In this document: in pieces, positions 1-64,000 of the stretch
Layout: the number at the start of each line of letters is the position of its first letter
How positions within the stretch are numbered: the stretch's first letter is position 1
Assembly: GCA_942491275.1 (NCBI GenBank)
Contig: CALNZI010000004.1
Location: 3,305-67,304, forward strand
DNA length: 64,000 nucleotides
DNA from: Minisyncoccota bacterium
Lineage (GTDB): Bacteria; Patescibacteriota; Minisyncoccia; Phycocordibacterales; UBA9973
Direction of reading: 5' to 3'
Notes under the pieces: model-generated
Databases searched by the model: none
What the model was told of the DNA's origin: nothing
What the model saw: the letters and a program-made list of their open reading frames with translations, nothing else
Translations under genes and position numbers: made by a program

Positions 1-1
1 T

Positions 2-598
2 ATTGTAATCATAAACGGTTGTGCACAATTTAAACAAGTTGTACAGCAACCCAAACCCAAAAAAGAAATAAAAATATTAAAGGATAAACCAATTCCTTTT
101 AAGGAAAGTTATTTTCAAAAAATTATTTCTGACAATCCATCTTTATTTTATCAAAAATTAAAAGATTCAACCTCATTTTATAACAGTACCGAAATTGTGT
201 TAGAAGGTGAATTTTTCAAACAATCTATTTCTTTTGAAGATAGAAAGATTTCTTTAGTTGATAATATTACAGATGTGAGAAAAATAGTTCCGCAGTTTAC
301 GCCTGGTGGTATCATTGAAATAAAATTTATTTCAACTGGAAAAATGAAAGCCGTTAAGGTTTCATTTTCTAAGAATGAAGCAACCTATGAATTTTATTTT
401 TTTCGTGTAAATGATGGACGGTTTATTCTAAGTGGTAATGCAACCTTAATTTTTAATGGTCGTAAATATCCAGTTACAGCAACCGCAACCACATCTGAGG
501 ATTGTTTTTTGTTATTTTATCTGAATTATAAAAAAAATAAGATTGAGATAAGAGAAGAGGCTAAGGGATGGGTAGAAGAAGGGTGGAAAGAATATTAA
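2..598 (+). CDS. hypothetical protein, 5'-partial (runs off the left edge)
   Basis: The frame of the listed 197..598 ORF stays open back to nt 2 (IVIINGCAQFKQVVQQ...), so the GTG start is probably internal. No recognisable motif. Confidence 0.45.
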   Translation: MVIINGCAQFKQVVQQPKPKKEIKILKDKPIPFKESYFQKIISDNPSLFYQKLKDSTSFYNSTEIVLEGEFFKQSISFEDRKISLVDNITDVRKIVPQFTPGGIIEIKFISTGKMKAVKVSFSKNEATYEFYFFRVNDGRFILSGNATLIFNGRKYPVTATATTSEDCFLLFYLNYKKNKIEIREEAKGWVEEGWKEY

Positions 599-795
599 TT
601 TTCACTTAAATAAATTTAAAAGTGCTTCAATTGAAATTGGAGCTCTTTTTTATGATAAATACTAAGGGTTGACAGATGTAATCAGTTGTGATATGATATG
701 CTCAAATGTTAATTTATATATTGTTGTATTTGCTTCTTATTTTTAGGAATTTTTGGATGTAAATATAACAATATATAAATTTAAAAAACAGAACG

Positions 796-1539
796 ATGAA
801 AAAACTTACAATAGTTTTGATTTTAACTCTAGGTTGGTTAATTTCAAATGGGCAAACAAAATATCCACCCATAAAACCTTATATGGAGAATGACTACAGT
901 ATCTCTCAGGTAAAAATATTTGCTAAAGAGAACACTAAACTTGCCTCAAGTTGGAGGAAAGAACTACTTATCTTAGTGAACTCGGGTTTAATGAAATCTG
1001 GCGAAAACTTTACTGTGAGCAAAGAAGACATAGATTGGATTTTAGATAATGTTATCTACGAAAGAAAAAAACTTTTTTCTTTTAAAAATTCAAGAAATGT
1101 TCTTGAGTCAGTATCTTTTTATCCTGACAAAGATTTTGATGGAATGGTTGGAGTTTTTAAATATGGGAAATGCAGTCTAGTTGTTTTTAAAACGAGATGC
1201 ATTAACCTCTTAAAGGTTCCAGTAGAAATTATTGAACCATTTAATCCCGGATCTTTCTCTTTGCAGGAGCAAAATGTGAACGATTGGGAATATGTTGTTC
1301 CTAAAAAAATCTCTGGAGAAGGGAAATTGTCTACAAATTTTGAACTTGATTTATATCAAGATCGAGATTCTAAAAAAATAATTCGAAAAAAAACCTGGGT
1401 TGGTAAAAACCTGGGTTGGATAATTCCAGCAGTAGGAGTAGCAGGAACCTCTATTTATTTCTTACTAAAAGAAAAAAAGGGAATGACACCTGATCCTAGG
1501 ACTATGCCACCAGGCATAGGAATTGTTCTAAAGCTTTAG
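796..1539 (+). CDS. hypothetical secreted / C-terminally membrane-anchored protein
   Basis: N-terminal signal-like segment MKKLTIVLILTLGWLISNG. C-terminal hydrophobic segment WIIPAVGVAGTSIYFLL. TTGACA / TATGAT promoter-like pair near 667-700. Confidence 0.6.
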   Translation: MKKLTIVLILTLGWLISNGQTKYPPIKPYMENDYSISQVKIFAKENTKLASSWRKELLILVNSGLMKSGENFTVSKEDIDWILDNVIYERKKLFSFKNSRNVLESVSFYPDKDFDGMVGVFKYGKCSLVVFKTRCINLLKVPVEIIEPFNPGSFSLQEQNVNDWEYVVPKKISGEGKLSTNFELDLYQDRDSKKIIRKKTWVGKNLGWIIPAVGVAGTSIYFLLKEKKGMTPDPRTMPPGIGIVLKL

Positions 1540-1794
1540 ATCTTTTCAAATAAAGTAAATAACCTAATTTAAAAAATTATTCAAAAGAATAATCAAAAGA
1601 AAGGTTGTTTTTAAAATTAATGGATGATATATAATTAATTATATATCATCCACTTTCTTAAGTCTTTAAACCGTTTAGTTTGAAGGTTTAAAATTGTAAA
1701 ATTAATAGAAATATAGATTTTAATACCTTGACTTATCTATAAATTATGATATAATATATAAATAAGATTAAATTATTAAACATTATTAAATTAT

Positions 1795-4700
1795 ATGAAA
1801 AATTATATGAAGAAAACAATATATTTGGTCGTGCTTGGAATTGCATTCTTGGCCTCTTTTGGGCAAGTAAATGCAGCTTGGAATACCTATGCAACTGATT
1901 GCCCCAATTCACTTTCAATAGGGAACTATACTACTAGTGAAGGTGTTCAAGATGGAAACAATGGTTGTTGGACAAAAAAAAGTGTTTCTGCCGATGCCGG
2001 ACAGACAATTAATGTGGCTGTTTATTATGATAATACTAATAGTACGGATGCAAACAATGTTGTTATTAATTTAAATCAATCTCCGTCCTTTGGTTCAAAA
2101 AGCTCTAGTCATTCTTTCTCTGGAAATCTAACCTCTAGTGTAGGGTCTTTATATTTAAGTAGAGTTACTGCAAATCTTTCAGCTTCAGAATCTTTAACCT
2201 TCAGTCAAGCAAAATGGTTTAAAAATGGATCTTCATATGGATCTTATCTTTCTAATGGAAATAGCGCTCTTTATGGAGGACTTTCTTTGGGAACTATTAG
2301 AAAAGGTGATTGGGGAACTGTTGTTTTCTCTTTTGTTATAAGTAAAACAGTAATTATTCCAAGTGCTTGTAAAATTGATAATTTTTCAGCAAGTCCTACT
2401 ACTATAAACAGTGGTTCTTTTTCACGTCTTTCATGGAATACATCAGATTGTGATTCAGTTAGTCTTTCAAGTTATGGAAGAGTTAACAAAGATTACTATA
2501 AGAATGTTTCACCAATAGAAGATACAGTCTACACCCTGACTGCTTCCGGAGCCTATGGTTCTTCTGATTCAGAAACAGTTGAGGTTAAGGTTAATCAACC
2601 ACAAGCTTGTACAATAGATAAACTTGAAGTTACACCTTCCTCAATAAATAGAGGTCAGTCTTCAATAATTACCTGGAAAACAAGTAATTGTAATCTTCTT
2701 ACTTTTTCAAATGACACCAACTATGGCAACCTACAAGGACAATTTGAACTTTCAGGAAGCAGAACAATTTCTCCTGAGCGTGACACCATTTTTTCTTTGA
2801 ATGCTATTGGACCAAACAATAGTCGGGATTTTGATTTTACTAAACTTACTGTTACTCAACCACAAGTTTGTGAAATAAATAGTTTTACTGCTGATGGTTC
2901 TTCTTCTACTACAATCACAAAAAATGAATCTGCAACATTAGACTGGAATACAACTGGTTGTGATAAAGTTACAGTTTACCCAACCCTAGGACAAGTAGAA
3001 CTTGTTGATTCAAAAGATGTTTTACCAACAACAGACAAAATATATACAATAAGTGCTTATTTAAATGGAATACTTCAAAAAACTAAAACAGTTAGAGTCA
3101 ATGTTATAAATCTTCCAAATCCAATTTGTAAAATAAATAGTTTTACAGTTAATAATTCTTACTCTACTAATACCACAATAAATAGAGGTACTTCTGCTGT
3201 TTTGTATTGGGACACTAAAGATTGTCAGAGTGTGGCTATTTCTTCTTTAAATATTAATAATAGAAAATCAGGGAATGAAACTATTTCTCCTGATTCAAAT
3301 ATTACTTATACATTAACTGCTGTTGATCAGTTCAATTCTCCTCGAGAAAAAGAAGTTACTATTACTGTTAATCAACCAGGGATTATGGAAGGAAACATTC
3401 AAGCTTCTCCTTCAACTTGTCAAATCCAAGCAGGACGTTCCAATTGTGATACAACCTTAACTTGGAGTACTTCAAATCCTGAAAAAACTTCAGCTGTTAC
3501 AAGTAACAATAACACAATCGCTAATGGAAATTTTGGGTATAAGAATGTTTTAGTTTCTCAAGGAGATCAAACTTTTTATCTTTATAATAATTCAAAACAA
3601 TTAGATTCAATTACTGTTTCAGCTACCTGTGAATCGGGATCAAATTGGAAAGGATCATCTTGTGTAAAAGAAACAAACCCTGTTTATAGTTGTTCTATTT
3701 CAAGTTTTAAAGTCAATGGAGTTACTTCAGCCACAATAACAGCAGGACAAACTGCTGCGTTAACTTGGGCTTCTGATCATTGTGATTATGTTAATATTAC
3801 TCCTGATGTTGGAGAACAATTAGATCCAAACGATAGTCATCCTATTTATCCAATAATAAATACCACCTATAGAATAATCGGTTATAACTCTCTGGGTCAA
3901 AGTTCAAGTAAAACTGTTTTCATTAAGGTTAATCCCGTTATAAATCCAACATATAGTTGTAGGATTACTAGTTTTACAGCTGATGGTGATTTATATACCA
4001 CAGTAGAAGAAGGAGATGATGTTAATTTATCTTGGGCAACTGAACATTGTAATTCTGTAAATATTACCGATGTTGGAACTGGCTTACAGTTCAATGGAAG
4101 TAGAACAATTTCTCCATCTTCCACTAGAACATATAAGATTACTGCCAGTGGAAATAGTAGCTCTGTTTATGGCTCAAGATACTCAAATATAAGTCGTACA
4201 GTGAGAGTTACTGTTGTTCCAGCCACAGAAGAAAGATATTCTTGTTCAATTACACGATTTTCTGTTGATGATTCTCGTATTGAATATGGTGAAGATACAA
4301 GACTTAGATGGGACACAGATGATTGTTATTCTGTAAACATTTCAAATATTGGAAGTGTTTCTAAGTCAGGAAGTCAAAATATTTATCCTTCAGGGTCAAC
4401 CAGCTATGTTATTACCGCCTACGGTTCAAATGGTTCACGCCAAACTCGATCTCTTTATGTAAATGTGGATGGCAATAGATATTACCCACCAGTTTATCCT
4501 CCTGTTTACCCTCCAGTATATCCACCAGTTTATAATAATTGTTCAGTTTTAAGCTTTACCTTGAGCCAAAATTATATTAATAGTGGCTCTCCTGTAACAA
4601 TGTATTGGAATACAAGTAACTGTAATTCAGTTAATATTTCAGGAGTGGGAAGTGTTGCTGCTTCAGGAAGTCGTATTTTGTATCCTTCCGGAACAACAAA

Positions 4701-5664
4701 TTATACTTTAAGTGCCTATGGTTCAAGTAATGGAACTCAAACTAGAACAGCTTCGGTTGTTGTAAGTAATGTTAATCCGAATCCACCAACACCAATTTAT
4801 AATAATTGTGCTGTAACAAGTGTTGCCACAAACATTACTCAAAACACAGCAACTGTTAATGGCTTGTTCACAGATTCAAGTTCACGCAGTAATGCTTACT
4901 TTGAATATGGAACAACTGTTAATCTTGGACAAAGAACTTCAGCGGTTTCATACTCAGGAAATACATCATTCAATCAAAGTTTAACAGGACTTGCGGCTAA
5001 TCAGATTTATTTCTTTAGAATGGTTTCAAACTGTCAAAATGGTGCCGTTGGGTATGGATCAATTGAAATCTTTAAAACTCTCGGATCACAAGTTGTTAGA
5101 CCTATTATAATTCAAGGAACAACAGTTGTTGGATCAGCTTCTCCTATTATGCTTAAAATAGAAGATCGCTATGAAGCAATTGGTAAAGGAGACATTATTG
5201 ATTACACTGTAACCTACAAAAATATTGGAAAAACAACTCTAACAGATCCGATTCTTCAAGTTATAGCTCCAAAGGGCATTAATATTATTAATGCTTCAAA
5301 AGGAAACTATGCAGCCGACACAAGAACTTTGACAATTAAATTAGACGACCTGAGAAGTGGAGAAGAAGGAATAATTTATGTTCAAGGAGAAGTGAATCTA
5401 ATTCCAGTTAATACTCAACAAATAGTAACAACAGCATTATTGGTTTATACAAACACCAATGAAGCTCAAGAAAATGCAATTGCCTATGTGTTAAATATTC
5501 CAAAAGTGTTCAACAGCAACTCTCTTGGAGCAGCCGCTTTCTTTGGAGGATTATGGGGATTTGGTCTTATTGGATGGTTATTGATAATCATACTAATATT
5601 ACTTATCATCCTTATTGTCCGCCGATATTTTTACTACCCAGATGGAAGTAGAAATAATAACTAA
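1795..5664 (+). CDS. giant cell-surface protein (1289 aa): signal peptide, about nine Cys-bracketed Ig-like repeats, YPPV linker, Fn3-like and DUF11-like domains, C-terminal TM anchor
   Basis: Signal peptide ...LASFGQVNA|AW. Repeated ~85-95-aa units of the form C-x-I-x-x-F...W-x-T-x-x-C-x-x-V...Y-x-L-x-A. FEYGTT...YFFR segment (Fn3-like). DYTVTYKNIGKTTLTDP (DUF11-like). Terminal LIGWLLIIILILLIILIVRR anchor. Confidence 0.85.
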   Translation: MKNYMKKTIYLVVLGIAFLASFGQVNAAWNTYATDCPNSLSIGNYTTSEGVQDGNNGCWTKKSVSADAGQTINVAVYYDNTNSTDANNVVINLNQSPSFGSKSSSHSFSGNLTSSVGSLYLSRVTANLSASESLTFSQAKWFKNGSSYGSYLSNGNSALYGGLSLGTIRKGDWGTVVFSFVISKTVIIPSACKIDNFSASPTTINSGSFSRLSWNTSDCDSVSLSSYGRVNKDYYKNVSPIEDTVYTLTASGAYGSSDSETVEVKVNQPQACTIDKLEVTPSSINRGQSSIITWKTSNCNLLTFSNDTNYGNLQGQFELSGSRTISPERDTIFSLNAIGPNNSRDFDFTKLTVTQPQVCEINSFTADGSSSTTITKNESATLDWNTTGCDKVTVYPTLGQVELVDSKDVLPTTDKIYTISAYLNGILQKTKTVRVNVINLPNPICKINSFTVNNSYSTNTTINRGTSAVLYWDTKDCQSVAISSLNINNRKSGNETISPDSNITYTLTAVDQFNSPREKEVTITVNQPGIMEGNIQASPSTCQIQAGRSNCDTTLTWSTSNPEKTSAVTSNNNTIANGNFGYKNVLVSQGDQTFYLYNNSKQLDSITVSATCESGSNWKGSSCVKETNPVYSCSISSFKVNGVTSATITAGQTAALTWASDHCDYVNITPDVGEQLDPNDSHPIYPIINTTYRIIGYNSLGQSSSKTVFIKVNPVINPTYSCRITSFTADGDLYTTVEEGDDVNLSWATEHCNSVNITDVGTGLQFNGSRTISPSSTRTYKITASGNSSSVYGSRYSNISRTVRVTVVPATEERYSCSITRFSVDDSRIEYGEDTRLRWDTDDCYSVNISNIGSVSKSGSQNIYPSGSTSYVITAYGSNGSRQTRSLYVNVDGNRYYPPVYPPVYPPVYPPVYNNCSVLSFTLSQNYINSGSPVTMYWNTSNCNSVNISGVGSVAASGSRILYPSGTTNYTLSAYGSSNGTQTRTASVVVSNVNPNPPTPIYNNCAVTSVATNITQNTATVNGLFTDSSSRSNAYFEYGTTVNLGQRTSAVSYSGNTSFNQSLTGLAANQIYFFRMVSNCQNGAVGYGSIEIFKTLGSQVVRPIIIQGTTVVGSASPIMLKIEDRYEAIGKGDIIDYTVTYKNIGKTTLTDPILQVIAPKGINIINASKGNYAADTRTLTIKLDDLRSGEEGIIYVQGEVNLIPVNTQQIVTTALLVYTNTNEAQENAIAYVLNIPKVFNSNSLGAAAFFGGLWGFGLIGWLLIIILILLIILIVRRYFYYPDGSRNNN
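2365..4800 (+). repeat. tandem array of about nine divergent ~260-290-nt domain repeats inside the surface-protein gene
   Basis: Units begin ACKIDNF, ACTIDKL, VCEINSF, ICKINSF, (variant) STCQIQ, YSCSISSF, YSCRITSF, YSCSITRF, NNCSVLSF. Each carries a second Cys about 27 residues later (W-N/D-T-x-x-C). Confidence 0.7.
4480..4533 (+). repeat. 12-nt tandem repeat encoding YYPPVYPPVYPPVYPPVY
   Basis: tat tac cca cca gtt tat cct cct gtt tac cct cca gta tat cca cca gtt tat. The copies differ only at synonymous positions. Confidence 0.9.
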
Positions 5665-5672
5665 TTAGAAAT

Positions 5673-5706
5673 AAAATCCCTCTTGGTTCAATCCAAGGGG
5701 GATTTT
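5673..5706 (+). terminator. rho-independent terminator after the surface-protein gene
   Basis: aaaatccctcttgg-ttcaat-ccaagggggatttt hairpin with a U-run. Confidence 0.7.
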
Positions 5707-5722
5707 ATGTTAATATATGATT

Positions 5723-6157
5723 ATGAAATCTTTTACTTTAAAGGAAATTAAAGAAGTGGCTAAGAATCTTTTTAATGATGTTGTTAAAAAGAAAAAAAAT
5801 AAAGCCATGGTTATTTCTTTATCAGGTGAACTAGGGGCAGGCAAAACGACCTTGACTCAAGAGATAGCAGGACTACTTGGAATTAAAGAAAAAGTGGTTT
5901 CTCCGACCTTTGTAATAATGAAAAGATATGAAACCACCAGCCAAGATTTTAAGTATTTAATTCATATAGACGCATATCGTTTGGATAGTAGCCAGGAATT
6001 GTTGGCCCTTGGTTGGAAGGAATTAATGGAAAATGAGGAGAATTTGGTTGTTTTGGAGTGGCCGGAAAGAGTCCCAGAATGCTTGGAGGATAACGTTTGT
6101 AGGGTCATTTTAGGCCATAGGGACGAAAGGACCAGAACCATTGAAACTCTGCTATAA
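5723..6157 (+). CDS. tsaE: tRNA t6A37 biosynthesis ATPase TsaE
   Basis: P-loop SGELGAGKTTLTQ, HIDAYRL and typical size. The ATG at 5723 sits 6 nt after the tgttaatat -10-like box (the ORF track starts at 5717). Confidence 0.8.
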   Translation: MKSFTLKEIKEVAKNLFNDVVKKKKNKAMVISLSGELGAGKTTLTQEIAGLLGIKEKVVSPTFVIMKRYETTSQDFKYLIHIDAYRLDSSQELLALGWKELMENEENLVVLEWPERVPECLEDNVCRVILGHRDERTRTIETLL

Positions 6158-6164
6158 TTAGAAG

Positions 6165-8560
6165 GTGAAGGAAAAAATAAAACCTAAAAAAGAAAAATTA
6201 GTTCTTCTTGATGCCCATGCAATTATTCATCGGGCTTACCATGCTTTGCCAGAATTTATGAATTCTAAAGGAGAACCAACTGGAGCGATTTATGGAATAG
6301 CTACCATGCTTTTTAAGATTATTACAGAATTAAAACCTGATTATATTATTGCTTGTTATGACTTACCTAAAAAAACTTTTAGACATGAAGCCTATAGTGA
6401 TTATAAAGCTGGGAGAGCTAAGTCCGACGATGCTCTTGTTTCTCAATTAATAAAATCTAGAGATTTCTTTAAAGCTCTATCTATTAAAATATACGAAGCC
6501 GAAGGCTTTGAGGCCGATGATCTTCTTGGAACTATTGCTAAACAAGTTACAAAAAAGAAGAAAAATATTGATGTGGTTATCGCTTCTGGAGATATGGATA
6601 CTCTTCAATTGGTTGATGATAAAAATGTTTTTGTTTATACCCTGAAGAAAGGAATTAATGACACAATTTTATATGATGAAAAGGCCGTAGTAGACCGTTT
6701 TAAATTTAAACCAGAGTATTTACCGGATTATAAAGGGTTGAGAGGGGACCCTTCCGATAATATTATTGGTATTAAGGGAATTGGAGAAAAAACAGCTACT
6801 ATTTTAATTTCAGAGTTTGGTTCATTGGAAAAGATGTATAAGGTTCTTAAAAAAGACCCGGAGTATATTTCTAAACTAGGAATTACTCCTCGCGTTTTAA
6901 ATCTTTTGAAAGAAGGAGAGGAAGAAGCTTTATTTTCTAAAACCCTAGCAACGATTCGTCGCGACGTACCCATTACTTTCAAAATTCCTAAAGATGTTTG
7001 GGAAAAAGAAGTTAAAGTTGAAGAGGTGGCGGACTTTTTTAAAGAGATGGAGTTTAGAAGTTTACAGGGAAGATTTTTAAATTTGTTTAAAAAAGAAGAA
7101 GGTAACCATTTAGACAATTTTACAGAAGAAAAAGAAGTTGAATATAAAGAGGAAGACAAAATTAAAATAACCAAAGCCCAGATTGCCTATTGGCTTTTGA
7201 ATTCAGAAAAAACCAATCCAGATTTAGAGGAAGTCGTTGATTATCAAGGAAGTAGTAATTTAGACGAATCATTGGAATTATTAGAAAAAGAGGTTGAAAA
7301 ACAAGGCTTAAATTACGTTTACAAAGATATCGAAATTCCAATTATTCCCATAATTAAAAAAATGGAAGAAAATGGTATTTTAGTGGATGCTAAATATTTA
7401 AATAAATTATCAAAGAAATATCACACACTTTTATCTAAACTAGAAAAAGACATTTGGGAATTAACAGAAAGTGAATTCAATATAAATTCACCGAAACAAT
7501 TAAGCGAGATTCTTTTGAAAGATTACAGCTTTCATCCAAAGGGATTAAAAAAAATCCAGGAGGTACACTTTCCACTCGAGAAAGTGAATTAGAAAAATTA
7601 AAAGACATACATCCAGTTATTGGAAAAATTTTAGAATATCGTGAGTTACAAAAACTGCTTTCAACTTACATTGATACAATTCCAAATGCTATTCATGAGG
7701 ATGGTCGTTTGCATGCAAATTTTATTCAAACAGGCACAACCACAGGACGCTTCTCTTCAAATAATCCTAATTTACAAAATATTCCAACCAAAACAGAAAA
7801 AGGGAGAAATATTAGGACTGCTTTTGTCGCGCCAGAAGGAAGTGTTTTGGTTTCTTTCGATTATTCACAAATAGAACTACGAGTAGCAGCTCTAATGTGT
7901 CAAGATTCATTTTTTATAGAAGTTTTTAACAAAAGGGAGGACGTTCATTCGGCTGTGGCCATGAAAGTTTTTGGTGTTAAAGAAGAAGAAGTGACTCCGG
8001 ATATGCGTCGTCGTGCCAAGGTTATTAACTTTGGTATTTTATACGGCATGGGCGTGAATGCTTTGAAAGATAATTTAGGCACCGACAGGAAAGAAGCTCA
8101 AATTTTTTATGATAATTATTTTGCTCAGTTTCCAACCATCGCTGCTTATTTGGAATCCATTAAGATTTTTGCTAAAGAGAAAGGATATACTTTAACTCTT
8201 TTTGGAAGGAAAAGATATTTTCCTGGAATTAAATCACCACTTCCTTTTCTTAGAGCAATGGCGGAAAGAATGGCTATTAATGCTCCCATTCAGGGGACAG
8301 CTGCTGATATAATAAAGATTAGCATGAAAAAAGTTGATGAAGAACTAAGGAACGCTAAAATACAAGATGAAGTAAAACTTGTTTTACAGGTCCACGATGA
8401 GTTAATTTTTGAAATAAAAAAAGATAGGGTTGATCAGGCTGTGGAAATTATCAAAAAAGCTATGAAAAATGTTATGCCTATTGAGTTTTTGAATGACCTT
8501 GAGTCAGTTCCTTTTGAAGTTTCCTTTGGAATTGGTAAAAATTGGGGAGAGTTAAAATAG
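6165..8560 (+). CDS. polA: DNA polymerase I (5'-3' exonuclease plus polymerase domains), reading frame interrupted by one -1 shift at an A8 run
   Basis: ORF 6165..7592 has the 5'-nuclease motifs (LLDAHAIIHRAYHAL, GIKGIGEKTA). After the a8 run at 7547..7554 the -1 frame reads KNPGGTLSTRESELEKLKDIHPVIGKILEYRELQKLLSTYID...HANFIQTGTTTGRFSSNNPNLQNIP and continues to 8560 (YSQIELRV, QVHDEL). Confidence 0.9.
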
Positions 8561-8596
8561 TGGCATAAACTCACAGTCAGTGATAAAATTGATAGT

Positions 8597-9100
8597 ATGG
8601 AGAATGAAGTAGAAAATACTAATACAAAGCAAAACCCTCCTTCTGGCAAGGGTTATATTCACTTTGTTTTATCACATGCTTATACTATGTTTCTTTTTTC
8701 CGTTGTGTTGGGCGTTGTATTTGATATTGTTGTGCCCCTTGATATTTTTTCCAATGAAATTTACCAATATGTGGGGCTGCTGATGATATTCATTGGATCA
8801 TTCTTTGTTTACTGGGCTCAGTTTTCTTCTAGTAAGGCTGGCAGAAAAAGAGACCTAGAAAAATCAAACTTGAATTTTCATCAAGGCCCTTATAAATATC
8901 TAAGACATCCAACTCACTTCGGACTTTTTGTTATGACTTTGGGTTTGGCTTTTATTATAAATTCCCCCTTCTCTATTTTTCTTACTATAGTTGCCCATGT
9001 AATTATAAAATTAGTTTTTATTAAAAAAGAAGAAAAATTGCTAGAAAAAAAATATGGAGATTCCTATCTTGAATATAGGATGAAAAATAAAAAGAAATAA
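8597..9100 (+). CDS. isoprenylcysteine carboxyl / phospholipid methyltransferase-family membrane protein
   Basis: Multi-TM protein with GPYKYLRHPTHFGLFVMTLG (ICMT/PEMT-type RHPxY motif). Confidence 0.6.
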   Translation: MENEVENTNTKQNPPSGKGYIHFVLSHAYTMFLFSVVLGVVFDIVVPLDIFSNEIYQYVGLLMIFIGSFFVYWAQFSSSKAGRKRDLEKSNLNFHQGPYKYLRHPTHFGLFVMTLGLAFIINSPFSIFLTIVAHVIIKLVFIKKEEKLLEKKYGDSYLEYRMKNKKK

Positions 9101-9732
9101 TGATTTATATTTTAGTCGGCAGTGACTTAAAAAAGAAAACTCTTTACGTAAAAAAACTTTCCGGAGATCAGGATCGGGTTTTTTTGTCCTACGATAATAT
9201 TACAAAGGAATTACTACAGAATTATGCCAATAGTAATTCTTTATTTGGAGAAGTTCCTGTTATTTTAATTGAAAATTTAATCGGAGAAGGGGATTTGGTT
9301 TTTTCTCCTGAAGAATTGGAAGAATTTAAAAATTCTCAAACCACTTTTATTCTTTTGGAAGATAAACTATTGATGGTTGATGAAAAAAAATATAAAAAAT
9401 ACGCGGAAATTGAAAAATTTGATATAAAAGAAATAAAAAAAGTTCCAGTGAATAGTATATTTGAAATTACAGATTCTTTTGCCCGTAAGGATAAAGTTAA
9501 AACTTGGACTCTTTATTGCGAAGCCGTTGAGGCTGGAGTGGGGCCGGAGTCTATATCTGGAATGCTTTTTTGGAAGATTAAAACAATGATTTTAAATAAT
9601 AGTAAAGCTTTTCCCTTGGATGTATTAAAAAAACAATCTTCAGAATTAGTTTCACTTCATCACAAAGCCCATAGAGGAGAAGTTGATTTTATTGTGGGCC
9701 TAGAGCAGTTTATTTTGGATTCTTTAAGTTAA
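9100..9732 (+). CDS. hypothetical protein (possibly a short DNA polymerase III delta-like protein)
   Basis: Only a weak resemblance: an MIYILVGSD... N-terminus and a helical C-terminus. The start overlaps the upstream stop (ATGA). Confidence 0.3.
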   Translation: MIYILVGSDLKKKTLYVKKLSGDQDRVFLSYDNITKELLQNYANSNSLFGEVPVILIENLIGEGDLVFSPEELEEFKNSQTTFILLEDKLLMVDEKKYKKYAEIEKFDIKEIKKVPVNSIFEITDSFARKDKVKTWTLYCEAVEAGVGPESISGMLFWKIKTMILNNSKAFPLDVLKKQSSELVSLHHKAHRGEVDFIVGLEQFILDSLS

Positions 9733-10070
9733 CTCGGATAGAGAAAAGAATAAAAAAAAGCCTGGAATAAAAATATGGGTGTGGGGGAAAAGAAAAGGCT
9801 TGGAAGTCGAACCTCAAAATTTGAGAACCGGCTTCCAAGCCTTTGAGCTTTTAGAAACAAAGAACATTATACTTCTCTATCTTAATAATAAGTATAAATA
9901 ATGAACTAATTTTTCTGTCATTAAATAATTTCGTATTTTTTTAACCCTTTTCATTGAAGGGGGACAATTGAATATTTTATGACATGTAAAAACAACTTGC
10001 GTACATTATAACGCTCAATTTACATATTTGCAAAGAGGGTTGGGGATAACCCCCACCCATATTATTTATG

Positions 10071-10475
10071 TTAATTTGGCCAAATATATTCTAAATTATC
10101 GGGTTCTGTCCAATTAAATTTTGAATAATAAACAGGGTCTTTTCTAAGTAAATTAGATTTATGGGCAGAATGAAAATTTCTTTTACCCAGCCATTTAGGG
10201 TATTCAATATTACCTCTAATTTTTTCTTTAATCATGTTGTTTTTGTACCCTCGTTTTTCCCATTCAATAACACACAAATTGAAATATTCTTTTAGAGCAT
10301 TAGGATGGTCCTTCCACATTAAAACAGCAGGATGATTTCTCCATCCTTTGGATTCGGTTCTATTTAAAACTATATTAAGAATTTGATATGCCTCAACTCT
10401 TTGTTTGCCAAGTCTTCGGTAATCTAAAACTTCAACAGTTTTTTTAAAACTTTTGTAAGGTAAAAATGTTTGCAT
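10071..10475 (-). CDS. pyrimidine-dimer DNA glycosylase (endonuclease V / Pyr_excise)-like protein
   Basis: N-terminus MQTFLPYKSFKKTVEVLDYRRLGKQRVEAYQIL...GWRNHPAVLMW matches my memory of this family. Not search-verified. Confidence 0.45.
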   Translation of the reverse strand: MQTFLPYKSFKKTVEVLDYRRLGKQRVEAYQILNIVLNRTESKGWRNHPAVLMWKDHPNALKEYFNLCVIEWEKRGYKNNMIKEKIRGNIEYPKWLGKRNFHSAHKSNLLRKDPVYYSKFNWTEPDNLEYIWPN

Positions 10476-10476
10476 T

Positions 10477-10872
10477 TTATTTATTTAAAAAGGTGATAGT
10501 CAGCTGCAATATTGTAGCAAATGAAACCCATAGTAAATAGGGTATTTGAATATAGCTGATCCATTTAGCATAGGGGAAGATGGCTACCATTGCCCAAACA
10601 AGAGTAACAAAAACAAGGATAATGTCAATTGAGGCTAAAAAGTTGTTTTTTAATTTAAATTGTAAGTATGTAAAGATTAAATTAAAGAAAATGTTAAGGA
10701 TGAAGGGTAGTGCTATTGCGAAAGATATTTTCCCTTTGAATAGCATGTGAAAAACCTTACCAAAAGAAATGATTATTAATACATATAAAACAGACCATAC
10801 TGGTCCAAATAACCAAGAAGGCGGCGCCCAGGTGGGTTTAATTAATTGTAAATACCAATTTGAATTATCCAT
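10477..10872 (-). CDS. tspO: TspO/MBR-family tryptophan-rich membrane protein (short form)
   Basis: WYLQLIKPTWAPPSWLFGPVWSVLYVLI and W-rich TM helices. At 131 aa it is shorter than typical. Confidence 0.7.
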   Translation of the reverse strand: MDNSNWYLQLIKPTWAPPSWLFGPVWSVLYVLIIISFGKVFHMLFKGKISFAIALPFILNIFFNLIFTYLQFKLKNNFLASIDIILVFVTLVWAMVAIFPYAKWISYIQIPYLLWVSFATILQLTITFLNK

Positions 10873-10879
10873 AATTAAA

Positions 10880-11080
10880 TTATATCATAATCTCAGGACG
10901 ACAAGCTTAAAGTTCCCGTTTCTTGGTTTATCGTACTTGTCGTCAGGAATAATTTTCTCGCCGTCGCTCTAAAATTTTCACGACCCTGCCTCGCCTATTT
11001 TTTCTGCTAAAAAAATTATGGCTCCGGCTCGGACAAGCTAAAAATCCCCAGCAGTGGGGATTTTTTACGCTTGTCCCCAG
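10880..11080. repeat. copy (a) of a ~200-nt structured intergenic repeat family
   Basis: Ends in the composite hairpin cggacaagc-taaaa-atcccca-GCAG-tggggat-tttttta-cgcttgtcc (11030..11077), near-identical to 15061..15110. Shares a cacgaccc(t/c)g..ctcg core with copies (b) and (c). Confidence 0.55.
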
Positions 11081-11202
11081 AACAGGAGATTATTATAACC
11101 ATATTATCCGACAAGAGTTATATGGAGGGGATGTACAATAAATTGATTTTTATTAAAGCGTTGCAAAAGGAGAATTTATAAATAATGATATAATTAAATA
11201 GT

Positions 11203-11790
11203 ATGAATACAATTACAATTGTTAGCTTATCAATAGGATTAATGGGATTAGTAGCAACTGGAATAGGAACTTATTTAACCTATATTTCGTATGTTAATCC
11301 CATTATTAGATTTAATAGATTTTTAAAAAAACCAAAAAAATGGGAGAAGTTTGAGGGTGTTGATTTTAGTAAAGATGTTTATAGATGTAAAAAGTATCCC
11401 AATTTTCAAATAATAATAGATTGGAATAAGGAGGTTTCAGATAATTTTACAGAGGAATGGATGAGTTTTTACCCCGATAATGAAAATAATGCCTCATATC
11501 ATGTTAAGTTTGAAGTTAATGGAATGTTATTAGATAAAGAATTATTTGTTAGTTTAGATGCACATAGATATTTTGTTCCTGTTCCAAGAATTAAAAGAGA
11601 CGGGGATAAAAAAAGTTATTTTTATGACAAGAAACAAATTAATATTTCTAACATAATAGGTAGATATCATTCTAATGAAAAAAACATAAATGAATTTGTT
11701 AAAAATCAAAAAAAATTAACAATAGAAGATATGCCGTCAAGCTTTCTAAAATTAAAATTAAGACAACTCCGATATTTTTGCTTTAAATAA
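11203..11790 (+). CDS. hypothetical protein with N-terminal TM helix
   Basis: ITIVSLSIGLMGLVATGIGTYLTYI. The tgatataat box at 11186..11194 lies 8 nt upstream of the ATG. Confidence 0.55.
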   Translation: MNTITIVSLSIGLMGLVATGIGTYLTYISYVNPIIRFNRFLKKPKKWEKFEGVDFSKDVYRCKKYPNFQIIIDWNKEVSDNFTEEWMSFYPDNENNASYHVKFEVNGMLLDKELFVSLDAHRYFVPVPRIKRDGDKKSYFYDKKQINISNIIGRYHSNEKNINEFVKNQKKLTIEDMPSSFLKLKLRQLRYFCFK

Positions 11791-11817
11791 TGTATTTATG
11801 TTTGTATAACGGCAACT

Positions 11818-11988
11818 TTACATAGATTGAGGAGATAAATCCTTTTCTAATTTATTTTTATATTTATCAAATTCTTGGTCAATAACATTTTTACAAAGAA
11901 CTTCAATATGACCAATTTTTTCAAGTTCCTTTTTGATATTTAATTGTTTTTTGGCAAAAGTGACACTGCCAGCTATTGTTATTTTCAT
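11818..11988 (-). CDS. small ORF (56 aa), last in the minus-strand operon; possibly a truncated remnant
   Basis: MKITIAGSVTFAKKQLNIKKELEKIGHIEV... lies 10 nt downstream of the peptidase E-like gene. Below the ORF-track cutoff, translated by hand. Confidence 0.3.
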   Translation of the reverse strand: MKITIAGSVTFAKKQLNIKKELEKIGHIEVLCKNVIDQEFDKYKNKLEKDLSPQSM

Positions 11989-11998
11989 AATTTATATA

Positions 11999-12619
11999 TT
12001 AAAACTTAACCTCTTTCCCATCTCCAATAAATTTATAATCACCATCTTTAACAAGAAAACCTTGCCCATCTCTTAAAAATTTAACAGGGTATTCTAAATC
12101 CTTTGTTTTTTCTTTGTATTCTTCTTTTTTATCATCTGTGTAATGAGCTTGTATAACAAAAGGTACCAAATCTAATCCCCTCAACATCTCTTTTGAAGGA
12201 TTTTCAGGAATACCAGAACTTGATTTTATACTAATTCCCATAATTGCAGCACCAGCACTGGTACCAATATATACTTTTCCTTGTTCCAGAAGTTCTATTA
12301 GAAGTTTATCAAAACCATTTTCTTTCATTGCGTTTAATAAGTAAAAAGTACTACCACCATCTATATGAATTATATTTTTATCCTTAAAAAATTCTTCTAA
12401 TTGTTCTTTATTTTTTCCTTCAATATCTATTTCTTCAAAATTATAACCATTTTCTCTTATTTTATCTTTAACATTTTCCATAAACAATTTAGTCTTTTCA
12501 TCTCTTCCTTTTACTGCAGTATTAACATAACCAATTCTCATATCCTCCTTTGAAATACCAGTTAAGTCATAACCATATTTCAAAAGAAAACTTAAATCTG
12601 ACGCGAGTATGAGTTTCAT
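11999..12619 (-). CDS. peptidase E-like (S51 family) dipeptidase
   Basis: HIDGGSTFYLLNAM...VYIGTSAGAAIMG, the typical S51 GGNTF / SAGA pattern. Confidence 0.75.
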   Translation of the reverse strand: MKLILASDLSFLLKYGYDLTGISKEDMRIGYVNTAVKGRDEKTKLFMENVKDKIRENGYNFEEIDIEGKNKEQLEEFFKDKNIIHIDGGSTFYLLNAMKENGFDKLLIELLEQGKVYIGTSAGAAIMGISIKSSSGIPENPSKEMLRGLDLVPFVIQAHYTDDKKEEYKEKTKDLEYPVKFLRDGQGFLVKDGDYKFIGDGKEVKF

Positions 12620-12620
12620 A

Positions 12621-13253
12621 TTATTTTCCCCAATTATCTAATAATTCTTTTGAATCTATTGTCTTTCCATACAAATAAGGGAAGACTCTATTTTTGAGAT
12701 CTTTAGAAATTCTTTGGTTTTCTTCACTATCGGTTGCCTCTATTAAGTCTTTTAACATTACAAAGTTAAAACCTAAAGAAAAACCAACAACTACAGTAGA
12801 AAGAACACACCCTCCCGTGAAAACACCTGTCATTATTAAGTACTGAATACCTTTCTTTTTTAATGTTTCTTCTAATTCAGTTTGAGAAAAAGCATCATAG
12901 GTGTTTTTTGTAATAATAATATCTCCTTCTTTGGGTTTTATTTGATAAAATTCTTCATCAAAACCAGTTTTATCTTCTGAGTAATAAACAACATCAGGGT
13001 CAGTGTATAATTCATTCATATTGTCTCGTAGGTGTTCTTTGTTCCAAGGAGAGAGATTCACAAATACAACTTCTCCTTGAACTGTTTTTCTATAATCTTC
13101 AATAAAATCTTTTAGTTTGGGAACCATTTCTCTTATTTTTGAAAACCTAATATTCCATTCAGGAGTTTCACATTTTTCATGAACACAGCTGTTAACCACA
13201 TCTATAATTATTAGAGCTGTGTTATCTTTGTTCATTTTTGGGTATATTTTCAT
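12621..13253 (-). CDS. isochorismatase-family cysteine hydrolase
   Basis: TALIIIDVVNSC...ITKNTYDAF...MTGVFTGGCVLSTV (catalytic Cys context). Confidence 0.8.
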   Translation of the reverse strand: MKIYPKMNKDNTALIIIDVVNSCVHEKCETPEWNIRFSKIREMVPKLKDFIEDYRKTVQGEVVFVNLSPWNKEHLRDNMNELYTDPDVVYYSEDKTGFDEEFYQIKPKEGDIIITKNTYDAFSQTELEETLKKKGIQYLIMTGVFTGGCVLSTVVVGFSLGFNFVMLKDLIEATDSEENQRISKDLKNRVFPYLYGKTIDSKELLDNWGK

Positions 13254-13254
13254 A

Positions 13255-13845
13255 TTATTTTATGTGTTCATGCACTATTTTTTTTAATTCAGACTCATCG
13301 GTGAATACAAAGGCTTTAATCTTGACTTCCTCACTAGCTTTTACATTTTCTTCTTTATCATCAAAATATAAACATTCTTCTGGGTTTAAGTTGTTTTCAG
13401 ATAAAACTAATTTCCAGGCTTCTAGATTAGGTTTAATAAAACCTGTTTGCCAAGAAAAATAAGCTTTATCTACAACTTTTTGCATCCAAGGATAATGTCC
13501 ATAATGCTCTGCTCTTTCTTTAAAATTGTTTGAAAGCATAAATATTTTAATTCCTTTTTCTTTTAATTCTTTTGAAAAAGATATCATTTCTTCCGAAGGA
13601 TATTCTTCTTTAAACCAATAGTTCCAAAACTTTTCTTCATTTAAATTTAAGTTCCATTTTTTAAATAAAGGCTCCCAATATGTAAAAGCTGGTTTTGAAT
13701 TAGGTTTTCTAACTTCTCCCATTATTTTAAATAACTCAGGTAAAAAAACAGAAGTTGGTATATTAAAATCTTCCTCGAATCTATCTCCTAGTTTTCTGCT
13801 TTTTATAAATATTCCATTTAAATCAAAAATTATTGCTTTTATCAT
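13255..13845 (-). CDS. HAD-superfamily hydrolase
   Basis: IIFDLNGIF (DxN motif I), LSNN and YFDDKEENV (motif IV). Confidence 0.8.
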   Translation of the reverse strand: MIKAIIFDLNGIFIKSRKLGDRFEEDFNIPTSVFLPELFKIMGEVRKPNSKPAFTYWEPLFKKWNLNLNEEKFWNYWFKEEYPSEEMISFSKELKEKGIKIFMLSNNFKERAEHYGHYPWMQKVVDKAYFSWQTGFIKPNLEAWKLVLSENNLNPEECLYFDDKEENVKASEEVKIKAFVFTDESELKKIVHEHIK

Positions 13846-14807
13846 ATTATTCTTATTTTATTAAAATTTTTACCAACTAAACCTTCAATTGAAATATCTT
13901 CAAAAATAAACTCTGATTTTTCTAATTGAGAAGGGGAAAGGACATATTCAATAAATTCATCATCTTTCTTTTTTAACACACCAACTCCTGGCCAAAACTT
14001 CGCTACAGATGTTTTAGTGGTTCCCACCGGAATACAATTATCCATTTTTATACAAAAAACTTTTATCTTTTCTTTTGTATTGTTGTATGCACGTCTTTTT
14101 GGAAGTGTATAATATGCTTGATGTAGTAATTCAACTTTTTCTCTCCAAAGAGGGTCTTTGTCTTGACCAGGTTTTAACCGAACATTTAATTCAACCATTC
14201 CTCTGGTGTGATCATTTAAAACTGGTAATCCACCAAGTTGATTTTCCATTTCCGAAATCTTTTCTTTTAAGGTTTCTTCAAATTCCTCAGTAGTATAATG
14301 TGAACTAACTGGAGTTAGGCTAAATTTAATGTTTTTTGGTAAATAATTTTTAAGAAAATCAAAAATCATATTTAGACTTTTTGCATAATCTTCCGTATCT
14401 TTTTTAGGGATATTATTTATTCTCTCAACTATTACATCATCAGAACTAAAATCAAATAATATCCCAGGTTTGTAAACTTCTAAAATTGGTTTAAGCCATT
14501 TCACGTAATACATTAAAGTAAATAACTCCGCCCAATCTGCCTCAGGAGTTTCTTCTAGTCGCCAAAGCTTATATGCCCCAAAAGGGAAAATTAATTTAAT
14601 TGGTAAGTTGTTTTTTATACTATTCTCAATTACCCCATGAATTTGTGGTATATATTCTAAATTTACGCTAAATTTTCTAAACTTTTTAGACATAAGTTTT
14701 TTAAAAATATAATCTGTTAGGTCTTTATCAGAATTAAAAGAGACCTCTGTTTTCTCAGTAGATCTTAATTTTTCTAATTTTTTCTCAATAAATTCTTGTG
14801 CTTTCAT
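13842..14807 (-). CDS. hypothetical protein (weak motif-level resemblance to DIT1/PvcA-type enzymes)
   Basis: FPFGAYK...PEADWAEL...YKPGILFDFSSDD loosely recalls the FP.KS...PD.AE...Y.PG...SDG pattern. Very tentative. The start codon lies 2 nt after the tRNA-Cys 3' end. Confidence 0.5.
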   Translation of the reverse strand: MKAQEFIEKKLEKLRSTEKTEVSFNSDKDLTDYIFKKLMSKKFRKFSVNLEYIPQIHGVIENSIKNNLPIKLIFPFGAYKLWRLEETPEADWAELFTLMYYVKWLKPILEVYKPGILFDFSSDDVIVERINNIPKKDTEDYAKSLNMIFDFLKNYLPKNIKFSLTPVSSHYTTEEFEETLKEKISEMENQLGGLPVLNDHTRGMVELNVRLKPGQDKDPLWREKVELLHQAYYTLPKRRAYNNTKEKIKVFCIKMDNCIPVGTTKTSVAKFWPGVGVLKKKDDEFIEYVLSPSQLEKSEFIFEDISIEGLVGKNFNKIRII

Positions 14808-14809
14808 AG

Positions 14810-14880
14810 AGATGTGGGTAGGAATTGAACCTACGATGTTTACTTTGCAAGTAAATGCCTTACCACTTGGCTACCACATC
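14810..14880 (-). tRNA. tRNA-Cys (GCA)
   Basis: Minus-sense sequence GATGTGGTAGCCAAGTGGTAAGGCATTTACTTGCAAAGTAAACATCGTAGGTTCAATTCCTACCCACATCT. Cloverleaf with anticodon loop CTTGCAAAG. No CCA encoded. Confidence 0.9.
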
Positions 14881-14929
14881 AAATTTATTATATCAGAAAT
14901 ATGCAATCGAACGTACTGTCTGTTTGGTA

Positions 14930-15110
14930 GGACCGCGAGTATATTTTTTAAGTTTGTCGTCACGAGTTACTAAATATTTTGCTCAATAAATTCGCAAAAT
15001 ATGTAAGTACTCGCGACCCCGGCTCGTGGTTTTGTCTGCTGACAAAACATCACTGCGCCTCGGACAAGCTAAAAGCCCCTAGCAGTAGGGACTTTTTTAA
15101 CGCTTGTCCG
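14930..15110. repeat. copy (b) of the structured intergenic repeat family, between tRNA-Cys and tRNA-Lys
   Basis: tcacgagttactaaat (14960..14975) is identical to 32274..32289. taagtactcgcgaccccggctcg (15004..15026) matches 32319..32341 at 21/23. The terminal composite hairpin 15061..15110 matches 11030..11077 and overlaps the last 4 nt of tRNA-Lys. Confidence 0.6.
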
Positions 15111-15179
15111 CCCGGTAGGAGTCGAACCTACGACCATCTCCTTAAAAGGGAGCTGCTCTACCAACTGAGCTACGGGCGG
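15107..15179 (-). tRNA. tRNA-Lys (UUU)
   Basis: Minus-sense CCGCCCGTAGCTCAGTTGGTAGAGCAGCTCCCTTTTAAGGAGATGGTCGTAGGTTCGACTCCTACCGGGCGGA. Anticodon loop CTTTTAA. C1:G72 acceptor pair. Confidence 0.9.
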
Positions 15180-15269
15180 ATATTTATCATCCAATTAACC
15201 AAAAATACCATATTTGTGTAATAAAATCAATAAAAAGTACTTTAATTTTAGATATGATATAATTTAAAT

Positions 15270-17003
15270 ATGAAGGTAACTAAAACTCCAAAATTTGATG
15301 CATTTTTAGATAAAATATTAGCTGACCTTGTTCCACATACTAGGGTTTGTTTTGATTGTAAAAAAGAATTTAATATAGAAGAAGAAGACATTGAGTTTTT
15401 TAAGATTTTTAGGGTTCCAGCTCCGAAACTTTGTCCAGATTGTCGTCAGAGGAATAGGCTCGCTTTTGCTAACTATTCAAATATATATAAAAGAAAATGC
15501 GATGTTCCCGGCCACGAGGATGTCATGATTTCATACGTGGCTCCAATAATGCCTTGGGTTACCTATGACTATGAAACATATTATTCTGATAAATGGGATC
15601 CACTTTCCTATGGACGAGAAATAGACGATGAAAAAAGTTTTCTGGAGCAATATTTAGAATTATTAAAAGTTGTCCCCATTGCAGGGGTTCGTCGTGGAGC
15701 AAATTCTATAAATTGTGATTTCAGTTTTTACGGCAAAGACATGAAGGATTGTTATTATCTTTTTGGAGGAAGACGATCGGAAGATATTATGTTTAGTTCT
15801 TCTATTTATAATTCAAAGAATGTAATGGATTCCTATTTTCTTCTTGACGTGGAGGGAGCTTTTCAAAATATTATAACCAGTGATTGTTATAAAAATAAAT
15901 ATGCTTATTTCTCCTCGAATTGTGTAGAATCTGATTTTATTTTTGATTGCAGAAATTGTCAAAATTGTTTTGGCTGTGTAAACCTTAGAAATAAAAATTA
16001 TTGTTATTTTAATCAACAACTTACAAAAGAAGAATATTTAAAAAAACGAGCGGAGATTGATTTAGGGGATAGAAAAACAAATGAAGAATATCAAAATAAA
16101 TTTTGGAATTTTGTGAAAGAAAACCCCATCAGAGCCACTAGAATTTTAAAATCAGAAAATTGTGTAGGTAATGACATAAAAGAATCAAGGAATTTGTATA
16201 ATGTTTGTCAGGCTGATAATTGTGACAACATAAGACACGCGGCTTTTGCTGTTATGAGCTTGAAAGACTCTATGGATATAAATCATTCCGGTGGAGGGGG
16301 AGGAAGACTCTATCATTGCCAGAATGCTGGGACTAAATCGTCCGATGTTAAATTTTCTTTTTCTGTCAAGGAATGTTCAGAGTGTGAATATATGATTTTT
16401 TCTAATAATTGCCAGAATTGTTTTGGTTGTTCTGGCATTAAAAATGCTTCCTATTCAATTTTTAATAAAAAGTACGAACCCGAAGAGTACTGGAAAAAAC
16501 TTGATGAAATAAAAACTAAAATGTTAGAAGATGGAACATACGGGGAGTTTTTCCCAATGTCTTTTTCTCCAATTGCCTATAATAGTTCCTTTGCCCATGT
16601 GATATATCCAATGGCAGAAAAAGAAGCCAAAGAAAGAGGTCTTTTCTGGCAACCTGAAAGTGACGTGGATATAAAAAATTTAAAAAGCATTGAAGCAAGT
16701 GAACTACCGGCTAATATTAATGATGTTGATTATGATATTTGCGATGTTGCTATTATCGGAGAAAAATCAAAAAAACCCTTTAGGTTGATAAAAAGAGAGA
16801 TTGATTTCTATAAACAAAATAAAATTTCTCTTCCTACGGATACCCCTTATCAGAGGATGTTAGATCGTTTCAAGATTTTAAATAACTTTAAAATTTTTGA
16901 TGAAATTTGTGATTCTTGTGGATTGTCTATAAAATCAGCTTATTTAAAAAAGGATGGATATAAACCATATTGTGAAAAATGTTATCAAAGAGAGGTTTTG
17001 TAA
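15270..17003 (+). CDS. cysteine-rich paralog family, copy 1 (subfamily I, 577 aa)
   Basis: Full-length homology to 33413..35164: KTP(K/Q)FD...LVPH.R.C, CRNC.(N/D)CFGCVNLRN, YGEFFP, ASELP..IN(D/E)V, ...YCEKCYQ(R/Q)EV(L/V)-stop. tgatataat at 15255..15263 lies 6 nt before the ATG. Confidence 0.85.
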   Translation: MKVTKTPKFDAFLDKILADLVPHTRVCFDCKKEFNIEEEDIEFFKIFRVPAPKLCPDCRQRNRLAFANYSNIYKRKCDVPGHEDVMISYVAPIMPWVTYDYETYYSDKWDPLSYGREIDDEKSFLEQYLELLKVVPIAGVRRGANSINCDFSFYGKDMKDCYYLFGGRRSEDIMFSSSIYNSKNVMDSYFLLDVEGAFQNIITSDCYKNKYAYFSSNCVESDFIFDCRNCQNCFGCVNLRNKNYCYFNQQLTKEEYLKKRAEIDLGDRKTNEEYQNKFWNFVKENPIRATRILKSENCVGNDIKESRNLYNVCQADNCDNIRHAAFAVMSLKDSMDINHSGGGGGRLYHCQNAGTKSSDVKFSFSVKECSECEYMIFSNNCQNCFGCSGIKNASYSIFNKKYEPEEYWKKLDEIKTKMLEDGTYGEFFPMSFSPIAYNSSFAHVIYPMAEKEAKERGLFWQPESDVDIKNLKSIEASELPANINDVDYDICDVAIIGEKSKKPFRLIKREIDFYKQNKISLPTDTPYQRMLDRFKILNNFKIFDEICDSCGLSIKSAYLKKDGYKPYCEKCYQREVL

Positions 17004-17041
17004 AGAGGTCAAATTATTATAAATATAAGTAGAAAAATGAT

Positions 17042-17428
17042 ATGAAAATAATTTTAGTGGATGCAGTTCATTGTTTTGTTTCAAAAGAAGGAGAGATTTT
17101 TGATGATATGTATAGACTACTGGAAACATATGTAAATAAAAAGATTATTCTTACTGGAGCAAATGATGAGCAATTTAAAAAGTTTGGTTTAGATAAAATG
17201 CCCTACGAAGTTTTTACACTAAAGCATGATCCAGAAAAAACTGATCCAGAATATTATAAAATTTTCTTAAATACATATAATTTAAGTAAAGATGATGTTA
17301 TTTATTTTGAACATGACATGGAAGCCATGAAGAGTGCGCAATCTGTGGGGATTAATAGTTATTATTATGATAATGATAAAAAAGATTTAGAAGGCTTAAA
17401 AAACTTTTTAGATGAGAATTTGAAATAA
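17042..17428 (+). CDS. small HAD-like hydrolase-fold protein
   Basis: MKIILVDAVHCFV (DxV-type motif I) and IYFEHDMEAMKSAQSVGI. Weak. Confidence 0.4.
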   Translation: MKIILVDAVHCFVSKEGEIFDDMYRLLETYVNKKIILTGANDEQFKKFGLDKMPYEVFTLKHDPEKTDPEYYKIFLNTYNLSKDDVIYFEHDMEAMKSAQSVGINSYYYDNDKKDLEGLKNFLDENLK

Positions 17429-17465
17429 AAGAAATTATGTTATAATAGTTCCACAACTAAATATT

Positions 17466-17656
17466 AATTATCAAGAGTATGGAGATCCTCCTTCGTATAA
17501 ACTACGGACGGAGAGCGAGCACTGGCTCGATGACCCATCAGCAACCCTCATTTATACGAGTAGGTGCTAAATCCAGCCCGATAAAGTGAAAACTTTATTC
17601 AGGAAAGATAAATGGAAGTAGTTTATCTTTCCCCATTATGGGGATTTTTTATTTTC
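17466..17656 (+). promoter_or_regulatory. SAM-I (S-box) riboswitch with intrinsic terminator
   Basis: aTTATCAAGAG...GGAGAGcgagcACTGGCTCGATGAcCCatCAGCAACC...AGGTGCTAAATCCAGC...GAAAGATAAat matches the S-box core, with an extra hairpin inserted in P2. Terminator ccccattatgggg+T-run at 17631..17656. tgttataat -10 box at 17438..17446. Confidence 0.85.
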
Positions 17657-17667
17657 AAATTTACAAA

Positions 17668-17775
17668 ATGCTTAAAAAAACACCACAACAGAAAGAAGAT
17701 ACAGTCATGGTTTTTGTCATGATGTGGCCCATTTGGGCGGCAGGCCTAGGTCTTTTGTTTTATATAGTTTTTTAA
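17668..17775 (+). CDS. 35-aa Met-rich hydrophobic micro-ORF directly downstream of the SAM riboswitch
   Basis: MLKKTPQQKEDTVMVFVMMWPIWAAGLGLLFYIVF, translated by hand. Starts 12 nt after the riboswitch terminator T-run. One predicted TM helix. Confidence 0.35.
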   Translation: MLKKTPQQKEDTVMVFVMMWPIWAAGLGLLFYIVF

Positions 17776-17809
17776 AGAAAATTTTAGGCTTTATGATACA
17801 ATTTAGTAT

Positions 17810-18286
17810 ATGAAAAAAATAGATGCAGTTTTAATACTTCCAGATATTCGTAGTGCTATCAATGTGGGAGCTATTTTTAGAACTGCAGATGCTGTGGGGA
17901 TCAATAAAATATTTCTGACGGGTTACACTCCACGACCAACTGATAAATTTAATCGGATTCAAAAAGATATTGCTAAAAGCGCTCTTGGATCTGAAACTTG
18001 GATTGACTGGGAGTATAAAAAAACTCTCACCCTTCTTTTAAATAATTTAAAGAAAAAAGGATATGAAATTATTGCCCTTGAGCAGGATGAAAGAGCAGTG
18101 GATTATCGTAAGCTTAAAATATCCAATAAGGTAGCTTTTATTTTAGGACCAGAGGTTCTAGGTTTAGATAAAAAGATATTGGATAAGTGCGATCAAATAA
18201 CTTACATTCCAATGTACGGCAAAAAAGAATCCCTCAATGTGTCAGTTTCCTGTGGAATTGCTTTATTTAAAATTTTGAAACCTTAG
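17810..18286 (+). CDS. SpoU/TrmH-family RNA 2'-O-methyltransferase
   Basis: NVGAIFRTADAVG, LILGPE-like FILGPEVLGL and IPMYGKKESLNVSVSCGIALF (SPOUT knot motifs). tgatacaat at 17794..17802. Confidence 0.85.
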   Translation: MKKIDAVLILPDIRSAINVGAIFRTADAVGINKIFLTGYTPRPTDKFNRIQKDIAKSALGSETWIDWEYKKTLTLLLNNLKKKGYEIIALEQDERAVDYRKLKISNKVAFILGPEVLGLDKKILDKCDQITYIPMYGKKESLNVSVSCGIALFKILKP

Positions 18287-18477
18287 TTGCTACTTCCGAA
18301 AGTATTTATTTCAGTTGTTGGTGGCCAAGACTGGTCCTCAATAATTTTTTCTTCTTTTTCTCCATTAGGCCCCCCTGTTAGTATCCAAATGATAAAGAGA
18401 GCCAGGACAAATAAAAGGAAAATGGTTCCAATTCCCAGTCCCCCCAATATGTCTTTTTCTTCTTTTATTTCTGCCAT
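18283..18477 (-). CDS. small single-TM membrane protein
   Basis: LGIGTIFLLFVLALFIIWILTG. Co-directional with and just downstream of fpg. Preferred over the overlapping plus-strand ORF 18287..18517. Confidence 0.4.
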   Translation of the reverse strand: MAEIKEEKDILGGLGIGTIFLLFVLALFIIWILTGGPNGEKEEKIIEDQSWPPTTEINTFGSSN

Positions 18478-18520
18478 TTTAAATAATTATGAATTAATAA
18501 TTAATAATTACGAATAAAAA

Positions 18521-19465
18521 TCAAAACAGTTTTTGGTGAAGGCTACAAAAATGAGCACTCCTACCATTAATAACTTTTCTAATTATAACACCAGAACACC
18601 TCTTTTTGCCACATTTTTCACCTTTTCTCTGATAGGCGTTGTGTTTTCCTTGAAAATCGCCTTTTCCTCCATCTATATTTCTATAGTCAGAAGTTGAATC
18701 ACCACCAAGCTTTATTCCTTTATTGAGGACTTCTTTCATGGACTTAAAAAGGAGCTTTATTTGGGGTAAGGGGACATTACCGGGCTTAGACTCAGGATGA
18801 ACTCCAGAAAGCCACAACATTTCATCTGAATAAATATTACCAATTCCAGAAATAACAGATTGATCCATTAAAATTGTTTTTATTTTTCTGTTCTTTTTTG
18901 TATCTAATCTTTCTCGGAATTTATCTAAGGTGAATTTAGTTTCAAGGGGTTCGGGCCCTAGCTCATCCAGTCCAGAAATTTTATTGTTGATATCTTCAGT
19001 AGGGAATATGGTTACTTTCCCAAATTTTCGAGCATCACAGAAAACTAAATGATTATTTTTTGAAAAAGAAAAGACTGCGTGGATGAATCGGTTATAGGGG
19101 TCATGTAATTCTTTTCTCTCATTTTTTGCTGGTTTCCAACTTACTACTTGTTGCTTGCCACTTATTACTTTTTCGTATCTTCCAAAAATAAGATGGCCGG
19201 TCATTTTTAAATGAATTAAAATAGTTTTTTTATTATTTAAATGAATTAATATATTTTTTGCTCGCCTTTCTACTTTTAAAATTTTTACACCAATTATTTC
19301 TTTTTTGAATTTTTTGAAGAACAAGTCATTTTTTATAGTATTCTCAAATTGTTTGATTGTTTGGTTTTTTACAGCTAAATCGGTCCAAACATCCAAAATA
19401 ACAAGCCCCGGAAGGACTTTTTTGAGACCGTTTACTGTAGTAGTGACTTCAGGTAATTCAGGCAT
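18521..19465 (-). CDS. mutM: formamidopyrimidine-DNA glycosylase
   Basis: N-terminal MPELPEV, H2TH region and C-terminal zinc finger C..C...C. Confidence 0.9.
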   Translation of the reverse strand: MPELPEVTTTVNGLKKVLPGLVILDVWTDLAVKNQTIKQFENTIKNDLFFKKFKKEIIGVKILKVERRAKNILIHLNNKKTILIHLKMTGHLIFGRYEKVISGKQQVVSWKPAKNERKELHDPYNRFIHAVFSFSKNNHLVFCDARKFGKVTIFPTEDINNKISGLDELGPEPLETKFTLDKFRERLDTKKNRKIKTILMDQSVISGIGNIYSDEMLWLSGVHPESKPGNVPLPQIKLLFKSMKEVLNKGIKLGGDSTSDYRNIDGGKGDFQGKHNAYQRKGEKCGKKRCSGVIIRKVINGRSAHFCSLHQKLF

Positions 19466-19473
19466 TTAAATAA

Positions 19474-20049
19474 TTAAGAATTGTTTAAAAGACGGAGAGC
19501 TTCTTTGATTCGATCATTGGTTCCTTCTATTTCTACAGGAACTTTTTTAAGTGCTTCGCGGGCTTCAGATTGTGAATAGCCCAGAGATTTCATTGCTTCA
19601 ATAATATCACTTTCGTCGCGGAGAGTTCCCGGAGTACTGTCATCTTTATATGCCAGCAATTTATCTCTCAATTCGATAACAATTTTTTCAGCAGTTTTTT
19701 TACCAATACCGGAAACTTTGTTTAAATAGGTTGTGTCACCGGTAGCGATGGCTTTCTTTAATGTTTCCACGGGAGCCACTCCTAAGGTAGAGAGGGCCGA
19801 TCTTGGTCCAATTCCTGAGACATCCAGAAGTAATTCAAAGAAAGACATTTCTTCTTTGGTTATAAATCCATAAATATCAATTGAGTTTTCTCGAACGGCT
19901 GTATATGTCCAAAAAGACACTTCTTCTTCTAAATTATAATTGGTAAGTGTTTCTATTGTAGAAAAAACCTTATATCCAACACCACTGACATCAACGATTA
20001 GAAATTTTGTATCAATATGTAGAATTTTTCCTTTTAAATAAGCGATCAT
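19474..20049 (-). CDS. ruvA: Holliday junction branch-migration complex subunit RuvA
   Basis: MIAYLKGKI...VGYKV, HhH motifs VSGIGPRSA / VSGIGKKTAEKI, C-terminal domain III. Confidence 0.9.
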   Translation of the reverse strand: MIAYLKGKILHIDTKFLIVDVSGVGYKVFSTIETLTNYNLEEEVSFWTYTAVRENSIDIYGFITKEEMSFFELLLDVSGIGPRSALSTLGVAPVETLKKAIATGDTTYLNKVSGIGKKTAEKIVIELRDKLLAYKDDSTPGTLRDESDIIEAMKSLGYSQSEAREALKKVPVEIEGTNDRIKEALRLLNNS

Positions 20050-20178
20050 ATAGAAATAATACCAAATATTGCCCTTTTCTGCTATTTCTGGTATTCTTTA
20101 GTCGTCTCAGTCAATAACATTAATAAAAAGTTTAACTCGTAATTCGTAACTAAAAATTCGTAATTACTTAAAAATAAT

Positions 20179-20433
20179 ATGCCAATTACAAGATCAGCAA
20201 AAAAAGCTTTACGTGGATCCCTTAATAAAAAAGCTGCTAATGACCGCAATAAGAAAGCAGTTAAGGAATCTATTAAAAACATTGAAAAGTTAGTAAAAGA
20301 AAAGAAAAAAGATGAAGCTAAAAAGCTTCTTCCTGAAGCTCAAGCTGTTATAGATAAAGCAACAAAAAAGGGTGTTTTAAAGAAAAATACTGCTTCACGA
20401 AGAAAAGCTCGACTTTCAAAAATAACAAAATAA
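20179..20433 (+). CDS. rpsT: 30S ribosomal protein S20
   Basis: MPITRSAKKALRGSLNKKAANDRNK..., a basic 84-aa protein. Confidence 0.9.
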   Translation: MPITRSAKKALRGSLNKKAANDRNKKAVKESIKNIEKLVKEKKKDEAKKLLPEAQAVIDKATKKGVLKKNTASRRKARLSKITK

Positions 20434-20456
20434 TAATTTAAACCTATATTAAATAT

Positions 20457-20726
20457 ATGAAAAATGATCTATTATTTTTCTATGGACTTGATTGTCCTCA
20501 TTGTGGAGAAGCTGAAAAGATTGTAAATGATCTTATTAGTGATGGTTTTGATATAAGAAAATTAGAAGTTTGGCATAATGAAGATAATGATAATCTTCTG
20601 GAAGAGTTAGATAGTGGAGAAGATTGTTGTGGAGGAGTGCCTTTCTTTTTTAATCAAAAAACAGGAAGTAAAATTTGCGGAGATGCTCCCTATAAAGAAA
20701 TAAGAAATTGGGCAGAAGGAAAATAA
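20457..20726 (+). CDS. glutaredoxin/thioredoxin-fold protein
   Basis: FYGLDCPHCGEAEK (CPHC active site) and GGVPFFF. Confidence 0.6.
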   Translation: MKNDLLFFYGLDCPHCGEAEKIVNDLISDGFDIRKLEVWHNEDNDNLLEELDSGEDCCGGVPFFFNQKTGSKICGDAPYKEIRNWAEGK

Positions 20727-20729
20727 ATA

Positions 20730-20763
20730 AAAAACCTCACATTGCGTTGTGAGGTTTTTTATT
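20730..20763. terminator. bidirectional rho-independent terminator between convergent genes
   Basis: aaaaaacctcac-attgcgt-tgtgaggtttttt, with an A-run and a T-run on either side. Confidence 0.75.
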
Positions 20764-20773
20764 ATTTAGGAAA

Positions 20774-21079
20774 CTAGTTTACTTCAACGGCAACTCCGTC
20801 TGTCATTTTATCAGAAATAGCATTCATGTAAGCATCTTTTTTTGCTTGAATTTGTTCGGGAGTCCAATTCATCATAGCTTTATGATTTTGAAAATAGAAA
20901 TCACTTTTTTTCACGGAATGCATTTTTCCATAGCATGAACCTAGGCAAAATGCGATTACGATTATAACTGCCAATATTAACCATTTAAATGAATGACATC
21001 TATTTATCATCGGGCAACGCAATGAACACATTTTAGGACAACACTCTATTCCTTTTTCGCAACATCTTTTTTCTTCCAT
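20774..21079 (-). CDS. hypothetical Cys-rich single-TM protein
   Basis: N-terminus MEEKRCCEKGIECCPKMCSLRCPMINRC, then TM helix WLILAVIIVIAFCLG. Confidence 0.5.
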   Translation of the reverse strand: MEEKRCCEKGIECCPKMCSLRCPMINRCHSFKWLILAVIIVIAFCLGSCYGKMHSVKKSDFYFQNHKAMMNWTPEQIQAKKDAYMNAISDKMTDGVAVEVN

Positions 21080-21139
21080 ATCTTTTATATATTTTAAATT
21101 ATAAACCTCGACTGAGGGTATTATAGCATGGGAGCCCTT

Positions 21140-22339
21140 TTAAAGTTTAATGGATTCAGAGGGGGTCTTTAATGTAGAATTTTTTAAATAGAAAATTGAA
21201 ACAATTAATATAAGAGTAAGAATTATTCCCATAATTAAATAGGAAGTTGAATAATAATACTTGAGAACTAGGAATCCCATAGTAAGGCTGGTTATAGCTC
21301 CAAATATTTTTGTAATAAGTTGATTTACAGACAATAGAGTAGCTTTTGATTTTGAATTTTTAATAAAATCGAGGTTGTATTGACTCCCAGCAGAAAGTAA
21401 TCCCATTGAAAAAGTATTTTGAGCTATAAACAAAGAGGCCACTATCCACATATTATTAGTTAATCCGATACCCAGGAAGGATAGGGAGTAGACTAAGGTT
21501 TTCATAATAATAAATTGCTTATATGAGAGAGTTTTGTGTATCCAGCCGTTTAATAAAAGAAGGCCTGATATAAGAAAACGTGAAGTAGCCCAAAGAAGAC
21601 CAAGTGAAGAGATTGAAAAACCCACGATTTCTTGATAGGGGTTTTTAAAACCGGCGGTGGCTCCAAAAATAAGTCCAGAAATAATAGATCCTATTAGGAT
21701 ATATCTGACCCAACCAACATTCCTCCATTCTCTAAGGGCTTGTTTGAAATTATGGAGACTAATTTCTTCGACATTTTTTTTAATTTTAGGGCTAACTAAT
21801 AGAAGAACAGCAAGAAGTCCTATTACATCAACAATAAGTGCAACAAGAAAAGCTAATTTGAAATTTGTTTCTGCTATGTAGGGAAGTAATATTATAAAAA
21901 TGATTGGAACTGCAAATCCGAGTGATTGAAGTCTTCCCATAATAAATGCATACCTTTTTTCTTTGCCAAGGGCAGTAAGAACGTTGTGCATAAAAGCATT
22001 ATCGGTACCACTATTGAAGGCAAATCCCATTGCTAAGAATATTGCACCAAGGAAAAACCAAGGGACACTGCTTGCTAATACATAACATGATGTTGAAAGG
22101 ATGAATGAAATACGAGCAAGAAGTAAAGCCTTCTTGTGACCAATTCTGTCAGAGATGTAACCGCTGGGTATTTCAAACAAAAAGCCGACAATTTGTCCTA
22201 GCGCAGTGAGCATACCAATTGTTTTTGCCGTAGCGTTGGGCATGGTCAGCAGGTAAATAGTCAAGAACGTCATGTATGTTCTTTTGTTTGTGATTTTATG
22301 AATGGCAAATTTCCAAAGATTTCCCTGTAGTTTCTTCAT
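21140..22339 (-). CDS. MFS transporter
   Basis: About 12 hydrophobic segments. GYISDRIGHKKALLLAR resembles the MFS loop 2-3 motif. Confidence 0.75.
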   Translation of the reverse strand: MKKLQGNLWKFAIHKITNKRTYMTFLTIYLLTMPNATAKTIGMLTALGQIVGFLFEIPSGYISDRIGHKKALLLARISFILSTSCYVLASSVPWFFLGAIFLAMGFAFNSGTDNAFMHNVLTALGKEKRYAFIMGRLQSLGFAVPIIFIILLPYIAETNFKLAFLVALIVDVIGLLAVLLLVSPKIKKNVEEISLHNFKQALREWRNVGWVRYILIGSIISGLIFGATAGFKNPYQEIVGFSISSLGLLWATSRFLISGLLLLNGWIHKTLSYKQFIIMKTLVYSLSFLGIGLTNNMWIVASLFIAQNTFSMGLLSAGSQYNLDFIKNSKSKATLLSVNQLITKIFGAITSLTMGFLVLKYYYSTSYLIMGIILTLILIVSIFYLKNSTLKTPSESIKL

Positions 22340-22425
22340 TGCTGGAGTATATCAAAAATTGGGAATAAAGATAAGGATGAGTATTGTTATTCTTTTTAAA
22401 TAAGATTTTTGATATAATTAATAAT

Positions 22426-23604
22426 ATGAAAATAAAAGCACTTTATCTTGGTGATTGGTTCCAAAGGACTCAGTTACATCTTTCTGAGATTCATGATTTT
22501 CTTGTTGATAAATCCTCCCCATTAAAATTAGATTCAAAGCTTCTTGAACAAAATAAAAAATCTTTAGGCGTGTTAGATGTACATTCACATATAGGTAGAC
22601 TCAATTCACTCGAAATAAAGACAAAACTAAATATTGATTTTTCAATTTATGAAGACGGACTAGTTCTTTTTCGTAAATTAAATATAAAAAACCTAGAAGA
22701 AGATAAAAAAGAGTTAGCTGACTTTTATAGAGGACCATATTCAAAGTCCATGGCACATCTTTTTAGTCTTGGCGCTCCAATACCAAAAGATCTTACAAAA
22801 GTACAACCAATAATGCCATATTTTATTGTGACCGAAGGAGCATCTAAAGAAGAAATTTCTGAAATTTTTAAAATAACTAAAAATGATGAATACTTCGATA
22901 AAACTTTATCGGGTTTTGATTTATATAGGGGAGATAATATTTATGTTATTAACCAAAAATCTATTAGCGACAAAGCGCTCGAACGATTTATTAGTGAGCT
23001 AGTTTTTTTTAGAGAATTTAGAGGTCAATTACATCAGTATTTAAATTTTCATAGAGTTATTTGGGAAAATATTAGTGATGTGAAAGAAAGAGGTTTTATA
23101 CGTGGAAATGATATTAAGCCCTTTAAATCAAAAATAGAAAGTTATGAAAAAACGATAAATTTAATAGATACACGCATTAATCAAATGGGAGTATATATAA
23201 AAACTAGAGGAAGTATTTTAAAGGATACTCCAGAGCTTCTTGATGCAACAGATAAAGTTTTTAACTTTCAACACGAGACACTAGAAGATTCATTGTCCTA
23301 TGTTAAAGAAATATGGTCTATGACAAAAAACTATGTTTCAGCCACATTAAAAGTTTTCAGTGATTTACAGGCTAAAGTTCTTGATAACTCTGTGAAAAAT
23401 TTAACTCTTATTACAACTCTTGGGGTAGGAGGAACTATCTACAAACTTTTAACAGGGGACCCTTCTAAAATTTCTTTTGGGGGTCTCACTATTTTTGTTG
23501 GAGTAGCAGCCATTTCCTTGGTTCTAATATTCGTACTTAAATATATACATGTATATAAAAAATATAAAATTAAGGATATCACTCCGGGTAATAATATTAA
23601 ATAG
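22426..23604 (+). CDS. hypothetical protein with C-terminal TM helix
   Basis: The ATG at 22426 (MKIKALYLGDW) lies 7 nt after tgatataat (22410..22418), and the TTG start listed at 22384 would put that promoter box inside the gene. C-terminal TM helix LTIFVGVAAISLVLIFVL. Confidence 0.6.
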   Translation: MKIKALYLGDWFQRTQLHLSEIHDFLVDKSSPLKLDSKLLEQNKKSLGVLDVHSHIGRLNSLEIKTKLNIDFSIYEDGLVLFRKLNIKNLEEDKKELADFYRGPYSKSMAHLFSLGAPIPKDLTKVQPIMPYFIVTEGASKEEISEIFKITKNDEYFDKTLSGFDLYRGDNIYVINQKSISDKALERFISELVFFREFRGQLHQYLNFHRVIWENISDVKERGFIRGNDIKPFKSKIESYEKTINLIDTRINQMGVYIKTRGSILKDTPELLDATDKVFNFQHETLEDSLSYVKEIWSMTKNYVSATLKVFSDLQAKVLDNSVKNLTLITTLGVGGTIYKLLTGDPSKISFGGLTIFVGVAAISLVLIFVLKYIHVYKKYKIKDITPGNNIK

Positions 23605-23659
23605 ACCCAGCTTCAATTAGGATGATAATTTTTACAAATATAAACCTTAATAAATAAGG

Positions 23660-23850
23660 TCTTTATGGCTAGTGAATTTGGTAGGATCGGCAGTAGCCTT
23701 ATAGGTCATTACATGACCAGTACACCTTTTCCATTCGCGAGTACACTCACAAGGAAAAGGTCTTCGATTCCTGCACGCAAGCAAAGCAGTTTGCTTGCTC
23801 AGGATCACAACAGAAAAAGACTAGGTTTACCTAGTCTTTTTCTGTTGTGA
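23660..23850 (+). ncRNA. candidate structured small RNA / hairpin cluster (unclassified)
   Basis: Four consecutive hairpins: ggcta...tagcc, ggtcat-tac-atgacc, ccttttcc...ggaaaagg and gcaagcaaa-GCAG-tttgcttgc. They are followed by a 21-bp perfect hairpin with an internal T-run (23805..23850). A tgataat -10-like box lies near 23621. No match to SRP, tmRNA, 6S or RNase P motifs that I can see. Confidence 0.3.
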
Positions 23851-23980
23851 GCCTGATAGACCCTTAATTGAACGGGACAAATTGACAAGATTTACATCCA
23901 GTAATAAAATTATTAATGAGTCCTCACTAGACTTTCGTTTGTGTAGAGAATTAAATAAGAAATAGTATTTAAAATAGATA

Positions 23981-25096
23981 TTATTTGTAAATTTCGATGT
24001 TTTCCAAAATGTAATCATCGTTTTCTTCGCATACGATTCCAACGCTATATCTAGCACGTGTAAGTCCAACATAAAACTTAGCTCTAGCCTCGTCTGAGAA
24101 CTTATGATCATGATTCTTCATCCATTTTATCATATCACTCGTTGGATAGATAAGAACTCGATCAAATGATAACCCTTTTGACAATCCAAGATTATTTACA
24201 GTATATTTTAAATTAATATTTTTTGTTAAAGAATTCCATCTTAATTGAACTGGATTGTACGTCTCTAGGTATTTCTTAATATTAGTATTCTTAACTAAAA
24301 ATATTCCATCATGACCAGTAACACTATCTTGTGCAGAAAAACATGGTTTAAAAGTGCTGTATAGCTTGTTTGAGTACACACATATTTTCTCATTACATCT
24401 GTGTGAGTGAGAAAGTGTATGATTATCTATTTCAAAATTAATATTAGAACATTTGTCCTTTATAAACTCTTCTAATAATCCATTTCGGTATTTTCTGTAT
24501 TTACTTTCATTGTGAGTCAAATAAGTTACTTGTCTTGGGTCACAAACCATAATTAGATTCACTGGGCTCTCTGATAGCAGTCGTATAATATCAAGATCAT
24601 ATCCAGCTAAATCTTGACTTTCATCAATAAAGATATTTGGGTAGATATTAATAAGACGATCAATAATCTTCCCTTCAGATTTTTCATTAATCTTAATAAC
24701 AAGTTTTGAAAGTTTGTCTGAGTATATCTTTTTATTGTCTGTAAAATAGTATTGATTAAAGTTGCTTTCTCCCCAAAATACAGGGAAACCCTTTGGCGTT
24801 TTGTATCTAAAGCCAGATTGCTTATTTACTAGTAACATTCCATTAACATGAAAATCAAACAAAACACTTTGGTAAGGTTTAATACCGTGTTTTATCAATA
24901 GAGAAAACCATGTTTGAATTGTGACGTTTTTTGGTATATAGCCATTTATTTCAATAAATTTACTCCTAATTTCTTGCTCATTAGCCTCTGTAAATGTTGT
25001 AATTAGTACAGGATCATCTAAAATTTCAAGAGCCTCTTTAACAAGAAGTGTTGTTTTACCAGACCCGGCTGCAGATATTATCAGCTTATTTCCCAT
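23981..25096 (-). CDS. short UvrD/PcrA-like SF1 helicase (GajB-like partner of the OLD nuclease)
   Basis: Walker A AAGSGKTT, Walker B/DExx IFIDESQDL, VCDPRQ and C-terminal VGLTRARYSVGIV. Only 371 aa. Separated by 4 nt from the upstream OLD gene. Confidence 0.75.
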   Translation of the reverse strand: MGNKLIISAAGSGKTTLLVKEALEILDDPVLITTFTEANEQEIRSKFIEINGYIPKNVTIQTWFSLLIKHGIKPYQSVLFDFHVNGMLLVNKQSGFRYKTPKGFPVFWGESNFNQYYFTDNKKIYSDKLSKLVIKINEKSEGKIIDRLINIYPNIFIDESQDLAGYDLDIIRLLSESPVNLIMVCDPRQVTYLTHNESKYRKYRNGLLEEFIKDKCSNINFEIDNHTLSHSHRCNEKICVYSNKLYSTFKPCFSAQDSVTGHDGIFLVKNTNIKKYLETYNPVQLRWNSLTKNINLKYTVNNLGLSKGLSFDRVLIYPTSDMIKWMKNHDHKFSDEARAKFYVGLTRARYSVGIVCEENDDYILENIEIYK

Positions 25097-25100
25097 AGTT

Positions 25101-26738
25101 TTAAATTACATCCGAAATATAACTGGGATAATTAATTTTAATTTCGGAATTAAATATTTTTAAGGCACATTTAGTTTTGTTTTGATACATGTATTGAAGA
25201 ATCTCATTGTCATTTACAAACACTGTTTCAAACACCTCATTTAAAGTTTTAAGAGAATTTGCCTTTAGTATTTTAGGTTCAAGAGTATTATAATTGAATG
25301 CTCTCCCGTTAATAAGTAAATCTCCCTCATCAATTGTATAATCAAAGGAAATATTGATATGTGGTTTGGCTTTTTTCCCAATGAAATTTCCGTATTTCTT
25401 TTTGATTGCTCCTATACTCCAATCAGTATCTGTAATAACAATCGTAGGTTTTTCAATTTTATCAGCAATTTCAAGAAATCGTAAAAACGAAGTACCAACA
25501 GAGATTACGTCAACACCGTTTTCAATTGGGAGCTTCCCGTCGTATTTATCAGCGTATGCTTTTTGTACAATAAGTTCATCAGAATCACCTTCAACTAGTA
25601 TTGCTTGTTTACATAGTATTAACCTTAAGGTGTCATAACCTGATAATTTTTGAAAATATTGAAAAGTTTCTTCAGTTAGTTCAGACAATCTAGTAGTTTG
25701 AGGATTGTTAAGTAAAATTAGACTATCTAAGCCTAATTTATTTGCCACAAAACTACTATGAGTAGATATGATAATCTGCTTATTTTGCCCCCCTGTCTTT
25801 AGCTCATTTATTAAGTAATTCAATCTTGAATGAGACAAATGATTCTCTGGTTCTTCAATAAGTAAAACGTTAGCTTCTTGAATTTTTTTATGATTTAAAG
25901 CTAATTTGGTTTTTATAATAGATTGTTCTCCTTTTCCTAAATGATGAAATGGTATTTCATCTAAGTATGTAACTAGTGAATTTTCCCATGCATTTTTAGA
26001 AGAAAGTTCCACGGAGAGTTCTACTTTTTTATTTGATATTTTTGAGTCTGTTTGTATTTTCTCATTGATTGCTTTAATTGCCTCTTCTTGCATGAAAAAA
26101 TCTTTCATCTTACGATGTGCTTGAGAGACATTTATTACTTCTTCGGGTTTCAAAAAATCTTTAATTATTCTGCTGATATATATATCTGAACCATTTTGAT
26201 TACGATTATTTACAGAATCAATTAATGCTGATTTTATAGGAATTAACCTAGGAGTAATTTTTTCATCTCTTGCGAAGGACTCCCAATAATAATGATAGTA
26301 TTCTATTGGTAATGAGCTTATACTTCCCTCCTTCAATAAAAACTCGTACTCTTCTTTATACTTTTCATCAAATTTAATTTGGAAGGTAAGTCCTAATAAA
26401 TCAGATTGTTCACTATTCTTATTTCCTCTAAGAAAATGAGGAGAATCTCCTGAGAAGTAAACCTCGATGCTAATAGATGGTGGAAGGACACCTTGACCCT
26501 CCTTTATGTTTTTAAGATACTCTGCAACTATCTGGTTGTTAAATATACATTGATTTAATTCATTGTAAAAATATCTACCATTAAACCAGCCAGATAATGC
26601 AAGATGGATCGCTTCAATAATTGTTGATTTTCCAGCTTCATTATCACCAGCAATAATATTTAACCCTTTCTCTAAAGAAAGGCTAAATTCGTCGTAGAAA
26701 CACTTAAAGTTTTTGATTTTAATTTTCTCAATATGCAT
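25101..26738 (-). CDS. OLD-family ATP-dependent endonuclease (ABC-type ATPase plus TOPRIM), GajA-like
   Basis: Walker A GDNEAGKST, signature-like GKGEQS, Walker B LLIEEPENHLSHS and STHS. TOPRIM motifs ILVEGDSDE and VITDTD. Confidence 0.85.
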   Translation of the reverse strand: MHIEKIKIKNFKCFYDEFSLSLEKGLNIIAGDNEAGKSTIIEAIHLALSGWFNGRYFYNELNQCIFNNQIVAEYLKNIKEGQGVLPPSISIEVYFSGDSPHFLRGNKNSEQSDLLGLTFQIKFDEKYKEEYEFLLKEGSISSLPIEYYHYYWESFARDEKITPRLIPIKSALIDSVNNRNQNGSDIYISRIIKDFLKPEEVINVSQAHRKMKDFFMQEEAIKAINEKIQTDSKISNKKVELSVELSSKNAWENSLVTYLDEIPFHHLGKGEQSIIKTKLALNHKKIQEANVLLIEEPENHLSHSRLNYLINELKTGGQNKQIIISTHSSFVANKLGLDSLILLNNPQTTRLSELTEETFQYFQKLSGYDTLRLILCKQAILVEGDSDELIVQKAYADKYDGKLPIENGVDVISVGTSFLRFLEIADKIEKPTIVITDTDWSIGAIKKKYGNFIGKKAKPHINISFDYTIDEGDLLINGRAFNYNTLEPKILKANSLKTLNEVFETVFVNDNEILQYMYQNKTKCALKIFNSEIKINYPSYISDVI

Positions 26739-26900
26739 TTGAGTGATTTTGGTTTAATCTGATTGGTAATGATATAAATTATATCATTTTCTGAAAGATA
26801 ATAAATATGTGGGTAAAATATGCAAAACTACATACACAAAAATACCTCTACATTTAATTATGGAAAGAAATTCTGTCTGAATATCAGAATTTTACTACTG

Positions 26901-26972
26901 TGATCCCGGCAGGAATCGAACCTGCATTGTAACTTCCGCAAAGTTATGTCCTATCCATTGAACGACGGGACC
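26901..26972 (-). tRNA. tRNA-Arg (GCG)
   Basis: Minus-sense GGTCCCGTCGTTCAATGGATAGGACATAACTTTGCGGAAGTTACAATGCAGGTTCGATTCCTGCCGGGATCA. Anticodon loop TTGCGGA. Confidence 0.85.
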
Positions 26973-27046
26973 AATGGTTTCTGGTCTTAATTTACAACAT
27001 TAATCACATAACTGCAAGTTGAGATGGTTTTTGATATAATTTAAAT

Positions 27047-27436
27047 ATGGAAATAGGAATAATAGTAAATATAATTATATTGAATCAAAAAGGTGAAATT
27101 TTAATTATAAGACGAACTAAATCTAATGATGTGGAGCCGGGGCTCTGGGATATACCTGGCGGGACATTAGAGCAAGGAGAAGATCCTGCTATGGGAGTAA
27201 AAAGAGAATTAAAAGAAGAAACAGGATTGGAGGTTGGTCGACTAAAAATAATAAATCAGTTGTCCAGTGTTGATAAAAAGAAAAACAAACAGTTCGTCCG
27301 TTTGATATTTAATTCGGATGATGTTGATGGAGAAATTATTCTTTCACCTGATGAGCATGATGAATATAAATGGATAAAATTAGAAGAAATTTCTAATTAT
27401 AATTGTGCTAGTTTCATTAAAGATCTTTTTAAATAA
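27047..27436 (+). CDS. NUDIX hydrolase
   Basis: Nudix box GGTLEQGEDPAMGVKRELKEETGL. tgatataat at 27032..27040 lies 6 nt before the ATG. Confidence 0.9.
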   Translation: MEIGIIVNIIILNQKGEILIIRRTKSNDVEPGLWDIPGGTLEQGEDPAMGVKRELKEETGLEVGRLKIINQLSSVDKKKNKQFVRLIFNSDDVDGEIILSPDEHDEYKWIKLEEISNYNCASFIKDLFK

Positions 27437-27448
27437 ATACATATAGTT

Positions 27449-27477
27449 AAAAAACCTCAGCGCGTGAGGTTTTTTTT
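27449..27477. terminator. bidirectional rho-independent terminator
   Basis: aaaaaacctca-gcgcg-tgaggtttttttt between convergent genes. Confidence 0.75.
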
Positions 27478-27949
27478 AGAAGCCGATTTTTTCCATGAAG
27501 AGCATGGATTGAGATTCTTTTAGTTCTATTTTAGGGATTACTTTTAGGAGGGATTCTTTTATTTGGGGAAGCATATTGTTTGGGATAGGAAGGGTATAGG
27601 TTGGAAGGAAGTGTTTATTTGTTTCAATTAAAAGTTTACTTACTCCATCTCTTTTTTTAATATCAAAACCTTTTATTCTTGACCACTCGTATTTATCTTT
27701 ATTCATTGTTAAACCTTCGGTTTCAATTGAGAAAATAATTTCTTCTGGATGTCTAACAGAAAACAACATTAAGGCGGAGCCGGAAATAACTATAAAAATA
27801 GCAAACAGGTAACTCTTTGTCCAAAGGGCAATGATACAGATAACAAGAGTAATTAAACCCATTGTCCAATACCAGTCGGTGGACCGTTCTTTATGGTTGT
27901 ATTCTAGAGCACTCCACTTTATTTTATCTATGGTAACTTCTTCTGACAT
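27476..27949 (-). CDS. hypothetical two-TM membrane protein
   Basis: WYWTMGLITLVICIIALW and YLFAIFIVISGSALMLF, then a soluble C-terminal domain. Confidence 0.5.
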   Translation of the reverse strand: MSEEVTIDKIKWSALEYNHKERSTDWYWTMGLITLVICIIALWTKSYLFAIFIVISGSALMLFSVRHPEEIIFSIETEGLTMNKDKYEWSRIKGFDIKKRDGVSKLLIETNKHFLPTYTLPIPNNMLPQIKESLLKVIPKIELKESQSMLFMEKIGF

Positions 27950-28048
27950 GTATATATATTATAGCAATACTTATTTTATAAAGAAAGGGAATTATTATCA
28001 TTATCTATTTAAGATTGACAGGAATCTATGTTTTGTTAGTATTAAGAT

Positions 28049-28114
28049 ATGAGAAATATTCAGAAAATATACTCAAAATTGACTTGGTGGAACGCTTATT
28101 TATGTAAGCGGTAG
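28049..28114 (+). CDS. trpL: 21-codon trp leader peptide with tandem Trp codons
   Basis: atg aga aat att cag aaa ata tac tca aaa ttg act TGG TGG aac gct tat tta tgt aag cgg tag = MRNIQKIYSKLTWWNAYLCKR. TTGACA at 28015..28020 lies upstream. The peptide overlaps attenuator segments 1 and 2. Confidence 0.7.
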   Translation: MRNIQKIYSKLTWWNAYLCKR

Positions 28115-28141
28115 TTTTTGTATATTCATTTTTGATTGTTA

Positions 28142-28169
28142 CACCGCTTGCAGAAGCGGCTTTTTATTT
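28142..28169 (+). terminator. attenuator terminator (segments 3:4) upstream of trpB
   Basis: ccgctt-GCAG-aagcgg followed by cttttta ttt. Segment 3 accgctt (28143..28149) is also perfectly complementary to segment 2 aagcggt (28106..28112). Confidence 0.7.
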
Positions 28170-28319
28170 GTTTGATTAAATATTATTTATGAAAAAATTT
28201 ACTTTTTACAACCTATCAACATTCTTCTGGCGAGATTACAAATCGTTTATTTTTACAAACTTAACTTAAATTGCGTCGCGTTTTAATGGACATTACGCGA
28301 TACGATTTTGCAAAATCGT

Positions 28320-29522
28320 ATGAAAAACAATATAAAAAATTATAAAGACACACCAAACAAAGAAGGATATTTTGGTAAATATGGTGGCCAGATTATTCCA
28401 CCACAATTAAAATCAATTTTTGATGAAATTGATGTTAAATATAGAGAAATTAAAAATGACCCTAACTTTTTAGAAGAGTATAACAACTTGTTGAAAAATT
28501 ACGTGGGTAGGCCTTCTCCTTTATATTTTGCAAAAAATTTAACAAAAAAACTAGGTGGAGCAAAAATATACCTAAAAAGAGAAGATCTTAATCACACCGG
28601 TGCCCATAAAATAAATCACACTTTAGGAGAAGCCCTTTTGGCTAAAAAAATGGGAAAGAAAAAATTACTTGCTGAAACTGGAGCGGGACAACACGGAGTT
28701 GCTTTAGCAACGGCGGCAGCACTTGTAGGGATTGAATGTGAAATACATATGGGAGCCATTGATATAAAAAAACAAAAACCTAATGTAATCAGGATGAAGT
28801 TGTTGGGGGCTAAAGTTGTGGAAGTTAAATCGGGCGGGTGTTGTTTAAAAGATGCAGTAGATAGTGCTTTTGGAGCGTTTCTTGAAGATCCAAAGAATAT
28901 TTTTTTTGGGATTGGTTCTGTCGTAGGGCCGCACCCTTTTCCAATGATAGTAAGAGACTTTCAATCTATTGTTGGCAAGGAAACTAAAGAACAAATAATG
29001 GAACAAGAAAATAAATTACCAGACTATCTAATAGCTTGTGTCGGTGGCGGGTCCAATGCCATTGGTTTATTCCACGAATTCTTAAATAATGATGTAAAAA
29101 TGATTGGAGTAGAACCGAGTGGTAAAAGTTTTAAAGCAGGAGATCATGCTGCTACTTTAACATTAGGTAAGCCAGGAGAAATTCACGGAATGTTTACCTA
29201 TCTATTACAAGATGGCAAAGGGGCCCCTCTGCCTGTCCATTCAATTGCTTCTGGTTTGGATTATCCTGGAGTGGGACCAATTCATTCTCAATTAAAAGAT
29301 GAAGATAGGGTAGAGTATATTTCTATTAATGATAATGAAGCCCTATCAGCCTTTAAAGAATTATCTAAAGTTGAAGGAATCATTCCAGCGTTGGAGAGTT
29401 CTCATGCCATTGCCCATGTAATTAAAATTGCTCCAAAACTAAGTAAAGATAAAATTATAATTATTAATTTGTCTGGCAGGGGAGATAAGGATATTGATTA
29501 CGTGGAAAATTTGATTGATTAA
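28320..29522 (+). CDS. trpB: tryptophan synthase beta chain (no trpA or other trp genes nearby)
   Basis: [23 protein letters not shown] (PLP lysine), GAGQHG and GGGSNAIG. The ATG at 28320 is preferred over the TTG at 28308. Confidence 0.9.
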
Positions 29523-29559
29523 TAAAAATTAACCAAATTTTTTAAAATAAACCCCTCCA

Positions 29560-32211
29560 TTAATAATGGAGGGGTTTATTTTTATAGAGGAAGTATTTTA
29601 TAACTTCAGCTAGAGCTATATTTAGAAGAACAAAAATAAGAGCAAATCCTAACCAAGAAAGAGGAAGAGGGTGGATAGATAATAATGTTCGTATTGGTGG
29701 GAAATATAAAGCAGAGACCATCATAACCATTCCGATAAGGACTCCTCCTGTCATATACTTGTTGGAGAAAGGTGAATAGGACCAAATTGGACGATAGAAA
29801 TTTCGTAGAGAGAATGCCAGAAGAAGAGAATATAGGCCGAAGGCTGTAAAGATAAAAGTTTGTAGTATTTTGGGGTCGTATCCTAGAAAAGAAAGTAAGG
29901 CGTAGAGACCAAATAAAATAATTGAAGTAACTACACCAATAATAATAATGAATATTCTCACTTCCTTATCAAAAATATTTCCGGAGGTTCTTTTGAGAAC
30001 ATCATCTTTATTTTTTTCAAAAGCGAAGGCTATGGCTGGGAAACTATCGGAGAAGAAATTAACCCAAAGTATTTGAAGAGCGGTAAGAGGAAGAGGTATT
30101 CCCAATAGAATACTTCCTCCAATAAGTAGCACCTCATCAAGAGTACTAGATAGAAGATAGATAACAGTTTTTTTAATATTTCCCATAATTCGGCGACCTT
30201 CTTCAATGGCTGAAATAATTGTAGTAAAATTATCATCCAGTAAAACTAAATCAGCTACGTCTTTGGCCACATCGGTTCCAGAGCCCAGGGCTACCCCCAC
30301 GTCGGCTTCTTTAAGGGCCGGAGCATCATTGACCCCATCTCCAGTCATGGCTACTATATGACCCATTCTTTTAAATGCTTGAGCAATACGAATTTTATCT
30401 TGAGGAGTCACTCGAGCATAGATTGAAATTTCCATTAATCTTTCGTCAAGTTCTTCGTCTGTTAATTCACGGACTTGTTTTCCCGTGAGCAATCTCTTTT
30501 CACTGGAATTCAAGCCAACAGCTTTGGATATTGCTAGAGCTGTTCCAGGATGATCTCCTGTAACCATTACTATATATGTTCCAAAGTCCTTAATCTTTTT
30601 CATAACGGCAGCAGCTTCAGCTCGAGGAGGATCAAAGAAAGAAATTATTCCAGCCCAGGTTAGGGAGTGTTCATTTTCGCTATCACTAATATATCCAACA
30701 GCCAAAACTCTTTCTCCTTGTAGGGCTATTTTGTTAATTTGTTCACCCACACGAATGCGCTCCTCTTTAGAAAGAGTACTTCTTTCAAGTAATACTTCGG
30801 GAGCTCCCATGTATATTTCAATATTATCTGTTTCTTGAGAAAGGATAGGAGACAGTGCTGTAGGGATATTTTTTATTTTATAAATGGAGTGTTTTTTTAA
30901 TGAGTCAAATGGGATAAATTCAATTGCCTCGGTTTCTTTTTTTAATAGTCGGACATCAATATTGTGATCGAAAGCATAGGACACTAAAGATGACTCCAGA
31001 GAGTTTCCTTTAATAATAGGATTTTCATTTCCGTTTTCTTGGGAAATAAGAGTTCGTGTGTTAATTAAAGCTAATAGAAGTAATCTCCTTTGTTCTTCTG
31101 ATAGGTCATCTATGCTTTTTTCTTTTTTTAATATTGCTTTGTTTGGTGTATAAGGTTCTATTCTGCGAACAGTTAATTTTTTTTCTGTGAGGGTTCCAGT
31201 TTTGTCTGTCATTATTACATCAACGGAACCTAGGGTTTCAGCTGCAATCAGTCGACGGACTATTCCATTTCTTTTTGCTAATCTACTTACACCAACAGAT
31301 AATACTGCTGTTAAGGCGATGGGGAGCCCTTCAGGTATGGAACCAACTGCCACAGCTACAACTATAAAGAACATATCGAGGATTGGAATTCCTTTAGTTA
31401 TTCCAATCATAAATAATACTGCCACTAGGATGCCTAGCACCAAGGTAAGCATCCAGGAGAATTTATAAATTGATTTTTGTAGAGGTGTTTTAGTATCTTT
31501 TGTTTCTGAAATTAATTGAGCAATGAGACCTATTTCACTTTTTTTACCGGTGGCACAGATAATAGCATCACATAATCCTTGTAATACCAGAGTTCCACCG
31601 TAAAGCATATTTGTTCTGTCTGGGAGCTCTGTTTCTTCGGGGAGAATATTTTTTTGTTTATTTACCGGGAGAGACTCTCCTGTTAAAATTGATTCCTCGG
31701 TTTGAAAATTATTAGAAGAGATAATAAGTGCATCTGCGGGGACTCGATTTCCTCCTTCTAATCTAATCATATCTCCAACAACCAACTCTTCGGCATCTAT
31801 TTCTTTTTCTTGTCCGTCTCTGATTACACGAATTCTTTCTTTAACATAACTTCTTAGATGTTTAACGGAGACTTCAGCTTTATACTCTTGATAGAAGCCC
31901 AGGGCGACATTTATTCCCACAGCTAATCCAATGATAAGAGCATCTCCACCTTTTTCTAATAATAGAGAAACTATTAAAGCTATTAATAATATAAAAATAA
32001 GAGGGCTCGTAAATTGTCTTAGAAAAATTTTCCAAATGGTTGAATTGGAATCCTTCGATATGGAGTTTGGTCCATGAATTTTTTTCCTTTGTTGAGCTTC
32101 TTTATCACTGAGCCCTCGGTTAGAAGTTTTAAGTAATTTAAAAATTGCTTCTGTGGACATGTGCCACCAAGAAGCAGAGGGGAGGATTTGAAGCGTTGTT
32201 TTTTCTTTCAT
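29560..32211 (-). CDS. P-type cation-transporting ATPase (P2-type, Ca2+/Mg2+-like)
   Basis: TGES, DKTGTLT (MTDKTGTLTEKK), TGDHPGTA and TGDGVNDAPALKEADVG. About 10 TM segments. Confidence 0.9.
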   Translation of the reverse strand: MKEKTTLQILPSASWWHMSTEAIFKLLKTSNRGLSDKEAQQRKKIHGPNSISKDSNSTIWKIFLRQFTSPLIFILLIALIVSLLLEKGGDALIIGLAVGINVALGFYQEYKAEVSVKHLRSYVKERIRVIRDGQEKEIDAEELVVGDMIRLEGGNRVPADALIISSNNFQTEESILTGESLPVNKQKNILPEETELPDRTNMLYGGTLVLQGLCDAIICATGKKSEIGLIAQLISETKDTKTPLQKSIYKFSWMLTLVLGILVAVLFMIGITKGIPILDMFFIVVAVAVGSIPEGLPIALTAVLSVGVSRLAKRNGIVRRLIAAETLGSVDVIMTDKTGTLTEKKLTVRRIEPYTPNKAILKKEKSIDDLSEEQRRLLLLALINTRTLISQENGNENPIIKGNSLESSLVSYAFDHNIDVRLLKKETEAIEFIPFDSLKKHSIYKIKNIPTALSPILSQETDNIEIYMGAPEVLLERSTLSKEERIRVGEQINKIALQGERVLAVGYISDSENEHSLTWAGIISFFDPPRAEAAAVMKKIKDFGTYIVMVTGDHPGTALAISKAVGLNSSEKRLLTGKQVRELTDEELDERLMEISIYARVTPQDKIRIAQAFKRMGHIVAMTGDGVNDAPALKEADVGVALGSGTDVAKDVADLVLLDDNFTTIISAIEEGRRIMGNIKKTVIYLLSSTLDEVLLIGGSILLGIPLPLTALQILWVNFFSDSFPAIAFAFEKNKDDVLKRTSGNIFDKEVRIFIIIIGVVTSIILFGLYALLSFLGYDPKILQTFIFTAFGLYSLLLAFSLRNFYRPIWSYSPFSNKYMTGGVLIGMVMMVSALYFPPIRTLLSIHPLPLSWLGFALIFVLLNIALAEVIKYFLYKNKPLHY

Positions 32212-32252
32212 TTTTTTATTATAGCAAAAAAGCCCAACAAGGGCTTTTTAGG

Positions 32253-32450
32253 TGCGGAATCGGTGAGATTCGGTCACGAGTTACTAAATCTACTCGGATG
32301 AGTACATCTTGCGTGGACTAAGTACTCTCGACCCCGACTCGATAGAAAGAAAAGTCAGTAAACTTTTCTCTGTCTGTGTCTTTCGAATCTCACACTGCAA
32401 CCATACGCTAAAAAACGATACCTATTGAAACGGTATCGTTTTTATCGTTG
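32253..32450. repeat. copy (c) of the structured intergenic repeat, bounded by a 20-nt duplicate of the tRNA-Ser 3' end
   Basis: tgcggaaTcggtgagattcg (32253..32272) versus tgcggaaGcggtgagattcg (32449..32468, the tRNA 3' end). The internal cores match copy (b). An inverted cgaatctcac lies at 32384..32393. Confidence 0.6.
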
Positions 32451-32537
32451 CGGAAGCGGTGAGATTCGAACTCACGGACCGCGTAAACGGTCTCTTGTTT
32501 TCAAGACAAGTGCCTTAAACCACTCAGCCACGCTTCC
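32451..32537 (-). tRNA. tRNA-Ser (UGA), class II
   Basis: Minus-sense GGAAGCGTGGCTGAGTGGTTTAAGGCACTTGTCTTGAAAACAAGAGACCGTTTACGCGGTCCGTGAGTTCGAATCTCACCGCTTCCG. Long variable arm. Anticodon loop CTTGAAA. Confidence 0.9.
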
Positions 32538-32688
32538 TTATATTTTCAATGAAGGAAAGGTGGTTTCGTGTCCTCCGGGACCCTTCCCTATAGTTAATTC
32601 GCTTTCGCTCATATTAACTATTTCTGATATTAATCAGAATCGGATGAAATGTAAAGCAGTTTACATTTCATAGCCACGCTTCCTTATA
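32526..32688. repeat. 17-nt direct repeat (tRNA-Ser 5' end plus 5 upstream nt) flanking a 129-nt hairpin-rich insert
   Basis: agccacgcttccttata occurs at 32526..32542 and 32672..32688. The insert carries hairpins tagttaat...attaacta, ctgat-atta-atcag and atgaaatgtaaa-GCAG-tttacatttcat. Confidence 0.65.
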
Positions 32689-32701
32689 ATTTTTTTTAAT
32701 A

Positions 32702-32932
32702 TTAAATCTTTGATTTTAAAGCGTCAAGAAGATCTTTTGGTTTTTTCTTGGCAATGTAAAAAACATAAAAAATATCAAATAATCCGAAGGTATTCAATAT
32801 TATTAATACCAAAAACCACTTTTTGTGACCTTTTTTAGCTGAGGTCCAAAGGGCATATCCCTTCCAGGGTAAAGTCCAAATTGCTGCTATTATTAAAACC
32901 CAAACATTTTTCTCACTTAAAAATGATTCCAT
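32702..32932 (-). CDS. small two-TM membrane protein
   Basis: VWVLIIAAIWTLPW and WFLVLIILNTFGLFDIFYVFYI. Confidence 0.5.
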   Translation of the reverse strand: MESFLSEKNVWVLIIAAIWTLPWKGYALWTSAKKGHKKWFLVLIILNTFGLFDIFYVFYIAKKKPKDLLDALKSKI

Positions 32933-32985
32933 AGGGATATCCTAGCAAAAATACCATTTTCTAGCAATTATGGTAGGATTTAAAT

Positions 32986-33408
32986 ATGAAATACCTTGGG
33001 ATTGATTATGGGAGTAAAAAGGTTGGATTAGCACTTTCCGACGAAGATGGAATGATGGCTTTTCCTTTTAAAACAATTCTAAACAACAATGAGTTTATTG
33101 ACGCTCTCCATAATATTTGTGGAGAGGAAGATATTCAGGAAATTATAATTGGAGAATCTAAAAATTCTTTAGGAGAACCAAATAAAATAATGGAAAAGAT
33201 AAATGATTTTAAGGACCAATTAGCTTTGGAAATTGGACTTCCAATTCATTTTGAAAAAGAATTTATGACCAGTTTACATTCCGATACATTAAAAACAAAA
33301 GATATTTTTTCTGCTCGACAAAATAAAAAAGAGATAAAAAATAAAAATGACTCTCAGGCAGCAGCTTTAATCCTACAACGTTTCCTTGATCGTAATAATC
33401 AAAAATAA
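32986..33408 (+). CDS. ruvX: Holliday junction resolvase-like / pre-16S rRNA nuclease YqgF
   Basis: MKYLGIDYGSKKVGLALSD...IIIGES...DSQAAALILQRFLD. Confidence 0.85.
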   Translation: MKYLGIDYGSKKVGLALSDEDGMMAFPFKTILNNNEFIDALHNICGEEDIQEIIIGESKNSLGEPNKIMEKINDFKDQLALEIGLPIHFEKEFMTSLHSDTLKTKDIFSARQNKKEIKNKNDSQAAALILQRFLDRNNQK

Positions 33409-33412
33409 CATT

Positions 33413-35164
33413 ATGTCTAGTTCAAAAACTCCACAATTTGATAAAGTCGTTGATGAAGTTCTAGAAAAACTTGTTCCACACGAACGAAAATGTTTATGGA
33501 TAAATGAACATCCCCACTGTCAGGGTGTTTTTGAGATTGAAGATGCCGATATAAAATTTTTGAGAATGTTTAAAGTACCACCTCCGAATTATTGCCCAAC
33601 CTGTCGTCGTATGAGACGGCTTACGCACCTAACTGTTTCTCAACTTTTTAAAACTAAATGTGAAGCTCCTGGACATGACGAATCAATGATTTCAATTTTT
33701 CCAGAAGAATCACCTTGCCCTGTCTATGACTATAAATATTTTATTGGAGATGACTTCGACCCTTTTTCTTTCGGGCAGGAATGGAATAAAGATTTAAATC
33801 CCATGGAGCAACTTTTAGGTTTGAGAAAAATATTTCCCATGCCATCATTTTTAAATCGTAACCCCTCGGATGTTAATAGTGATTACTCCAATGGAGGCAG
33901 GGACGTGAAAAACGGATATTACACTGTTGGCTGTTACCACGTGGAAGATCTTTGGTATTCTATTCATATTAATAAAAGTAGAAACATAATGGACTCCAAT
34001 GCTATTCAGGATTCAGATTTAGTCTACGAGTCTATTACTTCCAATCATTTATATAAGTCTTCTTTTGTTTATTTTTCTAGCAATTGTACTGACAGCATGT
34101 TTTTGTTTGATTGTCGCAACTGTACAGATTGTTTTGGTTGTGTGAATTTAAGAAACGCTAAATATAATGTTTATAATAAGCAGTTAACTAAAGAACAGTA
34201 TGATGATTTTATGAAGAATATCATTCCTTTTTCTAGAGAGTTTTTGAGTGAGGCTAAAGAAAAATTTTGGGAATTGGTCAAAAGTAACCCCGTTAATGGC
34301 TCAAGAATTACAGCTTCCAATAATGTTCAAGGGGTTAAGATTGTAAATTCGAAGAACTTATTTGATGTGACAGATTCTATTGATTCGGAAAATGTTCGTC
34401 ATGCCGATGGAGCTTTGTCCCACAAAGATTCCATGGATTTTCTTTATTCAGGAGGGCATTCCAGTCTTCTTTATATGAATACAAATATTGGCTCGCAGTC
34501 TAGTAAAGTAAAATTTTCAGTTTCCTCTAAATTTTGCACAGACTCAGAATTTATTTTTAATTGTAAAAATTTAAATAATTGTTTTATGTGCTTTGGTTTA
34601 CAAAATAAATCTTATTGTATTTTTAATAAACAATATTCCGAAGAAGATTATTTTAAAATAATCGACGAAATAAAAACAGAGATGATTAAGAAAGGGGAGT
34701 ATGTCGATGGTCCAGGTTTTGAATTTTCTGCTCAGGCATATAATTTTTCAATTGGTCAGATTTTATATCCATTGACTGATGAACAAATAAAAAAAATGGG
34801 TGGATATATAGCTAAAGAGTCAGAAACAAATATTGGTGATATGGAAGTTGTGGAGGCCAGTGAATTGCCCCAAACCATAAATGAAGTCACCGATGATATT
34901 TTAGATAAAGCCATCAAATGTGAAGTTTCTGGACGGCCCTTTCGGATTATTTTTTCGGAACTTTCTTTTCTTCGAAGAGTAGGCTTTCCTTTACCAACGG
35001 TGCATCCTTCCATTAGAATGGAAAATCGCTGGAGATTTTCTCCTGTGGGTAGAAAATATCCGATGATCTGTGCTAAATGCCAGAAAAAGACAGAGTCTCT
35101 ATTTAATCCTAAAGACGGATATATTCTTTATTGTGAAAAATGCTATCAACAAGAAGTGGTATAA
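33413..35164 (+). CDS. cysteine-rich paralog family, copy 2 (subfamily I)
   Basis: MSSSKTPQFDKV...LVPHERKC, FDCRNCTDCFGCVNLRN, FNCKNLNNCFMCFGLQNKSYCIFNKQYSEEDY and ...YCEKCYQQEVV-stop. The ATG at 33413 is preferred over the listed 33386. Confidence 0.85.
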   Translation: MSSSKTPQFDKVVDEVLEKLVPHERKCLWINEHPHCQGVFEIEDADIKFLRMFKVPPPNYCPTCRRMRRLTHLTVSQLFKTKCEAPGHDESMISIFPEESPCPVYDYKYFIGDDFDPFSFGQEWNKDLNPMEQLLGLRKIFPMPSFLNRNPSDVNSDYSNGGRDVKNGYYTVGCYHVEDLWYSIHINKSRNIMDSNAIQDSDLVYESITSNHLYKSSFVYFSSNCTDSMFLFDCRNCTDCFGCVNLRNAKYNVYNKQLTKEQYDDFMKNIIPFSREFLSEAKEKFWELVKSNPVNGSRITASNNVQGVKIVNSKNLFDVTDSIDSENVRHADGALSHKDSMDFLYSGGHSSLLYMNTNIGSQSSKVKFSVSSKFCTDSEFIFNCKNLNNCFMCFGLQNKSYCIFNKQYSEEDYFKIIDEIKTEMIKKGEYVDGPGFEFSAQAYNFSIGQILYPLTDEQIKKMGGYIAKESETNIGDMEVVEASELPQTINEVTDDILDKAIKCEVSGRPFRIIFSELSFLRRVGFPLPTVHPSIRMENRWRFSPVGRKYPMICAKCQKKTESLFNPKDGYILYCEKCYQQEVV

Positions 35165-35211
35165 TTAAAAATGCGAAAGGACCGTCCTTTACACAAAAAA
35201 AACTATCAAAG

Positions 35212-36930
35212 ATGAAACAGGAAACAAAAAATTGTCAGAATTGTAAAAAGGATTTTATTATTGAGTCTGATGATTTTTCTTTCTACGAGAAAATTCAAGT
35301 ACCACCTCCTACTTTTTGTCCGGAATGTCGGCTTGTTAGAAGATTAGTAACAAGGAACGAGAGAACTTTATATAAAAGAAAGTGTGATTTGTGCGAAGAA
35401 GAAAAAATTCTAGTTTACCCCGCAAATAGTAAATATAAAGTGTATTGCAGAGAATGTTTTATTGGGGATAATTGGGATTCAATGGAATATGGGAAAGATT
35501 ATGATTTTTCAAAACCATTTTTTGAACAATATATTGATTTATTTAATTCTGTACCAAAATTTGGAGTTATAAAACAAGGTTTTTCTACTAATAGTGAATA
35601 TACAAATAGAGTAACTAATTTAAAAAATTGTTATCTTACCTATGCTACAGCCGATAGTGAAAATTGTAATTATGGAGCATCCTATTGGGATTCAACCGAT
35701 TCCATGGATTGTTTTAATATTAGGAAGAGTGAACAATGTTTTTATTGTATGGATTGTAATCAATGTAGTAAATTAAGGTATTCTAAAGAATGTAATAATT
35801 GTGTTGATTCGTATTTTTTAAATAATTGTCGTAATTGTGTAAATTGTTTTGGATGTACGAATTTAAGAAACAAAAATTATTGTATTTTTAATAAACAATA
35901 TTCTCGTGACGAATATTTTAAAAAGATTTCTGAATTTAATTTATCAGATAAAAATAATTTAAAAGAAATAAAAGAAAAAGTAAAACAAATTTCACTTAAA
36001 GAGATTGTTCCATCTTTGGTTGAAAATTATTCTACTAACATTTCAGGGAATTGGATTGAAAATGCTAAGAATACAAATTTATCTTTTGGTTGCGAGAAGG
36101 TTGAAGATGGAAAATATTTATTTGGAGTAACTGAAGCTAAGGACGTTATGGATTATACCTATTGGGGAAAATCTAGTGAACTTATTTATGAGGCTTCAAA
36201 CGTAGGGATACAGTGTTCCAATGTTAAATTTTCAAATGAGTCTTGGAGTCAGTTAATTGATTCAGAATATTGTCATAATTGTTTAAATTGTTCAGATTTA
36301 TTTGGATGTGTGGGTTTAATTAAAAAACAGTATTGTATTTTTAATAAACAATATACAAAGGAGAAATACGAAGAATTAGTTCCTAAAATAAAAGAGCACA
36401 TGATGAGTATGCCTTTCGTTGATAGAATGGGAAGAACTATTAAATATGGAGAATTTTTTCCATGCGACATGACTCCTTTTTCCTACAATGAAACTATTGC
36501 TCAGGAATTCTTTCCAAAGACAAAGGAACAGGCTACCAAAGAAGGGTATAGATGGTTAGATGTAGATAAAAAAACTCATCAGCCGACGATAGCGGGGGAA
36601 GATTTACCAAGTACCATTCCAGAAGTTAAGGATGATATTTTGAAAGAAATTATTGGTTGTGCTCATAAGGGTGATTGCAATCAACAGTGTACTGTTGCCT
36701 TTAAAATTATTCCTGATGAATTACAATTCTATCGAAGCAATGATATCCCTTTACCGGAGTTATGTCCTAACTGTAGGCATTATGAGAGATTAGAAGAGAG
36801 AAATCCAATAAAGTTGTGGCATAGAAGTTGTATGAAAGAAGGTTGTAATAATAAATTTAAAACTAGTTACTCTCCAGAAAGGCCAGAAACAGTATATTGC
36901 CAACCATGCTATAGACAAGAAGTTGTATAA
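35212..36930 (+). CDS. cysteine-rich paralog family, copy 3 (subfamily II)
   Basis: MKQETKNCQNCKKDFIIESDDFSFYEKIQVPPPTFCPECR, NNCRNCVNCFGCTNLRNKNYCIFNKQYSRDEY, YCHNCLNCSDLFGCVGLIKKQYCIFNKQYTKEKY and ...YCQPCYRQEVV-stop. 39 Cys in 572 aa by my count. Confidence 0.85.
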   Translation: MKQETKNCQNCKKDFIIESDDFSFYEKIQVPPPTFCPECRLVRRLVTRNERTLYKRKCDLCEEEKILVYPANSKYKVYCRECFIGDNWDSMEYGKDYDFSKPFFEQYIDLFNSVPKFGVIKQGFSTNSEYTNRVTNLKNCYLTYATADSENCNYGASYWDSTDSMDCFNIRKSEQCFYCMDCNQCSKLRYSKECNNCVDSYFLNNCRNCVNCFGCTNLRNKNYCIFNKQYSRDEYFKKISEFNLSDKNNLKEIKEKVKQISLKEIVPSLVENYSTNISGNWIENAKNTNLSFGCEKVEDGKYLFGVTEAKDVMDYTYWGKSSELIYEASNVGIQCSNVKFSNESWSQLIDSEYCHNCLNCSDLFGCVGLIKKQYCIFNKQYTKEKYEELVPKIKEHMMSMPFVDRMGRTIKYGEFFPCDMTPFSYNETIAQEFFPKTKEQATKEGYRWLDVDKKTHQPTIAGEDLPSTIPEVKDDILKEIIGCAHKGDCNQQCTVAFKIIPDELQFYRSNDIPLPELCPNCRHYERLEERNPIKLWHRSCMKEGCNNKFKTSYSPERPETVYCQPCYRQEVV

Positions 36931-36963
36931 AAAAACAGCATCAATTTTTTAAAAAGATGCCGC

Positions 36964-37506
36964 TTAGTAGTTTGTAAGAAAATACCAACAGGTAATTTCT
37001 TTTAAGATATCCCATAATAAAATAAATATTGGAACTAGCACAAATATTACTGTATTCCAATATATATTTATTATTAATGAATTTACTAAAAAAACTAATT
37101 TTATGCTTCTTCCAGTAAACCCATTATATAAATAAAATCCAGGACGACGGAAAATAACTACTAGGCCGGTATTCATCCATGATAAAGACAGACTTAAAAT
37201 AGTATTATTTCTTTTAGTCCACCTTAGAATTCTTTTTATTATTTTATTTTTTTGGGGGAATCCTTGGTCTTTATGGAGAGCTTCTTTTAGAGCTTCAATC
37301 CACAAACAGTCTTTTCTGTATTTATCATAGATTTTTACAGAAAAGATTCCGATTAAAATATAAATTAGAAATGTAATTGATAAACTAATTGCATAATCAA
37401 ATTTAATCATAAGGATCGGATTTACGATCAAGCCTATTATTCCCTTAATCCCTAGATTAATGAAGAAAATAGATCCAAACCGGATATTCTTCTTCATTTT
37501 TTCCAT
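36964..37506 (-). CDS. hypothetical multi-TM membrane protein
   Basis: Several hydrophobic segments. No recognisable motif. Confidence 0.5.
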   Translation of the reverse strand: MEKMKKNIRFGSIFFINLGIKGIIGLIVNPILMIKFDYAISLSITFLIYILIGIFSVKIYDKYRKDCLWIEALKEALHKDQGFPQKNKIIKRILRWTKRNNTILSLSLSWMNTGLVVIFRRPGFYLYNGFTGRSIKLVFLVNSLIINIYWNTVIFVLVPIFILLWDILKEITCWYFLTNY

Positions 37507-37591
37507 GAGACTGTTATTTTTTTAAGGTTTTTTTTAGTCTAGCACAACCTTGGGATTTTGCATTGTTTTGTTTTTGACGTATAGTATTAAC

Positions 37592-37945
37592 ATGGAATAC
37601 GTAGCATTTGAAGAATTTAAGAAGATGGACATGAGAATCGGAACAATCAGTGAAATTGAGCCAGTTCCTGAGACTGATAAGCTTTTGGTTTGTCAAATTG
37701 ATTTCAATGAAGTGGACGAAGATGGAAATAAAAAATTTCGCCAAGTCGTTTCTGGACTTAGAGAGTATTTCCCTGACTATGAAGAGTTAATTGGTAAAAA
37801 AGTTTTGTATATTTTAAATCTTGAACCTAGGAAAATAAAAGGTTATGAGAGCAATGGAATGTTAATGGCAGTTGATGGGGTAGATGGAAAGCCAGCATTT
37901 CTTATTCCAGATAGTGAGGTTGTTCCAGGAAGTAAAGTTCATTAA
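37592..37945 (+). CDS. tRNA-binding domain protein (CsaA / Trbp111 / EMAP-like OB fold)
   Basis: F..MDMRIGTISEIEPVPETDKLLVCQIDF...ILNLEPRKIKGYESNGMLMA. The ATG at 37592 is preferred over 37550. Confidence 0.8.
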   Translation: MEYVAFEEFKKMDMRIGTISEIEPVPETDKLLVCQIDFNEVDEDGNKKFRQVVSGLREYFPDYEELIGKKVLYILNLEPRKIKGYESNGMLMAVDGVDGKPAFLIPDSEVVPGSKVH

Positions 37946-37950
37946 TTTTT

Positions 37951-38541
37951 ATGTTAGACCCAATTTTAATTATTAAAGCCATCGGATTAATCGGAATTTT
38001 CTTGATTATTTTTGCTGAGACTGGTCTTTTTTTTGGTTTTTTCCTTCCGGGAGATACTTTGCTTTTTACTGCCGGGATTTTTGCTTCCCAAGGCTTCCTT
38101 AGTATTTATCTTTTAATAGGAGGAGGAATTATTATGGCAATTCTTGGAGACAGTGTTGGTTATTGGATGGGTAAAAAATACGGAAGAAAGTTTTTTGAAA
38201 AAGATAAAGGTTTTTTCTTTAAAAAGAAATATTTATATGAAACAGAAGATTTTTATAAGAAGCACGGAAAGTATACTATTATAATAGCTCGATTTATTCC
38301 AGTAGTTAGAACTTTTGCTCCCATCGTTGCAGGAATTGCTAAAATGTATTATCCTTCATTTATTTCATTTAATATTTTTGGAGGAATATTTTGGGTGGCG
38401 TCCATGTCGCTACTAGGTTACTTTTTAGGTGAATATATTCCCAACATAGAAGCATATATAATCCCCATCGTTGTTGCTATTGTTTTGATATCTATTTTAC
38501 CGGTGATTTTGAAATTTATTATCTCTAGACTTAAAAAATAG
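37951..38541 (+). CDS. DedA-family (VTT domain) membrane protein
   Basis: ETGLFFGFFLPGDTLLFTAG...GKYTIIIARFIPVVRTF. Confidence 0.85.
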   Translation: MLDPILIIKAIGLIGIFLIIFAETGLFFGFFLPGDTLLFTAGIFASQGFLSIYLLIGGGIIMAILGDSVGYWMGKKYGRKFFEKDKGFFFKKKYLYETEDFYKKHGKYTIIIARFIPVVRTFAPIVAGIAKMYYPSFISFNIFGGIFWVASMSLLGYFLGEYIPNIEAYIIPIVVAIVLISILPVILKFIISRLKK

Positions 38542-38575
38542 ACTTATTCTCTTTTATATCAAGCATAAGTATCGT

Positions 38576-38624
38576 ATAACCCCGTAGTAGAATTTTGTCT
38601 AAAATTTCACTACAGGGTATAATA
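38576..38624 (+). promoter_or_regulatory. conserved ~49-nt palindrome-plus-TATAAT element (copy A) upstream of pilM/N
   Basis: ataaCCCCGTAGTAGAATTTTgtctAAAATTTCACTACAGGGTATAATa, near-identical to 57493..57541. TATAAT at 38618..38623 lies 9 nt before the ATG. Confidence 0.6.
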
Positions 38625-38632
38625 GAAGAGTA

Positions 38633-40258
38633 ATGAAAAAATTATTCAGTCGCTATTTTCCGACACCTACTTATTTGAGCATGGACTCCTGTGCTCTAGA
38701 TATTTCCGACGAGTCTATTAAATATGGGCAGCTTTCTTCTTCTTTCTCTGAATTTAAATTAAGTAAGTTTGGTAAAGAAATTATACCGGCTGGTGTTTTG
38801 GTTTCAGGTAAAATTGAAGATGAAAAAAAACTTATTGAAATATTAAAAAATTTAAAGAAGAAAGAAAAACTTGATTTTGTTAGGGTTTCGTTGCCGGAAG
38901 AACAGATGTATGTTTTCACTTTGTCTCTTCCTCAAATGAACGGGCAAGATTTAAGGGAAATGATTCTTCTTCAAATAGAAGAGCATATTCCACTTAAGGC
39001 CAATGATGTTGTTTTTGATTATGACACCATAAAAGAAGACGAAAAAATAAGCATTGTTGAAGTCGTAGCTACTCCGGTGGGAGTTATTGAAAGCTATTTA
39101 TCTGTTTTCAGTCAAGCTGGATTAGTTCCACTTTCATTTGAATCTGAATCTCAAGCTATTACTAGAGCCGTTGTACCAAGGGGTGAAAAAAGTTCAGTTA
39201 TGATTGTTGATTTTGGATATTCTCGTACAGGAGTTTCTATTTCACAAAACGGGAATGTCCTACTTACGACAACTTTGGATATTGGAGGTTTCAATTTAAC
39301 GGAGATGCTTGCCAAGAATTTCTCGATTTCATTTGATAAGGCGGAAGAAATGAAACGATCCTATGGCTTGAGTAATGATTCAAAGGTCAATGATATTTTT
39401 CCTGTGATTTTGAATGGAATTTCTGTCTTACATGATGAATTAGATAAACAATATATCTATTGGAAAACTCACAGTCAAGAAAGTAGTTTTACTCATAACA
39501 AAATAGACAGAATAATTTTATGTGGAGGGAATGCTAATTTATCTGGGTTAGCTGAATATTTAGAAGCTAGTATGAAAATAAAAGTAGAACACGCTAATGC
39601 TTGGGTAAATATTTTAAATATGAAAGAGTCTGTTCCTGAATTATCTTTTGAAGAATCATTAAGCTATGTGACTGTCCTTGGGTTAGCTTTAGGTAGTTTT
39701 TCAAAGGAAGCAAGATCTGTTATTAATGTTTTACCTCTTGGAGAAAAGAAAATATTACGTAAGAGATATTGGGTTCGACTTGCGACTGTCTTTTTAAACC
39801 TTTTTTCTATAACCGGGTTGTTGTCAATTGTTCTCCTCTCTCCTTCTTATTTTTTATCTATGGAAAAAGAGAATTTAGCGGAGAGTAGATTGGAGTCGTT
39901 TAACACAATGAATCCCGAGATAACAACTTTAAATATAAGCAATACAATAGAAGATATAAATAATAATCTAACAGTTCTTTCTAAGAAGGAAATTAATCCG
40001 CAAACTATTGAAAAGGTTTTTGGATGGCTTCTAGAAAATAAACCAAGTAAAGTGACTTTTTCTCAGATACTTTTCAATAAAAGAACAAACAATGAGCTGG
40101 TTTTGGATGTTCATGGGACTGCGGGTAGTAGGGCGGTTTTAAGAGATTTTAAGTCTCTTTTAGATGAAAATGAGAATTATAAAGAAGTTAATTTACCAAT
40201 TTCGGATTTTTTGGAAAAAGAAGATCTTAATTTTACAATTTCTATTCTTTTAAAATAA
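38633..40258 (+). CDS. pilM: type IV pilus assembly PilM-like ATPase fold fused to a PilN-like TM/periplasmic region
   Basis: Actin-like N-terminal ~350 aa (LDISDESIKYG, VDFGYSRTGVS, LCGGNANLSGL), then TM helix WVRLATVFLNLFSITGLLSIVLL and a C-terminal domain. Confidence 0.65.
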   Translation: MKKLFSRYFPTPTYLSMDSCALDISDESIKYGQLSSSFSEFKLSKFGKEIIPAGVLVSGKIEDEKKLIEILKNLKKKEKLDFVRVSLPEEQMYVFTLSLPQMNGQDLREMILLQIEEHIPLKANDVVFDYDTIKEDEKISIVEVVATPVGVIESYLSVFSQAGLVPLSFESESQAITRAVVPRGEKSSVMIVDFGYSRTGVSISQNGNVLLTTTLDIGGFNLTEMLAKNFSISFDKAEEMKRSYGLSNDSKVNDIFPVILNGISVLHDELDKQYIYWKTHSQESSFTHNKIDRIILCGGNANLSGLAEYLEASMKIKVEHANAWVNILNMKESVPELSFEESLSYVTVLGLALGSFSKEARSVINVLPLGEKKILRKRYWVRLATVFLNLFSITGLLSIVLLSPSYFLSMEKENLAESRLESFNTMNPEITTLNISNTIEDINNNLTVLSKKEINPQTIEKVFGWLLENKPSKVTFSQILFNKRTNNELVLDVHGTAGSRAVLRDFKSLLDENENYKEVNLPISDFLEKEDLNFTISILLK

Positions 40259-40259
40259 T

Positions 40260-40820
40260 ATGAAAAAAAATTATACAATTTTAACTCTAGGAATTTCAAT
40301 CTTTCTTTCATTGATGGTTGTTTTAGTTTTTGCTTTCTTTTTTAAGGTTATTAAGATTAAAAATGAGAATACTTCAAAAACCTTAATAACTCTTGCTAAT
40401 AAAACCGCAGATAAGAAAAATGCAGATATTTTAGTTAAAAAATTCTCTGAACTTAGAGAAACAAAAGATAGAATAGCCAGTTATTTTGTGGATCCCTCAC
40501 ATATTGATATCTTTGTTGATTATTTAGAGAATCTTGGGATTAAAAATGATTCTGAATTGATTGTAAAAAACGTGGAAGTTTCTGAAAAAGAAAAAGAGAG
40601 TATTTTATTTAAGATATCAGTCACTGGAGACTTCAGTAATGTAATGAAGATTGTCCACTTGTTAGAAAATATTCCCTATCAAGTTAATTTGACTCAAGTT
40701 TTTCTAAATAAGGAGATTAAAACAGAGGAAGTTGAAATCAGGGGGGAGAAGAAACAGACTGAAAGATATATTTGGAGGGCTGATGTTTCTTTTAATATTT
40801 TAAGTCTACCTCAAAAATAA
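40260..40820 (+). CDS. PilO-like single-TM protein (tentative)
   Basis: N-terminal TM helix ILTLGISIFLSLMVVLVFAFFF. Position immediately after pilM/N. No strong motif. Confidence 0.35.
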   Translation: MKKNYTILTLGISIFLSLMVVLVFAFFFKVIKIKNENTSKTLITLANKTADKKNADILVKKFSELRETKDRIASYFVDPSHIDIFVDYLENLGIKNDSELIVKNVEVSEKEKESILFKISVTGDFSNVMKIVHLLENIPYQVNLTQVFLNKEIKTEEVEIRGEKKQTERYIWRADVSFNILSLPQK

Positions 40821-40821
40821 T

Positions 40822-41136
40822 ATGAATAATTTATTAACAAAAATTAAAAATAGATTTAAGGGCTTGCATAAATCAAGATTTATAAATCCACACAGGCATT
40901 GGGCTTTTTTGATACAATTGTTTTTGTCTGTAATTTTAATATTAATCATATTCAGTTTTTATTTGTTATATAAGATAAGAAATGAACAGATTTTTCAAGT
41001 CAATGAAGAGCCAACTACTCCGGTGAGTTTGATTAAAGAAAAATTATTAGAAGAGACCTTAGAGTCTTTTGATCAAAAAAAAGAGAGAACCAGAGACATA
41101 AAGGCAGGCTTGGTTGAGTTAAAAGATCCAAGTTAG
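40822..41136 (+). CDS. hypothetical single-TM protein (pilus-operon associated)
   Basis: TM helix WAFLIQLFLSVILILIIFSFYLLY. Translationally coupled spacing to the upstream genes. Confidence 0.45.
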   Translation: MNNLLTKIKNRFKGLHKSRFINPHRHWAFLIQLFLSVILILIIFSFYLLYKIRNEQIFQVNEEPTTPVSLIKEKLLEETLESFDQKKERTRDIKAGLVELKDPS

Positions 41137-41203
41137 AGCTTACTTGAATTTTAATGATATTATGGTAGTATTGTTGAGTATTTGAATGTTTTGTGTTAGT
41201 ACT

Positions 41204-41240
41204 ATATGTTATATGCGCGGTTAGTTGTCTTGGTAGGTCC
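41204..41240 (+). repeat. degenerate duplicate of the tRNA-Val promoter plus 5' half
   Basis: atatgttatatGCGCGGTTAGttgtcTTGGTAGgtcc versus the real gene atatgttttatatGCGCGGTTAGctcagTTGGTAGagc, 76 nt downstream. Confidence 0.6.
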
Positions 41241-41290
41241 TTTAACTTAGAAACAAAATAATCATTATTAGTACCAAATATGTTTTATAT

Positions 41291-41363
41291 GCGCGGTTAG
41301 CTCAGTTGGTAGAGCAACTCATTTACACTGAGAAGGTCGGGGGTTCAAATCCCTCACCGCGCA
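41291..41363 (+). tRNA. tRNA-Val (UAC)
   Basis: GCGCGGTTAGCTCAGTTGGTAGAGCAACTCATTTACACTGAGAAGGTCGGGGGTTCAAATCCCTCACCGCGCA. Anticodon loop TTTACAC. Confidence 0.9.
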
Positions 41364-41379
41364 CAACGCCAAGAATATT

Positions 41380-41451
41380 GCCCCTGTAGTTAAATGGATA
41401 TAACTGCGGACTTCTAAGCCGTTATTCGAGGTTCGATTCCTCGCGGGGGCA
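41380..41451 (+). tRNA. tRNA-Arg (UCU)
   Basis: GCCCCTGTAGTTAAATGGATATAACTGCGGACTTCTAAGCCGTTATTCGAGGTTCGATTCCTCGCGGGGGCA. Anticodon loop CTTCTAA. Ends 1 nt before the ATG at 41453. Confidence 0.85.
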
Positions 41452-41452
41452 C

Positions 41453-42229
41453 ATGAAAATAAAAATTCTATTTGAAGATAAAGACCTATTGGTCATAAAT
41501 AAACCCGCAGGTGTTTCTGTCCATTCGGATGGAAAAAGCAAGGAAAAAACTATTGCTGACTGGGTTTTAGAAAATTATCCAAAAACTAAAAAAGTTGGAG
41601 AACCTTTTGATTTGGAGGTTAAGGGAGGGGAAAATATAAAAATTTATCGTCCAGGAATTGTCCATCGCTTAGATAGAGAAACTTCCGGGGTTTTGATTAT
41701 TGCTAAAAATCAGAAAACTTTCGAGTTTGTGAAAAAACAATTTGCTGATCGTGTAGTTCAAAAAGTTTATCATTCTTTTGTCTATGGATCAGTTTCAGAT
41801 CCCCAAGCCTCTCTGGCTACAAATAAAAGGGGAGTGATAAAAGCAGCTATGGGACGTTCTCCCAATGATATTAGAATGTGGACAGCTGGACGAGGAGCAC
41901 GTGAACCACTACGGGAAGCTACAACAGAATATATTATTTTAGAAAAATTTAAATTAAAAAACGGAAAAGAATTTTCTTATCTGGAAATTTATCCAAAAAC
42001 TGGGAGAACTCACCAGATTAGAGTTCATATGAGATATATTAATCATCCGGTGGTGTCTGATAATCTTTATGGAGGATCAAATAAACCTGCTCTTGGAATG
42101 AAGCGCCTAGCTCTTCATGCTAAGATTATTACTTTTAAATTACCAAGCGGTCAGCCGAAAACAGTGGAAGCTCCGTTTCCAAAAGACTTTCAAGAAGTTA
42201 AAGATAAATATTTAAAAATAGATAAATAG
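41453..42229 (+). CDS. RluA/RluD-family pseudouridine synthase (lacks an S4 domain)
   Basis: [28 protein letters not shown] and GRTHQIRVH. Confidence 0.9.
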
Positions 42230-42281
42230 AGGTAAATTAAGGGGATTGCTTAATATACATATATATGATAAAGTACACGCC

Positions 42282-42737
42282 ATGGAATTGACCAAGGAAA
42301 AATTCACTCCGGTGGACACAGAAGAACGAAAAAGTCTTGATTTTAAGGCGGGTGATACTGTTTGTGTTTGGAGTAAAATTCAAGAAAAGGGTAAAACTAG
42401 ACTTCAGGCATTTGAAGGGTTAGTTCTTTCTCGTAAGCATGGGACAGAGCCAGGAGCAACATTTACAGTTAGAAAAGTTGCCAGTGGTGTTGGAGTTGAG
42501 CGTATATTCCCTTTATATTCTTTTAATATTGGGAAAATTGAAGTTTTGAAAAAATCAAAGACTCGTCGAAATAAACTTTACTATATTAGAACAAAAGCAG
42601 TTAAAGAAGTTAGAAAGAGATTGAAGAGTATTACTTTGGTTAAAGAAAAAACAATTAAAATTTCAGCAGAAGAGGAAGTGCCCACGGTTGAAAAAGAAGT
42701 AGAAGTAAAAACAGAAGAAGTTACAAAATCAGAATAA
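42282..42737 (+). CDS. rplS: 50S ribosomal protein L19 with acidic/lysine-rich C-terminal extension
   Basis: [35 protein letters not shown]...[20 protein letters not shown]. The ATG at 42282 is preferred over 42246. Confidence 0.9.
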
Positions 42738-42764
42738 AAAAGCTCCACTGGTGGAGCTTTTTTT
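42735..42764 (+). terminator. rho-independent terminator after rplS
   Basis: aaaaaagctcca-ctgg-tggagcttttttt. Confidence 0.8.
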
Positions 42765-42803
42765 GTTTGGAATAAGATCAGTAATTGAGTATACTTTTAA
42801 TAT

Positions 42804-42885
42804 GCCCGGGTGGTGAAATTGGTAGACACGCTAGTATGAGGTACTAGTGCCGCAAGGTTTGGAGGTTCAAATCCTCTCCCGGGCA
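42804..42885 (+). tRNA. tRNA-Leu (GAG), class II
   Basis: GCCCGGGTGGTGAAATTGGTAGACACGCTAGTATGAGGTACTAGTGCCGCAAGGTTTGGAGGTTCAAATCCTCTCCCGGGCA. Ends 1 nt before the ATG at 42887. Confidence 0.85.
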
Positions 42886-42886
42886 C

Positions 42887-43453
42887 ATGGATATATTTTA
42901 TATTTTAGAATGGTTTTTAGTAATTATTTCTTTCATCACTTTTGGAGTGCTTTCTTTGTGGATTTTTAGTAGTTTTAATAAAAAGACTCGCTTTACTCAA
43001 ACTCCTAGTTCTGTTTTTAAGTATATTTCTAAAAGTTTAGAAATTAAAGAGGGTAGTGCGGTTTATCATTTAGGTTGTGGTGACGGGCGAGTATTGTTTA
43101 ATTTAGCAAAGCAAAAGCCTAAAGCGGAATTTATAGGAGTTGAAGATAATAAGTTTTTTTTAGGACTAGCTTTTTTACATAATTGGTGGAATAAAATAAA
43201 AAAGAAGGAAAAAATTGAAATTATAAATAGAGATTTTTTTAATCAAGATTTATCTAAAGCAACACACATCTTTGTTTATTTGTATCCTAACTTTATGGAT
43301 GATCTGTTATCAAAATTTGATAAAGAATTAAGCCCAGGAACTCGTTTAGTTTCTTTAAATTTTCATTTTACTTCGAAGCAACCAATTGCTGAAATCAGTC
43401 TCCCTAAAAAAAGTTATCAACGTAATCATCGAATTTACGTTTATGAATTTTAA
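42887..43453 (+). CDS. class I SAM-dependent methyltransferase with N-terminal TM helix
   Basis: VYHLGCGDGRVLFNLA (motif I) and GVEDN. N-terminal TM helix WFLVIISFITFGVLSLWIF. Confidence 0.7.
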   Translation: MDIFYILEWFLVIISFITFGVLSLWIFSSFNKKTRFTQTPSSVFKYISKSLEIKEGSAVYHLGCGDGRVLFNLAKQKPKAEFIGVEDNKFFLGLAFLHNWWNKIKKKEKIEIINRDFFNQDLSKATHIFVYLYPNFMDDLLSKFDKELSPGTRLVSLNFHFTSKQPIAEISLPKKSYQRNHRIYVYEF

Positions 43454-43475
43454 AAAGCAATGATATAATATAGGT

Positions 43476-45776
43476 ATGATTACAGAAGATTTAACAAACT
43501 ATATTAAGAGCCAAATTGAACAAAATATTTCTAAAGAGGTGATTGTTTCAAAACTAGCTCAAGTTGGATGGAAATTGGAAGATATTGAAGAAGCTTTGGC
43601 GGAGGTGATTCAACCAATTAAAACAGAAGTTAAATCAGATCTAATTTCTGAAACACAGAAGGAAGTAGAAGAAAAAAGAGAAGAATATAAAGTAGACCCT
43701 TATCACGAACCCATTGATTTGGGGTCTGATCCTTTGGCCACTAATCTGGAGATTGAAAAAAACAAGTCCAATAAAGTTGAATCGCTTAGCCCTTCCACTG
43801 AAATGCTTGTAGAAGAAAAAAAAGAAGAAACATCAAAAATCTGGACTCCCACTACAATAAAACCAATAATAGAAGATCTTCCTCCTCTAGAAAATAAAGA
43901 AGTTGGGGATATTCCCAAAGAGGATACAACCGTTAAGTCTGTGAGCACTAGAACCATAGAGACTTTTCAGCTTGAATTAAATAAACCAAAAGAAGATAAA
44001 AAACCAGATCCAGTTAAACTTCCGGTGGAAGAAATTAAAATTGAAGGGATTCAAGAAGAAATTGAAAAAATTCCAAACCTAATTCCTAAAATGACATCTC
44101 AGGATGTAAAAAAAGAAGATCCCTCTTGGGATATTCCAACTCAACAGAGTCCTGAACCTAAATCAGCAGTAAAGCCAGAATTAAAGTCAGAGCCAGTTAT
44201 TAAGAAAATAGAAGATAATATTGATCCTTCTCAGATTAAACAGAATAGAATTTCTGATATGACCAGTAGTCTTTCTAAGAAAGCAATGATCTCATCGTAT
44301 TCTCAGGATTATATGTCTGCCAATAAACTAAAAGAAGAAGTTTCTAAGAGGAAAAAAAGTATTCTCTCAGGTTGGTTGATTTGGGTGGGAACATTTATTG
44401 TTTTAGTTGGGATAGTTCTTATGTTTACTGAAGGTTTCATAAAAATACCTAAGTTTGATTTATCATTTGTAAAAAAAGACCCAAAGATTGTTTTATTAAA
44501 TAGTACAAATAATCTTTCTTTACTTAAATCTTATAAGGTGGGAACTAAAGTGAGTATATCTTTTCCTTCTTTTTCAAACATAACATCAAGCTTAATGGAA
44601 GGAGAAAATCTTTCTTTCCAAGATAAAGACTCCTTTTCTTTCAAGGCTGATGGGATTGTTGATAAGAAAAATTCAACCTCAATCTTTTTTGATTATGATA
44701 TTGTTTTGAATAGTTCCATAATAGAAGATGAAATTAAAACAAATTTTAAGTATGACGGAAGAAGCTCTTTTGTGAACGTTCCAGATCTGAGTAAAAGTCT
44801 AGGGGAGAAATCTCCTTTAGTTGGATTAGTTTCAATTCCAAATGAACAACTCGACGAAATTAACCTTTTCCTTCCCGCTTCTATACAAGAGAAAGTTGGA
44901 AAAATAGAATTATCAAAGTTATTACCTAATAGTTTTTCAGATATTACCGGTAGTTATTTTAGCTTGTTATTTAAAAATTTTATAGGAGGGGTTGAAATGA
45001 TAAAGAAAGGGGAACAGGATATTGGTGGAATTCTTACGTATAACTATAGCTTGAGTGTTGATCGTGTATTTTTGAAAAAGTTTTTAAGCGATATCTTAAA
45101 TGTTGTACTACCGAATCTTTCTAATGAAGAAAAATTAGGCATGGATCAAATTTTAGGATCTGCTTCAGTGGATTCATTTGAAGTTTGGATAGGGAAGAAA
45201 GATGGAAATCTTTATAAATACAAATTTAAGTTGGCTGTCCCTCTTTCGAAAGTTATTGGACTAGACGACAAGACCATGGCGAATAATTCAGTTGTCTTGG
45301 ATTGGGAAACTAAATATTTTGACCTGGATTTACCTAACAGTGTGACAATTCCAGTCCAAACAATTGGGATGGATGATTTTGTAAATAATATTAATGACAC
45401 TAAAATTAAGAATTTAATATCATCCTTTTCTGTCTCAGCTAATGTGATGAAAAACGCTCTAGGTAATTACGGGAAGAAATCAAATTCAAAGGGAAGTTGT
45501 GTAGAACCTACCTCTGGATCATTATTTTCTCCACTTGGCCACACAAAAGGAGCTTCTACTGTTGTTGGAACCATTGCTAGTATTATGAATGAAATTACTA
45601 GCCAAACACAAGGTGTTTCAGCTTGTTATTCAACTTCTAAGAATTGGGCTATAGCTTCTCCTTTAATTAGTGATCCAGATTCTTATTTCTGTAGTGACAG
45701 TGAAGGGAATTCAGTTATTTTAAATGAATCTTTAACAGGAACAGTTTGTCCTGAAATTATTACAGAACAAGAGTAG
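43476..45776 (+). CDS. large hypothetical bitopic membrane protein (766 aa)
   Basis: Acidic/Lys-rich N-terminal ~290 aa, one TM helix (WLIWVGTFIVLVGIVLMF), and a ~450-aa C-terminal extracytoplasmic region ending in a Cys-containing domain. Confidence 0.6.
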   Translation: MITEDLTNYIKSQIEQNISKEVIVSKLAQVGWKLEDIEEALAEVIQPIKTEVKSDLISETQKEVEEKREEYKVDPYHEPIDLGSDPLATNLEIEKNKSNKVESLSPSTEMLVEEKKEETSKIWTPTTIKPIIEDLPPLENKEVGDIPKEDTTVKSVSTRTIETFQLELNKPKEDKKPDPVKLPVEEIKIEGIQEEIEKIPNLIPKMTSQDVKKEDPSWDIPTQQSPEPKSAVKPELKSEPVIKKIEDNIDPSQIKQNRISDMTSSLSKKAMISSYSQDYMSANKLKEEVSKRKKSILSGWLIWVGTFIVLVGIVLMFTEGFIKIPKFDLSFVKKDPKIVLLNSTNNLSLLKSYKVGTKVSISFPSFSNITSSLMEGENLSFQDKDSFSFKADGIVDKKNSTSIFFDYDIVLNSSIIEDEIKTNFKYDGRSSFVNVPDLSKSLGEKSPLVGLVSIPNEQLDEINLFLPASIQEKVGKIELSKLLPNSFSDITGSYFSLLFKNFIGGVEMIKKGEQDIGGILTYNYSLSVDRVFLKKFLSDILNVVLPNLSNEEKLGMDQILGSASVDSFEVWIGKKDGNLYKYKFKLAVPLSKVIGLDDKTMANNSVVLDWETKYFDLDLPNSVTIPVQTIGMDDFVNNINDTKIKNLISSFSVSANVMKNALGNYGKKSNSKGSCVEPTSGSLFSPLGHTKGASTVVGTIASIMNEITSQTQGVSACYSTSKNWAIASPLISDPDSYFCSDSEGNSVILNESLTGTVCPEIITEQE

Positions 45777-45850
45777 ATTTTTCTAGTACTAGATTTATAG
45801 GTGTTTTTCTGGTATAAATGTGTAGTCTCTGCTTAATGTAAAGAAATTAT

Positions 45851-45923
45851 GGTGCCTATGGTGTAACGGTTAACACTGGGGTTTGTGGAACCCTCGATAC
45901 CGGTTCGATTCCGGTTAGGCACC
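45851..45923 (+). tRNA. tRNA-His (GUG) with encoded G-1
   Basis: G-GTGCCTATGGTGTAACGGTTAACACTGGGGTTTGTGGAACCCTCGATACCGGTTCGATTCCGGTTAGGCAC-C. G-1 pairs with C73. Confidence 0.9.
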
Positions 45924-45974
45924 CCCTCAAACTTATCTTAGTAAAAAAAGAATATTATGATACCATAAAATTGT

Positions 45975-47489
45975 ATGAAAATAGCTTATGCAATTACTAG
46001 ATTCTTTTTTAAATATAGGTTGAAAAAGATAGAGAAAATGGGTAAAAATCCCATGGAAACCCAGGGTAAAGTTCTTAGGGGTCTTATTCGAAAAGCAAAA
46101 AACACAGAATGGGGCAAATTGTATAAATATGAGTCTATTTCGAGTATCGCCGAGTTTCAAAAAAATGTTCCAGTTTCTTCTTATGAAGATATTTTCCCTT
46201 TTATATCTAGAATGATGGAAGGAGAAAAAAATATTCTTTGGCCGGGTTTAATTCCTTATTTTTCTAAGTCTTCTGGAACGACGGAGACTAGAAGTAAATT
46301 TATTCCAGTTTCAAAAAATTCTTTAAAAGATTGTAATTTTAGAGCAGGGAAGGATGAGATTGTTTTTTATATAAAAAATAATCCGGAAGCTAAAATTTTT
46401 AAAGGGAAAAATCTTGTTGTTGCTGGTAGTTTAAATAAAATTAAAGACAGCCCTAAAATTTTTTGTGGAGATGTTTCAGCTATTATAACCAAAAATTTAC
46501 CTTTTTGGGCTGAATACTTTAGGACACCTTCTTTAGAAACAGCACTATTGGTTGATTATGAAGAAAAAATAGAAAGATTAGCAGAAGAATCAAGCAAAGA
46601 AAATGTTGTAAGTCTTGCAGGTGTTCCAACTTGGGTATCTTTACTCATTAAAAAAGTTTTGGAAAAGAAAAAAGTAAAGAATATTTTTGAAGTTTGGCCA
46701 AATTTAGAAGTTTTTTTTCATGGGGCTGTTTCTTTTAGTCCTTATCAAAAACTTTTTGAAGAATTATTACCTTCCTCTAAAATGAATTATATGGAAAACT
46801 ATAATGCTTCTGAAGGATTCTTTGCAATTCAAGATGATCTATCAAAGAAAGGAGAGATGATGTTAATGTTAGACTATGGTGTTTTTTATGAATTTGTTTT
46901 AGCTGAAGATTTAAATTCAAAAGATTCAAAATTTTTAACCATAGACCAAGTAGAAATTGGGGAAAATTATGCAATAGTTATTTCTACTAATGCCGGTCTT
47001 TGGCGGTATGCTATCGGAGATACAGTTTCTTTTACCAGTCTTTATCCTCATCGGATTAAAATAACAGGACGAACAAAACATTTTATTAATGCTTTCGGGG
47101 AAGAGGTAATTATTGATAATGCAGATAATGCTATAACTGAGGCTTGTTTTGTTACTGATTCTTTAATTTCTGAATATACTGCAGCCCCTATTTTTATGGG
47201 AGACGGGAAGAAGGGAGCTCATGAATGGATTATTGAATTTGAGAAAAAACCAGAGTCCATTGATAAATTTAGAGATGTTTTAGATTTAACTTTACGTAAA
47301 ATAAATTCTGACTATGATACTAGGCGTTTTAAAGATGTTATTATAGGTGCCCCCATAATAACAGTTGTTCCTTCAGGGACTTTCTATAAATGGATGAAAT
47401 CTCGTAAAAAACTTGGTGGGCAAAACAAAGTTCCGCGACTTTCTAATACTCGTGAGTATGTTGATGAAATATTAAGATTAATTAAATAA
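45975..47489 (+). CDS. GH3-family acyl-acid amido synthetase-like protein (adenylate-forming)
   Basis: FSKSSGTTETRSKFIPVS, YNASEGFF and RYAIGDTV, as I recall for bacterial GH3 auxin-responsive-promoter family proteins. Confidence 0.8.
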   Translation: MKIAYAITRFFFKYRLKKIEKMGKNPMETQGKVLRGLIRKAKNTEWGKLYKYESISSIAEFQKNVPVSSYEDIFPFISRMMEGEKNILWPGLIPYFSKSSGTTETRSKFIPVSKNSLKDCNFRAGKDEIVFYIKNNPEAKIFKGKNLVVAGSLNKIKDSPKIFCGDVSAIITKNLPFWAEYFRTPSLETALLVDYEEKIERLAEESSKENVVSLAGVPTWVSLLIKKVLEKKKVKNIFEVWPNLEVFFHGAVSFSPYQKLFEELLPSSKMNYMENYNASEGFFAIQDDLSKKGEMMLMLDYGVFYEFVLAEDLNSKDSKFLTIDQVEIGENYAIVISTNAGLWRYAIGDTVSFTSLYPHRIKITGRTKHFINAFGEEVIIDNADNAITEACFVTDSLISEYTAAPIFMGDGKKGAHEWIIEFEKKPESIDKFRDVLDLTLRKINSDYDTRRFKDVIIGAPIITVVPSGTFYKWMKSRKKLGGQNKVPRLSNTREYVDEILRLIK

Positions 47490-47508
47490 TATTTGATATA
47501 CTTTTTGT

Positions 47509-47757
47509 ATGAATATAACTTTAATGATTGGAGTAATGGGAGCATTGATTGTTCTGGTATTTTTTATATTAGAACAGACACATAAAATTAGTAATGATAG
47601 TATTTGGTATGATTTTGGTAATTTTGTAGGATCATCTCTATTGGTTATCTATGCCATTCTCCTTTCTAGTATTCCCTTTATAATTTTAAATGGATTTTGG
47701 GCCATCTTTTCACTTAGAGATGTGATATTAGATTTAAAAAGAAAAGAAGTGATATAA
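47509..47757 (+). CDS. small three-TM membrane protein
   Basis: Hydrophobic segments. tgatatact at 47494..47502 lies 6 nt before the ATG. Confidence 0.5.
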   Translation: MNITLMIGVMGALIVLVFFILEQTHKISNDSIWYDFGNFVGSSLLVIYAILLSSIPFIILNGFWAIFSLRDVILDLKRKEVI

Positions 47758-47764
47758 TATATTT

Positions 47765-48286
47765 ATGAAATCTCAAAAAAATAAAACAAAGAAAAAAGAG
47801 AAAATTGTAATGGTGAGTGGGGGATTTGATCCTGTCCACATTGGGCATGTACGATTGTTTAATAAAGCAAAAAAATTAGGGGATAAATTAATAATAGTAA
47901 TAAATAATGATAATTGGAAAAGAAAAAAAAGAAAACATGTATTTATGCCAGATTATGAAAGGAAAGAAATAATTGAAGCATTTTCTGCTGTGGATAAGGT
48001 ATTTATTAGTGGACATGATAAAAACCCAGAAGGACCCAAAGAAATGAGTGTAAGTAGAGAGTTGTCTAAAATAAAACCACATATTTTTGCTAATGGAGGA
48101 GATAGAAATGAAGAAGATGCACAGAATCCAAATTCTTCTTTGTATTATGATATAGAAACATGTAAAAAATTAGGTATAAAAATGGTTTTCAATGTTGGAC
48201 ATGGTGGAAAAGTTCAAAGCTCTTCTTGGTTAGTGGAAAAAAGTATCTTAGCAGAAACAAAAGATAGAAAACAAAAAAGGAAATAA
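47765..48286 (+). CDS. cytidylyltransferase-like nucleotidyltransferase (HIGH-motif family)
   Basis: VSGGFDPVHIGHVRLFNKAKKLG. Confidence 0.8.
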   Translation: MKSQKNKTKKKEKIVMVSGGFDPVHIGHVRLFNKAKKLGDKLIIVINNDNWKRKKRKHVFMPDYERKEIIEAFSAVDKVFISGHDKNPEGPKEMSVSRELSKIKPHIFANGGDRNEEDAQNPNSSLYYDIETCKKLGIKMVFNVGHGGKVQSSSWLVEKSILAETKDRKQKRK

Positions 48287-48933
48287 TGAACATTTTTAAA
48301 ATTAACATTCCAAAACAAATCATTTTATTAACTATTTTAGTTGTAATTTTGGTTATTACTAGAATCTTTATGTTTGATAGTTTTTCTTTAATTTATATTT
48401 TATGGAATGTCTTTTTGGCCATACTTCCTTTTTTAATTAGTTTATTTTTACTACATCGAGTTAAGTTAAATAAAATTAATAGGGTTGTGTTTATTATAGG
48501 AGTAATATTTTGGTTATTACTTTTACCCAATGCTCCCTACTTAGTTACAGATCTTATTCACGTGGGTGTTGTCTATAAAGTTCCAGCTTTATACGATTCC
48601 ATTCTATTATTTAGTTCGGCTTGGGTGGGAATGCTTTTGGGAATGCACTCACTTTTACATATGGAAAAGATAGTCCGTATAAGATATTCGGGCTGGAGGG
48701 TAAATATGATTATTTCAATAATCCTATTGTTAACTTCTTTTGGTATGTATCTAGGTAGGTTTCTTCGTTTTAATAGTTGGGATATCTTTGTTAATCATTC
48801 ATCAATCTTGAAAAGTACTTGGAAATTACTATCTCAATCTAGCGAGCATTTGAATGCTTATTTATATATAGGGCTATTTTTCTCTTTTCTTCTATTTTCT
48901 TACCATGCTTGGAGAAGTACACAGATAAAATAA
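48286..48933 (+). CDS. DUF1361-like integral membrane protein
   Basis: LLPNAPYLVTDLIHV and RFNSWDIF, as I recall for DUF1361. Start overlaps the upstream stop. Confidence 0.55.
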   Translation: MNIFKINIPKQIILLTILVVILVITRIFMFDSFSLIYILWNVFLAILPFLISLFLLHRVKLNKINRVVFIIGVIFWLLLLPNAPYLVTDLIHVGVVYKVPALYDSILLFSSAWVGMLLGMHSLLHMEKIVRIRYSGWRVNMIISIILLLTSFGMYLGRFLRFNSWDIFVNHSSILKSTWKLLSQSSEHLNAYLYIGLFFSFLLFSYHAWRSTQIK

Positions 48934-48985
48934 CCCTTTGTTCGAATTATTTGTGTTATAATTTACCAATAGAAGAACCTTATTT

Positions 48986-50203
48986 ATGGTAATAAAAAAA
49001 CTAAAATCTAAAAAAGTAAATAAAAAGAAAAAAGTAATTAAGAAAGTTACTCTTAAGAGTGTTACTAAAAAATTAAAACTAAAATCTAAAAAAGTAGTTA
49101 AGAAAAAGGTTACAAAGAAGAAAAAAGATTTATCTCTTAAATTAATAAAAACAGGACAAAATCCTATTCTTTCGCCGAGTTATTATCCTTGGGAATCTCA
49201 GGGAGTTTTTAATCCAGGTTCAATATATATAAACAATAAGGTACATCTTTTTTATCGTGCTCTTGGAGACGATGGTATTTCTCGTGTGGGATATGCTTCC
49301 AGTGAAGATGGAATTCATTTTGAAGAAAGATTGTTGTATCCTATTTATTCTTTCAAAAGTTCGGAAGAGATGAAAGAACATTGGCCATTTACCTCTCCGG
49401 CTCGTCCCACTTACAATAGAGACTTATATGCTTCTGGAGGTGGATGGGGTGGCTGTGAAGACCCAAGAATGGTTTTGATAGATGGATATGTTTATATGAC
49501 ATTTAATGTTTTTAATGGCTGGGATTCTTTAAGAGTTGCTGTGACCTCAATTAAGGAGGAAGATTTATTGAATAAAAAATGGAATTGGACTAATTTTTCT
49601 TATCTTACAAAATTAGGTGATAGACAAAAAAATTGGGTTTTATTTCCAGAAAAATTTAATGGGAAATTTGCAATTTTTCATAATTTAGACAAAGGTGATC
49701 CTAATAGAGTTCATATCAGTTATGTGAATAAATTAGATTCATCAGAAACACCAATGGGTAGTGATATTAATAGTGAAGCACCTGATCCACAAATTTTACC
49801 AGATCATATTGTGGCTTGGCATAAAAGGACTCGCAGTGCAGCTTCTCCTCCCATTAGAACAAAAGATGGCTGGTTGCTTTTGTATCATGCTATGGATAAA
49901 GATGGAACTGAACGATACAAATTAGGAGCTATGTTGTTGGACCTTAAGGATCCAGAGAAAGTTCTTTATAGAGCTCAACATCCAATACTTGAACCGAACG
50001 AATGGTATGAAAATGATTGGAAACCAGGAATCGTTTATGCTAATGGATCCATTGTTAAGAACGATAGATTGTTTGTTTACTATGGAGGAGGAGATAAATA
50101 TGTGGCAGTAGCTTCTGTTGTTCTTAACGACTTACTAGATAGTTTAAAGAAAGGTAAGCCTGTTAAGATGAAGAAAGAAAGAAAAATAAAATCAGTTAAA
50201 TAA
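48986..50203 (+). CDS. GH130-family glycoside phosphorylase/hydrolase-like protein with ~50-aa poly-lysine N-terminal extension
   Basis: N-terminus KKLKSKKVNKKKKVIKKVTLKSVTKKLKLKSKKVVKKKVTKKKK. Then NPILSP...GVFNPG...YRA...GCEDPR...YYGGGD (five-bladed beta-propeller GH130/DUF377 pattern). Confidence 0.75.
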   Translation: MVIKKLKSKKVNKKKKVIKKVTLKSVTKKLKLKSKKVVKKKVTKKKKDLSLKLIKTGQNPILSPSYYPWESQGVFNPGSIYINNKVHLFYRALGDDGISRVGYASSEDGIHFEERLLYPIYSFKSSEEMKEHWPFTSPARPTYNRDLYASGGGWGGCEDPRMVLIDGYVYMTFNVFNGWDSLRVAVTSIKEEDLLNKKWNWTNFSYLTKLGDRQKNWVLFPEKFNGKFAIFHNLDKGDPNRVHISYVNKLDSSETPMGSDINSEAPDPQILPDHIVAWHKRTRSAASPPIRTKDGWLLLYHAMDKDGTERYKLGAMLLDLKDPEKVLYRAQHPILEPNEWYENDWKPGIVYANGSIVKNDRLFVYYGGGDKYVAVASVVLNDLLDSLKKGKPVKMKKERKIKSVK

Positions 50204-50205
50204 TT

Positions 50206-52146
50206 ATGTATGTAGCAAAAAAATCAATTTACAATCCTATAGTTTTACCCAATAGAGATCATCATTGGGAAGAGTTTGCTACTTTTAATATGTGTCCCAT
50301 TAAAAAAGGGAAGACTATTTATGGTTTGTACCGAGCTATCTCGGCTGTTGATAGAATAGCAGCCCAACCCCAGTTTTCAGTTATAGGAATTGGAAAAAGT
50401 AAAGATGGAATTCATTTTGAAGATAGAGTTCCTTTTATTGAGCCTCAAGAAGAATGGGATATTAATGGATGCGAAGATCCTAGAGTAACTTTTTTTGAAG
50501 GGAAGTATTATATTTTTTATACAGCCCTTTCTAAATACCCATTTGGAGCGGAAGGGATTAAAGTCGGGCTAGCGGTTTCAAAGGACTTAAAAAAAGTAGA
50601 CAGACGACATTTAATTACACCTTTTAATGCAAAAGCCATGACTCTTTTTCCAGAACGTATTAATGGGAAAATCACAGTTATTTTTTCAGCCAATACAGAT
50701 AAACCACCAGCTAAGATTTGCTTTGCCCAATTCGATAAAATAGAAGAATTGTGGGATCCTAAATATTGGGAGAAGTGGATTAAAGATATTGATAAACATG
50801 CCATTGATTTTAATCGAACACCCTATGATCATTTAGAAATTGGGGCACCTCCTGTTAAAACAAAAGATGGATGGCTTTTGGTTTATTCTCATATTCAAAA
50901 TTATTTTTCCGGACCTGAAAATTTAGATAGGATTTTTGGAATTGAGGCACTTCTTTTAGACTTGAAAGATCCAACAAACATTGTTGGTCGGACAAAGGGC
51001 CCAATTTTAGTTCCAGAAGAAGCCTACGAGATGTCCGGTTACGTGGGGAATGTAATTTTCCCAACGGGATCTTTAATTGAAAAAAATATTTTAACTATCT
51101 ATTATGGAGCTGCCGATACAACAGTTTGTGTTGCAAGAGTTAATTTAAATGATTTAATTCCTACGATGCTTTTTAATAAAGCAAAAGAGAGAAGTTTTAA
51201 GCGTTTTAAGGAGAATCCAATAATTGAACCAAGAGAAAATCATTTATGGGAATTTCAAGGAACCTTTAATCCGGCGGCTATATTACTGGAAGGGAAAGTT
51301 CATATATTATATCGAGCTTTTTCCAACGACAATACTTCAACATTTGGCTATGCCTCAAGTGATGATGGAGTTAATATTAAGTTAAGACTCCCTGAACCTG
51401 TTTATGTTCCGAGAGAAGATTTTGAGATGAAAAAGAGAACTAATGGTTTTTCTGGTTGTGAAGACCCTCGTTTAACAAAAATAGGAAAGACAATTTATGT
51501 TTGTTATACAGCCTATAATGGAGTTGATTCTCCAAGAGTGGCGGTATCTTCAATTTCAGAAAAAGATTTTATTTCTCGAAAATGGAATTGGACTGATCCA
51601 ATATTAATTACACCACCTGGTTTGGATGATAAAGATACTTGCTTATTCCCTCAGAAGTTTAAAGATGGTTATTTTATTTTACATCGTGTTGGAAATGAAA
51701 TTTGTGGAGATTATTTAGATTCCCTTGATTTTAAAAATAATATGGTTGATAAATGTATTCGAGCCTTTGGTCCAAGAAAAAATGCTTGGGATAGTTCTAA
51801 AATTGGAATTACCGCTCCTCCTTTAAAGACGAAGTATGGCTGGCTACTTCTTTATCATGGTGTTTCAAAAAGTCATAATACCTATCGTGTTGGAGCTGTT
51901 CTTCTTGACCTAAAAGATCCAACTATTGTTTTATCTCGAAGTACTGATCCGATTTTTGAACCTCAAGAGGATTATGAAAAAAATGGATTTGTTAATAATG
52001 TAGTTTTTCCTTGTGGAATGGTTCTAAGGGGTAAAGATTTATATATTTACTATGGAGGAGCAGATAGAGTTGTTGGCGTAGCCAAGATGAAACTTTCCAC
52101 GATTATAAAAACTCTAGTGAATGGTGAAAAATTCAATGAATATTAG
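50206..52146 (+). CDS. tandem double GH130-domain protein
   Basis: Two successive copies of the ...FN...YRA...GCEDPR...YYG(A/G)AD pattern (aa ~1-320 and ~330-646). Confidence 0.75.
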   Translation: MYVAKKSIYNPIVLPNRDHHWEEFATFNMCPIKKGKTIYGLYRAISAVDRIAAQPQFSVIGIGKSKDGIHFEDRVPFIEPQEEWDINGCEDPRVTFFEGKYYIFYTALSKYPFGAEGIKVGLAVSKDLKKVDRRHLITPFNAKAMTLFPERINGKITVIFSANTDKPPAKICFAQFDKIEELWDPKYWEKWIKDIDKHAIDFNRTPYDHLEIGAPPVKTKDGWLLVYSHIQNYFSGPENLDRIFGIEALLLDLKDPTNIVGRTKGPILVPEEAYEMSGYVGNVIFPTGSLIEKNILTIYYGAADTTVCVARVNLNDLIPTMLFNKAKERSFKRFKENPIIEPRENHLWEFQGTFNPAAILLEGKVHILYRAFSNDNTSTFGYASSDDGVNIKLRLPEPVYVPREDFEMKKRTNGFSGCEDPRLTKIGKTIYVCYTAYNGVDSPRVAVSSISEKDFISRKWNWTDPILITPPGLDDKDTCLFPQKFKDGYFILHRVGNEICGDYLDSLDFKNNMVDKCIRAFGPRKNAWDSSKIGITAPPLKTKYGWLLLYHGVSKSHNTYRVGAVLLDLKDPTIVLSRSTDPIFEPQEDYEKNGFVNNVVFPCGMVLRGKDLYIYYGGADRVVGVAKMKLSTIIKTLVNGEKFNEY

Positions 52147-52197
52147 GAATTAGTGCAATTTATAAAATTATTTGGTAGAGTAAATAAAGGGCATTTC

Positions 52198-53988
52198 ATG
52201 CCTTTTATTGTTATGGAGAAAGACTATTCAAATTTACATAGAGGCCTTGTTATTAAATACTTTTGGCAAGTTCTAAGGAATTTTAAGGTTTCGTTTTTTA
52301 TCACTATTTCAAGTGGAATAATTTCTGCTATTTTAGATATTTACATACCTTTGCAATTTCTTAAATTATGGAATATCTTGAGTCTTAATGATTTTAGCCT
52401 TGCAGGACAAGCTCAGCACGTTGTAATTATAATTTTTATATTAGGATTAACTAACTGGGGACTCAGAAGAGTTCGAGGTTTTTCTCATTCCTATTTTCAA
52501 TCCAACACAATGGCGGGACTTCGTCATCAAGCCTTTTCATATATGATAGGGCATTCCCATACTTTTTTTGCTAATAATTTTGGAGGATCATTAACTCAAA
52601 AAATAAATAAATATGCTAGAGCTTTTGAGAAATTATTAGATAGGGCTATTGAAGATGGATTACCTCTAACAGTAAGATCTGTGGGAACTGTTATTGCTAT
52701 TTATACTCTTGTTCCTAAATATGCTTACATTTTAACTATTTTTTGTGTTGTATTTATAGCAACCGCTTTAATTTATACTCGGTTAAAATTAAAATATGAT
52801 GTGATTGCTTCCAGAGCGGACACTAAAACTACGGGTGTTTTAGCTGATTCAATTAGTAATCACTCATCTATTCAACTTTTTGCTGGGCATGATTATGAAA
52901 AAGAACGAGTAGGTAGTGTTATTAATAAACAGAAAAAAGCGACAGTTTTTAATTGGTATTTATGGGAAGGGCTGGGAGGTCTTCAGTCTTTGTATGCAGT
53001 TACTATTGAATTTATAGTTTTTTGGATAGCTATTGGAGATTGGAAGGCCGGTTTAATTGGTTTGCCCGTATTAGTTTTGATTCAAGGTTATTTGATTCGT
53101 TTAATTGAAAGTCTCTGGAGATTTGCTGGGATAGTTAGAGTTTTCTACGATAGTTTCGCTGACGCCCAAGAAATGGCTCTTATTCTTGATACTCCATATG
53201 GAATTGAAGATAAAACAACTGAAGTTTTGAAAAAAATTAGAGGTGAGGTTAAATTTGAAAAAGTTACTTACATATATGATAAAAATAATATAAAAGTTTT
53301 TGATGATTTTTCTATTACCATTCCGGCGGGACAAAAAATTGCTTTGGTTGGAACTTCTGGAGCAGGGAAGTCTACTTTTGTAAATCTTCTTATGAGATTA
53401 TTTAATTTAACATCGGGAGAAATTTTAATTGATGATGTTAACATTAGTGAAATTTCTCAGCAAAATTTACGAGAACAAATTGCTTTTGTTCCACAGGATC
53501 CAGCTTTATTTCATCGTTCTTTGATGGAGAATATTCGTTATGGAAGAAGGGATGCTTCTGATGAAGAAGTTAAGGTGGCTGCATCTTTAGCTAATTGTGA
53601 TGATTTTATTGATAAATTACCAGCAGGCTATGATACTTATGTAGGAGAAAGAGGAGTGAAACTTTCAGGAGGAGAACGCCAGAGAGTTGCTATCGCCAGA
53701 GCAATCCTTAAAAATGCACCAATCCTTGTTTTAGATGAAGCCACTTCTGCTCTTGATTCAGAATCTGAATTACTTATTCGTGATGCTCTCCGTAATTTAA
53801 TTCAAAATAAAACAACAATTGTTATTGCCCACAGACTTTCAACTATTAGAGAAATGGATAGGATTGTTGTTGTTTCAGAAGGAAAGATTGTTGAAGATGC
53901 AAATCATGAAGAATTGATAAATAAAAAATCTGGTATTTATAAAAAACTTTGGAATATTCAAGCTGGAGGTTTTGAAGAGTTGCTATAA
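52198..53988 (+). CDS. ABC exporter, fused permease plus ATPase (MsbA-like)
   Basis: Six-TM N-terminal domain. Walker A GTSGAGKST, signature LSGGERQR, Walker B ILVLDEATSALD. Start uncertain (52153 GTG, 52198 or 52213 ATG). Confidence 0.9.
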   Translation: MPFIVMEKDYSNLHRGLVIKYFWQVLRNFKVSFFITISSGIISAILDIYIPLQFLKLWNILSLNDFSLAGQAQHVVIIIFILGLTNWGLRRVRGFSHSYFQSNTMAGLRHQAFSYMIGHSHTFFANNFGGSLTQKINKYARAFEKLLDRAIEDGLPLTVRSVGTVIAIYTLVPKYAYILTIFCVVFIATALIYTRLKLKYDVIASRADTKTTGVLADSISNHSSIQLFAGHDYEKERVGSVINKQKKATVFNWYLWEGLGGLQSLYAVTIEFIVFWIAIGDWKAGLIGLPVLVLIQGYLIRLIESLWRFAGIVRVFYDSFADAQEMALILDTPYGIEDKTTEVLKKIRGEVKFEKVTYIYDKNNIKVFDDFSITIPAGQKIALVGTSGAGKSTFVNLLMRLFNLTSGEILIDDVNISEISQQNLREQIAFVPQDPALFHRSLMENIRYGRRDASDEEVKVAASLANCDDFIDKLPAGYDTYVGERGVKLSGGERQRVAIARAILKNAPILVLDEATSALDSESELLIRDALRNLIQNKTTIVIAHRLSTIREMDRIVVVSEGKIVEDANHEELINKKSGIYKKLWNIQAGGFEELL

Positions 53989-54072
53989 AAATGAAAGAGA
54001 AGGGGATAACAGTTGCCATTTTGTAAAATGGCAACTGTTTGTATTTGTTGTCAATTATTGTATTATTTAAAT

Positions 54073-55740
54073 ATGAAGGCTGAAACTAAAAAATGTCAGA
54101 ATTGTAAGAGTAACTTTTTAATTGAAGTTGATGATTTTTCCTTTTATGAGAAAATGGGGGTGTCTGTTCCCACTTTTTGTCCAGAATGCCGATTAATGCG
54201 CAGGATGGCTTGGAAGAATGAAAGATATCTTTATCATCGTGAATGTGGAAAATGTAAAAATCGTGTTATTTCTATTTATTCAAAGGAGAAACCTTTCCCT
54301 ATATATTGTAATACTTGTTGGTGGGGAGATGATTGGGACGCCATGGATTATAGAGTAAATTATGATCCATCTAAAAGTTTTTTTTCTCAATTTCAGGAGC
54401 TTTTAAATAAAACTCCTCATTTAGCTATACCTAATTTTAAAAATAATGATTGTGAATATACAAGCTGGTTGGATGAAAGTAAGAGCTGCTATATGTCTTT
54501 TGGTTCTTCTAGGTGTGAAGATGTTTTATTTTCTGAAACATTACAGGACTGTAAAAATTCTTTAGATTTAACTAGTTGTGATTCAGTCACCTATTCTTAT
54601 AATTCTGTTTATTGTCATCATTCAAATAGAATACAATATTGCGTGAATTGTTATAATTGCGTGAATTGTTATTTTTCTTTTGATTTAAAGGGGTGCCAAA
54701 ATTGTTTTATGTCATATAATTTAAGGCATAAAAATTACATGATTTTAAATGAGTCATATACAAAAGAAAAGTTCAAGGAAAAGATGGATAAAATTCTTGG
54801 AGATAGAGATTTGTTAAAAGAATCATTAGAAAAATTTAAAAAATTAATAAAAACACAGGGAATACATCAATTCGCTGATATCCAGAAAAGTTATAATTCT
54901 AAAGGCAATAATCTTATTGAGTGTAAGAATGCCTTGAATTGTTTTGATTCAAAGAAGATTGAAGATTGTCGGTATGTTACCTATGGTGGTTTTATTAAAG
55001 ATTGTTTTGATCTATATGGAGTGATGAAAAATAGTGAACTTTGTTATGAGGGGTTTAGTATGACCGGTAGCTCTAATTGTGTCTCAGTGTTGAGTTCGTG
55101 GGGAGATAATATTGATATTCAGTACTCTCAGTATGTAATTGGATGTAAAAATCTTTTTGGTTGCCATTCTTTACGTAAAAAATCTTTTTGTATCTTAAAT
55201 AAACAATACGATGAGATTGAGTATGAGAAAATAAAAAAATTAATTATTGAAGAAATGAAAAATAAAAAAAATTATGGGGAGTATTTTCCAGTAGAAATGT
55301 CTCCATATGGCTATAATGAAACAGTTGCAAACATATTTTTTCCAATGACAAAAGAAGAAGTCATGGCTGCTGGTTATAGATGGCAAGAAGAAACAGGAGG
55401 TGTTTTTGGAAAATCTACCATTTTAACTAAGGACCTTCCTTCTTCTATTAAAGAAACGGGAGATAATATTTTAAAAGAAATAATCGAATGTTTTAATTGT
55501 AGTAAAAATTTTAAAATTGTAGAAAAGGAACTTAACTTATACAGAGCATTAAATATTCCTATTCCTGATAACTGTATTGATTGTCGATTTAAAGAACGTT
55601 TACAATTTTGTTTACCACGCAAACTTTGGCATCGAAAATGTATGAAAGAAGGTTGCAACAATGAATTCGAAACCTCCTATGCACCAGAGAGGGAAGAGAT
55701 AGTATACTGTGAGCAATGTTATCAAGCTGAAGTTTATTAA
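54073..55740 (+). CDS. cysteine-rich paralog family, copy 4 (subfamily II)
   Basis: MKAETKKCQNCKSNFLIEVDDFSFYEKMGVSVPTFCPECR..., YCVNCYNCVNCYFSFDLKGCQNCFMSYNLRHKNY and ...YCEQCYQAEVY-stop. The ATG at 54073 follows ttaaat as in other leaderless-type starts. Confidence 0.85.
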   Translation: MKAETKKCQNCKSNFLIEVDDFSFYEKMGVSVPTFCPECRLMRRMAWKNERYLYHRECGKCKNRVISIYSKEKPFPIYCNTCWWGDDWDAMDYRVNYDPSKSFFSQFQELLNKTPHLAIPNFKNNDCEYTSWLDESKSCYMSFGSSRCEDVLFSETLQDCKNSLDLTSCDSVTYSYNSVYCHHSNRIQYCVNCYNCVNCYFSFDLKGCQNCFMSYNLRHKNYMILNESYTKEKFKEKMDKILGDRDLLKESLEKFKKLIKTQGIHQFADIQKSYNSKGNNLIECKNALNCFDSKKIEDCRYVTYGGFIKDCFDLYGVMKNSELCYEGFSMTGSSNCVSVLSSWGDNIDIQYSQYVIGCKNLFGCHSLRKKSFCILNKQYDEIEYEKIKKLIIEEMKNKKNYGEYFPVEMSPYGYNETVANIFFPMTKEEVMAAGYRWQEETGGVFGKSTILTKDLPSSIKETGDNILKEIIECFNCSKNFKIVEKELNLYRALNIPIPDNCIDCRFKERLQFCLPRKLWHRKCMKEGCNNEFETSYAPEREEIVYCEQCYQAEVY

Positions 55741-55780
55741 ATTTGTAAAAGGACGGTCCTTTTACAAAAAATTATCAAAT

Positions 55781-57496
55781 ATGAAACCAGAAACAAAAAA
55801 CTGTCAAAACTGTAAAAACGACTTCGTTATTGAAGTTGATGATTTTTCTTTTTATGAGAAAATAAAAGTTCCAGCACCTACTTTTTGTCCGGAGTGTCGG
55901 TTTGTTAGAAGAATGGCTTATCGAAACGAAAGATCTTTGTATAAAAGTTCCTGTGATTTATGTAAAAAAAAGATTATCTCCATGTATCCTAAAGATGTTG
56001 AGTTTACTGTGTACTGTCGTGATTGCTGGTGGTCTGATAAATGGGATGCAACGGACCATGGAAGAGATTATGATTTTTCGAGGCCATTTTTCGAACAATT
56101 GAAAGAATTATTTTGGTCTGTTCCCCACTTAGCTATTTGGCAAAGGAATGTTATAAATTCTGATTTTTCTAACATGGTAGGAGAAAGTAAGAATGTATAT
56201 TTGTCTGCTTCGGTTGTTATGGAATCTGAAAATGTCTTTTATTCTAAGGCCATTGATAAGTCTTTTAATATTTTTGACTGTTCTAATTTAAAAGAATCAA
56301 ATAATTGTTATGAAAATATTGAAGGAGAAAAGAACTATAATTCACAACACCTTTTCCTGTCTCGAAGCTGTATAGACTCTATGTTTTTAATTGACTGTGT
56401 TAATTGTAGTAATTGTGTATTATCTTCCAATTTGAGAAATAAAGAATTTTATTTTAGAAATAAACAATATTCTAAAGAAGAATATTTTAATCAGATTGAA
56501 AAACTTAATTTGGGGAGTCGTCAAGCTCGCAATGAAGTAATTAAAGAATTTGATCTTCTTTGTGAAGATGGTATCTATCGTTATGCAAATATTATTAAAT
56601 CAGTTGATTCAACTGGGAATAATATTTTAAATGCAAAAAATTCTAAATATTGTTTTGATTTTTATGATATGGAAAATTTGAAATATGGATATAGGGGAAT
56701 TTCTGTAAAAGATTCCATGGACTTTGATTTTGGAACAACTTCAGAATTAATGTATGAATATTCCACAGGAGCAACCAATGATTATAATGTTAGATTTTCC
56801 TATTCGGCCATGGGGTCAGTTAGAAACGCAGAGTATACGGATTCCTGTGTTTCCTCTGAAAATATATTCGGTTGTTATAGTTTGAAGAAAAAAGAATATG
56901 TAATTTTAAATAAAGTCTACACAAAGGAAAAGTTTTTCGAATTAAGAGAAAAAATAATTAAACATATGAATGAAATGCCATTTAAGGGGAGCAATGGCAG
57001 AGAATATAAATATGGGGAATTTTTTCCAGTGGAAATTTCTCCATTTGGATACAATGAAACATGTGCCCATGAATTTTACCCTCTAACAAAAGAAGAGATA
57101 TTAAAAAGGGGACACCAATGGAGAGATTTAGAAGAAAAAAATTATACAATTACCCTTGGGGTAGATTCTATTCCAGATAATATAAAAGATGTTGATAAAA
57201 ATATTTTAAAAGAAGTACTAGGTTGTTCTCATGAAGGGGACTGTGACCATCAGTGTATGACAGCTTTTAAAATCACTCAGGATGAATTTAATTTTTATAA
57301 AAAAAATAATATTCCGATTCCTAATAAGTGTTCTAATTGTAGGTATTATGAAAGATTTAAAAAAATTCCACCTCCAAAACTTTGGACACGTTCTTGTATG
57401 AAAGAAGGATGTTCTAATATCTTTCAGACAGCTTACTCACCTAAGGGGAAAGAAAAAGTATATTGTGAGGAATGTTATCAGCAAGAAGTGATATAA
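55781..57496 (+). CDS. cysteine-rich paralog family, copy 5 (subfamily II)
   Basis: MKPETKNCQNCKNDFVIEVDDFSFYEKIKVPAPTFCPECR... and ...YCEECYQQEVI-stop. The 5' flank is homologous to that of copy 3. Confidence 0.85.
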   Translation: MKPETKNCQNCKNDFVIEVDDFSFYEKIKVPAPTFCPECRFVRRMAYRNERSLYKSSCDLCKKKIISMYPKDVEFTVYCRDCWWSDKWDATDHGRDYDFSRPFFEQLKELFWSVPHLAIWQRNVINSDFSNMVGESKNVYLSASVVMESENVFYSKAIDKSFNIFDCSNLKESNNCYENIEGEKNYNSQHLFLSRSCIDSMFLIDCVNCSNCVLSSNLRNKEFYFRNKQYSKEEYFNQIEKLNLGSRQARNEVIKEFDLLCEDGIYRYANIIKSVDSTGNNILNAKNSKYCFDFYDMENLKYGYRGISVKDSMDFDFGTTSELMYEYSTGATNDYNVRFSYSAMGSVRNAEYTDSCVSSENIFGCYSLKKKEYVILNKVYTKEKFFELREKIIKHMNEMPFKGSNGREYKYGEFFPVEISPFGYNETCAHEFYPLTKEEILKRGHQWRDLEEKNYTITLGVDSIPDNIKDVDKNILKEVLGCSHEGDCDHQCMTAFKITQDEFNFYKKNNIPIPNKCSNCRYYERFKKIPPPKLWTRSCMKEGCSNIFQTAYSPKGKEKVYCEECYQQEVI

Positions 57497-57541
57497 CCCC
57501 GTAGTAGAATTTTATTAAAATTTCACTACAGGGTATAATAA
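57493..57541 (+). promoter_or_regulatory. conserved palindrome-plus-TATAAT element (copy B) upstream of paralog copy 6
   Basis: ataaCCCCGTAGTAGAATTTTattAAAATTTCACTACAGGGTATAATaa. Overlaps the copy-5 stop codon. TATAAT at 57534..57539 lies 6 nt before the ATG at 57546. Confidence 0.6.
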
Positions 57542-57545
57542 ATAC

Positions 57546-59243
57546 ATGAGTCCTGAAACTAAAAATTGTGTAAATTGTCAGAAAGATTTTATCATTGAAA
57601 CAGATGACTTCTCTTTTTACGAAAAAATCAAAGTTCCAGCACCTACTTGGTGTCCTGATTGTCGACAGCAACGTCGATATGCCTGGCGAAATGAGCGTAC
57701 TTTATATAGGCGAAATTGTGATTTATGTGAAAAAAGTACGGTTACTATTTATTCGCCCAATAAAGACTGTAAGGTTTATTGTTTGAATTGTTGGTGGGGA
57801 GATGGATGGGATCCTGCTTCTTACGGACGAGATTTTGATTTTAATCGACCATTTTTTGAGCAATATTATGAACTACAAAAAGAAGTTCCAAGAATGGCAC
57901 TTTTAAATAAAAGAGGAACAAATTCTGAATATACAAATCATTCAGCAGACAATAAGAATGTTTATTTATCCTATTGTTCTTTTGATGGAGAAGACATTCT
58001 TCACTCCACCTGGATAATGCAATCGAAAAGTTGCTTGGACTGTAGTTTTATAAATGGAGGAGGGGAGAAGTTGTATCAATGTATTGATTCTCGGAAGTCA
58101 TATCAATGTCAATTTGGTTTTTTTCTAAAGGATTGTGTGAACTGTTATTATTGTTACGACAGTCATGGGTGTACAGATTGTTTTATGTCTTCAAATTTAC
58201 GTAATAAAAGTTATGTATTTAAAAATGAGCAATATACTCGTGAAGGATATTTTGAGAAATTAAAGGAATATAATTTAAGCTCTTTTGAAGTTAGAGAGCA
58301 ATTGAAAAAAGATTTTCTTAATTTATTGAAGAATAATTCTACTCACAAACATTTTATGGGTGAACGTAATTTAAATTCAACAGGAGGGTCTATTTTTAAT
58401 AGTAAAAATTCATTGTTTTGTTTTGATTCTGAAGATCTTGAAGATGTAAAAAATGGATACGCAGTGTTAGGTGTAAAAAATTCGATGGATATTTATCACG
58501 TCGGAATAAAAACAGAATTAGTCTATGAAGACCATGGATGTACAGGAGTATATGATTGTCAGTTTTGCCATCTTTGTTACGATAATTCTCATTTAATGTA
58601 TTGCGACTCTTGTCAGAATAGTCAAAATCTTTTTGGTTGTATCTCTGTTAAAAAAGGAGAGTACATGATTTTTAATAAAAAATATACAAAAGAAGAATAT
58701 GTTGAGCTAAAAGAAAAGATCATTGAACATATGGAAAAAACAGGGGAGTATGGAGAATTTTTTTCACCAAGTATTTCTCCTGTTTCCTATAATGAAACTC
58801 AAGGAAATTATTATATGCCTTTAACAAAAGAAGAAGTTTTATCAAGAGGATGGTTATGGGAAGATCAGGTGCCGGGAACCTTCGGAAAGGAAACTGTTCA
58901 GCCAGAAGAAATTCCCGACATCATTGAAGAAGTAAAAGAAGATGTTTTGACTGCTATCTTTAAATGTACTGAATGTACAAAAAATTATAATATTGTACCC
59001 GATGAATTAACCTTCTATCAAAGAGAAAAAATACCAATACCTAGAAGGTGTCCCGACTGTCGCTATAAATGGCGTTTCGACCTTCGTTTGCCAAGGAGGC
59101 TTTGGTTAGGGGTCTGTAAATGTGATAAAAAAGGTCATTTTCATGAAGAAAAACCTTGTTCTGAGCAGTTTCAAACTAGTTACGAGCCAAATAGGCCAGA
59201 AATTGTATATTGTGAAAAATGTTACCTTCAAGAAATAGTCTAA
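57546..59243 (+). CDS. cysteine-rich paralog family, copy 6 (subfamily II)
   Basis: MSPETKNCVNCQKDFIIETDDFSFYEKIKVPAPTWCPDCR..., KDCVNCYYCYDSHGCTDCFMSSNLRNKSYVFKNEQYTREGY and ...YCEKCYLQEIV-stop. Confidence 0.85.
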   Translation: MSPETKNCVNCQKDFIIETDDFSFYEKIKVPAPTWCPDCRQQRRYAWRNERTLYRRNCDLCEKSTVTIYSPNKDCKVYCLNCWWGDGWDPASYGRDFDFNRPFFEQYYELQKEVPRMALLNKRGTNSEYTNHSADNKNVYLSYCSFDGEDILHSTWIMQSKSCLDCSFINGGGEKLYQCIDSRKSYQCQFGFFLKDCVNCYYCYDSHGCTDCFMSSNLRNKSYVFKNEQYTREGYFEKLKEYNLSSFEVREQLKKDFLNLLKNNSTHKHFMGERNLNSTGGSIFNSKNSLFCFDSEDLEDVKNGYAVLGVKNSMDIYHVGIKTELVYEDHGCTGVYDCQFCHLCYDNSHLMYCDSCQNSQNLFGCISVKKGEYMIFNKKYTKEEYVELKEKIIEHMEKTGEYGEFFSPSISPVSYNETQGNYYMPLTKEEVLSRGWLWEDQVPGTFGKETVQPEEIPDIIEEVKEDVLTAIFKCTECTKNYNIVPDELTFYQREKIPIPRRCPDCRYKWRFDLRLPRRLWLGVCKCDKKGHFHEEKPCSEQFQTSYEPNRPEIVYCEKCYLQEIV

Positions 59244-59483
59244 AAAAAGAAAAAATAGAGAAATAGCCGACAAAAAAGTTTAATTTTTGCCAGCTATTTT
59301 TTTTAAAAATTACCCTTCTTAAAAACCCTCCCCTGGAAAGCTTTTTTGAGATTTTTACCTAAAAAATTTGACGGCCATTCCCCAGATTGGTCAAATGGGT
59401 AATTTATTTGGAATTTCACTTGATAGGAGGGTATAATAAATATCCAAAACATTAAAACATTATTAATAATAATTTTATAAATT

Positions 59484-61829
59484 ATGTCCCCAAAAAGCAA
59501 AAAAGATGATTCAAAAAAAGAGGTGAAAAAAAACAATCAAACAACCAAAGTTGTTTCAATTGAAAAAAAACAAAATAAGAATGATTTTGTTAAGAGTATT
59601 CAAAGAAGAGATGGGGTAATTGTTCCTTTCGATATTGAAAAAATAAAGAATGCTATTAACAAAGCCATGCTTGCCGGAGGAGAAGGTTCACCAAAGGATG
59701 CAGAGCGTGTTGCTAACAGAGTTTTGAGAGAGTTTGTTCATTTAGCTAAGAAGCATAAGAGTTTTATTCCAACCGTTGAAACCATACAAGATACAGTGGA
59801 GCAAGAATTAATGCTTGCTGATTTTGTAAAAGCTTCTAAAAATTATATTTTATATCGTGAAGAAAGAGCACGCCTAAGATCTCATAGTATGAGTGTTCCG
59901 GACCATGTAAAAAAACTTGCAGAAGAAAGTAAAAAATATTTTAGAAATCCACTTTCTGAATTTGTTTACTATAGGTCCTATGCAAGATGGATTGAAGAAG
60001 AAAATAGAAGAGAAACTTGGATTGAGACAGTTGATCGATACATGAATTTTATGAAAGGGAAGCTTGGAGACATGCTGAAAGAAAGTGAGTATAAAGAAGT
60101 TCGTGAAGGAATTTTAAATCAAGAGGCAATGCCTTCCATGAGATTGTTACAGTTTGCTGGAGATGCAGCGGAGAAAACAAATGTTTGTGCCTATAACTGT
60201 TCTTTTGTGGCCCCTTCTAAGTTCCAAGATTTTGGAGAAATTATTTATATTTCCATGTGTGGGACAGGGGTTGGTTTTTCTGTTGAGAGTAAAAACATTC
60301 AATCACTTCCTCAAATTAAAAAACAAACAAATAAAAAAATATTAAATTACGTTGTTCCAGATACAAAAGAAGGCTGGGCCGACGCATTTGTTTTTGGAAT
60401 GAAAACTTGGTTCGAAGGAAAGGATGTGGAATTTGATTTTTCAAAACTACGTCCGGCTGGGGCAAGGTTAAAAATAATGGGAGGGAAAAGTTCTGGTCCC
60501 AAGCCTCTAATTGATTTACTTGGATTTACCCGAGATCGTATTCTTCGAAGACAGGGAAGACACTTAAGAAATATTGATGCTCACGATATTATTTGTAAAA
60601 TTGGAGAATGTGTAGTCTCTGGAGGTGTTCGTCGTAGTGCTCTTATTTCACTATCTGATTTAGATGATCAAGATATGCGTGATGCTAAGAATGGTCAATT
60701 CTGGCTAAATGAAGGGCAGAGAATGTTATCTAACAATTCTGCTGTATATGATGAAAAGCCTACAGAAACTGAATTTCTGAAGGAATGGATCGCTCTTATG
60801 GAGTCTGGATCTGGAGAAAGAGGTATTTTTAATAGAGGTTCCTTAGCGAAATCATTACCAGAAAGAAGAGTAAAAAAATCAAAAAACTTTATTGGAGAAA
60901 TGGGAACTAATCCTTGTGGTGAAATAATATTAAGATCAAAACAGTTTTGTAATCTTTCTGAAGTCGTTGCTAGGGCAGAAGATACAGAAGAATCTTTAAT
61001 GAGAAAAATTCGTCTCGCAACAATACTGGGAACATATCAATCAACTCTTACAAAGTTCGGATATCTTTCTAAAGAATGGAAAAATAATTGTGATGCAGAA
61101 AGATTGTTGGGAGTGTCTGTGACTGGACAATGGGATTCACCACTTTCTCGTGATCCAGACGTATTAAAAAAACTTAAAATGGAAACCATTCGTATTAATA
61201 AACTTTATGCAAAAAGATTTGGGGTGAATGAATCCACCTGTATCACAGCAGTGAAGCCTTCAGGAACTGTTTCTCAGACCGTAGATTGTTCTTCTGGAAT
61301 GCATCCTCGTCATGCACCATATTATATTCGTCGAGTTCGTATTTCTGCTACCGATGCTTTATTTAAAATGATGAAAGATCAGGGAGTTCCTTATCATCCA
61401 GAAGTGGGGCAAACCCACGATGATGCAAATACTTTTGTTTTAGAATTTCCCATGAGAGCTCCAGCGGACGCAATTTGCAAGGACGATGTTTCTGCCATTG
61501 ATCAATTGGAACATTGGAAAATTGTAAAAGTTAATTATACAGAACATAATCCTTCTGTGACTGTTTCAGTGGGGGAGAATGAATGGATTCAGGTGGCTCA
61601 CTGGTTGTATCAGAATTGGGATATAGTAGGAGGACTCTCTTTTCTTCCTCGAAGTAATCACGTCTATCAACTTGCTCCCTACGAAGCAATTACAGCAGAA
61701 AAATACAAAGAACTTACAAGTAAAATGCCGGACTTTGATTTTTCAAAAATTGTAACCTATGAATTAAAAGATGAAACTGAAGTTAAGAGAGAATTGGCTT
61801 GTGTTTCTGGAGTTTGTGATATAGTATAG
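59484..61829 (+). CDS. nrdJ: class II (adenosylcobalamin-dependent) ribonucleotide reductase with N-terminal ATP-cone
   Basis: ATP-cone VKSIQRRDGVIVPFDIEKIKNAI. Catalytic region AYNCSF, GTGVGFS, NPCGEI and SQFCNLSEV-like KQFCNLSEV. Confidence 0.85.
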   Translation: MSPKSKKDDSKKEVKKNNQTTKVVSIEKKQNKNDFVKSIQRRDGVIVPFDIEKIKNAINKAMLAGGEGSPKDAERVANRVLREFVHLAKKHKSFIPTVETIQDTVEQELMLADFVKASKNYILYREERARLRSHSMSVPDHVKKLAEESKKYFRNPLSEFVYYRSYARWIEEENRRETWIETVDRYMNFMKGKLGDMLKESEYKEVREGILNQEAMPSMRLLQFAGDAAEKTNVCAYNCSFVAPSKFQDFGEIIYISMCGTGVGFSVESKNIQSLPQIKKQTNKKILNYVVPDTKEGWADAFVFGMKTWFEGKDVEFDFSKLRPAGARLKIMGGKSSGPKPLIDLLGFTRDRILRRQGRHLRNIDAHDIICKIGECVVSGGVRRSALISLSDLDDQDMRDAKNGQFWLNEGQRMLSNNSAVYDEKPTETEFLKEWIALMESGSGERGIFNRGSLAKSLPERRVKKSKNFIGEMGTNPCGEIILRSKQFCNLSEVVARAEDTEESLMRKIRLATILGTYQSTLTKFGYLSKEWKNNCDAERLLGVSVTGQWDSPLSRDPDVLKKLKMETIRINKLYAKRFGVNESTCITAVKPSGTVSQTVDCSSGMHPRHAPYYIRRVRISATDALFKMMKDQGVPYHPEVGQTHDDANTFVLEFPMRAPADAICKDDVSAIDQLEHWKIVKVNYTEHNPSVTVSVGENEWIQVAHWLYQNWDIVGGLSFLPRSNHVYQLAPYEAITAEKYKELTSKMPDFDFSKIVTYELKDETEVKRELACVSGVCDIV

Positions 61830-61851
61830 TTTTAATTCTTGGAAATATTTT

Positions 61852-62376
61852 ATGAAAAAAAAATGGATAAAATACATAGTTACTTTTTTGGCTGTTTTTG
61901 CAGTTAGATTGATACCCTTTAGAGCTCCCAACGTGGAACCAATTATGGCCGTGGCTATGCCCTTTGGTAAGGCCTATGGAGGTGTATTTGCTTTTTTCTT
62001 TGGATCTTTAAGTATTATCCTATTTGATCTTGTGACCTCAGGGTTAGGCGTTTGGACTGCCATAACAGCTATTGCTTATGGATTGGTTGGCTATGGGGCT
62101 CATTTCTTTTTTAAGAATCGTTCTGGTTGGAAAAACTACGCCTTTTATGCTGTTTTAATGACACTTCTCTATGATGCTATTACTGGGTTAACCCTGGGGC
62201 CTCTCTTTTTTGGAATGCCTTTTATGGTTGCTTTGATGGGTCAAATTCCTTTCACGATCTTTCATTTGCTTGGTAACGTTTCTTTTGCTATAGTACTTTC
62301 ACCAGTCATTGAAAGATGGGTGACGGCAGAAGAAAGAAAAAGTGTTTTAGTTTCTGATGTTGTTAAGGTTAGTTAG
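61852..62376 (+). CDS. ECF S-component-like / DUF6580-like membrane protein (candidate vitamin transporter)
   Basis: RLIPFRAPNVEPIMAVAMPFG and ~5-6 TM helices, adjacent to nrdJ and the cobalamin-riboswitch-like element. The family assignment is from memory only. Confidence 0.4.
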   Translation: MKKKWIKYIVTFLAVFAVRLIPFRAPNVEPIMAVAMPFGKAYGGVFAFFFGSLSIILFDLVTSGLGVWTAITAIAYGLVGYGAHFFFKNRSGWKNYAFYAVLMTLLYDAITGLTLGPLFFGMPFMVALMGQIPFTIFHLLGNVSFAIVLSPVIERWVTAEERKSVLVSDVVKVS

Positions 62377-62391
62377 TGTATTTTAAAAATT

Positions 62392-62561
62392 TAAACCTGT
62401 TATATTTGGAAGTGAGGTTTAATCCCTCCACTGTGCCGCAACGGTAAAGTCCTAGATTAATAAATTTAGGAACAAGTCCGATCTTAATATAATGGTGTAT
62501 CCCGAGCAGGAAACTTTTTTATAAAAAGTGTTAGATCTCTTGCTTCGGCAGGAGTTTTTTT
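62392..62561 (+). promoter_or_regulatory. cobalamin riboswitch-like element with intrinsic terminator
   Basis: ttGGAAgtgaGGTttAATCCctcCACTGTgCCGCAACGGTAAag resembles the GGGAA..GGTG.AAATCC...CCGCCACTGTAA core. aAGTCCGA marks a degenerate B12-box region. cctg...cagg could close P1. Terminator ctcttgc-ttcg-gcaggag+T7 at 62537..62561. Confidence 0.55.
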
Positions 62562-62577
62562 ATTTTTAAATAAAAAT

Positions 62578-63066
62578 ATGAATATAAAAAATAAAAATAG
62601 AATAGTCTTACTTTTGATTGTCTTAATTGCAATTACTGTGGTTTCTTTGGTTTTAATTAAAAGAAACACAAAAGAAGTTATTTTTTTCAATAATGAGGGT
62701 TCTTCTACTCCTTTGAATTTAATAAATGATGGATCTAGTTCCGCAGAAGAAGATGTTTTAGTAGAAGATAACAAAAAAGAAAATTTTGTTATCTTAGAAG
62801 TTCTAAATGAATCCTATGAAATTGGAATAAAAAACAATGATAGTGTTTACGACGCAATGAATCGGTTAAGTGTTTTGAATAAAAATGATTTTTCATTTGA
62901 ATATGAAAATTATCAGTCCATGGGAATTTTTATTAAGGAGATTAATGGAAGGAAAGAAAAATCTGGAGCCTATTGGATTTATTCTATTAATGGAGAAGAA
63001 GCATCTGTCGGTGTTTCTAAATATATTCTCAAGTCGGGGGATGTAATAACTTGGGAGCAAAAATAA
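62578..63066 (+). CDS. DUF4430-domain secreted protein (transcobalamin-like B12-binding candidate)
   Basis: N-terminal TM/signal segment, then ...GIFIKEINGRKEKSGAYWIYSINGEEASVGVSKYILKSGDVITWEQ, the DUF4430 pattern as I recall it. Confidence 0.6.
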   Translation: MNIKNKNRIVLLLIVLIAITVVSLVLIKRNTKEVIFFNNEGSSTPLNLINDGSSSAEEDVLVEDNKKENFVILEVLNESYEIGIKNNDSVYDAMNRLSVLNKNDFSFEYENYQSMGIFIKEINGRKEKSGAYWIYSINGEEASVGVSKYILKSGDVITWEQK

Positions 63067-63068
63067 TT

Positions 63069-63487
63069 ATGAAAGTGAAGAATAAAATTAGTATCATTGT
63101 TTTAATTTGGTTAGCTTTTTTTACCATTGCAAATGCCGACGTTGGAATTCATTTAGAAATTCAAACTTCAGAAGAATCTTTATTCAATCAAAGTGTTTTA
63201 GTCTCTCCTTGTGATAGTGATAATGATCCTGAAACTCCGGATGATATTACTGCCTATTGTGCTGTTCTTCAGTCTGGACTAGAAAACGATTGGTCTTGGT
63301 GGGGAAGTGATGCTTTTTTAAGTTCCATTGGAACCAACATTAATAATGATAATGATAACGGTATTTATTGGGGATGGTTTAATAATTTAGATCTTGGCTC
63401 CATTGCCCTTAATAAATATATTCTCAATGAAGAAGATAGAATACTTTTAACTTATAATATAAATCCTTTAAAAAATGATTTTAAAAT
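63069..63487 (+). CDS. second DUF4430-like secreted protein, 3'-truncated at the compositional junction
   Basis: Signal segment ISIIVLIWLAFFTIANA, then IYWGWFNNLDLGSIALNKYILNEEDRILLTY. From about 63487 onward the listed ORF reads through into unrelated GC-rich DNA. Confidence 0.5.
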
Positions 63488-63781
63488 GTCCCCGGGAAGC
63501 ATCCCGTTTCAGGGCATTAAAGCCATGAAAGAGTTGTACCTTGATCCCAGGAAAAAAGTCCGGCACCACATTGCTGGCCACAAAAACCACATCCGGTTGA
63601 AACGCCATGACCCCGTCTACGGTTTTCAGTAAATGCTCAGTCTTCTTCATATAAGGGATATATTGTTTCTGCGCCAGGAACCACGCCAAACCCATCCCCC
63701 CTGACGAAGGATTTCCTCCTGGAGGGGACGTACAATGGCAAAGGCATAAAGGTGGGAAACATAGAGAAGATATTTTTTCAT
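63487..63781 (-). pseudogene. N-terminal fragment of a CDP-glycerol glycerophosphotransferase (TagB/F)-like gene, GC-rich, truncated at the junction and possibly frameshifted
   Basis: Minus strand: ATG at 63781 gives MKKYLLYVSHLYAFAIVRPLQEEILRQGG. After a 6-nt G-run (C-run at 63696..63701 on plus) the next frame gives GLAWFLAQKQY...PDVVFVASNVVPDFFPGIKVQLFHGFNALK. It ends where the AT-rich DNA begins. Confidence 0.45.
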
Positions 63782-63853
63782 TATTTCAGCATTTCCTTTC
63801 TCGCCGTCGACGGGGATGTTTTCAGAACCAGGTCAATCCATGGGATGGGGTCA

Positions 63854-64000
63854 TCAACGCCTGTGGATTTCATTGCGCCCTGCCATACGGTGTAAAGTCC
63901 ACAGGCCCGCATATTTGTTAAATGCCCCCTGGCTGTACATCGCCGCCACCAGAAATCCCACCGGCCCATCCAGAAACCCCAGCCGAATAACATAACATCG
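63854..64000 (-). CDS. C-terminal fragment of a family-2 glycosyltransferase-like gene (GC-rich, runs off the right edge)
   Basis: The minus frame starting at nt 64000 reads RCYVIRLGFLDGPVGFLVAAMYSQGAFNKYAGLWTLHRMAGRNEIHRR-stop (RxGFLDGxxGF...KYxKLW tail typical of GT2 enzymes). The listed ORF 63781..63993 is in a different, W-rich frame. Confidence 0.45.
   Translation of the reverse strand, partial: RCYVIRLGFLDGPVGFLVAAMYSQGAFNKYAGLWTLHRMAGRNEIHRR

Follow-up and report, generated by a model that had tools for sequence, protein, structure and literature searches.

A 64-kb stretch of DNA with 32% G+C, here called the window, carries a SAM-I (S-box) riboswitch with its own promoter and terminator, and the first ORF downstream of the switch encodes a 35-residue hydrophobic peptide. 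On balance we favor reading the locus as a transcription unit that is repressed by SAM and dedicated to making this small membrane peptide. The host genome is Paceibacteria-like (Patescibacteria), that of an ultra-small bacterium, and the closest relatives of the SPOUT methyltransferase encoded just beyond the peptide are from Paceibacteria, Nomurabacteria and other Patescibacteria MAGs, at 69–81% identity. When the 64-kb window was scanned with Rfam, eight tRNAs and one riboswitch (RF00162) were found. Literature searches, which were incomplete in coverage, returned no description of SAM riboswitches in Patescibacteria.

Aptamer, promoter and expression platform

The RF00162 (SAM-I) model matched the plus strand at 17465–17614 over its full length, model positions 1–108 of 108, with a cmscan score of 46.2 bits where the gathering score is 44.4 (E = 2.2e-7 for the whole 64-kb window and 1.5e-9 in a local scan). 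The margin over the gathering score is just 1.8 bits, and it is thin because the aptamer carries two insertions relative to the model, one in P2 (44 nt vs. 12) and one in the P4 loop (13 nt vs. 3). The original prediction of a SAM-I riboswitch thus stands on a full-length match above threshold, and the S-box motifs it quoted are all present where it placed them on the plus strand: TTATCAAGAG (17468–77), GGAGAG (17510–15), ACTGGCTCGATGA (17521–33), CAGCAACC (17539–46), AGGTGCTAAATCCAGC (17562–77) and GAAAGATAA (17603–11). In the alignment to the model nearly all of the highly conserved core letters were matched, and the SAM-I core strings UUAUCAAGAG (17468–77), GCAACC (17541–46), GGUGCUAAAUCCAGC (17563–77) and GAAAGAUAA (17603–11) were all found.

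The aptamer comprises P1, P2a, P2b, P3 and an extended P4. P1 is formed by 17468–72 paired with 17607–11. P2a, A17479–G17482 with C17535–U17538, is retained through compensated pairs, and P2b occupies 17516–29. The P2b loop CUGG (17522–25) is complementary to the J3/4 segment CCAG (17573–76), so that the pairing needed for the SAM-I pseudoknot is predicted to be available. When the aptamer was folded alone, the minimum-free-energy structure was the four-way junction (z = -2.6). P4 (17577–17604) is also extended, as an 8-bp helix, GAUAAAGU/ACUUUAUU, capped by a GAAA tetraloop. By sequence, these features identify the element as a SAM-I aptamer, although the usual SAM-I partner genes of methionine, cysteine or SAM metabolism or transport are not downstream; such an association is typical of the class and not structurally defining. 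The aptamer presumably binds SAM.

The promoter of the riboswitch transcript is the extended -10 box TGTTATAAT at 17438–17446 (+), a perfect TGnTAnAAT, and here too the original prediction, which gave the riboswitch its own promoter box, was borne out. Boxes of this type are found before many genes of the window, for example at 10887 (-), 11186, 15255, 17794, 22410, 27032, 43461 and 47750. Among 54 ORFs of at least 100 codons, 11 have such a box ending 5–9 nt 5' of the ATG. Shine-Dalgarno motifs are nearly absent from the genome. The combination of extended -10 boxes close to the ATG and scarce Shine-Dalgarno motifs suggests that leaderless mRNAs are widespread in this genome. No ATG follows the 17438 box in this way, and the riboswitch transcript therefore has a leader; its transcription start is likely to lie at about 17453.

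Downstream of the aptamer, the scan for terminators confirmed the predicted intrinsic terminator, at 17630–17655 (+), where UCCCCAUUAUGGGGA is followed by UUUUUUAUUUU; the terminator-like hairpin itself occupies 17630–17644 and is followed by TTTTTTATTTT. An antiterminator helix lies at 17602–17632 (+), with GGAAAGAUAAA(U) paired with (G)UUUAUCUUUCC. When the whole leader is folded, the minimum-free-energy structure contains it as a 12-bp helix of GGAAAGAUAAAU (17602–13) and GUUUAUCUUUCC (17621–32), and as an inverted repeat (I4) it has 11 nt of 100% complementarity. The antiterminator shares nucleotides both with P1, in its 3' strand, and with the terminator, in the first 3 nt of its stem. 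The antiterminator and terminator are mutually exclusive, and the leader thus has the mutually exclusive helices on which a SAM-I expression platform depends. Termination would be expected to occur here in vivo.

The P2 insertion

An extra hairpin (the T-helix) was found within P2 at 17488–17513 (+), 26 nt with 10 bp, in all minimum-free-energy folds. It reads CUCC-UUCGUA-[UAAAC]-UACGGA-C-GGAG, with UAAAC as the loop and a single bulged C. The original prediction was right that P2 contains an extra hairpin, but the string that it quoted for the hairpin was wrong, the stable hairpin being that at 17488–17513. For the P2 domain the minimum-free-energy fold is a three-way junction at -19.7 kcal/mol, vs. 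-7.3 kcal/mol for an alternative with an uninterrupted k-turn.

The k-turn positions were read in the Lilley nomenclature. The bulge is on the 3' strand, in which the C helix (...GCUC) is followed by the bulge G17529-A-U17531, G1b at 17532, A2b at 17533 and C17534 at 3b. The non-bulged strand is the 5' strand, with A17483 at 3n, G2n at 17484 and A1n at 17485. The GAU bulge of the P2 k-turn is thus present, and the tandem G.A/A.G signature is kept as G17532.A17485 and A17533.G17484. On the non-bulged strand, the T-helix separates A1n (17485) from the C helix (17516) and is joined to them by the linkers UC and AG. A k-turn with a third helix on its non-bulged strand is a k-junction (PMC10573300, PMC4316175), and k-junctions are known from TPP riboswitches and the DUF-3268 RNA (PMC4005666, PMC10573300). 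Sequence and thermodynamics together suggest that the P2 k-turn has been expanded to form a three-way junction of k-junction topology. The candidate resembles the TPP and DUF-3268 k-junctions in its tandem G.A/A.G pairs, its 3-nt bulge (GAU here) and the placement of the third helix between A1n and the C helix. It differs from them in its setting, a SAM-I aptamer, a class that normally has a simple k-turn, in the 2-nt linkers (UC, AG) that flank its T-helix, and in that its fold is only predicted.

To place the insertion among other SAM-I aptamers, the spacing between J1/2 and the k-turn UGA was determined in 73 metagenomic SAM-I aptamers with a recognizable J1/2, taken from ordinary leaders of many phyla. 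The distance was 20–23 nt in 70 of the 73 and 11 nt in one; the longer spacings in the two others (35 and 40 nt) were artefacts. In the window aptamer the distance is 53 nt. No genuine P2 insert was found among the 73 control aptamers, and a scan of viral contigs for the riboswitch variant gave no matches.

The micro-ORF and its neighbors

The first ORF downstream of the switch, at 17668–17775 (+), has 35 codons and encodes the hydrophobic peptide MLKKTPQQKEDTVMVFVMMWPIWAAGLGLLFYIVF. The translation, with its four Met, is exactly that given in the original prediction. The peptide consists of a polar N-terminus and one hydrophobic helix. The claim that no Met or SAM gene lies downstream of the switch also held, as next come this ORF, which has no family match, and then the SPOUT gene. 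No metK was found among the window proteins scanned, and the PALP enzyme and MFS transporter encoded in the window are not adjacent to the riboswitch locus. Searches with the peptide gave no matches in Pfam and NCBIfam, none with phmmer against 1.84 billion representative proteins, and none in a word-index protein search.

Fifteen relatives were examined at the SPOUT orthologue (L002–L009, L134/5, L136–8, L139, L140–2, L147/8, L149–51 and L152), the orthologues having 69–81% identity to the window SPOUT. A homologue of the micro-ORF was found in one, L002 (JBBABB010000002.1, from MAG JBBABB01), whose SPOUT is 75% identical, and in none of the 14 others. The L002 ORF, at 2871–2981, encodes the 36-residue peptide MNEEDKDEKGMLIVLFWPIWVPAIIILIWLFSFVKY and is followed directly by the SPOUT promoter box. 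The two peptides have in common a polar N-terminus, a hydrophobic helix, a WPIW motif and their syntenic position. Their Smith-Waterman score is 59, with p = 5e-5 for plain shuffling and p = 0.001 for shuffling that preserves the polar and hydrophobic segments. The codons for the P and I of WPIW differ in their third positions between the window and L002. The charge of the N-terminus differs between the two peptides, about +1 vs. about -3. From this comparison the micro-ORF looks like a real gene, and its translation seems likely. No Shine-Dalgarno motif lies 5' of it.

The L002 homologue also bears on the start codon and on one proposed function. The micro-ORF is nested in a 45-codon ORF that starts at 17638. 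That longer form was rejected: the L002 homologue aligns with the 35-residue form, and a stop codon lies immediately 5' of the ATG of the L002 ORF, which favors the shorter form. The suggestion that the peptide is a 'Met-sink' was likewise abandoned, as Met-richness is not conserved, with four Met in the window peptide vs. only two in the L002 homologue. A scan of viral contigs for WPIW plus the promoter gave no matches, and a scan of 16900–18600 revealed no evident antisense promoter/terminator pair such as would accompany a type I toxin-like peptide.

The gene following the micro-ORF, at 17810–18286 (+), encodes a minimal SPOUT (TrmH/RlmB-like) 2'-O-ribose RNA methyltransferase of 158 aa, and starts 35 nt past the micro-ORF on the same strand. 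Its predicted identity was supported by a match to PF00588 (SpoU_methylase) of 118.5 bits vs. a gathering score of 29.7. Matches to the NCBIfam equivalogs RlmB and TrmH were under the cut-offs, and 3086 homologues were found at E <= 1e-40. The box TGATACAAT, predicted to precede SPOUT, is present at 17794–17802 (+), 7 nt 5' of the SPOUT ATG, as a leaderless-type promoter. SPOUT is one of the 11 ORFs with a TGnTAnAAT box 5–9 nt before the ATG and therefore has its own promoter, of which L002 has the conserved counterpart TGATATAAT. Upstream of the riboswitch lies a gene for a HAD-like hydrolase (17042–17428, +) with a weak HAD_2 match and 2780 homologues, which provides upstream context and is not regulated by the switch.

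Several other genes of the contig were noted. Convergent with SPOUT, and overlapping its stop codon by 4 nt, is a gene at 18283–18477 (-) for a 64-aa single-pass membrane protein. This protein is conserved, at 64–87 aa, in L134, L136, L139, L140 and L152 and has no family match; in the Logan assembly L001 a 1-nt indel relative to the window falls at 18345, within this gene. The contig was also recovered by assembly of run ERR9669565. Just upstream of the locus are genes for a 577-aa cysteine-rich protein (15270–17003, +) without a Pfam or NCBIfam match and a 321-aa protein (13842–14807, -) with only a weak DIT1_PvcA-like match. Farther along the same Paceibacteria-like contig, at window positions 23981–26738 (-), is a Gabija defence pair, consisting of a 545-aa GajA (PADLOC PDLC00102, 685 bits; AAA_15 plus OLD-like TOPRIM) and a 371-aa GajB (PADLOC PDLC00148, 448 bits; UvrD-like helicase).

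Downstream of SPOUT, synteny extends in at least six loci through a small membrane-protein gene and then fpg, ruvA and rpsT, and the region upstream of SPOUT varies in nearly every relative. In L136–L138, whose SPOUT is 81% identical to that of the window, the HAD gene occupies 346–738 and SPOUT begins at 743, so that HAD ends 4 nt before the SPOUT ATG. Window positions 17300–17428 are 81% identical to L136 613–741. As HAD and SPOUT abut in L136–L138, the segment 17429–17809 (+), containing the promoter, riboswitch, terminator, micro-ORF and SPOUT promoter, is a 381-nt module that is lacking there. The comparison indicates that the module is lineage-specific. In four further relatives the HAD orthologues have other genes immediately downstream. 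A mobile-element origin of the module was considered and rejected, as a search for direct or inverted repeats bordering it found none. In L149 (830–1200), and likewise in L150 and L151, a minus-strand tRNA lies upstream of the SPOUT orthologue. After the tRNA come two direct repeats, about 75 nt long and both terminating in a duplicate of the tRNA 3' end, and a tyrosine integrase gene is adjacent. These repeats look like integration (att) scars, and the arrangement suggests a hot spot of recombination upstream of SPOUT.

An alternative to the peptide as target is that the switch serves SPOUT, with read-through at low SAM adding SPOUT mRNA to sustain RNA 2'-O-methylation and the micro-ORF being a passenger or leader element. 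SPOUT is SAM-dependent, and its close, same-strand position would suit this reading. The intervening hairpin with a T-run, at 17731–17761 (+) inside the 3' end of the micro-ORF, was found in the terminator scan, but it is weak, with a folding energy no better than that of shuffled sequence (z = -0.5). An analogous hairpin with a T-run lies at the 3' end of the L002 micro-ORF, and the window hairpin may act as a leaky terminator. As there is no strong terminator between the micro-ORF and SPOUT, SPOUT may be co-regulated, and read-through into it is plausible; lack of a Shine-Dalgarno motif evidently does not prevent translation of internal genes here. Nevertheless, SPOUT has the leaderless-type promoter that is conserved in L002, it directly follows the HAD gene in L136–L138, and in L002 the coding sequence of the micro-ORF is maintained. 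Furthermore, no SAM riboswitch was found at the SPOUT locus of any of the 15 relatives, by Rfam at permissive E-values or by motif search. The loci compared indicate that SPOUT is not the conserved target of the switch, and we consider SPOUT unlikely to be the physiological one.

The L002 leader deserves attention in its own right. Its promoter box, GCTATAAT at 2786–2794, is homologous to the window 17438 box. From window position 17452 through TTATCAAGAG, 21 of 25 aligned bases are identical to L002, with one gap. The 5' edge of the S-box reads TTACTAAGAG (...TTAnnAAGAG) in L002 and has the same offset from the -10 box as in the window; in about 217 kb of control sequence, counting both strands, about 4 chance matches were as good as this 25-base alignment or better. 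A terminator-like hairpin at 2835–2849 aligns with the window terminator. L002 has no aptamer, and no other small riboswitch takes its place, as no Rfam family was matched in the leader at E below about 0.7. The L002 terminator is apparently unconditional. The simplest history would have an ancestral module of promoter, S-box, terminator and micro-ORF, followed by SPOUT, from which L002 deleted the body of the aptamer. Under this history the link between switch and peptide is older than the split of the window and L002 lineages. L002 is also an example of the peptide gene persisting where the switch is absent, and the link is clouded by a homologue that has a terminator without an aptamer. Conservation of the micro-ORF downstream of S-boxes in related genomes, a check proposed with the original prediction, was not found: no second riboswitch came to light, and the sole homologue lacks the aptamer. 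Neither a further riboswitch nor a further micro-ORF was present on the contigs of the SPOUT and HAD homologues examined.

Another reading is that the riboswitch is an orphan that works as RNA, with a terminated leader of about 200 nt acting in trans or with the switch serving as a SAM-dependent insulator against read-through from HAD. The absence of a Met or SAM gene downstream, the lineage-specific module and the retention in L002 of promoter and terminator without the aptamer are in keeping with such a role. But the element has a strong extended -10 box of its own, which implies more than an insulator, the micro-ORF is conserved at the protein level, and no trans target can be proposed. We regard an orphan RNA as quite improbable. 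It is very improbable, finally, that the riboswitch is a relic in decay, its response to SAM lost because the large P2 insertion destroyed the k-turn and pseudoknot geometry: the score is barely over the gathering score, the P2 insert is unusual by comparison with the 73 control aptamers and the aptamer has already been lost in a sister lineage, but the conserved core, the tandem G.A/A.G, the pseudoknot complementarity and the perfect antiterminator/terminator pair are all intact, and the position of the insert is precisely the one at which a k-junction accommodates a third helix.

Proposed regulation and comparison with known systems

The favored reading, a SAM-repressed unit dedicated to the peptide, would work as follows. 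The SAM-I riboswitch would be a functional transcriptional OFF switch, with transcription beginning after the TGTTATAAT box at about 17453. With SAM bound, P1 (17468–72/17607–11) would hold, leaving 17621–32 free, so that the terminator at 17630–44 would form and RNA polymerase would halt in the T-run at about 17650. With SAM scarce, GGAAAGAUAAAU (17602–13) would pair with GUUUAUCUUUCC (17621–32), no terminator would form, and transcription would proceed. The first and most likely intended cistron would be the 35-aa single-pass membrane peptide (17668–17775), with SPOUT a secondary target at most, through read-through. The compact module of promoter, switch, terminator and micro-ORF would have been inserted between two housekeeping genes, and it would go back to an ancestor of at least two Paceibacteria lineages, with the aptamer subsequently lost from one of them. 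As to what the peptide does, our guess, by analogy with MgtS and MntS, is that it may be induced by SAM starvation and modulate membrane transport or physiology. The more specific proposal, that a k-junction SAM-I switch senses SAM starvation and has as its dedicated output a 35-aa peptide that adjusts uptake of host methionine or SAM, or arrests growth, is possible but doubtful.

This patescibacterial SAM-I riboswitch, with its k-junction-like P2 and its putative micro-protein cargo, is a variant of the known S-box kind. Like the S-box leaders of Bacillota (Bacillus subtilis yitJ, metI and metK; RF00162), it has a four-way junction, the conserved core, P2 loop-J3/4 pseudoknot complementarity and a predicted arrangement in which a ligand-stabilized P1 competes with an antiterminator, and an intrinsic terminator makes the whole an OFF switch. 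Unlike them, it is found in a Paceibacteria-like host of the Patescibacteria, and its downstream cistron encodes a 35-aa membrane peptide and is not a gene of Met, Cys or SAM metabolism or transport.

SAM riboswitches without a recognizable Met or SAM gene after them have precedents. In Listeria, SreA and SreB are SAM riboswitches that act in trans, and the ubiG operon of Clostridium acetobutylicum has an S-box-controlled antisense RNA. The window switch shares with these the lack of a recognizable Met or SAM gene downstream. It differs from them in having a conserved small ORF directly downstream on the same strand, and no antisense arrangement or trans target is evident in the window. For the peptide, functional parallels are offered by MgtS, which has 31 aa and a single transmembrane helix and is made at low Mg2+, and MntS, which has 42 aa and is made at low Mn2+. 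The likeness is that of a peptide of about 30–40 aa predicted to be made in response to a low nutrient signal, with a single transmembrane helix also in the case of MgtS, and it is a functional analogy only. There is no sequence similarity, the window peptide would be controlled by a riboswitch rather than a protein regulator, and no partner transporter has been identified for it.

With one riboswitch instance and one peptide homologue, the value of the locus is that of a lead and not a result. As a lead it is worth pursuing, since the genes associated with riboswitches are a proven guide to unknown biology. The elaborated P2 would supply a natural SAM-I example beside the few known k-junctions and, if the predicted fold is true, the first k-junction in a SAM-I aptamer. 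If the proposed cargo is likewise true, the 35-aa peptide would be a new class of riboswitch effector. In sum, a peptide that is the sole dedicated cargo of a SAM switch would point to a small-protein layer of SAM and methionine homeostasis in host-scavenging organisms.

Follow-up and report, generated by a model that had tools for sequence, protein, structure and literature searches.

The stretch of DNA analyzed here (the window) comprises 64 kb and contains a trpB gene preceded by a 271-nt leader; the gene on the 5' side of this leader is divergent to both. The features of the locus are as follows.

28015 to 28042, plus strand: predicted sigma-70-type promoter, consisting of TTGACA (28015 to 28020), a 16-nt spacer, and a TG-extended TAGTAT (28037 to 28042)
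28049 to 28114, plus strand: leader ORF1, MRNIQKIYSKLTWWNAYLCKR*, 21 codons, with the stop codon TAG at 28112 to 28114
28085 to 28090, plus strand: tandem, presumably regulatory Trp codons (TGG TGG), separated from segment 1 by 2 nt
28093 to 28119, plus strand: hairpin 1:2, cgctta (28093 to 28098) with taagcg (28105 to 28110), -6.8 kcal/mol, followed by a T-run (28115 to 28119)
28104 to 28151, plus strand: predicted antiterminator 2:3, 28104 to 28112 with 28143 to 28151, 9 bp including one G-U pair
28144 to 28169, plus strand: predicted intrinsic terminator 3:4, ccgctt gcag aagcgg and then CTTTTTATTT, -8.0 kcal/mol
28189 to 28269, plus strand: ORF2, MKKFTFYNLSTFFWRDYKSFIFTNLT*, conserved at the peptide level and located between the terminator and trpB
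28271 to 28319, plus strand: window-specific insertion of ~47 nt with two small hairpins, absent from relatives; the second hairpin (28303 to 28319) adjoins the trpB start codon
28320 to 29522, plus strand: trpB of the TrpB1 type (tryptophan synthase beta), ATG at 28320, 400 aa with zero Trp residues
29551 to 29585, no strand assigned: bidirectional terminator hairpin, aacccctcc...ggaggggtt plus a T-run, common to trpB and the convergent P-type ATPase gene

The trpB product scored 565 bits against TIGR00263 trpB (cut-off, 392), and an exact-match look-up of the protein returned no record. Among 40 further proteins examined from the clade, 39 likewise lack Trp. Because of the bidirectional terminator hairpin, trpB is monocistronic. 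The original prediction had described a lone trpB without trpA or trpC to trpF in the window, and Pfam scans indeed found no other trp gene among the ORFs of at least 90 aa; the orphan status thus refers to the 64-kb window rather than to the genome. In none of the relatives examined was trpA found adjoining trpB, and it was likewise not detected 3' of trpB at more distant trpB loci, its presence being judged by Pfam scans since these loci gave no trpA query for tblastn. The stand-alone TrpB would presumably form tryptophan from indole and serine, i.e., serve indole salvage.

The TTGACA box and the 21-codon ORF with its two adjacent TGG codons, on which the original prediction had been built, were located in the sequence as described, and the promoter was picked up independently by a consensus scan (10 of 12 positions, with TG). 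As Trp accounts for 1.39% of the codons in the window, the probability of a WW pair arising in a peptide of 21 aa is ~0.004. All curated relatives carry one or two Trp codons at the equivalent position of ORF1, a single one being present in some of them. Apart from these W residues and residues fixed by the stems, the ORF1 peptides are poorly conserved. The ORF1 start codon follows the -10 hexamer after 6 nt, leaving no space for a 5' UTR or a Shine-Dalgarno (SD) site, and an identical 6-nt distance separates the corresponding -10 element from the leader start codon in 15 of 25 relatives. An SD-like motif was found for 2 of 43 genes in the window; the genome is essentially SD-free and rich in leaderless starts, and operon-first genes in the window mostly show the same spacing between -10 hexamer and ATG, again without an SD site. 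Judged from this conserved promoter geometry and the genome-wide norm, leaderless translation of ORF1 is probable, its ATG coinciding with the predicted transcription start. The leaderless geometry had been overlooked in the original prediction.

The elements of the leader, their conservation, covariation, and energetics were computed directly. All four segments of the E. coli trpL-like arrangement that had been proposed are present (cgctta/taagcg for 1:2, aagcggt at 28106 to 28112 with accgctt at 28143 to 28149 for 2:3, and ccgctt at 28144 to 28149 with aagcgg at 28154 to 28159 for 3:4), and the leader stop codon overlaps the end of segment 2, as had been claimed. The helix 2:3 was correctly recognized but is longer than originally described, forming a 9-bp duplex or 10 bp in the constrained fold. 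An independent scan recovered both sites at which a hairpin is followed by a T-run, including the one after hairpin 1:2, which the original prediction had missed. Hairpin 1:2 likely represents an anti-antiterminator that may also act as a pause site or a first terminator.

Concerning the energetics, 2:3 was expected to compete with 3:4, and the calculated values agree with this expectation, with -10.2 kcal/mol for the 2:3 duplex and -15.4 kcal/mol for the local fold versus -8.0 kcal/mol for 3:4. Constrained folding of the window leader retained 6 bp of the terminator when no ribosome was present or when one was placed at the stop codon, but 0 bp when one was placed at the WW codons; upon masking of the WW codons, the minimum free energy (MFE) structure was the 10-bp antiterminator in place of the terminator. 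The proposed switch, in which a ribosome at WW favors 2:3 and a ribosome at the stop codon prevents it, is thus reproduced by these folds. With the ribosome placed at the stop codon, the terminator stayed intact in 18 of 19 relatives, and with the ribosome at W it was disrupted in 12 of 19. Since the remaining 7 of 19 keep the terminator in the equilibrium MFE structure despite masked W codons, a kinetic argument is required for them, namely, that segment 4 is still untranscribed when 2:3 forms.

A covariance model built from relatives, designated R1, gave a sole match in the 64-kb window (28077 to 28168; 73.3 bits; E about 1e-10). It also detected this leader ahead of the nearest TrpB relatives (metagenome-assembled genomes of Patescibacteria) and recovered members that had not been part of the seed (L096, L001, L082, L016, L083, L102, L003, L091, and L084), whereas in 59 loci with distant trpB genes nothing scored below an E value of about 0.9. 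At least 25 related loci share the architecture while differing in stem sequence. For 1:2 and 3:4 jointly, 86% of the cells are paired and 14 of 15 pairs show double-sided changes; the covariation score was 0.44 versus 0.25 and was reached by none of 500 shuffles, and slid controls were 29 to 51% paired. Taken separately, helix 1 (1:2) has double-sided changes in 7 of 8 pairs, and helix 2 (3:4), with 90.7% of the cells paired, has them in 7 of 7. The alternative helix 2:3 is paired in 88% of the cells (slid controls, 22 to 50%) with double-sided changes in 7 of 8 pairs; its covariation score and percentage paired were each reached by 0 of 500 shuffles, and the measures counting pairs and pair types by 10 and 4 of 500, respectively. 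In addition, the mean 2:3 duplex energy was -10.6 kcal/mol within loci versus -7.8 kcal/mol when segments were combined across loci (0 of 5,000 permutations). The last W codon of the relatives ends 0 to 3 nt 5' of segment 1 or overlaps it, and the stop codon lies inside or adjoins segment 2. The two comparative expectations attached to the original prediction, Trp codons immediately 5' of segment 1 and compensatory changes maintaining 1:2, 3:4, and the alternative 2:3, are therefore borne out. Taken together, the putative attenuator is conserved with compensatory base changes across many bacteria belonging to the candidate phyla radiation (CPR).

These data also bear on the view that the hairpins are no more than terminators arranged in tandem, or structures arising by chance in an AT-rich sequence, with the WW ORF being fortuitous, or else are part of an antitermination system of the TRAP or T-box type. 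In line with such a view, folding of the whole leader is unexceptional compared to shuffled sequences (z = -1.74 and -0.66), and promoter- and terminator-like matches are frequent in this AT-rich region. The short 6-bp stem and the interrupted U-tract of the terminator also speak against the attenuator reading. However, because the upstream gene is divergent, the hairpins would have nothing to terminate, and neither the covariation of three mutually dependent helices nor the conserved positions of W and stop codons would be expected. For TRAP, only three isolated triplets were found (longest chain, 1), compared to 9 to 11 (G/U)AG repeats spaced by 2 to 3 nt in a TRAP-regulated leader. Searches of Rfam, including Trp_leader (RF00513), Bacteroid-trp (RF01692), and T-box (RF00230), gave no match in 27900 to 28450 at E values up to 10, and at gathering score neither the window nor 19 related loci gave a leader match. 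This explanation is already disfavored by the comparative data, and we consider it very improbable.

The leader combines a Trp-rich ORF, a terminator, a mutually exclusive antiterminator, a 1:2 hairpin, and the codon geometry of a classical attenuator, and the computable tests of the original reading all came out in its favor. We therefore regard the leader before trpB as very probably a classical ribosome-mediated Trp attenuator acting by the proposed mechanism, in which the coupling of ribosome and polymerase and the Trp-dependent termination are steps that we infer from the sequence. Transcription would start at or beside the A of the ATG at 28049, yielding a leaderless transcript, and a 70S ribosome would translate the 21 leader codons as RNA polymerase moves on through the following ~120 nt. 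Under a shortage of charged tRNA-Trp, this ribosome would stall on the TGG TGG codons and cover segment 1, so that segment 2 (28104 to 28112) is free to pair with the emerging segment 3 (28143 to 28151); formation of 2:3 would preclude the 3:4 terminator and allow the polymerase to continue into ORF2 and trpB. When charged tRNA-Trp is plentiful, the ribosome would reach the stop codon at 28112 to 28114 and cover segment 2, the 3:4 hairpin and U-tract would form, and transcription would end near 28165 to 28170. Without any ribosome, 1:2 and 3:4 would both form, and termination would be expected as well; the U-run after 1:2 might additionally serve as a pause site or early terminator. The product regulated in this manner would be a Trp-free stand-alone TrpB forming tryptophan from indole and serine.

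Compared to known systems, the regulatory logic is identical to that of E. coli and enterobacterial trpL, with a short leader ORF containing tandem Trp codons, the segments 1:2, 2:3, and 3:4, a terminator with U-tract, and a stop codon placed to block segment 2. The window leader nevertheless lacks detectable sequence or structure homology to trpL (no match to RF00513 at E values up to 10), its ORF1 has neither 5' UTR nor SD site, its stems are far shorter with a higher AU content, a U-run of its own follows 1:2, a single trpB rather than trpEDCBA is controlled, and a second conserved upstream ORF (uORF) is present. The statement in the original prediction that leader-peptide attenuation is best known from Proteobacteria needs qualification, as it is not confined to them: in Actinobacteria, attenuators have been predicted or shown for trp operons, including trpB-first operons, upstream of which candidates are found in Corynebacterium diphtheriae (PMC1262725). 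The actinobacterial trp attenuators (Corynebacterium and Streptomyces) are classical, like the one proposed here, but they are GC-rich, belong to a different phylum, and precede multigene operons. Leaderless attenuation has precedents too. In mycobacteria, leaderless short poly-Cys ORFs are amino-acid-responsive attenuators (bioRxiv 10.1101/834739), which share the leaderless start with ORF1 but, in contrast to the window, are without obvious terminators. The transcript of the trpLE(G) attenuator of Sinorhizobium meliloti likewise begins at the leader ATG (PMC7298713) and encodes a 14-aa leader peptide carrying consecutive Trp codons; it differs from the window in being alphaproteobacterial, in regulating trpE(G), and in having no second uORF.

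In S. meliloti, trans activity has been documented for the trpL RNA as well as for its peptide of 14 aa (PMC7298713, PMC6614838). By analogy with this rnTrpL/peTrpL precedent, the region from 28049 to 28170, which has its own promoter and terminator and a predicted transcript of ~120 nt, might mainly be a gene for a trans-acting small RNA or small protein, with control of trpB being secondary. We consider this unlikely: the documented trans functions belong to the RNA and peptide of S. meliloti, the element of the relatives is always located directly 5' of trpB while the genomic neighborhoods vary, and the sequence of the ORF1 peptide is hardly retained beyond W and stem-fixed residues. Moreover, a function in trans would be compatible with the attenuator anyway.

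Other leaders in front of Trp synthesis genes are the Bacteroid-trp motif, a cis-regulatory family with its own identity (PMC2864571), and the T-box, and the window matches neither. In one relative (L014), however, a divergent T-box takes the place of ORF1 (32 bits, E = 1.6e-5, the Rfam gathering score being 93), with a clear GGUGGCACCGCG box, and in several others a Trp_repressor-family gene is located directly upstream of leader and trpB. Since some relatives have either of these at the equivalent position, the Trp-responsive context of the element is confirmed. A Trp_repressor-family gene is also part of trpRBA of Chlamydia trachomatis, whereas the window contains neither trpR nor trpA. Like Chlamydia, the bacterium studied here has a reduced genome and has kept trpB, presumably for indole salvage (PMC7755916), but attenuation in Chlamydia involves YtgR and a WWW motif rather than a leader-peptide terminator switch as proposed for the window.

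The attenuator model accounts for only the first half of the 271-nt leader; a further 150 nt between terminator and trpB, including ORF2, lie outside it. ORF2, which had been overlooked in the original prediction, is a separate downstream module. It contains an invariant Trp codon (28228 to 28230) followed by the Arg codon CGA (28231 to 28233), and the consensus is [KH][FY][YI]F[YHK]N.[SAC]T[FYE].W[RQH]. The BLOSUM score was 2.86 for frame 0 versus 0.75 and 0.99 for the other frames, and pN/pS was 0.53 versus 1.28 and 0.78; entropy at the third Thr codon position is 1.96 bits, and both TCA and AGY codons are used for Ser. Conservation ends right after W-[RQH], and the tail varies from 1 to 21 codons. 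These features argue that the ORF2 sequence is under selection as a peptide, with conservation ending at a defined site. The Trp codon is codon 13 to 15 in most relatives and up to 18 to 19 in two, and its distance to the trpB ATG is 46 to 62 nt in 16 of 23 loci; because of the ~47-nt insertion, it amounts to 92 nt in the window instead of about 55 nt. Apart from the W codons of ORF1 and ORF2, the whole transcript contains no Trp codon.

Several explanations for the region between the terminator and trpB were considered and rejected. A second intrinsic terminator after the W-R codons was apparent by eye in L005, L006, L012, and L082 but is not a general mechanism, as the window value was -1.6 kcal/mol compared to -2.1 kcal/mol in shuffles and only about 10 of 27 loci reached -4 kcal/mol. 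An RNA switch by which ribosome stalling on the Trp codon of ORF2 would affect the trpB start region was dismissed because the mean change in unpaired probability (+0.03 and +0.06) was no greater than that caused by masking any upstream 28 nt. Pairing of the [SA]-T codons with TGGCGA, as a cause of the ORF2 conservation, was seen only in L085, L087, L088, and L100. Finally, an internal leaderless trpB promoter in the TTATTAATT motif has the wrong spacing and lacks TG and -35 elements, and similar AT-rich strings precede other genes.

Most probably, ORF2 encodes a cis-acting regulatory nascent peptide with its functional end point at W-[R/Q/H], and it would then form a second checkpoint on trpB expression. 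Short uORFs with a conserved amino acid sequence and an essential Trp are known in TnaC, the fungal arginine attenuator peptide, and PepNL, of which TnaC and PepNL couple stalling to tryptophan (PMC8429421, PMC11890864). ORF2 lacks the W12/D16/P24 spacing of TnaC, having no D at position +4 and no P before the stop codon; since the distance to the stop varies, stalling would occur during elongation at W-[RQH] and not at termination. The core of the fungal arginine attenuator peptide, ..S-D-H-L-W-R.., resembles ..S-T-F-F-W-R.. of ORF2, and this peptide also works as an N-terminal fusion, comparable to the in-frame fusions of ORF2 to TrpB in L019 and in P0002/L161.

One way to read these data is that ORF2, instead of or besides ORF1, is the key regulator, its 14-residue nascent peptide sensing a small molecule (e.g., free tryptophan or indole), halting translation at W-[R/Q/H], and thereby gating the flow of ribosomes or polymerases to trpB, with TnaC and the arginine attenuator peptide as closest analogues. 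We regard this as a serious possibility, though one falling somewhat short of probable. The peptide-level selection with its abrupt end, the position of the Trp codon, its distance to trpB, and the fusions are consistent with it, as is the retention of ORF2 behind the T-box of L014, a locus that would have no need for another sensor of tRNA-Trp charging. On the other hand, the motif is without a match to known arrest peptides, ORF2 is missing in L018, L096, and L102, where the ORF1 attenuator alone remains, MITE-like insertions (miniature transposable elements) are tolerated both before and after ORF2, the sequence beyond it lacks a conserved terminator or RNA switch, and the T-box and fusion arguments refer to one and two examples, respectively.

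Rather less likely, in our estimate, ORF2 may be a second hungry-codon sensor, its single Trp codon reporting tRNA-Trp charging on translation or RNA stability, or a relay that brings ribosomes to the SD-less trpB by termination and reinitiation, with the peptide conserved incidentally. The restriction of Trp codons to the two small ORFs would suit such a role, as would an SD-free genome relying on leaderless starts and stop-start coupling, and a hairpin plus T-tract over TGGCGA is weak yet above shuffles (Mann-Whitney p = 7e-5). The conservation over 13 residues, including Ser from two codon families, would nonetheless be left unexplained, the hairpin after W-R in the window is weaker than in shuffles, a ribosome masking the W codon hardly alters the accessibility of the trpB start, and a starvation stall in the in-frame fusions would block TrpB synthesis.

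The window leader thus represents a known attenuator mechanism plus the extra ORF2 module. Tentatively, the two may be combined into a two-stage device, in which a leaderless Trp attenuator is followed by a peptide of 13 to 15 residues arresting the ribosome at W-[R/Q/H] on a second signal. In the first stage, the attenuator would read tRNA-Trp charging, with some lineages using a T-box instead or adding a TrpR-like repressor; in the second, a peptide with the consensus ..F-[YH]-N-x-[SAC]-T-[FYE]-x-W-[RQH] would respond to, e.g., free tryptophan or indole.

A literature search for attenuation, leader peptides, or trpB and indole in Patescibacteria/CPR found nothing relevant, and to our knowledge almost nothing is known about gene regulation in the CPR, since most of these bacteria cannot be grown in culture. 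The leader would represent a textbook ribosome-sensing attenuator in organisms without Shine-Dalgarno sites, in which most mRNAs start at AUG, and its position in front of a lone, Trp-free TrpB points to regulated salvage of indole from the host or community. Leader and trpB appear as a cassette moving through varied neighborhoods, whose first module can be swapped with a T-box or joined by a TrpR-family gene, a natural experiment in regulatory modularity, and R1 can be used to annotate the leader across Patescibacteria. If the two-stage device is real, the salvage enzyme would be made only when tryptophan is both needed and makeable, and ORF2 would found a new family of metabolite-sensing arrest peptides, widespread in Patescibacteria and functioning as a uORF as well as in the form of an N-terminal TrpB extension.

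The region in front of trpB had been read as a ribosome-mediated trp attenuator, and each element of this original prediction (the TTGACA box, the leader reading frame ORF1, its tandem Trp codons, the pairing segments 1 to 4, and the leader stop codon) was recovered where it had been placed. The features of the locus are as follows.

27476-27949, minus strand: divergent upstream gene
28015-28020, plus strand: −35 box TTGACA (sequence and consensus scan)
28037-28042, plus strand: −10 hexamer TAGTAT, TG-extended, 16-nt spacer from TTGACA (consensus scan)
28049-28114, plus strand: ORF1, 21 codons, encoding MRNIQKIYSKLTWWNAYLCKR
28085-28090, plus strand: tandem Trp codons TGG TGG within ORF1
28093-28098 with 28105-28110, plus strand: hairpin 1:2, cgctta/taagcg, −6.8 kcal/mol
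28104-28112 with 28143-28151, plus strand: antiterminator 2:3, 9 bp with one G-U (folding energetics)
28106-28112, plus strand: segment 2, aagcggt, complementary to segment 3, accgctt (28143-28149)
28112-28114, plus strand: ORF1 stop codon TAG
28115-28119, plus strand: T-run 3' of hairpin 1:2
28144-28149 with 28154-28159, plus strand: terminator 3:4, ccgctt/aagcgg, −8.0 kcal/mol, followed by CTTTTTATTT
28189-28269, plus strand: ORF2, encoding MKKFTFYNLSTFFWRDYKSFIFTNLT, between terminator and trpB
28320-29522, plus strand: trpB, starting with ATG; TrpB1-type, 565 bits against TIGR00263 (cut-off 392)
29551-29577: bidirectional terminator between trpB and a convergent P-type ATPase gene

The promoter and both hairpins with their T-runs were also picked up independently by the consensus scan. 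Trp makes up 1.39% of the codons in the window, so that the probability of a chance pair of adjacent Trp codons in a 21-residue peptide is about 0.004.

Folding calculations bore out the predicted switching. In the minimum free energy structure of the window leader without a ribosome, hairpin 1:2 and a 6-bp terminator are both present. When the footprint of a ribosome with the second TGG in its A site was masked, the terminator was lost entirely (0 bp) and a 10-bp antiterminator formed instead, as expected if stalling at the Trp codons favors 2:3; with the ribosome at the stop codon, where it had been proposed to block 2:3, the terminator remained intact. The antiterminator is competitive, its duplex reaching −10.2 kcal/mol and the folded stretch spanning segments 2 and 3 with their loop −15.4 kcal/mol, versus −8.0 kcal/mol for 3:4. 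Across 19 curated loci from relatives, the terminator stayed intact with the ribosome at the stop codon in 18 and was disrupted with the ribosome at Trp in 12; in the other seven, equilibrium favors the terminator helix, and the usual kinetic argument is therefore needed. The folding energy of the whole leader was unremarkable compared with shuffled sequences (z = −1.74 and −0.66) and was counted as neutral.

Scanning the TrpB protein against genome and metagenome collections yielded approximately 40 loci with TrpB proteins 71 to 86% identical. The labelled loci are nearly all from Patescibacteria (CPR) MAGs (Gracilibacteria, Komeilibacteria, Moraniibacteria, Falkowbacteria, and Parcubacteria), and a protein search gave well over 100 additional clusters named Paceibacterota, Pacebacteria, or Nomurabacteria. 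Most upstream regions share one layout: past the promoter comes a short ORF holding a single Trp codon or two, then a pair of hairpins of which the second carries a U-tract, and usually another small ORF ahead of trpB. In the 19 curated loci, the last Trp codon either overlaps the 5' arm of hairpin 1:2 or ends 0 to 3 nt ahead of it, and the ORF1 stop codon lies inside or adjoins the 3' arm. The stem sequences vary widely (segments 2/3 being, e.g., aagcgg/ccgctt, aggcgg/ccgcct, tgggtag/ctactca, tgggcag/ctgccca, or gggtaggc/gcctgctc), and the pairing is kept by compensatory changes. A covariance model (R1), built from a 15-sequence alignment (A1) with the 1:2 and 3:4 pairs, matched the window only once in 64 kb (28077-28168, 73.3 bits, E of about 1e-10) and recovered nine loci outside its seed (L096, L001, L082, L016, L083, L102, L003, L091, and L084); among 59 loci whose trpB genes are more distant, no match was better than an E value of about 0.9. 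Covariation was computed on a 25-sequence model alignment (A3). For 1:2 plus 3:4, 86% of cells were paired (slid controls, 29 to 51%), 14 of 15 pairs showed double-sided changes, and the covariation score of 0.44 (shuffled, 0.25) was reached by none of 500 shuffles. For 2:3, the corresponding values were 88% (22 to 50%), seven of eight pairs, and 0.42 (0.27), again reached by 0/500 shuffles; as A3 was not fitted to 2:3, this result is the more independent one. The mean 2:3 duplex energy was −10.6 kcal/mol within loci versus −7.8 kcal/mol across loci (permutation test, 0/5000).

The ATG of ORF1 in the window lies 6 nt past the −10 hexamer. This spacing is exactly 6 nt in 15 of 25 relatives and 4 to 8 nt in 22, and a comparable promoter-like site was present at only 45 of 1,468 control ATGs. 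Shine-Dalgarno (SD) sequences are all but absent from the genome, just two of 43 window genes having an SD-like motif. Many operon-first genes carry TGnTATAAT 6 to 8 nt 5' of the ATG, implying leaderless mRNAs, and internal genes start 1 to 2 nt past the preceding stop codon, implying stop-start coupling; examples of this organization lie at 10872, 15270, 27047, 29560-32211 on the minus strand, 43476, 47765, and 57546. Given the conserved spacing and this genomic setting, translation of ORF1 most likely takes place on a leaderless mRNA. Precedents for leaderless leader ORFs come from mycobacteria (bioRxiv 10.1101/834739) and from trpL of Sinorhizobium meliloti (PMC7298713). In most loci hairpin 1:2 is followed by a T-run of its own, and together they could form a pause site synchronizing ribosome and polymerase or, alternatively, an early terminator for untranslated transcripts. 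Elsewhere in the window (41380-41455 and 42804-42889), a tRNA-Arg and a tRNA-Leu each lead into a protein-coding ORF, 41453-42229 (a pseudouridine synthase) and 42887-43453, respectively, whose ATG lies one base past the discriminator base (..gggcaC ATG); tRNA 3'-end processing would here free an effectively leaderless mRNA, a kind of tRNA punctuation.

trpB is monocistronic, being flanked by the divergent gene and the bidirectional terminator. The description of a lone trpB without trpA or trpC-F holds within the window, as no other trp gene was found among window ORFs of at least 90 aa, and trpA adjoins trpB in no relative examined. Neighboring genes vary between loci, indicating that the leader moves together with trpB as one cassette. 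The window TrpB and 39 of 40 other clade proteins examined contain no Trp, so that the transcript has no Trp codons besides the regulatory ones. Distant TrpB proteins from Proteobacteria, Desulfobacterota, and Spirochaetes (loci L020-L080 and L103-L160; 61 to 71% identical to that of the window) likewise lack Trp residues, and no trpA follows their genes; the whole clade may thus be a stand-alone TrpB1-type lineage.

Other putative regulators occur at relatives' trpB genes. A Trp_repressor-family gene (PF01371) lies immediately 5' of leader and trpB in L084, L089, L017/L099, L102, and L109. In L089 and L109, the C-terminal tail of the repressor (ending in QQSWWQTLFWRR and REMRWRDFKRWR, respectively) holds Trp codons 5' of hairpin and terminator, and the ORF of the repressor seems to serve as the leader peptide as well. 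In L084, trpB is directly followed by a gene for a class I tRNA synthetase of the Trp/Tyr type. L015/L098 have no attenuator; approximately 50 nt 5' of trpB, their promoter overlaps an inverted repeat with perfectly matching arms (catgctat caca atagcatg), probably a repressor operator.

ORF2 is present in 26 distinct relatives and was found in none of the distant trpB loci; L018, L096, and L102 have no separate ORF2. Its consensus is [KH][FY][YI]F[YHK]N.[SAC]T[FYE].W[RQH], with Trp mostly at codons 13 to 15. Sequence comparison indicates that ORF2 is conserved at the peptide level: averaged over sites, BLOSUM62 scores are 2.86 for the ORF2 frame versus 0.75 and 0.99 for the two others, with pN/pS at 0.53 versus 1.28 and 0.78; all four codons are in use for the invariant Thr, and Ser codons of both the TCA and the AGY kind occur. 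Conservation ends immediately past W-[RQH], leaving a tail of 1 to 21 codons, a pattern that is typical of cis-acting nascent peptides with ribosome position as the functional end point, not of a small protein. In L014 (positions 180-620), a divergent T-box with its own strong terminator stands in for the ORF1 attenuator (GGUGGCACCGCG box; 32 bits at E = 1.6e-5, under the Rfam threshold), and ORF2 (MKKYYIKIRATESWRFSINRES) is kept 5' of trpB. ORF2 and TrpB form an in-frame fusion in L019 (1914-3218) and L161 (1201-2520, protein P0002), joined by a nonconserved linker of 19 to 24 residues, and the ORF2 Trp is the only one of the whole fusion protein; L161 also retains a leaderless ORF1 (MINKNHIRTNWWSTRARG). 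The distance from the ORF2 Trp codon to the trpB ATG is 46 to 62 nt in 16 of 23 loci and 92 nt in the window, owing to a private insertion of approximately 47 nt (28271-28319) that forms a hairpin adjoining the start codon. MITE- or REP-like insertions with terminal inverted repeats were seen in the leaders of L011/L090, L003, L014, and L085, where they separate ORF2 from trpB or, in L085, the terminator from ORF2. Among the readings of ORF2, that of a regulatory nascent peptide is placed first, and that of a simple additional Trp-codon sensor or a relay for ribosomes second; no conserved terminator or RNA switch was found 3' of ORF2.

The window holds further features. A Gabija anti-phage system (23981-26738, minus strand; GajA, 545 aa, PADLOC E = 1.5e-206; GajB, 371 aa, E = 5.6e-135) lies 1.3 kb 5' of the leader. 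At 17465-17775, a SAM riboswitch (RF00162, 46 bits, barely over threshold) is followed by a terminator-like hairpin (approximately 17618-17650) and a 35-codon ORF (17668-17775, MLKKTPQQKEDTVMVFVMMWPIWAAGLGLLFYIVF); as a separate leaderless-type promoter precedes the following large gene (17810), riboswitch control may extend to this small membrane peptide only. DNA polymerase I is split into ORFs 6165-7592 and 7709-8560 in different frames, with a gap of approximately 120 nt and part of the polymerase domain absent, which could reflect a frameshift, a pseudogene, or an intervening element. ORF 45975-47489 encodes a GH3-family protein, a relative of auxin-amido synthetases matching all three GH3 domains; such a protein is unusual for a CPR-like genome of small size and may be connected with the metabolism of indole derivatives.

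The window leader is not homologous to Rfam Trp_leader, Bacteroid-trp, or T-box, and has no TRAP repeats as in a TRAP-type leader. It shares the working logic of the classical trpL attenuator and, displaying all defining features testable in silico, is predicted to work like one. Given the conserved geometry, the covarying 1:2, 3:4, and 2:3 helices, and the switching in constrained folds, we consider the observation confirmed and the attenuator interpretation very probably correct. The view that such attenuation is best known from Proteobacteria needs qualification, as classical trp attenuators are already known in Actinobacteria (PMC1262725); the literature searched contained no paper on attenuation in Patescibacteria or on regulation of their trpB. 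That ORF2 is a metabolite-sensing arrest peptide is judged less likely than not, and interest would be high if it proved to be one. What makes the attenuator notable is its setting: a modular leader serving a lone TrpB devoid of Trp, in a CPR genome of the leaderless, SD-free type.

Follow-up and report, generated by a model that had tools for sequence, protein, structure and literature searches.

A probable REP-type palindrome in two spacers between tandem zinc-finger paralogs of a patescibacterial genome

Two pairs of tandem paralogs in a 64-kb stretch of patescibacterial DNA (the whole stretch analysed, hereafter the window) are separated by similar spacers, which raises the question of whether this similarity dates from the duplication of the genes or from a later event in the spacers. 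The window contains six paralogs encoding Cys-rich zinc-finger proteins of ~570 aa (c1 to c6, Table 1). The matches that bear on the function of the family are only weak and of the treble-clef/LIM-like zinc-finger type, with Pfam zf_Tbcl_2 matching the C-terminus of c2, and the AlphaFold model of c3 is poor (pLDDT 57.6). An earlier note on this DNA described a tandem pair of one subfamily-I and one subfamily-II copy at 33413-36930 and likened the first of these to the singleton at 15270. All of the coordinates were verified, and c2 is 42% identical to c1 and groups with its ortholog in the related locus L081 (100% bootstrap), and with c1, in a tree that includes orthologs. The earlier note went on to propose that the 3' end of the upstream gene, the spacer hairpin and the 5' end of the downstream gene had been duplicated as one unit.

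Table 1. Positions of the paralogs, palindromes and neighbouring hairpins in the window
Feature	Position	Strand	Remarks
c1	15270..17003	+	subfamily-I singleton; TATAAT 6 nt 5' of ATG
c2	33413..35164	+	subfamily I; upstream cistron of first pair
Candidate REP-type palindrome, decayed copy	35172..35195	+	perfect 15-nt core 35176-35190 = AAAGGACCGTCCTTT
A-rich tail of c2-c3 spacer, AAAAAAACTATCAAAG	35196..35211	+	homologous to 55767-55780
c3	35212..36930	+	subfamily II; downstream cistron of first pair
Sister copy of second hairpin + TATAAT	38580..38623	+	hairpin 38580-38617; 5' of pilM-like gene, unrelated to paralog family
Terminator-like hairpin after ABC-transporter gene	54008..54039	+	14-bp stem, T-rich tail, -23.5 kcal/mol
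c4	54073..55740	+	subfamily II; upstream cistron of second pair
Candidate REP-type palindrome, intact copy	55742..55768	+	perfect 23-nt palindrome 55744-55766 = TGTAAAAGGACGGTCCTTTTACA
A-rich tail of c4-c5 spacer, AAATTATCAAAT	55769..55780	+	from spacer alignment
c5	55781..57496	+	subfamily II
Second hairpin element, CCCCGTAGTAG...CTACAGGG	57497..57539	+	hairpin 57497-57533, TATAAT 57534-57539
c6	57546..59243	+	subfamily II; own leaderless-type promoter

The c2-c3 spacer (35165-35211, 47 nt) and the c4-c5 spacer (55741-55780, 40 nt) do share ancestry, to judge from their alignment, as the earlier note had held. Aligned locally, the two spacers score 21, a value reached in 0/5000 shuffles, and the best spacer score against any other window tile is 14. 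Both spacers contain the perfect palindrome AAAGGACSGTCCTTT, and the GGACnGTCC hairpin described previously was confirmed as a perfect palindrome in each of them (cores in Table 1). The palindromes are of a TGTAAAGGACSGTCCTTTACA-like type with a perfectly symmetric 7-1-7 architecture, in which a GC core lies between A- and T-runs; the ends read TGTA...TACA, and CGTC is found solely at the middle of the c2-c3 palindrome. The stem begins 8 nt past the stop codon of c2 in one copy and 2 nt past that of c4 in the other, and the centre of the palindrome lies 26-29 nt 5' of the ATG of c3 and c5. RNA folding gave -5.1 kcal/mol (z -2.4) for the c2-c3 palindrome and -12.3 kcal/mol (z -5.1, 0/200 shuffles) for the c4-c5 palindrome. 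The sequence GGACNGTCC occurs exactly twice in 64 kb as compared with 0.19 expected, and no further degenerate copies of the palindrome were found in the window. No Rfam covariance model matched 35100-35300 at E<=1 or reached the gathering threshold anywhere in the window. The A-rich part 3' of the palindrome is also similar by itself (3/5000 shuffles). A 16-mer of the spacer tail resembles coding sequence 29 nt downstream, in c3 and c5 alike; this 16-mer is A-rich, and a small tandem duplication is not distinguishable from low complexity.

In a bootstrapped tree of the window paralogs and orthologs from other genomes, c3, c5 and c6 belong to three different orthogroups, each with 100% bootstrap, and the tree thus contradicts the placement of c3 and c5 as sister genes, an outcome that the earlier note had named as refuting its proposal. 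The c3 orthogroup includes P0001-P0098 and the c5 orthogroup includes P0121 and others. The identity to the orthologs is 76% for c3 and 69% for c5 but just 46% between c3 and c5, which are each other's closest paralogs inside their own genome. The first ~40 coding nt of c3 and c5 had been called nearly identical; they are indeed similar, with 34/40 positions in common, for which the earlier wording is too strong. Conservation of the protein, in a genome rich in A and T, accounts for this similarity, because the N-terminal zinc-finger segment is conserved throughout subfamily II in many genomes. Over the first ~130 nt, c3 and c5 are the top in-genome pair (identity of 0.82-0.83, with 0.64-0.74 for the others) and use the same codon at 68-69% of identical residues as compared with 53-58% in other pairs. 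The codon identity at the 5' end is 21/31 to 25/36, the ~55% of other pairs is not significantly lower, and the c3/c5 value is equalled when c3 or c5 is compared with an ortholog in another genome (L001 for c3 and L085 for c5). Additionally, c3 retains the c3-type LVRRL motif and c5 retains the c5-type FVRRM motif. A gene-conversion tract at the 5' ends of c3 and c5 was considered and is not demonstrable, as the codon identity is only slightly raised and is matched by the orthologs from other genomes. On the other side of the spacers, c2 and c4 share 57% identity over their last 60 nt, the lowest value among all 15 paralog pairs.

Syntenic relatives were also compared. An 85-aa ORF separates the c2 and c3 orthologs in L081, RuvX is followed directly by the c3 ortholog in L082-84, and the c5 orthologs are located in other contexts. 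The hairpin is absent from the orthologous junctions in L081-L086 and in 80 genome loci. No GGACNGTCC site was found in 87 related loci, and ~720 kb of related loci contain neither GGACNGTCC nor the transposase described below; the element is therefore lineage-specific, like REPs. In tandem family genes of other genomes, most spacers of 20-150 nt hold strong hairpins of unrelated sequence. Taken together, the separate orthogroups, the dissimilar c2/c4 3' ends and the hairpin-free syntenic relatives imply that the spacer is, on this comparative evidence, much younger than the gene duplication. The proposal that the hairpin was duplicated along with the adjoining gene ends is contradicted by the tree and the synteny and finds no support in the c2/c4 3' ends or the 5' codons.

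A second, unrelated hairpin element lies directly 5' of c6, with its TATAAT box 6 nt 5' of the ATG and with TATAA flanking both sides. It folds with -14.8 kcal/mol, and the 57497 copy is 95.6% identical over 45 nt to 38580-38624. At the position matching the 38580 copy, L081 has the empty site CGTATAAT; because of this empty site the second hairpin is regarded as an insertion, and its sequence behaves like that of an inserted mobile palindrome. Since this second spacer hairpin is demonstrably inserted, spacer palindromes here move independently of genes. We take the second hairpin to be comparable to the Correia elements of Neisseria or to promoter-bearing MITEs. Correia elements are likewise small palindromic insertions with a short duplicated AT-rich target (TATAA here) and a -10 box supplied or restored downstream, and they likewise differ between relatives as filled and empty sites. 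The second hairpin differs from them in its length of ~38 nt and in having no Correia-type terminal inverted repeats.

Metagenome contigs were scanned with the pattern AAAGGACNGTCCTTT(N)ACA, which returned 120 loci. As this pattern forces the inner 15 nt to match, the independent evidence consists of the outer stem and the transposase association alone; most of the 120 loci, from other organisms, match by chance or within genes and are unrelated, and those used were the transposase-linked and low-GC ones. Eight of the loci (L205, L094, L167, L124, L176, L189, L131, L172) encode homologous ~230-aa proteins and have 3-4 copies of the palindrome bracketing the gene, with the places conserved in 6/8 (about -30 to -65, +168 and the 3' end). 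These proteins match Pfam Y1_Tnp with 31-33 bits, over the 23-bit cutoff. Their only good match in NCBIfam is the REP-associated tyrosine transposase (E 1e-9 to 2e-13), although the REP_Tyr_transpos score of 37-50 bits is under the curated cutoff of 80. The HUH motif (H84-F-H86) and Y144 in YIHLNP are invariant. The family has >6000 relatives, whose source names are Paceibacterota, Nomurabacteria or Minisyncoccia transposases, and one of them is named 'RayT'. In L208, whose transposase is 71% identical, the three corresponding positions hold a palindrome that co-varies, TGTGAAGGACCTTCCTTCACA. Over 28 copies, compensatory changes were found in 5/10 stem pairs (0/500 shuffles), and where the palindrome lies inside the transposase coding sequence the amino acids change along with it (KGRSF to EGPSF).

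The c2-c3 palindrome matches the transposase-flanking consensus TGTAAAGGACNGTCCTTTACA at 18/21 positions. L167/L209 is a Paceibacterota contig with an ABC transporter 74% identical to that at 52153-53988 of the window and with a c6 ortholog (65%), and it comes from a relative of this organism; no copies of the palindrome outside the transposase gene were seen in L209 (13 kb). Intergenic doublets of the palindrome occur in L151 and L165, away from any transposase gene in the locus, and doublets in inverted orientation occur in L151, L165 and L176.

On balance, a REP-type repetitive extragenic palindrome is the probable identity of the two GGACnGTCC hairpins, each of which would be one copy of it. 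The hairpin is most likely a small transposase-mobilised palindrome and not a remnant of the gene duplication. The cognate enzyme would be a RAYT-like IS200-family tyrosine (Y1) transposase of the kind common in Paceibacteria (Patescibacteria), by which we infer that the palindrome was mobilised in this genome. The defining features of REP/RAYT systems have been described (PMC3337134, PMC3733652), and the window copies are, like REPs, short palindromes that are able to form a stem-loop, extragenic and located just 3' of coding regions. The GTAG or CGTC end tag that the REP superfamilies carry (PMC3733652) is absent from the window copies. The paralogs would already have been long diverged when the palindromes arrived in the c2-c3 and c4-c5 spacers, or one spacer would have been invaded and then copied to the other junction. 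The c4-c5 copy is intact and the c2-c3 copy is decaying. Several points count against a REP. The 64 kb show only 2 copies and lack a RAYT/Y1 transposase gene, and as none was seen outside the transposase gene in L209, the element may be low-copy. A flank of ~18 nt of A-rich sequence, outside the transposase-flanking consensus, is common to both window copies, and a plain model of two independent insertions leaves it unexplained. The symmetric operator of a dimeric protein would also give the same covariation.

The REP/BIME elements of E. coli and the REPINs of Pseudomonas resemble the window copies in being short extragenic palindromes 3' of stop codons between co-directional genes, and inverted doublets are found in these systems as well as in L151, L165 and L176. 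As in REP/RAYT systems, a single HUH/Tyr Y1-transposase gene is flanked in the related contigs by copies of the identical palindrome (a 'REPtron'), and every variant of the transposase comes with a co-varying palindrome of its own. In contrast to the known elements, the palindrome here has an AT-rich stem with a small GC core, a 3-nt loop and no GTAG/CGTC tag, the apparent copy number is low, and the transposase genes hold extra copies of the palindrome within their own coding sequence. The host is an ultra-small Patescibacteria genome, whereas the phyla listed in REP surveys are other ones (PMC3733652, PMC12306157). The IS200/IS605 elements likewise have a Y1 HUH transposase that recognises imperfect subterminal hairpins flanking the gene at the left and right ends, and the window copies, like these elements, show no target-site duplication. 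The window copies are, however, isolated ~23-nt hairpins without a transposase gene, and in NCBIfam the transposase groups with the RAYTs and not with IS200.

Shine-Dalgarno sequences seem to be missing in this organism, and its mRNAs seem to be leaderless; a TATAAT box at -6 marks the independently transcribed, leaderless genes. As c3 and c5 are without this box, each palindrome is probably transcribed within a bicistronic mRNA (ruvX-c2-c3 and c4-c5). The tail of the c2-c3 spacer contains no good -10 box (the best hexamer is AACTAT, 3/6) and no Shine-Dalgarno sequence, and the best -10-like hexamer of the c4-c5 spacer is AATTAT (4/6); a sigma-70 promoter scan was uninformative in AT-rich DNA (calls of 37 vs 28.8 and 36 vs 30.3 in shuffles). 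A TATTAT box lies 6 nt 5' of the c4 ATG, after the terminator-like hairpin of the preceding gene. The suggestion of the earlier note that this is a hairpin within a polycistron or a protein-binding site is consistent with these results. Once transcribed, the palindrome would fold as a stem-loop 2-8 nt past the upstream stop codon. By analogy with E. coli REPs, it may keep 3' exonucleases away from the upstream cistron, reduce read-through and cause terminating ribosomes to stall, and the expression of the two paralogs would be uncoupled at the RNA level. Both copies are <=15 nt from the stop codon, and REPs at such a range affect translation in E. coli (PMC12306157).

Rho-independent terminators and intercistronic stabiliser hairpins such as the malE-malF REP are likewise stem-loops in the spacer of a probable polycistron, from which the palindromes here differ in being repeated and transposase-associated and in having no U-tract. 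It could be proposed that they are ordinary intrinsic terminators or chance AT-rich hairpins, given the A- and T-runs around the GC core and the unrelated hairpins in most tandem-family spacers elsewhere. This is very unlikely, as a terminator scan does not call the hairpin, the tail after the stem is A-rich, a 15-nt core is identical in both copies against the low expectation given above, and this core accompanies a transposase in other contigs; a terminator role is nevertheless compatible with a REP origin. The possibility that the spacer was duplicated with c3 and c5 and kept by purifying selection would account for the spacer homology and for c3 and c5 being the closest in-genome paralogs. 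It is extremely unlikely in view of the separate orthogroups with nearer orthologs elsewhere, the orthologous junctions without the spacer, the lack of GGACNGTCC in the related loci and the upstream 3' ends, which are not specifically similar.

Alternatively, one junction acquired the palindrome, and ectopic recombination or gene conversion copied the whole spacer to the other, the homology arms being the codons conserved for the C-terminal CxxCYQxEV motif and for the N-terminal zinc finger. The shared A-rich flank, the paralogous coding sequence bracketing both junctions and the high 5' identity and same-codon use of c3 and c5 argue for such copying, which is compatible with a REP origin and is the closest surviving form of the earlier duplication idea. 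We regard it as rather unlikely: the excess in codon identity is not significant and is matched by the L001 and L085 orthologs, no pair is less similar at its 3' ends than c2 and c4, and any conversion tract would be very short given LVRRL in c3 and FVRRM in c5. An operator role, with a dimeric regulator binding the 7-1-7 palindrome as duplex DNA and thereby controlling c3 and c5 jointly, is distinctly unlikely. The perfect symmetry at a similar distance from each ATG and the symmetric covariation are consistent with an operator, and a candidate regulator is a PaaX-like winged-helix protein, as L205, L094, L167 and L208 have a PaaX_M/wHTH gene after the transposase, and such a gene is also found beside family arrays in L002, L020, L036 and L062. 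However, a PaaX-like gene is absent from the window, the palindrome also brackets the transposase in longer loci in which no PaaX-like gene was found (L176, L131, L172), the copies within the transposase coding sequence alter amino acids, and the site is absent at the c3 and c5 orthologs of other genomes.

The spacer shared by the paralog pairs looked like a duplication scar and is instead younger and probably a mobile palindrome. We tentatively suggest that Patescibacteria keep their own type of REP/RAYT system, in which the transposase gene carries three co-evolving hairpins (upstream, in-frame at +168 and in the last codons) and scattered copies have come to serve as hairpins between cistrons, adjusting how strongly each tandem zinc-finger paralog is expressed relative to the other in an otherwise leaderless-transcript genome. 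No paper pairing REP/RAYT with Patescibacteria was found in the literature. It is unusual for transposase genes to carry their recognition hairpins within the reading frame. If confirmed, these results would place REP/RAYT-type elements in Patescibacteria, whose ~1 Mb genomes are ones where repeats are rarely considered; they also give a concrete handle on the expression of tandem paralogs.

The duplication that gave rise to the window paralogs is old and the spacer between them is young, which is settled by synteny. The family has six copies in the window (c1-c6), each a Cys-rich protein of ~570 aa whose two ends carry treble-clef-type zinc fingers. Subfamily I (c1 and c2, 42% identity) and subfamily II (c3 to c6, 40-46%) are ~30% identical to each other. 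The window has a G+C content of 30-37% and looks like Patescibacteria, and the best relatives of its proteins are labelled Paceibacterota, Nomurabacteria or Minisyncoccia. Elsewhere in the window, a SAM riboswitch (Rfam RF00162, 46.2 bits, barely over gathering) lies upstream of a gene. A 1.47-kb region has no ORF of at least 150 aa in the ORF listing and no Rfam match, and shows several short matches to other intergenic regions. Additionally, a 34-nt repeat (82% identical) has its second copy across the 5' end of tRNA-Val and its first 76 nt upstream; the latter is possibly a piece of tRNA or a promoter/leader that was duplicated.

Coordinates of the features discussed (L numbers are loci from other genomes or metagenome contigs)
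Feature	Sequence	Coordinates
c1	window	15270-17003
c2	window	33413-35164
c3	window	35212-36930
c4	window	54073-55740
c5	window	55781-57496
c6	window	57546-59243
c2-c3 palindrome AAAGGACCGTCCTTT	window	35176-35190
c4-c5 palindrome TGTAAAAGGACGGTCCTTTTACA	window	55744-55766
Upstream extensions of c3, c5	window	35140-35211, 55709-55780
Spacer tail vs coding sequence, c3	window	35195-35210 vs 35224-35239
Spacer tail vs coding sequence, c5	window	55764-55779 vs 55793-55808
Second hairpin	window	38580-38623, 57497-57539
Second hairpin	L035	7377
Second hairpin	L082	8754, 4939(-)
Empty pilM site	L081	5752-5799
RAYT-like gene with own recognition palindrome three times	L205	1190-1914
As above	L208	9961-10700
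As above	L094, L167/L209, L124, L189, L172	
PaaX_M/winged-helix gene after transposase	L205	1924-2481
As above	L167	2860-3453
As above	L208	10710-11234
PaaX_M/winged-helix homolog, convergent beside array	L002	4185-4637(-)
As above	L020, L036, L062	
Gene starts examined for TATAAT (examples)	window	6165, 15270, 29560-, 43476, 47765, 57546
SAM riboswitch; downstream gene	window	17465-17614 (+); 17810-18286
Region without long ORF	window	9733-11202
34-nt repeat, first; second copy	window	41203-41236; 41279-41312

The earlier note described a hairpin common to two spacers of the family. A perfect palindrome is present in the 47-nt c2-c3 spacer and its counterpart in the 40-nt c4-c5 spacer, and GGACNGTCC occurs twice in the 64 kb, in these spacers only, against 0.19 expected. 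The alignment of the two spacers scores 21, which was reached by 0 of 5000 shuffles, and the best score elsewhere in the window is 14. The observation is therefore confirmed.

The same note held that the duplicated unit comprised an upstream 3' end, the hairpin and a downstream 5' end. A neighbour-joining tree (100 bootstraps) placed c3, c5 and c6 each inside a separate orthogroup and grouped c2 with its L081 ortholog, all at 100%; c3 and c5 are thus not sisters, the outcome that the note itself had set against its claim. Searches with each gene found c3 orthologs of up to 76% identity and c5 orthologs of up to 69%, compared with 46% between c3 and c5. Of the 15 paralog pairs, c2 and c4 are the least alike over their final 60 nt (57% identity). 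Identity between c3 and c5 is 82-83% in the N-terminal zinc-finger codons, a segment that is kept throughout the subfamily in many genomes; 21/31 to 25/36 of the identical residues use identical codons, a share not above that of c3 or c5 and an ortholog from another genome. In L081 the gene order is DUF5652, RuvX, the c2 ortholog, an 85-aa membrane ORF, the c3 ortholog (76%), a tRNA-binding protein, VTT and PilM, without the hairpin. In L082-L084 the c3 ortholog (73%) comes straight after RuvX, and the c5 orthologs of L085 and L086 lie after RNase III or GrpE, again without the hairpin. GGACNGTCC was found in 0 of 87 related loci (~720 kb). The orthogroups, the c2 and c4 3' ends and the synteny leave the proposed duplicated unit unsupported. 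The reading frames of c3 and c5 continue upstream without a stop across the palindrome (read as KGPSF and KGRSF), and ORF callers are able to lengthen both genes by 24 codons; these extensions are probably artefacts because the orthologs start at the downstream ATG.

A second hairpin, CCCCGTAGTAG...CTACAGGG (~38 nt, ~-15 kcal/mol, with TATAAT directly after), lies in the c5-c6 spacer. Over 45 nt, this spacer (57497-57541) is 95.6% identical to the sequence upstream of an unrelated pilM-like gene (38580-38624). In the window, the hairpin has a TATAA repeat on either side. The pilM position of L081 is an empty site, CGTATAAT. Other Paceibacteria (L035, L082 and L083) have variants of the hairpin at TATAA/TATAAT sites, with compensatory changes in the stem. 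This hairpin has the look of a MITE that either targets -10 boxes or provides them. In this lineage, spacer palindromes are therefore mobile without the genes beside them, and no segmental duplication needs to be invoked.

A metagenome collection was scanned for AAAGGACNGTCCTTT(N)ACA, giving 120 matches that were mostly unrelated. Eight loci stood out (L205, L094, L167, L124, L176, L189, L131 and L172; 31-51% G+C), each with 3-4 palindrome copies, and in 8/8 these copies bracket a homologous ~230-aa protein. This protein matches Pfam Y1_Tnp (IS200-like) over cutoff, and its sole good NCBIfam match is the REP-associated tyrosine transposase (RAYT), at E 1e-9 to 2e-13, under the curated cutoff; the invariant H-F-H motif and the Tyr of YIHLNP are kept. 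Among its more than 6000 relatives, the sources name Paceibacterota, Nomurabacteria or Minisyncoccia transposases and one RayT. Six of the eight loci have the same layout, with one palindrome ~30-65 nt before the ATG, one within the gene at +168 (+174 in L172) and one over the last codons or just beyond; in L176 and L131 the palindromes are clustered at the gene ends and the +168 copy is absent. A homolog in L208 (71% identical) carries an altered palindrome, TGTGAAGGACCTTCCTTCACA, in each of these three positions, and the encoded residues shift with it (KGRSF to EGPSF, KDGPLQ to KEGPSQ). The DNA element therefore constrains the transposase protein. Across 28 palindrome copies, compensatory changes were seen in 5/10 stem pairs (0/500 shuffles). 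Intergenic palindrome doublets are also found in L151 and L165, with no transposase within the available sequence of those loci.

The bracketing of a transposase gene by palindromes is the pattern of repetitive extragenic palindromes (REPs) and RAYTs, or 'REPtron' (PMC3337134, PMC3733652). The best explanation, and a reasonably likely one, is that the window hairpins are REP-type palindromes related to those flanking the RAYT-like transposases of Paceibacteria. No such transposase is present in the window, and the link to the source genome is therefore one of palindrome sequence identity and host relatedness, not co-occurrence. L167/L209 is a Paceibacterota contig with a c6 ortholog and an ABC transporter 74% identical to that at 52153-53988 of the window. 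A duplex operator is possible but fits less well. Directly after the transposase, four loci have a PaaX-like winged-helix gene, whose homologs lie beside family arrays in four relatives; but the palindrome accompanies the transposase even where no PaaX-like regulator was found and is also located within the transposase reading frame. The window itself has no PaaX_M/winged-helix gene.

Both window copies of the putative REP also have a common A-rich tail, which lies outside the transposase-flanking consensus and whose alignment alone was reached by 3/5000 shuffles. It is possible that the mobile unit is bigger than the palindrome, that the paralogous flanks allowed one junction to be copied onto the other, or that the tail is a convergent initiation region without a Shine-Dalgarno sequence. 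In c3 and c5 alike, the tail ACAAAAAAYTATCAAA is similar to ACAAAAAAYTGTCARA, which lies 29 nt downstream in the coding sequence; either a small tandem duplication or a low-complexity coincidence could account for this.

A perfect TATAAT is located 6-9 nt before the start codon at 9/48 window gene starts (0.45% of random positions), and a match of at least 5/6 at 15/48 (5.4%). Because of this enrichment and the scarcity of Shine-Dalgarno sequences in the window, leaderless mRNAs seem to be the rule for the first genes of transcription units. TATAAT-type boxes precede c1, c4 and c6, and none is found before c3 (AACTAT) or c5 (AATTAT), so the palindromes are probably inside the ruvX-c2-c3 and c4-c5 transcripts. 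The earlier guess of a hairpin within a polycistron or a protein-binding site is compatible with the evidence. The stems begin 8 nt after the c2 stop codon and 2 nt after that of c4. REPs of E. coli have a stabilising effect on upstream mRNA, and those no further than 15 nt from a stop codon cause ribosome stalling and lowered translation (PMC12306157). By analogy, it is proposed that the window palindromes would have the same kind of effect on mRNA or translation.

In other genomes, the spacers between tandem genes of the family fall into two classes, of at most 16 nt or at least 32 nt (65 junctions, L001-L080). Among those of 20-150 nt, most have strong and nearly perfect hairpins whose sequences are unrelated (e.g. 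L054, L074, L034 and L011). Hairpins between cistrons are thus a solution that recurs in the arrays of this family.
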